Assembly: GCA_030141605.1 (NCBI GenBank)
Contig: JAQGDQ010000019.1
Coordinates: 558,001 to 622,000, forward strand
Origin: Tubiluchus corallicola
Taxonomy: Eukaryota; Animalia; Priapulida
DNA length: 64,000 nucleotides
Direction of reading: 5' to 3'
How positions within the stretch are numbered: position 1 is the stretch's first letter; each line of letters begins with the position of its first letter. The position numbers were made by a program, and so were the translations under genes. The notes beneath the pieces are model-generated. The model was not told the DNA's origin, did not search any database, and was given only the letters and a program-made list of their open reading frames with translations. This document shows positions 1 through 64,000 of the stretch, piece after piece.

Positions 1-1997
1 CTGCTTTATTGTGTATGTAAGCTTTGAATGTGCGCATAAATATTATTATAGATGCCCAAAACATTGTACCACATGTTAAAATCCAGATGAAGCCTAAGAC
101 GCGGCTCATAGATGTAAGTAATGAATTAGCTGAGTCAGTGTGGGGAAAACTTATTCACCAAAGTAAATTGCAATACGATTATACTCGCAGGAATGTGATT
201 ACTGTTGAAGTGCACCGGACCACTTAGGCTAAACAGTGATTAGATGGACTGGGTAAACAGTAGGCCTATAGGATAATGCACTAGTGTCTGCGTACTAGTT
301 ACTGGGGTAAAGCGAATTAAGCGATTATGCACGCTCGGTATTATTATCCCCATGTTCTAGTAGGAGTTGGGATTTCTCCCATTCTTATGCCACATTCACT
401 GCTGTAGTCCTTGAAAGAAAAAAGATATTTGAAAAATGAATTGGCGATGCACTAAATAGATGATATCTCTATTTTGATACATATACAAACAGTTTTCATT
501 CTTGAATTGAAAAAACTTAAAATGCAGCCAATTGCGCGCTAAGCTTAATTGTTATTTTGATAACGCTGAAGTGTTTTGCTTGTCCTATAATACGAGATTA
601 TAATGATTGCAGCTCTAACAACACCATGCAAGTATAGCGCGATTAGTACGTAGATCAGGGCAAGATTTACCGATCTAAACTTTGTGGGATAAAAAATCGT
701 TATTTCTTATTAGCTTTAATTATTGCTAATATTTAGCTACTTAACTGTAGTTAACTGCCACTTCTATGGTGTATTTTTTATAACAATATTTATTTCCTAA
801 AAGAAATACAAGCTTATCATTTGTACTTCATGCATATTTTTGTTTCTGAAAGTCTACGTGTACATCGGTAACTATACACATTAACCAAACATGTATCAAT
901 ATTTCACGTTGCTTATAAATAGAGTAATAATAAATTCAGCTACACAATTGTTAGTATAATATAGCAAAAGCATTTTGGTTTGTATATCGCCGGCATTGAG
1001 CTTGCTAACTTGTCACATTCTGCCTCTGCTGCCTGGCAACGGCGGGTGAAGCTGAAGCAAAGACGCGATGCTGTATGCGCTAATGGACCAGAATCTAATA
1101 GCAGTGTAGACCTGTAAAGTGGATAATTTAAAAATCTATGTTTTGAAATGAACTGTGAAGTAATAAACAACCTTGTCGCAACTGACGTGTTTTGACGAAA
1201 TTACTTTAGTGCGGACCTGCGTAAAATAACATTTGCATGAACATTATGCAAAAATTAATTAAATTAAATCTCGTCGCCTTTAAAATACTATAGATTTCAT
1301 TTTGCTTGTTCATTTTCCGCCGCATCGGCATATACCTCAGTTGTTCAGGGTGCTGACAGGCAGGCCTCTGCATTTAGTATAACTATCAACTGAAATTATC
1401 GGCAAAACCAATAATAAAAAATTTCTTTAGGACATAGTCCAGGAATGGCACCTTGAGTAACTGAATGCTTATTTCCAAGGTGGTTAAACACTTATTTCAA
1501 AGTGTTTTAGTTGATTGTGACATTTAATTAGAGTCTGATTTGCATGACCGTGCACTGACTTCGTTGTAGGCGGATATATGCACATCGCAAAGTGGCAAAG
1601 ATTTGCGGTTCAGTGACTGAGCTTATAGGATTGCCCCTGATAGTCATCTGTGTTCCGGTTCCGACGACTATTCAGCGATAATAGCAAGACTCTGTTGTTG
1701 TGAAAATTTGCAATATTTCTCGAGAAACCTCGAACGTAAAAAACGTTGTGCAATTAGCACCACGCTTGCATGACCTTGACACGCAAACGATTTTTGCTAT
1801 TTCAGCTGTAATTTTATCACCAGAATTGCTTCATACAATAAAATTCCGCATTTTTAAAGAAAACACGGCCAAACAGCACGAGTTATTATTTCATAAGAAG
1901 CGTTGCCAGCAGATGTACACACACATGTAAATATAAGTTTTTCGAATGCATTGTCATAATATAAAGAAAGTCGAACGTATGGGAACAATGAACAAGG

Positions 1998-1999
<2 letters not shown>

Positions 2000-2054
<55 letters not shown>
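2000..2054. repeat. (GA)n microsatellite
   Basis: Direct reading. Confidence 0.98.
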
Positions 2055-2058
<4 letters not shown>

Positions 2059-5033
2059 AGAAGAGAGAATTTGAGATGTAGTGGACTTTAGTATGATGTG
2101 GGCACAGTGTAACCAACAATGGTAGGACAGTAGTTTCCTTACACACGTACATGTATCACAATAACAGTAAAATCCATCTAAAGTAAAACGGGATGGTTAC
2201 AAACTTATCCTAGAATTTAACACAGGACAATAAACGCAAGACTATTTTCCCATTTTTCCTGCACAAAAACGTAAAGTATTCGGCAGAATTAAACTCCCGC
2301 GAATCTCACGCCAGACTATAATTTTATAATGCTTGAAGTTATTGTCACTTAATTCTCGTAATCACTAAAATTCAGTATTTTAATTGGACGAGGCAATTTT
2401 CTTTGCATTATATTCAGAAACAAAACCACCATTTAAACCATTTCTCCACTGCATTTTCGAGATATCGCGTCCTTAATTCCAGGAAATGTCAATTTTCCAT
2501 CGAGACGTGGCGCGTATTTTATGGAAATGAGACATGCAAATTCATTTTTGTTATGAATATCTGTCTTGTTCAATTTGAGTGATAGCTAGATTCCATGTTA
2601 ATGCTAGAAAATTGCTGTTCTTACTTGCAAAACTTCTTTCACATCGATCGGTTTCTCCAATCCTTTGAAAGTGACTATGACGAGAAACGGAGACCTTAAA
2701 AACCTCTGTAAGAAACCTAAAAATCGTTTCTTTCTTTTGAAGCTGTTTAATTGTAATTTTGCCTAATCCGCCTATGTTATCCTTAACAGTTTTACTTGAA
2801 TGGTAGTCTGCAATTCAAGTAAGCTAAGGAACTCGAGTCAGAGCACAAAGAAAAAGAAAGGTCAGTTCATTCAGCAAAAGTGCTAATGTGTGTCGGGGAT
2901 GCAGCATCTTATCTTCCCTGAATGTTTCTTCGAAATGCTTTATCCTCGCTACAGTTGTAACAGACCAAACTATAACGAAGCCACCTGATCAAGGTCGTAA
3001 TTTCTCACAGATGACAGTCATGCAGAATATTTCATTGCTGTGAAAGTCGAAACCCATTCCTTCCTCAAAGATCGATTACCAGTAGGTTGCTCTGCCGTAA
3101 ACAGTTTGCAAGAAAAACCACAGGGAGCCAAGAACCTTATTGTAATCCGTGCTTGTAGCCATTGTAGCTTTACAGCTTATTTTACTTTATCAACTGCTAA
3201 CATATTATTTTCATTGCCAATATTTTGTGGCACTGTTGGTTTGATTGACTGGGTAATTTCAAGTAAATGAATGAGAATCCTCTTCTGCTGCATTGATTTG
3301 CAACACAATGGCTATGCGACTGATGGAAGGAGTGAGTGGGACTCAGTAGATAGTTTGAGTCGATCTATTATACTTTCTGCAAGCAGCTATTTGCTTTGAT
3401 ATGTTGTATTATCAAACGCATGTCATTGAAATTCCATGATTGTATCACTGCTCTGTGCTTTGTGCTGCAGCTCCATTATTATCTGCACTCAAATTGAATT
3501 GAAACTTGAATTCAAATACTAATATATTAGAAGCTTGTCCGTCTGACATGATATGTTTAGCCGTGATAGAAATTTGTGATACAAGCTTGTGATAAAAATT
3601 TGAATGACTCAAAGGATCAAACAATTTCAACAAATATTCACTAGCGTGCAAATTGATGTACAGAAATATTTTAAAATGTAACTGAGAACTTACAGACAGC
3701 TAAATACTAAGACAACATACTTCTAGCACTAGTTTGCATTTGGAATTAGCCAATTCCGTTTGACGCAGGTACATGTATTTTCATTCAAAGGCTTGCGATT
3801 TCTAGTTATTTGTTCCGCCTGTCAGTATTTAAACAACAGGTTAAGCCTAACGTTCTGAATCAAAACCAAAAAAAAACCAATGAAGGCAGTTTCACCTAAT
3901 TGCAGTCATCAAAATGGTTTTTCTTGATTTTTATGCACAATTTCCGCAAATTATCCCAATTATTGGGTAATGAGTTGGCAGTTATACATTTCTACTTACT
4001 AGCAAACGAAACGACCAATTAACCAGTAACGGTTTTCAAAAGAAATAATGCGGTACCCGTGTTTAGTAGTATCACACAGTAGAACAGGAAAAACTTTTAA
4101 GATGCCTTGAATGTTCTAATTTCACTATTAGAAATCTTGTGTAAAACTGCCTGTATAATTATGGTGTCAATGCTAAAACTATTGGAACAATTAGTATACT
4201 TTTGGCCTTTGCAGCATGCATCATCTCAGTATGTGTTTTCTGTGTGTTTTCGATAATAATTAAATTACATGAGTTTTGAAGATATTGACATTTTGACAAT
4301 AATACGTGCCACTGTCGAAAAAAACATCCTCCAAATTATTCCTATTTGATAGTGGCACCCAATGGTCGTCGAAACGAAAAATATGTCAAATAAGACATAG
4401 TTGTTAGAGTAGTTTTTGCGCGTTTTCTTTTTTTTTATTACTTTTTTACTTTTAGCTTATGGTCAAAGTCGAGGTGCGTTCAATATGAGATACTGTTTAT
4501 TTGTTTAATAAAACGTAGCTCAAAACATTCTGTTCGCTGTTTAACAGTTGCCGTGCTTTAAAAAAACAGTCACCTACAAGCTGTGATGATTAATGTAATG
4601 TATCTATATCTACATCTACATAACACTATATCTACAGCTAGGGATAGCTAATCAGCTACAACTAGAGACTTGGTTCCCAAAGTCATGCGGTACTTTCTCC
4701 ATACTGCCTGATAAAAGAATTTTTGTGCTTTCTTTTTTACTCTTCTTTGTGAGTTATGTGAAGGCTCTGTCAAATGATATAAGAACAATTATTCCATTGA
4801 AAACTTCATTTTAATAAAATTTTCGTTCTCCATCCTTTATTTACTTGTAAAAATACTGTGAACGACATGTACACACATCTACCAAAAGCAAAATGTGGTC
4901 CATAGTCTATAGTGGGCTGCGACGTCTTCTTCCAAGGCCAAGTGAGCTGTGGGCCAGAAAAGGTTTGGAACCATCGACCTACAAAATTGTGTATTGCGAG
5001 TTAACGGTGTGTATATCAAACTTTGTTTTATAG

Positions 5034-48792
<43,759 letters not shown>

Positions 48793-51478
48793 TCACTAAA
48801 CTGGAATGCCATTTGACTGCTTTAGCAACCTCCACCTAGTGGTGCGACGACGACACAGCCTCATTCAGCAGGAGTATAGCTGTTTAGAATTCATTAGTGC
48901 CCCCTGTCCTTAAACTTTGAAAAGAGGGCCAGAGTTATGCTTGAACAGTAAATTATATTGTATACACAGACATTGTCTGTTTTATATTTCCTTATTATTG
49001 TGTGTTACGATGTTCTACAATCTACAGTGACGTGAACCTGCTGCTGCCACTTAGTGGATGATATTGAATGAAATTGTGGCTTTTCAGATTATGGAATGTT
49101 GGTGTCTTACAATTCGCGCGAGACTTCATTTATGTGATATCATTATGTAATTGTAACAGGAAAATGTCAAGGCCTTTGCTACTACATACAGAATGTGGCA
49201 TCTTTCGCTTTCTTACCATATCGTACTTTTCTGCTTTATAAACAATGCACAAATGTTTTGCTAAATATTTGAGCAATTGGATGTAGCAAACTTTTCGGTA
49301 GATTTGCTGAACTTGTTTGAACAATATGGCTTCCACCCACATATCAAGCTATACAAATATACAAACCTTTACTAATCAAGTCTGGACCAAGTGTGATGGC
49401 ATTAGTGCAAATTATGTAATAACGTTTTATTTACAAACAATAGTTAACTTGTTTTTCATATTTGCAGATCTGTTTTATTTTGCACTTAAGTAAAATCTAA
49501 CTGTGCAAGATAATTTTTTGTTGCTTTACGGGATATTCAATTTAGTTTTTTTTGATAGAGCACACTTTTGGGTTACTCGCTTATGGTAAAGCTTATAAAC
49601 GGATTCCACGACAACAATAAATGGCGTTTTAAACGATATATCCAGCTGGCCGTGCAGTTTGGGCAGAAAAAAATCAATAAGCGAGTAACTCAATGCGTTG
49701 TTTATTCATCAAACTGTATATCCAACTATGTATGTTGGAATTCATGGATATCCAACTTCCCACATTTAGAGATTTGCTGAAAAAGTGTATGAGGCGTGAA
49801 ATAAGCTATTCCAGGTAGCGGACAGTTACCTTATAAAGAATTTACCAACAGATTTTGAAATTTAAATCCAATTAACAATTTCGTTTAGTCTTTGGTAGGT
49901 ATCAATCGCCTGGTAAAAGAAGATATGATGAGTAATGATGAACGCCGCTGGCTATGGACAGCATTAAACGAAATATATGATATATGACAATTTTAACTAG
50001 GTAAACATGTCTAGTTTATATTATAGGTGAAGGTAAACATGTTCAGTGGCAAACTAGTTGTAGCCTGTGCGTTGTTTGTCAAAGTAATCATCTGCAGCAC
50101 TTTTTGTAAACCTCATAATAAAGTATTACACAGGGCAGGTTATTACAATGTAAAATACATTCTGTGTCACAGCTGTTTTGAAAATAGTTTTAATTTTGGT
50201 TTATTATTTGTATAATACTACTTCTATGAATCACGGTTCTTGGTCTTTAAACAACCTTGTCTTACCCATCTTCAACTTCTTGAGATTTTGTAATATTGGT
50301 TGTCTATGTGGTGTCTCACGAATCCTCACGTTAAAAAACGTGATTAGCTTTTTTGGTCACATTTGCTTAACTTTAGTGAAAATCGTTTTAGATCTGACAC
50401 CAGTGGAATCATGTAACACTGCTGTATATGCCGTGGTGAAGTTTGCAAACTGGATAATGGTGTACTGTTATAGAAATGTCTTCAAAATAAGTTTTATTCT
50501 GATATTTCTTCTCATGTTAATTAAAAAATAAAACAATTTGCATAATGTTGGTATTTTGTTCTTCATGTTTACACACATTTCATCTATAGCGTCCCTAGCA
50601 TACCGAGAACAATTAATAAATTCTTTCGTTGGCTGGCTGTATTTGTTTGCCGCCCCCCCCCGTACGGAAGCGTTTATTATAAACTGCCACTACACGCAGG
50701 GCCGACTATTCGTTGACAATTGTCAAATTTTTCAAAGAGCTTGCTGTATGTATACAGGTCCTTTCTTGACACTCTGAGTATTATTAGTGCATCACTCCTA
50801 TTTTGGGCATCGTTCTCACCTAGTTTTCCCCATGTCGGAAAACGCTTTCTGGTTCTTTTGATATGTCGACATTTTTATCGTTGTTTTTTATCTAAAGGTG
50901 TTTCTGATGTTTTAACATTAAGTATAAGCTGGAAGACTGTTAAAGCCAATTAATGCGAACACGTGAGAACTACATCTTGCTTTCCGTTGTAAAATAAAAC
51001 TAAGAACAAGAATTAAAACTCGGGATATAATTGTTGCTCTGTAGGAGTCGAAAATTGTAAGGACAATATTACAAATATTAGTAAAGACGTTACGTGACGG
51101 TTATTACACTCGCATTTTGATTGGTTGAGCTCTTGGTTCGGTCTAACAAAACCAGATCTGGCTTACAGTACTTCAGAATTGGGCAGTGGCTGGAAAGTGA
51201 TTAGGTTGTATGTTGGTACTCCTTTGCCTCTTCTTCTGAGCCTATGAGTTACAGCTCTGTGGCAAACTAGTAAGCTGCCACAGTTTTTTCTGCATGGTAA
51301 TTCTCTTGTTTGTGTTTCTCCTGATATCAATTTACATCATTTACATTATTACATGAATCCTGCCTTAATCTAGTATCGAACATAAAGTGTGGTGCAGGTG
51401 GTGTATGGATCTTGAGTGGCCGTGAGACACTGAACCGATGCGTAATTTTGAGTTTTGACCGTGGTGCCATTCGGTGGG

Positions 51479-52069
51479 TAAGGCTGGCAATACGACTTCC
51501 TACCTTTAAAAAATACGTACTTGCAAAGTTGAATCGTACCGTGCTAATACGATAAAATATCGTACCGCAAGTGCGCGCCAAATTCCGTACCAGTTCATGT
51601 AGGATCTACATATTAGTGACATAAAATTAATTATAAAAAACGGTAATTTTATCAATTCTTATTATAAATTTATGCATATATAAAAATAGAACTGCCGTTT
51701 GAGCTTCCATACTAGTTATTTTAGGTTACAATAGTTACACAATTATTACAAAGTTAAATGACAACTGGCCCTACTAAACAACATGCCGCTTTTGCACCCA
51801 AAACGAACCAATCTAGCCGTTTTGTTTGCGTGTAATCTGTGCTAACTAAGGGAGAACAATAAGTCCCCATCCTTGAGCAAAACATCTCATAAAGTAGAGC
51901 AGCTGACCACGGAAACGTTACAAGAAGCTGAGCAAAAATAGTACGGAAAAAGTTCGATAAAGATACGGGAAGAGTACGAAAAAAATACCGTAATTCCGAA
52001 CCGTACCGTACTTCTGAAAAAATACCGTACCGTAATTCCGTACTGTACTTTTCAGAATTACCAGCCTTG
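51479..52069. mobile_element. Putative MITE with short TIRs and CCGTAC subterminal repeats, between RGS7 and galectin B
   Basis: AAGGCTGGCAAT ... ATTACCAGCCTT termini; many (C)CGTAC/GTACG motifs at 51515-51590 and 51940-52050; no TSD found. Confidence 0.5.
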
Positions 52070-52365
52070 CTGGTCGGTACGCTGACAGAGCAATACAATT
52101 CACGCGTATGTATGTATTCAAAACGGTTTAACGTGTAAATATAGGGATAACGAGGAGACAGCACTTAATTAACAATTACTGAGCACTTCAATTTTTGTAA
52201 AAAGAAGTTAACCGTATAATCCGCCTTATTTATGTAGGACAATTATCATGATAATGGCGCATTTAAGAAGCGATTTTCTGTATAAGACAAGTTACTGTCT
52301 CTAATGATGCTATTTAGAATGGTGAATTAATTCCTACGTAATTTATGCTGCAACTAAAAATTAGC

Positions 52366-52371
52366 TTTATT
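52366..52371 (-). terminator. Candidate polyadenylation signal (AATAAA) of galectin B
   Basis: Minus-strand AATAAA about 135 nt after the stop codon. Confidence 0.45.
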
Positions 52372-52504
52372 AATCAAAGCTTTCACAATTAAGAATTTTA
52401 AGATGGCATGATTATAAAAGCTTCGGTTCAAATCTTCTTGCAATAAAACTTCATCAGCAGTATTTTTTATGGTTATTAAAAGCGCTTGTATGATATGAAA
52501 TTAT

Positions 52505-52628
52505 TCATGCCACTAAAATTTGCCAGATTTCCACTTCGCCGTCAATTCGTATGTATCTCAGTTGGCACGGATGTTGGAAGCGATGAGCAAACGAAACAAA
52601 GTATCTGCCATTGACACCGACGTCGAAC
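52505..52628 (-). CDS. Galectin B exon 5: FDVGVNGRYFVSFAHRFQHPCQLRYIRIDGEVEIWQILVA*
   Basis: ctaccag acceptor, phase 2; typical galectin C-terminal strands (VNG..F..F.HR...I.G.V). Confidence 0.92.
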
Positions 52629-55600
52629 CTGGTAGCAAAAAAGAAGTACACTGTAAACAAAAACGCAACCGTTGCAATCTTCTTGCTCTCTTTTACAAAA
52701 TAGTGGGGATGTTGAAAATGATGAGATCAACGCTCGATCTAAATTATCATTAGTTAGAACTCTAGATCATAACCATTGTTTGGAAATGAGTCTCGATCTC
52801 GACTTCAGTTTCGATCTAAGGCCCATTTCACAGTGAGAACGCAAGGAAAATTGCGCAAGGAATTGCTGTCAGAAAATTTTCATAAAATTTCCGATTTTTC
52901 CTCGAAATCCCATACAGCAAGAAAGCTCAGTGCACAGTGAAACCCCGCCGTTTTTTCCACGCGTCCAGTTAGCTGCAGCAACTTTGCGGGTGTCAAGCAT
53001 AAGCTTTTTCTCGTCAACATGGACAACAAAGACGACGTCATGTTGTTAAAGAGTACTTATTATTATTACAATAGTATTAATTACCGTCGTTACTCGGTGC
53101 AATAAGTTAATGACACAAGACAGCACGGTGGTGGCGCTGCATCCTTGCATTTGAAAGACGGTCGTTGTTGCATTAATAAAATTGTCTGTCTTTGAAAAGA
53201 GAGATTAAATCTTAAAAGTTTTGTACTGAAATGTGTTAATTGTTGTTCGTTAAACAATAAAAAGTAATTGAGCAGTTAAATTTAATCTGAATTCCCTCAC
53301 AAAAATGGTGAACATGCATTATTTCTAAAAAGCTGCAATTTTCCTCGTGAGGCGGTCGCATAGCGAGGCGTCACTGAGAAGTGCGCCGTAGAAAATATTG
53401 TGTTCCATTTTCGTGAGGGATGCCGCATGAAATTTTTCCTGGAGGCATTTTGCTGCGCATCCTCACTGTGAAATGGGCCTAACAGTTACTTTGGATCTTA
53501 AGATGCGCACATACGACGTGCGAAGCATTATCTAGTTATTAATAAAATTATGTACTGACCTCTGTTTCTTGGTTAATTGTTTACTGTTTGAAAAAATAAT
53601 AATCCAATTTGAATAATTTGATAATAATCCAAAGAATGATGAGCGCAGCTTTTCTTATTGTATATTCTAGAACAAATGCAAACTCAGATTTACCCGCTAT
53701 TTGTTACTTTAATCTTTATCATGAAAAGTTGGCCCGGTTTGAAGGGGAAATAGGAAGCGCTCCTCTCCTCTGAGCCCCAATCAGCGCCTAATCTGGCATT
53801 CCTGACTACGATCTTCTCATCAAAGCGAGGGTTAAAGTGAAAGGCGATCGTGTTAGTTGGACTCTTGGGTCCTACTTGAATATTGATGAAAAATCTGTAA
53901 AATAAAAAAGTAAGAGTTCCACATCTCCAAATTATTAGCGAAACAACTTTGCGGGCACATTATCAATTCTTGTCAAGAAGTTTAGTCAAGAAACATCGTA
54001 CAGGAATTCGAATTAGCCAATTTCCCAATTTTTTTTTACAATTCACAATTATTAACTGCTAAAATAAACCGAAACCTTCAAATATCTGACTAAAATCGTA
54101 CACGTCTTAGACCGTCAATTGAATTCCCTGAAGATTTTTAAACCTTGCAGACCTCGTAGAATCCGTATATAGCTTTAGGCTGAAATTGTAATAATTGCCG
54201 CTGAAAGGTGAACAAATCTTCAACAGCGTTTAGGTTTGCATCTGTAGTTGAGAGGGACTCTAACCGCGAGATAAAAATTTTTCAATTTCCAATTTTTTAA
54301 TATTTGCTGGCTTGCAAGAACTTGTAAAACTGCCATTTAAATCGAAATGTTTGTGTACGCTGAGGTTGAGCCATTTGATAGACGGAGATTGCGTCGAAGA
54401 CAAAAAACAGAGTATTCTAATGCACCAATGTCCGGCGCACGCGCAGCAGTTAATAGAATATAATGCACACCACGCTATGCGCTACATTACTTTATGCTTG
54501 AAAAATCAGTAATCAACATGAGATTAGGAATCCATTCAATGCTGCAGTGCTAACGACATGCCAACAACTTGTTAGACTTTACCAGTCTAAAACAATACTC
54601 AAGCAACCGTACTACATAATAAAACATTACAAGTTTGCAGTATTAAAACACGCTCTGATGTAAGCCTAGTAAAAGGAATTATTAATGTATTTATTAGTGT
54701 CCGTATCCCATCCTGACGCAAAATCTAGTGGCACTGTCCTTTTTAGTGCAACACTGTGTGGTGGCGAATCAACTTGTGGTGCAACAGTCCACGTGTAGTG
54801 CAACACTATTGTGGAGGACTTTTACTGTAGTTACTGTAGTGTGTAATTCAAGTTTACTTTGACACGCAGCTTTTATACAAATCCAGTTGAGATTCGAAAA
54901 AAGGAATAGTGGTGCACCAGTACCCAGAGTTTATGTGAATTATGTGTAGAAAGACAACGACCTAAGAAATCAACATTATTTCATTTTGACTTTAGCGAAT
55001 AAAATTAACAAAAATTTAAAAATGCTCGTTGTCAAACGTATGTAAAGTCTCACCCATAACGGCCTGGGTTTTCAGATGGTCGTCCCAAGAAGTAAACTGC
55101 TTTTCCTGAGCAAAATCCATTTTGGGTTTGCGTTTCGAAGGGAAGGCCTGGCATCAATGCTGATTCTCTGACCTATAATTTATGTAAATATATTTTAATT
55201 GATAGTTTATGCATAGGCGATCAATATATCCAGCAAGGCAAAAACCAAGTTGTGTTGGCTATCGCTTATATGTGCATTCTCACAGGCATAGGATGCCTGC
55301 TTCTTTATTTGACGAAGAATATTTTGAAGCTATCCTTGGTTGTGACGGCTTCACATGTGTTCTACTGACTTAGTCTTGCAATAGCTGCGATATGTTAACT
55401 TCACACATTTTCGGAAACTATAGGGTCTTATAATCGGCGTACATTTTAATTAGCAATAATTACCATAATGTAGTAGAAAGAACTAAAAAGTGTTGGAAGA
55501 CTTGTGGAGGTGGGACCACTTTAAGAGATACAGGAAATTGGACTATGAAAAAATATGGAAAAAGACTAGTAGAGGTGAGGAACAGCATCCAAAGACGCGT

Positions 55601-57253
55601 GGAACTGTGTACGGAAAACAACCAAAGTCTAGTTTATAATTCAACACGCCCATCTTTCCTGCAATGGCGAACGTTTTGAAATACAGGCGTAACTTCACAG
55701 CTACGGTCGCTTTTATCGTTTTGGTATTTTTAGTTTGCAATCACCCGTTCATTTACTTTATGGCAATTTGTAATCTAATTGTCACTTGTATTTTTTGCGA
55801 CATAAAGTCAAAAAATCCAACGCGATCTTATTAATATACCTACCAGTACCAAACCGAATGTACTACAACAATTAAAACAGTGACCAACTCCAGCCAACTT
55901 AATTTAACCACTTCGAAAAACACACTACTCTGGCTGTAGTTGACGCTGGTCAAAAAGGGCTTGAGCATTTTTGAAACAGAACGTAAAATTGTTTAGTCAA
56001 CATATTCGTATGATTTCGCCAGGAAAACAATGAAATGACTCTTTTACAAGAAATGTTAGTTTTAGATGTAATTACATATACCTGCCAGTTGAGAAATTGC
56101 TCAAACACATTTCTAGGTATCGTATCTCCATCTTCTAGGGAATTATAGACAGTGGATGAAAACTCGGCATCATCGCTTTCTACGTGTTGATCAGATGGTA
56201 CCAAGTGAACAGCTGGATAAGATAATACAAAGAAGTGCGCTACAGGATGACAAACAACAGGAAAACTGGCAGAGCTGTTATTCGCGTAAAAAAGGGACGT
56301 ATACGTGCAATTTACGTGATACGAATAGCAGTTCATTTATTGAGTTAATCGCTTGCTAATTTATTCGATCTATAAATGGTTTGTTTCACCGTGATACTTT
56401 TCTCTTTCTCGTTGTTCAGTTTGTGTAATAAGATTTTATCAGTTTTTTAGTACTATGGCATCGTACAATTTTTTTTATAAAACAGACACATGGCAACGAA
56501 TAATAGTATTCTAAATGACATCCATGTAGTTGAGCAGAAAACTCAACAAGTTTTACGTTCCGGACTAGTTTTCTTTTCGTAAAGTGGGCCTATAAGTTGC
56601 AAGTGCGATTGTAAAGAATGAGCGGAATTTGTTAGGTATTTGATACTTTAAAGGGGGAGCGCGTTGACGGTCCAAGGTTCTTAAATTACCCTTTCTTTAA
56701 TAACCAAAGCCGAAAAAGCGTGAGTAAAATGAGAAGCATGTTTATAGGCAGAATACCGTACTTACATGTGTTTTAAATTGCCAAAAATTGCAATGTTTGC
56801 AAACACAAACAACATTAATAACAGTGCAACAAACAAACAATATTAATTAACGTGAGTATAAGCATTGATCAAAACTAATATATCAGTAAACCGTCTAACG
56901 TGGGTAATGCTCTGTGCTCTAAGACACAGTATCTACATATTACCAACGATTTAGTTTGGCAGAAGGCTTTTATAACATACGATATTCATAATATCTAAAA
57001 ATAAGTTAGGTACAAGTTTAAGATCACCCATGTCATGCAAGGTCAAATCTACCCATGAATGCGGCTTCAACGTGTTTAAAATCGCGACTGTTTTACACTT
57101 GCAACAGTTCGCGACAGCGAAAACTTAGCCGGTGAAAGAAACAAAAAATAGCTAGATTACATTTATAGAGAAATCTTTGCCATCAAACTTACCTGGTAAA
57201 GGCCATGCAATAACAGTCACTACAAGAAAGGAAAACACCACTAAAACATTCAT
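52505..57253 (-). CDS. Galectin B: single-CRD galectin with predicted signal peptide, 211 aa, 5 coding exons
   Basis: complement(join 57193-57253, 56082-56212, 55054-55172, 53694-53894, 52505-52628) = 636 nt, all GT-AG, same phases (1,0,2,2) as galectin A; IAFHFNPRFDEKIVVRNARLGADWGSEER. Confidence 0.9.
52820..53479. mobile_element. PIF/Harbinger-type (Tourist-like) MITE in the last intron of galectin B
   Basis: Perfect 18-bp TIRs GGCCCATTTCACAGTGAG / CTCACTGTGAAATGGGCC with degenerate extension; TAA on both flanks (52817-52819, 53480-53482); no ORF. Confidence 0.88.
53694..53894 (-). CDS. Galectin B exon 4 (sugar-binding exon)
   Basis: FFINIQVGPKSPTNTIAFHFNPRFDEKIVVRNARLGADWGSEERSASYFPFKPGQLFMIKIKVTNSG; 201 nt, same length as in galectin A. 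Confidence 0.96.
55054..55172 (-). CDS. Galectin B exon 3: VRESALMPGLPFETQTQNGFCSGKAVYFLGRPSENPGRYG
   Basis: ttatag acceptor, gtgaga donor; aligns with galectin A exon 3 (YFxGR...NPGxYG). Confidence 0.88.
56082..56212 (-). CDS. Galectin B exon 2 (acidic spacer): AVHLVPSDQHVESDDAEFSSTVYNSLEDGDTIPRNVFEQFLNWQ
   Basis: cttatccag acceptor, CAG|gtatat donor, phase 1-0; inside ORF 55950-56336. Confidence 0.8.
57193..57253 (-). CDS. Galectin B exon 1 (signal peptide): MNVLVVFSFLVVTVIAWPLP
   Basis: AAAATG start context, hydrophobic core, V-I-A cleavage motif, G|gtaagt donor. Confidence 0.82.
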
Positions 57254-57439
57254 TTTCTCTTCGCGTTTTGTAAATGCGTTTTCTCTTAATAAGCGCCAAG
57301 ACGTGTGTTTACAATATTTGCAATATCGGGATGCCTTTAAACTTGCTGAATGCATATAATAAATTAATAAATTTTACCCTGGCCAACACCTGTTTTGGAT
57401 GTCTTCTTGCGTTACACGTCCCGGATACAGAGCTGTTAC

Positions 57440-57445
57440 TTTATA
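57440..57445 (-). promoter_or_regulatory. Candidate TATA box of galectin B
   Basis: CCTATAAAG on the minus strand about 190 nt upstream of the ATG. Confidence 0.35.
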
Positions 57446-58679
57446 GGCTGGGATGTTGTTGTTTTGTTTGTTTGGAAAGGTGTAGCACAAAAGTCGAGAA
57501 GACAAGGATGCAGTATGCTTGCTTTATCGAATTAATTTAGCGTCTTTAAAAGTACCAAGTACAACACTTGCAAAGTTCAAATAATGACATCTGTCATGAT
57601 CTGTGAATCGTTGTGCGTTTGGACTCTACAGTATATTCTAAGATGTCCATATAACATGCCCACCAAATAAATATCTACATGTTGTAAACAAAGGACTTGA
57701 CTAAGCAAAAGACACCAAAATGACACTTAGCCAATGCAAAACGCAGAGGTGATACTGAGAATTTATTGCCATTTGTTAAATGTACGGGAACGAATATTAT
57801 TATTTGGTCATATTTTAATACACATACGTGCTTTGCGTATAGCTGCTAGCGATTTCATGAATGTTTTTCTTTGGCTATAGAAAATACAAAATCGCCTGGA
57901 TAAATACCCAAACTTTGTCATAACTATAATGATATGTTGAAAAGCATACGTAATAGCCATACATCATCTATGCATAGAAACAAGGAGTTAAAAACGGAAA
58001 ATAGATGAACTAAGCAATTATATGACCACGATAAAACGGAAAACACGCGCATTAATACTGACAAAAACTAATTACGTAACTCTAATTATGCAAATCCTTA
58101 TTAATTTGCGTTTATTAGAACAGTTTTAAAATCAGATACTCGTTGGTGCACATTGATTCACACAAAAGTAACACACTTAACCAGTATTTATTCGAGTGCA
58201 GGTGTTTGCATTTTTAATCGGTATCAATAGCAGTATGAAATATTATTATAAGCTTATAGTCAGAATAGAGGGTGGCCGTTCACGTATTATACGCGATTGC
58301 ACTTGATTATATCTCTGAAACAAAATTTTATCAAATATATTTTAGGTTCTATAGATCGGTCACATAATATAAACTCCTTTTCAATGCACCATGAAATGAG
58401 TTTAATATTTATAACCAATTAGTACACTATGAATAGCTTTACATATTACATATTACTTGTTAACCGAATGAAACTATTCATAGCAAAAACTACAAAATCA
58501 ATGACTTGAACATTGAATTTCAGTGAGGTTAAGCAGCTACTAAAATTATTTCTTGCTTATGGAGTTCATTCTAGTGTATGAAGCCTAGCATATAGCCTGA
58601 GTAATCTCATGTAAAATGAATCCCATCAAAAATTTCTTTTGACGTTTGTTTTACATTTTAAATTTTGTGTTAAAGATGA

Positions 58680-58872
58680 TCACTTGTCGCCTTTCCCTTC
58701 CGTTTTTTCTTCCACTCTTGTCTCGTCTTCCTCTCTACCTATAGGTGGACCATACTGAATGTATTTGTGAATGACCACATCGCCAGACATACGAATGACA
58801 AGGATGTCACATATGGGCGTGAACCGATACTGATAATCTATGAAGTGGTTTCCATCTATCGCGACAGAAAAC
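58680..58872 (-). CDS. Galectin A exon 5 (CRD end plus charged tail)
   Basis: ttgcag acceptor; FSVAIDGNHFIDYQYRFTPICDILVIRMSGDVVIHKYIQYGPPIGREEDETRVEEKTEGKGDK*. Confidence 0.92.
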
Positions 58873-61800
58873 CTGCAACAGACGGAAATATACATAAGTT
58901 TTATAAGTTCATTAATAATTGTACAGTTGATATGTCTTGTAAAAAATATTAATATGTGTCGTATCGCACATGACGCAACCCATTATTAAGGGAAACATAA
59001 CTGGCAGCCTGATATCATCGATAATTTTTGTAGACATCGTAACCCAAACAGAATTACACAGGACTTGTCGAAAACAGTCTGGTACCAAACTAGTATTCAA
59101 ACGATCAAACACAGTGGCCACATTTGCTTTTTGATGGGAGATTACCTCACGTTAAAAGACACGATTTAAAAACACGATACCTCTAACAGGACAGATTTCA
59201 GACAGTCAAGAAATTTTTACCCATGTAAGTTGGTCCCTGTAAAGAATCAACAACTATCTGACTCACTGCAAAACAACGAAATAGTGATTCATTGCTTGCT
59301 GATTCATTTTCGGCTTTAAAGCGCTTTATACCTGTGGATCATTAAGGGGCTGTGCAAATAAGCCTTTTCAAGGTTAATAGGCTACCATACTTCTTCCTTA
59401 TCTCTGCAGATCTTTCCACGGTCTTACGTACTTGTCCTCAAGCATGTCAATTTCCAATACAAATTCCTGTCCCGGTTCGAATGGAAACCACATAGCCTGT
59501 CTCTCTTCAGGACCCCATTCTGGACCTAGACGTGAATTTCGCACTGTGATGCGCTCCTCGAATCGAGGATTAAAGTGAAATGCAATAGTGTTGTCAGGAG
59601 ACTTGTTGTCAACTTGAAAGTTAATGAAGAACCTGAAAGATTTATACTTGTAAATATATATTAGCACGTACATATTCACATACACTGTCGCGCACATGTA
59701 TGCACCATAATACACCTAAAACAGTCACATATATTACCAAATAAATAGCCTGCTGGAACGAGTGCGCAAGGCCACTTTGAGAGGTTAGAGAAAAACAAAA
59801 TTTGTTCTTTGATTTTGAGTATTATTATTTTTTCAAATAAAACATACCTCAGACAGTCCCGAGATGGATCATTTTGTTTGTTTACTTTATTTATTTATTT
59901 ATTTATTTTTAAAACCAAAGTCTTCGTGCGCTTATTTTAAAAAATCACTTGAGAACAGACTTTTGCAAAAAGCATTAATGAGCCACCTTTGTATTTTCCG
60001 TCACTTTTAATTATAATTTTAATGTAATGTCATTAAATGAGGTTAAGTAATGACAAATTCTAAAACTTGATGCATTGTTTAAATTTAGCAAGTTGGACTC
60101 TGCGTTTTTGCGTGTGGCGCGATGATATGCTTGTCTTTTATATGGTTTCAGAGGAGACTTCCCAACTTCTACACACAGAAATATAAAGAAGTGATTAGTA
60201 TGTCCTACTGGTCTGAAATTCGCTAAAATGTGACTTAGGTGCCTGCTCCAGCATGCAGGCTTTTCAATTATTACAGACAAAAATAACGAAGTTTTAAGAT
60301 ACATCATTTCAATACGATACCTAATAGATGGGATGTGAATTACAATGTATCTAGACACTTCTGCAGCGTGTCAAACCGCAAATGATTCAATTCCTGTACT
60401 TTTTTACTAATGTAGTTAGTGATTCTGTACTTCTGCATTTCTCCCTTATGTTCTTTCTGCTGTGCTTTAATATGTACTTGTATCCTTTTCAGTGTGATCA
60501 TTTTTATGCGTTAATAATATAAACTAAAAACGCCAAAAAAATTAGTGAAGTAGTTCCTTGTAATTTTTTTCTCTTTTTGTGCACCCGAAGAATTACAGTG
60601 CTAGTTCGAAACGTTGTATCGTTTCTCTTTTTCCTTGTTTTTAAATTGTGGGATTTTATATTCATTCCCACTGTTTATTCAGATAGAACTTAGAATGACT
60701 GTGTAATTATAATTTCAGCGTAATTTTCGCATTTTACATAATTATTATTATATACACTGTTTCAAATATTCGCTATACGTATACTCACATACAATTACAT
60801 ACTCATGGTGAGTAGATAGTGTGCATCAAAATTACTCCCTCTGCCTATTTGTGTTTAGTTGACCAAACAGTGTATGATCATATTGATCTTGTATGAATTT
60901 ATATGAGCTAAAAATCTTCAGAGACAGTGGTATACTAATAATAAATTTAAAAAATTATTAAAGCAAAGGTTATCCAGAAATATTAAATGCGATAAGCAAG
61001 GATGGTTCTGCGTAATATACTGATCATGAATGTGTTGGCCTAAAATTATTAATTGCGCAATTCGATTTAAAGTTATAGCAAAAATAGGTACCTACCCATA
61101 AAATCCTGGATTTTATGGGTATACTAATAATAAATTTAAAAAATTATTAAAGCAAAGGTTATCCAGAAATATTAAATGCGATAAGCAAGGATGGTTCTGC
61201 GTAATATACTGATCATGAATGTGTTGGCCTAAAATTATTAATTGCGCAATTCGATTTAAAGTTATAGCAAAAATAGGTACCTACCCATAAAATCCTGGAT
61301 TGTCGACCACTCTGCCTTCAAAGTAAAACGTCGTACCCTCCTTTCCGCCTCCATAAATTTCATGTTCATGAGGGAGATCTGGATTACTCAAAGGCGGAAT
61401 CGGGTACATAGGCCTCTGTAAATGCGTGCAAGTAAAGTCACAATGAATTTGTGTATAACAATGCTAATATTGTGTCATTTTGATTATTAAAATTTCGTTC
61501 TGTATGGGTAAACCTTATCCACAAATAACTGTTCCATAACCCCATACACGAAATCTTTAAAATAGTAAGCTGTGTAAAAATTTATAAACCACAAAAGCTT
61601 TCACTTTGCTTATACAAGTAAGCGCCTCATACTTACTACAGATTTCAACTTCTCATCGTAAACGTAAGCAACGACGTCTGCTAGATCATACGCCTCAGCT
61701 ATAAGAGATGAAATCGAAACTATAAATTATTTATATTGCAATTATGAAACCAATTTAAGTACTAATTGTAGTTAATAATTATTATTACTTCTAACTCAAT

Positions 61801-62871
61801 ACGCACGTTTTGCTTTATGGACTGCTTATTCATTTATTTTTGGAGTGCCATTTTACAAACAGTACAAGTGTTTACATGGTGTCACAAAGACTAATTATCG
61901 TCAATGATGAATTAAAGCTTGCTTCTAAAATACTTTCGAAACAAATAGCACATCCCAGAAAAGTAAGTCTATTATTCTTGCGAGCTTTCTTGATACCAAC
62001 GTTAAATTTATTCAGATTTAACTTGTAACATAATGAAGCGAACTAAAAATATAACTTTTAAAAATATTGGATGCTGTTTAATGTACGCGGGTTATAGCAT
62101 GGCTCAGTCAAAGCGTTTTCTCACAATAAGCTCCAAAATTAATCTTCAGAAATGTTTGCGTTTCATACAACTTATGATGCTCGTTTCCCTGTCTACAAAA
62201 TAGTGGACCCACAGAAACTAGTGCAGTTTTGAAAACACGCATAGTACCGGCACCTGCTCTACATGCATGCATAGTACGGGCACCAGCTCTACGAGCACGC
62301 AAAGTACGGGCACCAGCTCTACATGCATGCATAGTACGGGCACCAGCTCTACGAGCACGCAAAGTACGGGCACCAGCTCTACATGCACGCATAATACGGG
62401 CACCAGCTCTACGTGCACGCATAATACGGGCACCAGCTCTACGTGCACGCATAGTACGGATACCAGCTCTACCTGCACGCATAATAAGGGCACCAGCTCT
62501 ACGTGCACTAACGTTATGATACAATTAACAAAAAGTTACATTGGAACTCGCTGAAATTTTTTGATGCTTACATGTACATGTATTATCGAAATATTTTTGC
62601 AAATAAACTATTATAAGAATTCAGTGTGGTTATTTTACCTCTAATCAGACAAGGGTGGGCCAGGAACGTCTAAGACGCAATACGCGTGTAATAATTAGGA
62701 CTAATAACTAGACTAGCAATAGAAGAATATAACGCGTTATTTTTTCTTTATTTTTATTTGTGATAAACTAATGCAAAAATACTGATACTCACACTCTATC
62801 TCTTTTCTTGTTACTGGCTTAGCCGAAGTTAAAGCAATAGCAGCCAATACGACAACCCATTGAAGTTTCAT
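58680..62871 (-). CDS. Galectin A: single-CRD galectin with predicted signal peptide, 221 aa, 5 coding exons
   Basis: complement(join 62793-62871, 61637-61698, 61285-61415, 59432-59632, 58680-58872) = 666 nt, all GT-AG, phases 1,0,2,2. Protein MKLQWVVVLAAIALTSA-KPV...IAFHFNPRFEERITVRNSRLGPEWGPEER...FSVAIDGNHFIDYQYR...GDVVI. Confidence 0.9.
59432..59632 (-). CDS. Galectin A exon 4 (sugar-binding exon)
   Basis: HFNPRF...VRNS...WGPEER; tttcag acceptor, gtacgt donor; inside ORF 59398-59715. Confidence 0.96.
60929..61301. repeat. Tandem duplication (184-bp copies, 189-bp period) including the galectin A exon 3 donor site
   Basis: 60929-61112 appears identical to 61118-61301. Confidence 0.93.
61285..61415 (-). 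CDS. Galectin A exon 3: RPMYPIPPLSNPDLPHEHEIYGGGKEGTTFYFEGRVVDNPGFYG
   Basis: tttacag acceptor, gtaggt donor; galectin N-terminal strand pattern (P-x-LP...GG...G...G). Confidence 0.88.
61637..61698 (-). CDS. Galectin A exon 2 (spacer): SEAYDLADVVAYVYDEKLKSV
   Basis: cttatag acceptor, gtaagt donor, phase 1-0 links exons 1 and 3. Confidence 0.8.
62236..62508. repeat. 30-bp minisatellite, ~9 copies, in galectin A intron 1
   Basis: Unit ~CACGCATAGTACGGGCACCAGCTCTACGTG. Confidence 0.96.
62793..62871 (-). CDS. Galectin A exon 1 (signal peptide): MKLQWVVVLAAIALTSAKPVTRKEIE
   Basis: ATG, basic n-region, hydrophobic h-region, T-S-A cleavage motif, gtgagt donor. Confidence 0.82.
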
Positions 62872-64000
62872 ATTTTCATCCAAACAGTCACTTACAAATG
62901 GGCAAATACTTATTGCTATTGGTACAGTTAGGATCGTCAGAATATGCCGAGACCGAAATGGAACTCCTTCAAAAACTTTCTCTTATTTTATGAGTGATAC
63001 TTTGCTGATTAAAAACATAATTATCTAACACTGTCTTTAAACACCTGCTAGATTCACATGCCTCATATCATTTTTCATGTCGGACTATGTGAAAATAGGG
63101 GGTTGTTGGTTACTAAACATACAAGACATATCCTAAGTATGACATAAGAAGCTTGTACACTAATAATGTTTCGCGGCTGGTCTTGGCATAATCCCTCAAA
63201 TATGTAGTACAAACAACTGTGCAATTTTTGCAACCTGCTAAACACAAAACGTGTAGTTTTTACAAGATTAATTATCTCGAATGTGTAATTTACCAAATTC
63301 GTCATCTCAGATGCATAATTTCCAAAAATGTACATTCACTCTTCAATGCTATACTGTTGTGTTATGCTAATAACTGAAACCGCTAAAATGCGAGACTGTT
63401 AGGGGAATAACATAGATTCAAATTCTGTGGGCGTACGGCTGTATCTGAACTGTGGGAAACAACAAAGAAGAAATACAAAGCCCAGAAGATTACGGCTGCG
63501 TCACTATGCAATTCAAATGCAGACTACCTTACAAAGCTTCCGAATCAGTTATGTGGTTCTTTCACATTTGCTATCTTTGTTAATGCATGCATATTACATG
63601 CAAATATTGCCACGTGCCTCAAGCACAAAAAAACGTTCATTAAGTAATGAAGCGATACTGTGTATAAAACTAGCTGCCTAATAGTATAGCAGTTATTAAA
63701 AAGTTAAATCACAATAAATATAATTGTATAATTTCATATTTTAATAACATCTTCATTCATGATCGGTTATAACATTTTATAATGCACAAAAACACTGTAT
63801 TAAAGAAATTATAATCGCAATGCTACTTTTAAGTACAAAATGACATTCACACAGTCAGACAAACACACCTAATACTCTAACAACAAATCTTAACTTTTAG
63901 AATTCACCTTGTAACTGATATCAATTACACACACAGATAATTTAGAAATCTACTACAGTTCTATACATCATAATCATCATCTTCAGTGACTGCTTGCTTT

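What the first reader, a model, noticed from the sequence alone, without database searches (positions are those of the whole stretch)
52505..62871. Tandem pair of galectins with classical signal peptides: a candidate ER-secreted galectin subfamily
Seen: two head-to-tail minus-strand genes with the same 5-exon layout and intron phases (1,0,2,2). Exon 1 is a signal peptide (MKLQWVVVLAAIALTSA; MNVLVVFSFLVVTVIA), exon 2 an acidic spacer, and exons 3-5 one CRD with all canonical residues (H-x-N-x-R, N, W-x-x-E-x-R). The 201-nt core exons align without gaps at about 43/68 identical residues (hand count). Established: galectins are typically leaderless cytosolic proteins exported unconventionally, and signal-peptide forms are reported only as exceptions in some invertebrates. 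Inference: the leader is kept in two well-diverged paralogues with dissimilar leader sequences, so ER-Golgi secretion looks selected; these may be mucus, gland or immune lectins.
Basis: partly seen in the sequence, partly recalled or inferred. Interest (0 to 1): 0.85.

Follow-up and report, generated by a model that had tools for sequence, protein, structure and literature searches.

The report
Priapulid galectins with export leaders
Two neighbouring sugar-binding galectin genes, likely from a priapulid worm, each start with an exon predicted to encode an ordinary export signal, and their closest database relative, from Priapulus caudatus, has a similar leader, so this lineage likely sends these normally leaderless lectins out through the standard secretory route, an exception already reported for sponges and nematodes.

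Summary
Two head-to-tail minus-strand genes each give an open five-exon frame (GT-AG, phases 1,0,2,2), with a hydrophobic leader and one galectin domain carrying all eight canonical residues. Leader-like exons are rare in this window (2 in 116 kb), yet one sits before each domain. The neighbouring RGS7 gene is 91% identical to Priapulus caudatus RGS7, so the animal is likely a priapulid other than that species. The best galectin relative is a P. caudatus single-domain galectin with its own, weaker, hydrophobic leader. It likely lies on the same scaffold as RGS7 and groups with both genes (98/86 after one long branch is dropped). Not shown: no RNA joins exons 1-3, SignalP was unavailable, gene A's first intron is ambiguous, and an in-frame Met in exon 3 allows leaderless forms. 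The mucus, gland or immune role is untested. Signal-peptide galectins are published for sponges (cleavage confirmed by Edman sequencing) and nematodes; I found none for priapulids. No earlier report of this feature turned up in the scan's index. Verdict: a likely real, lineage-specific clade of a known exception.

The parts
62793..62871 (-). Gene A exon 1: start codon and predicted signal peptide (cut likely after residue 15-17); donor weak; alternative phase-0 donor at 62815
61637..61698 (-). Gene A exon 2, spacer; better-scoring in-frame acceptor at 61719; donor ranks 1 of 196 in the interval
61285..61415 (-). Gene A exon 3: start of the galectin domain, with an in-frame Met (residue 50)
   Evidence: (similar to the P. 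caudatus protein; 0 of 2000 shuffles reach the score)
59432..59632 (-). Gene A exon 4, 201 nt core with H-x-N-x-R, V, N, W-x-x-E-x-R; one N-K-S sequon followed by Pro
58680..58872 (-). Gene A exon 5: end of the domain, charged tail of about 22 residues, stop; weak internal phase-1 donor at 58739
57193..57253 (-). Gene B exon 1: start codon and predicted signal peptide (cut likely after residue 16); donor ranks 1 of 228 in the interval
56082..56212 (-). Gene B exon 2, acidic spacer; ranks 1 of 96 candidate phase-1-to-0 exons
55054..55172 (-). Gene B exon 3: start of the galectin domain, with an in-frame Met (residue 71)
53694..53894 (-). Gene B exon 4, 201 nt core with all canonical residues
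52505..52628 (-). Gene B exon 5: end of the domain and stop; AATAAA 133 nt downstream
5034..48792 (+). Context, not part of the finding: RGS7 gene (15 coding exons found; the first was not located), tail-to-tail with gene B 3.7 kb away; gives the lineage and the likely synteny

Best explanation
These are two tandem single-domain galectin genes with intact sugar-binding residues, likely of a priapulid worm, whose first exons are predicted to encode signal peptides that would send the proteins through the ER and Golgi to be secreted as beta-galactoside-binding lectins. Shown by the sequence: open five-exon frames, hydrophobic leaders with small residues at -3 and -1, all eight binding residues. 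Inferred steps: exons 1-2 are spliced to exons 3-5; the leader is cut after residue 15-17 (A) or 16 (B), leaving a variable spacer of about 30-50 residues before the domain; the leader was in place before this lineage split from Priapulus caudatus and was carried through the local duplication; the domain drifted (38-50% identity between the three) while a hydrophobic leader was kept. The most likely job is binding galactose-bearing glycans outside the cell, on microbes or body-surface and matrix glycoproteins; this is inferred from the family and untested.
For: Open frames, GT-AG introns and the same phases in both genes. With splice matrices trained only on the 13 RGS7 introns: B exon 1 donor 1 of 228, A exon 2 donor 1 of 196, B exon 2 1 of 96 candidates. 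Both start codons have A at -3. Best relative of both proteins among 157 galectin hits is P0072, P. caudatus XP_014665050.1, 181 aa, one domain, hydrophobic N-terminus. It is one of only 3 of 145 Met-initiated hits that pass the leader rule at threshold 2.0. P. caudatus RGS7 is XP_014665053.1; both records give a contig of 388,335 bases, so they likely share a scaffold as the genes do here. A, B, P0072 and P0077 form one branch at 98/86 in a 47-row tree. Precedent for real cleavage of a galectin leader: sponge hRTL (PMC11433124, passages).
Against: No transcript evidence could be obtained. SignalP was not available; my rule is a heuristic whose thresholds I set after seeing the two leaders. 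P0072 scores 2.27, just under the 2.3 used for the window, has two His in its hydrophobic stretch, and is an automatic prediction. A strong donor lies 25 nt upstream of A's start codon (62896, score 6.3) and a three-codon upstream frame overlaps that start. Leaders and spacers show no sequence similarity between the three proteins (for spacers). Clade support falls to 71/99 with the long branch P0094_2 inside, and FastTree adds P0125_2.
Confidence: 0.72

Rival explanations
1. Dual routing: each gene makes both a leader-bearing secreted form and a leaderless cytosolic form that starts at the Met at the front of exon 3, through another first exon, the donor upstream of A's start codon, or leaky scanning.
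For: All three proteins have an in-frame Met just before the domain (A 50, B 71, P0072 19 and 27). A donor scoring 6.3 lies at 62896, upstream of A's start, and would skip the leader. A short upstream frame at 62879 overlaps A's start codon.
Against: The transcription start is unknown, so 62896 may not be transcribed. No equivalent was looked for in B beyond the donor ranking, where exon 1's own donor is first. A's internal Met has C at -3.
Confidence: 0.12
2. One tandem-repeat galectin: A's last exon is spliced early, at the phase-1 donor 58739, onto B's exon 2, which then serves as the linker between two domains behind A's leader.
For: The donor is in the phase that B's exon 2 accepts. Tandem-repeat galectins are the usual invertebrate form (PMC10343441 section 3.3; PMC8878817 passages).
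Against: The donor is weak (top 21%). B has its own leader exon with the best donor of its interval. A has a stop and polyadenylation hexamers at +273 to +563. The P. caudatus relative is modelled with one domain. The product would still carry a leader.
Confidence: 0.08
3. The genes are ordinary leaderless galectins and exons 1-2 are chance hydrophobic frames in AT-rich DNA.
For: No transcripts were found; exons 1-2 have no Pfam match of note and no similarity to each other; A's intron 1 is weak.
Against: Joint chance of a passing exon in both intervals is about 0.003 by my rule (0.044 x 0.059), before asking for matching phases. The likely orthologue also has a hydrophobic start.
Confidence: 0.08

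Closest known systems
Priapulus caudatus 'galectin-5-like' XP_014665050.1 (P0072), an automatic RefSeq prediction
   Same: One domain, hydrophobic N-terminus, H-x-N-x-R and W-x-x-E-x-R kept; best hit for both genes (45% and 38% over the domain); likely on the RGS7 scaffold; same branch.
   Different: Much shorter spacer (about 12 residues), weaker leader, Ile for the canonical Val; exon layout not visible to me; whether a second copy lies among the two unseen accessions between it and RGS7 is unknown. I found no paper on it.
Sponge signal-peptide galectins: Chondrilla australiensis hRTL-P1 to P6, Geodia cydonium galectin, three Amphimedon queenslandica galectins
   Same: Single domain behind a classical signal peptide; for hRTL the predicted cut matched the Edman N-terminus (PMC11433124 passages; PMC10343441 section 3.3; PMC13084444 passages).
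   Different: The Amphimedon genes are single-exon; here the domain has the three-exon bilaterian layout with a long middle exon, plus two upstream exons and a spacer. Different phylum; relationship not tested, as no row known to be a sponge was in my trees.
Nematode signal-peptide galectins (six in Caenorhabditis elegans, eleven in Strongyloides ratti, as cited in PMC11433124)
   Same: Ecdysozoan galectins with a leader. One Meloidogyne hapla multi-domain hit (P0135) passed my leader rule.
   Different: I saw only the citing sentence, not the primary papers. P0135 has several domains and was left out of the trees by the length filter, so common origin is untested.
Typical bilaterian galectins (human galectin-3, -4, -8, -9; PF00337)
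   Same: Sequence signature and best solved-structure matches (59 PDB sequences at E below 1e-10); domain split over three exons.
   Different: They have no leader and leave the cell by non-classical routes; fig wasp galectins and Anopheles Agalectin also lack one.

Membership tests
Galectins (PF00337) | Domain similar in sequence to the galectin carbohydrate-recognition domain | tested here: met
   Exons 4 pass Pfam's cut-off on their own (62.8 and 67.1 bits vs 22.1); exons 5 also hit; PDB hits are galectins.
Galectins (PF00337) | Eight binding residues His44, Asn46, Arg48, Val59, Asn61, Trp68, Glu71, Arg73 (list from PMC5297725) | tested here: met
   8 of 8 in A and in B; 7 of 8 in P0072, which has Ile for Val.
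Galectins (PF00337) | Beta-sandwich fold | tested here: inconclusive
   The spliced proteins could not be folded. The Atlas model of P0072 (pTM 0.78) matches galectin models at TM 0.77; my single-sequence fold of P0072 failed (pLDDT 31).
Galectins (PF00337) | Binds beta-galactosides | not testable with these tools
   Needs a binding assay. Agalectin shows that a galectin can fail to bind on an array (PMC4160252 passages).
Typical leaderless galectins | No signal peptide; cytosolic synthesis | tested here: not met
   Both models begin with a hydrophobic leader that passes a heuristic rule. This is a common trait, not a defining one, since sponge and nematode members have leaders.
Signal-peptide galectins (sponge and nematode type) | Classical N-terminal signal peptide predicted on the same transcript as the domain | tested here: inconclusive
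   Tripartite pattern met and above chance; splicing to the domain not shown; SignalP not available.
Signal-peptide galectins (sponge and nematode type) | Leader cleaved, protein secreted through ER and Golgi | not testable with these tools
   Needs expression or proteomics.
Tandem-repeat galectins | Two domains in one polypeptide | tested here: inconclusive
   Each gene has its own start exon and stop, but a weak in-phase donor at 58739 leaves read-through possible.

The most novel reading that the evidence does not exclude
Priapulids carry an old, locus-fixed clade of galectins that gained a signal peptide on their own by recruiting upstream exons while keeping the old start Met, so one gene can switch the same lectin domain between the cytosol and the ER-Golgi route: a natural test of why most galectins stay leaderless.
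Probability: 0.12. Interest if true: 0.6.

Novelty: new member of a known kind. Interest (0 to 1): 0.33.

Why it matters
Why most galectins avoid the ER is an open question that has been probed by adding leaders to human galectins (Kutzner et al. 2020; I saw only its title in reference lists). Natural leader-bearing galectins are the complementary experiment. A priapulid clade would add a third phylum to the two named in PMC11433124. It keeps a full binding site and the bilaterian exon layout, so it can be compared directly with leaderless relatives. With nematodes it raises the testable question whether leaders arose once or several times in ecdysozoans. It does not change the rule for vertebrates and gives no new mechanism.

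Tried and rejected
No whole genome is held, so other family members and the transcription starts could not be searched.

RNA: no RNA holder listed. X1 contigs cover introns and exons alike and show no joint at any exon border; X2 laid 1 contig, on a repeat. This is no evidence either way. Depth peaks of X1 in A's exons 4-5 came from three short partial matches (18-49 letters), not from paralogues.

Sequon avoidance as a sign of ER passage: inconclusive. 112 of 244 other domains (after a 60% identity filter of 301) carry a sequon, against 1 of 3 here.

A disulphide between B's Cys85 and Cys192: only B, of 302 rows, has both, but the columns do not covary (rank 85 of 134; Fisher p 0.13). Not claimed.

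Single-sequence fold of P0072 failed. The first full tree timed out. The word-based search with P0072 found only itself among 17 candidates; the search with A's exon 4 found 7 distant galectins among 14 candidates, led by a tunicate protein, a false lead on lineage. The promoter scan is bacterial and says nothing here.

Supplementary Table 2 of PMC10343441 (SignalP predictions across galectins) could not be read; it may list more leader-bearing galectins. Passages of PMC7852208, PMC2675706, PMC5437397, PMC8226959 and PMC8460509 gave nothing on galectin leaders.
Full report
Observation. I read 52000-63999 and rebuilt both models. Gene A has exons at 62871-62793, 61698-61637, 61415-61285, 59632-59432 and 58872-58680 (221 aa). 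Gene B has exons at 57253-57193, 56212-56082, 55172-55054, 53894-53694 and 52628-52505 (211 aa). All eight introns are GT-AG, both genes have phases 1,0,2,2, and both frames are open. The 201-nt core exons match at 42 of 66 whole codons, 43 of 68 with the split codons. Identity by codon position is 42, 54 and 24 of 66, and the only strong DNA similarity between the two regions is this exon. Pfam assigns exons 4 and 5 to PF00337. A profile of the two core exons hits 59 PDB sequences at E below 1e-10, galectins and one viral fibre protein entry. All eight canonical residues (list from PMC5297725, passages) are present. A galectin profile finds six exons in the window and no others.

Are exons 1-2 real? 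No transcript was available (see Tried and rejected), so I used three indirect tests. First, a null for leaders: ATG frames with a hydrophobic stretch (11-residue mean at least 2.3, no charge), a small-residue cut site and a following donor. I set the thresholds after seeing the leaders, so the joint figure of about 0.003 is optimistic. At the stricter donor cut-off B passes and A does not. Second, splice matrices trained only on the 13 introns of the neighbouring RGS7 gene. B's exon 1 donor ranks 1 of 228 in its interval and A's exon 2 donor 1 of 196. Third, enumeration of all open phase-1-to-0 exons: B's exon 2 is 1 of 96; A's is 5 of 99, and the top candidate is the same exon with an acceptor 21 nt upstream. 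So B's model is well supported, and A's leader is likely but its first intron is uncertain.

Which animal? An RGS7 gene fills 5034-48792 on the plus strand and ends 3.7 kb from gene B. One of its exons has its highest identity (97%) to Priapulus caudatus RGS7 among the 120 of 218 hits listed. The 422 residues joined from 14 exons are identical to it at 385. In a tree with 20 named RGS7 proteins that I chose from the hits, the two are sisters at 100/100. The animal is therefore likely a priapulid other than P. caudatus; no other scalidophoran was in the comparison. Two earlier notes on this genome also named Priapulus as closest; I take them as leads only.

Relatives. A profile search of 1.84 billion representatives gave 1664 hits, of which I saw the best 150; the ranking favours multi-domain proteins, so other single-domain relatives may be hidden. 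Among these and 7 earlier hits, the best match to both proteins is P0072, P. caudatus XP_014665050.1, 181 aa, one domain, hydrophobic N-terminus. P. caudatus RGS7 is XP_014665053.1, and both records give a 388,335-base contig. I infer a shared scaffold and hence orthology by position; I could not view it. Of 145 Met-initiated hits among the 157, 1 passes the leader rule at 2.3 (P0135, Meloidogyne hapla) and 3 at 2.0 (adding P0072 at 2.27 and a Lutzomyia protein). P0077, an unnamed exon-only frame 60% identical to B's core exon, is a further likely member. Trees used domains of at least 105 residues from proteins under 700 aa (301 domains plus P0077). FastTree on all rows groups A, B, P0072, P0077 and P0125_2 at 94. 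IQ-TREE on 48 rows (the 40 best by BLAST plus 8 chosen) gives 71/99 with the long branch P0094_2 inside; without that row the four form a branch at 98/86, with A and B sisters at 92/72. The duplication thus likely followed the split from P. caudatus, with modest support.

Mechanism. Shown: open frames, leaders, intact binding residues. Inferred: splicing as modelled; ER entry and cleavage after residue 15-17 (A) or 16 (B), giving mature proteins of about 204 and 195 residues; secretion; binding of beta-galactosides outside the cell. The spacers are unrelated in sequence, only B's is clearly acidic, and the Priapulus one is short, so they are likely flexible and weakly constrained. Two side tests for ER adaptation, sequon loss and a cysteine pair in B, were inconclusive or negative. 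All three proteins keep a Met just before the domain; A has a strong donor upstream of its start and an overlapping three-codon upstream frame. Leaderless isoforms are therefore possible. A weak in-phase donor at 58739 leaves a two-domain read-through product open.

What is known. Reviews state that galectins lack signal peptides (PMC11934519, PMC8497297, PMC13241506; passages), as do surveys of rotifers, fig wasps and an Anopheles galectin (PMC8878817, PMC8702095, PMC4160252; passages). Exceptions are in print. PMC10343441 (section 3.3 read whole; its SignalP table could not be read) reports three single-exon, single-domain Amphimedon galectins with signal peptides and describes the long-middle-exon layout that these genes appear to share. 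PMC11433124 (passages) shows six sponge galectins with leaders, cleavage confirmed by Edman sequencing, and cites six C. elegans and eleven Strongyloides cases. PMC13084444 (passages) agrees. A search for 'galectin' with 'priapul' gave 2 papers, on an annelid and a prawn, seen as listings only. Seven further searches listed no title on a priapulid case, and one more sought the Kutzner paper; the library lacks most subscription journals. I recall a report of a leader on silkworm BmGalectin-4 but could not check it. The scan's index holds no earlier finding with all the search words and no look-alike of P0072.

Verdict. The finding is a likely real priapulid clade of signal-peptide galectins: a new member of a known exception, worth a modest score until transcripts and secretion are shown.

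Noticed in passing
window 60929-61301: A perfect 189-bp tandem duplication (2 copies, 100% match) repeats the last 17 nt of A's exon 3 and its donor inside intron 3. The second donor cannot be reached in frame. Very recent event or assembly artefact.
   Followed up: partly
window 62236-62508: 30-bp minisatellite, 9.1 copies, in intron 1 of gene A.
   Followed up: no
window 62868-62879 and 62890-62896, minus strand: A three-codon upstream frame whose stop overlaps gene A's start codon, and a GTAAGT donor 25 nt upstream of that start; either could lower use of the leader.
   Followed up: partly
window 5034-48792, plus strand: Intact RGS7 gene, 91% identical to the Priapulus caudatus protein, tail-to-tail with the galectins; likely conserved linkage.
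   Followed up: yes
window 35109-37721, plus strand: Two long in-frame ORFs (425 and 444 aa, one stop between) in an RGS7 intron that look like the endonuclease and reverse transcriptase of a non-LTR retrotransposon (the label is from recall, not searched).
   Followed up: no
window 52768-53535, 56608-57100, 60064-60831: Intronic stretches on which many divergent X1 contigs pile up: likely interspersed repeats inside both galectin genes.
   Followed up: no
gene B, exons 3 and 5 (Cys85, Cys192); gene A exon 5 (Cys179): B is the only one of 302 domains with Cys at both columns, and A shares the second; covariation gave no sign of contact.
   Followed up: partly
P0135 (Meloidogyne hapla KAL7078373.1) and P0094 (Lutzomyia longipalpis): Multi-domain galectins with leader-like N-termini by my rule; leader-bearing galectins may be commoner in ecdysozoans than reported.
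   Followed up: no
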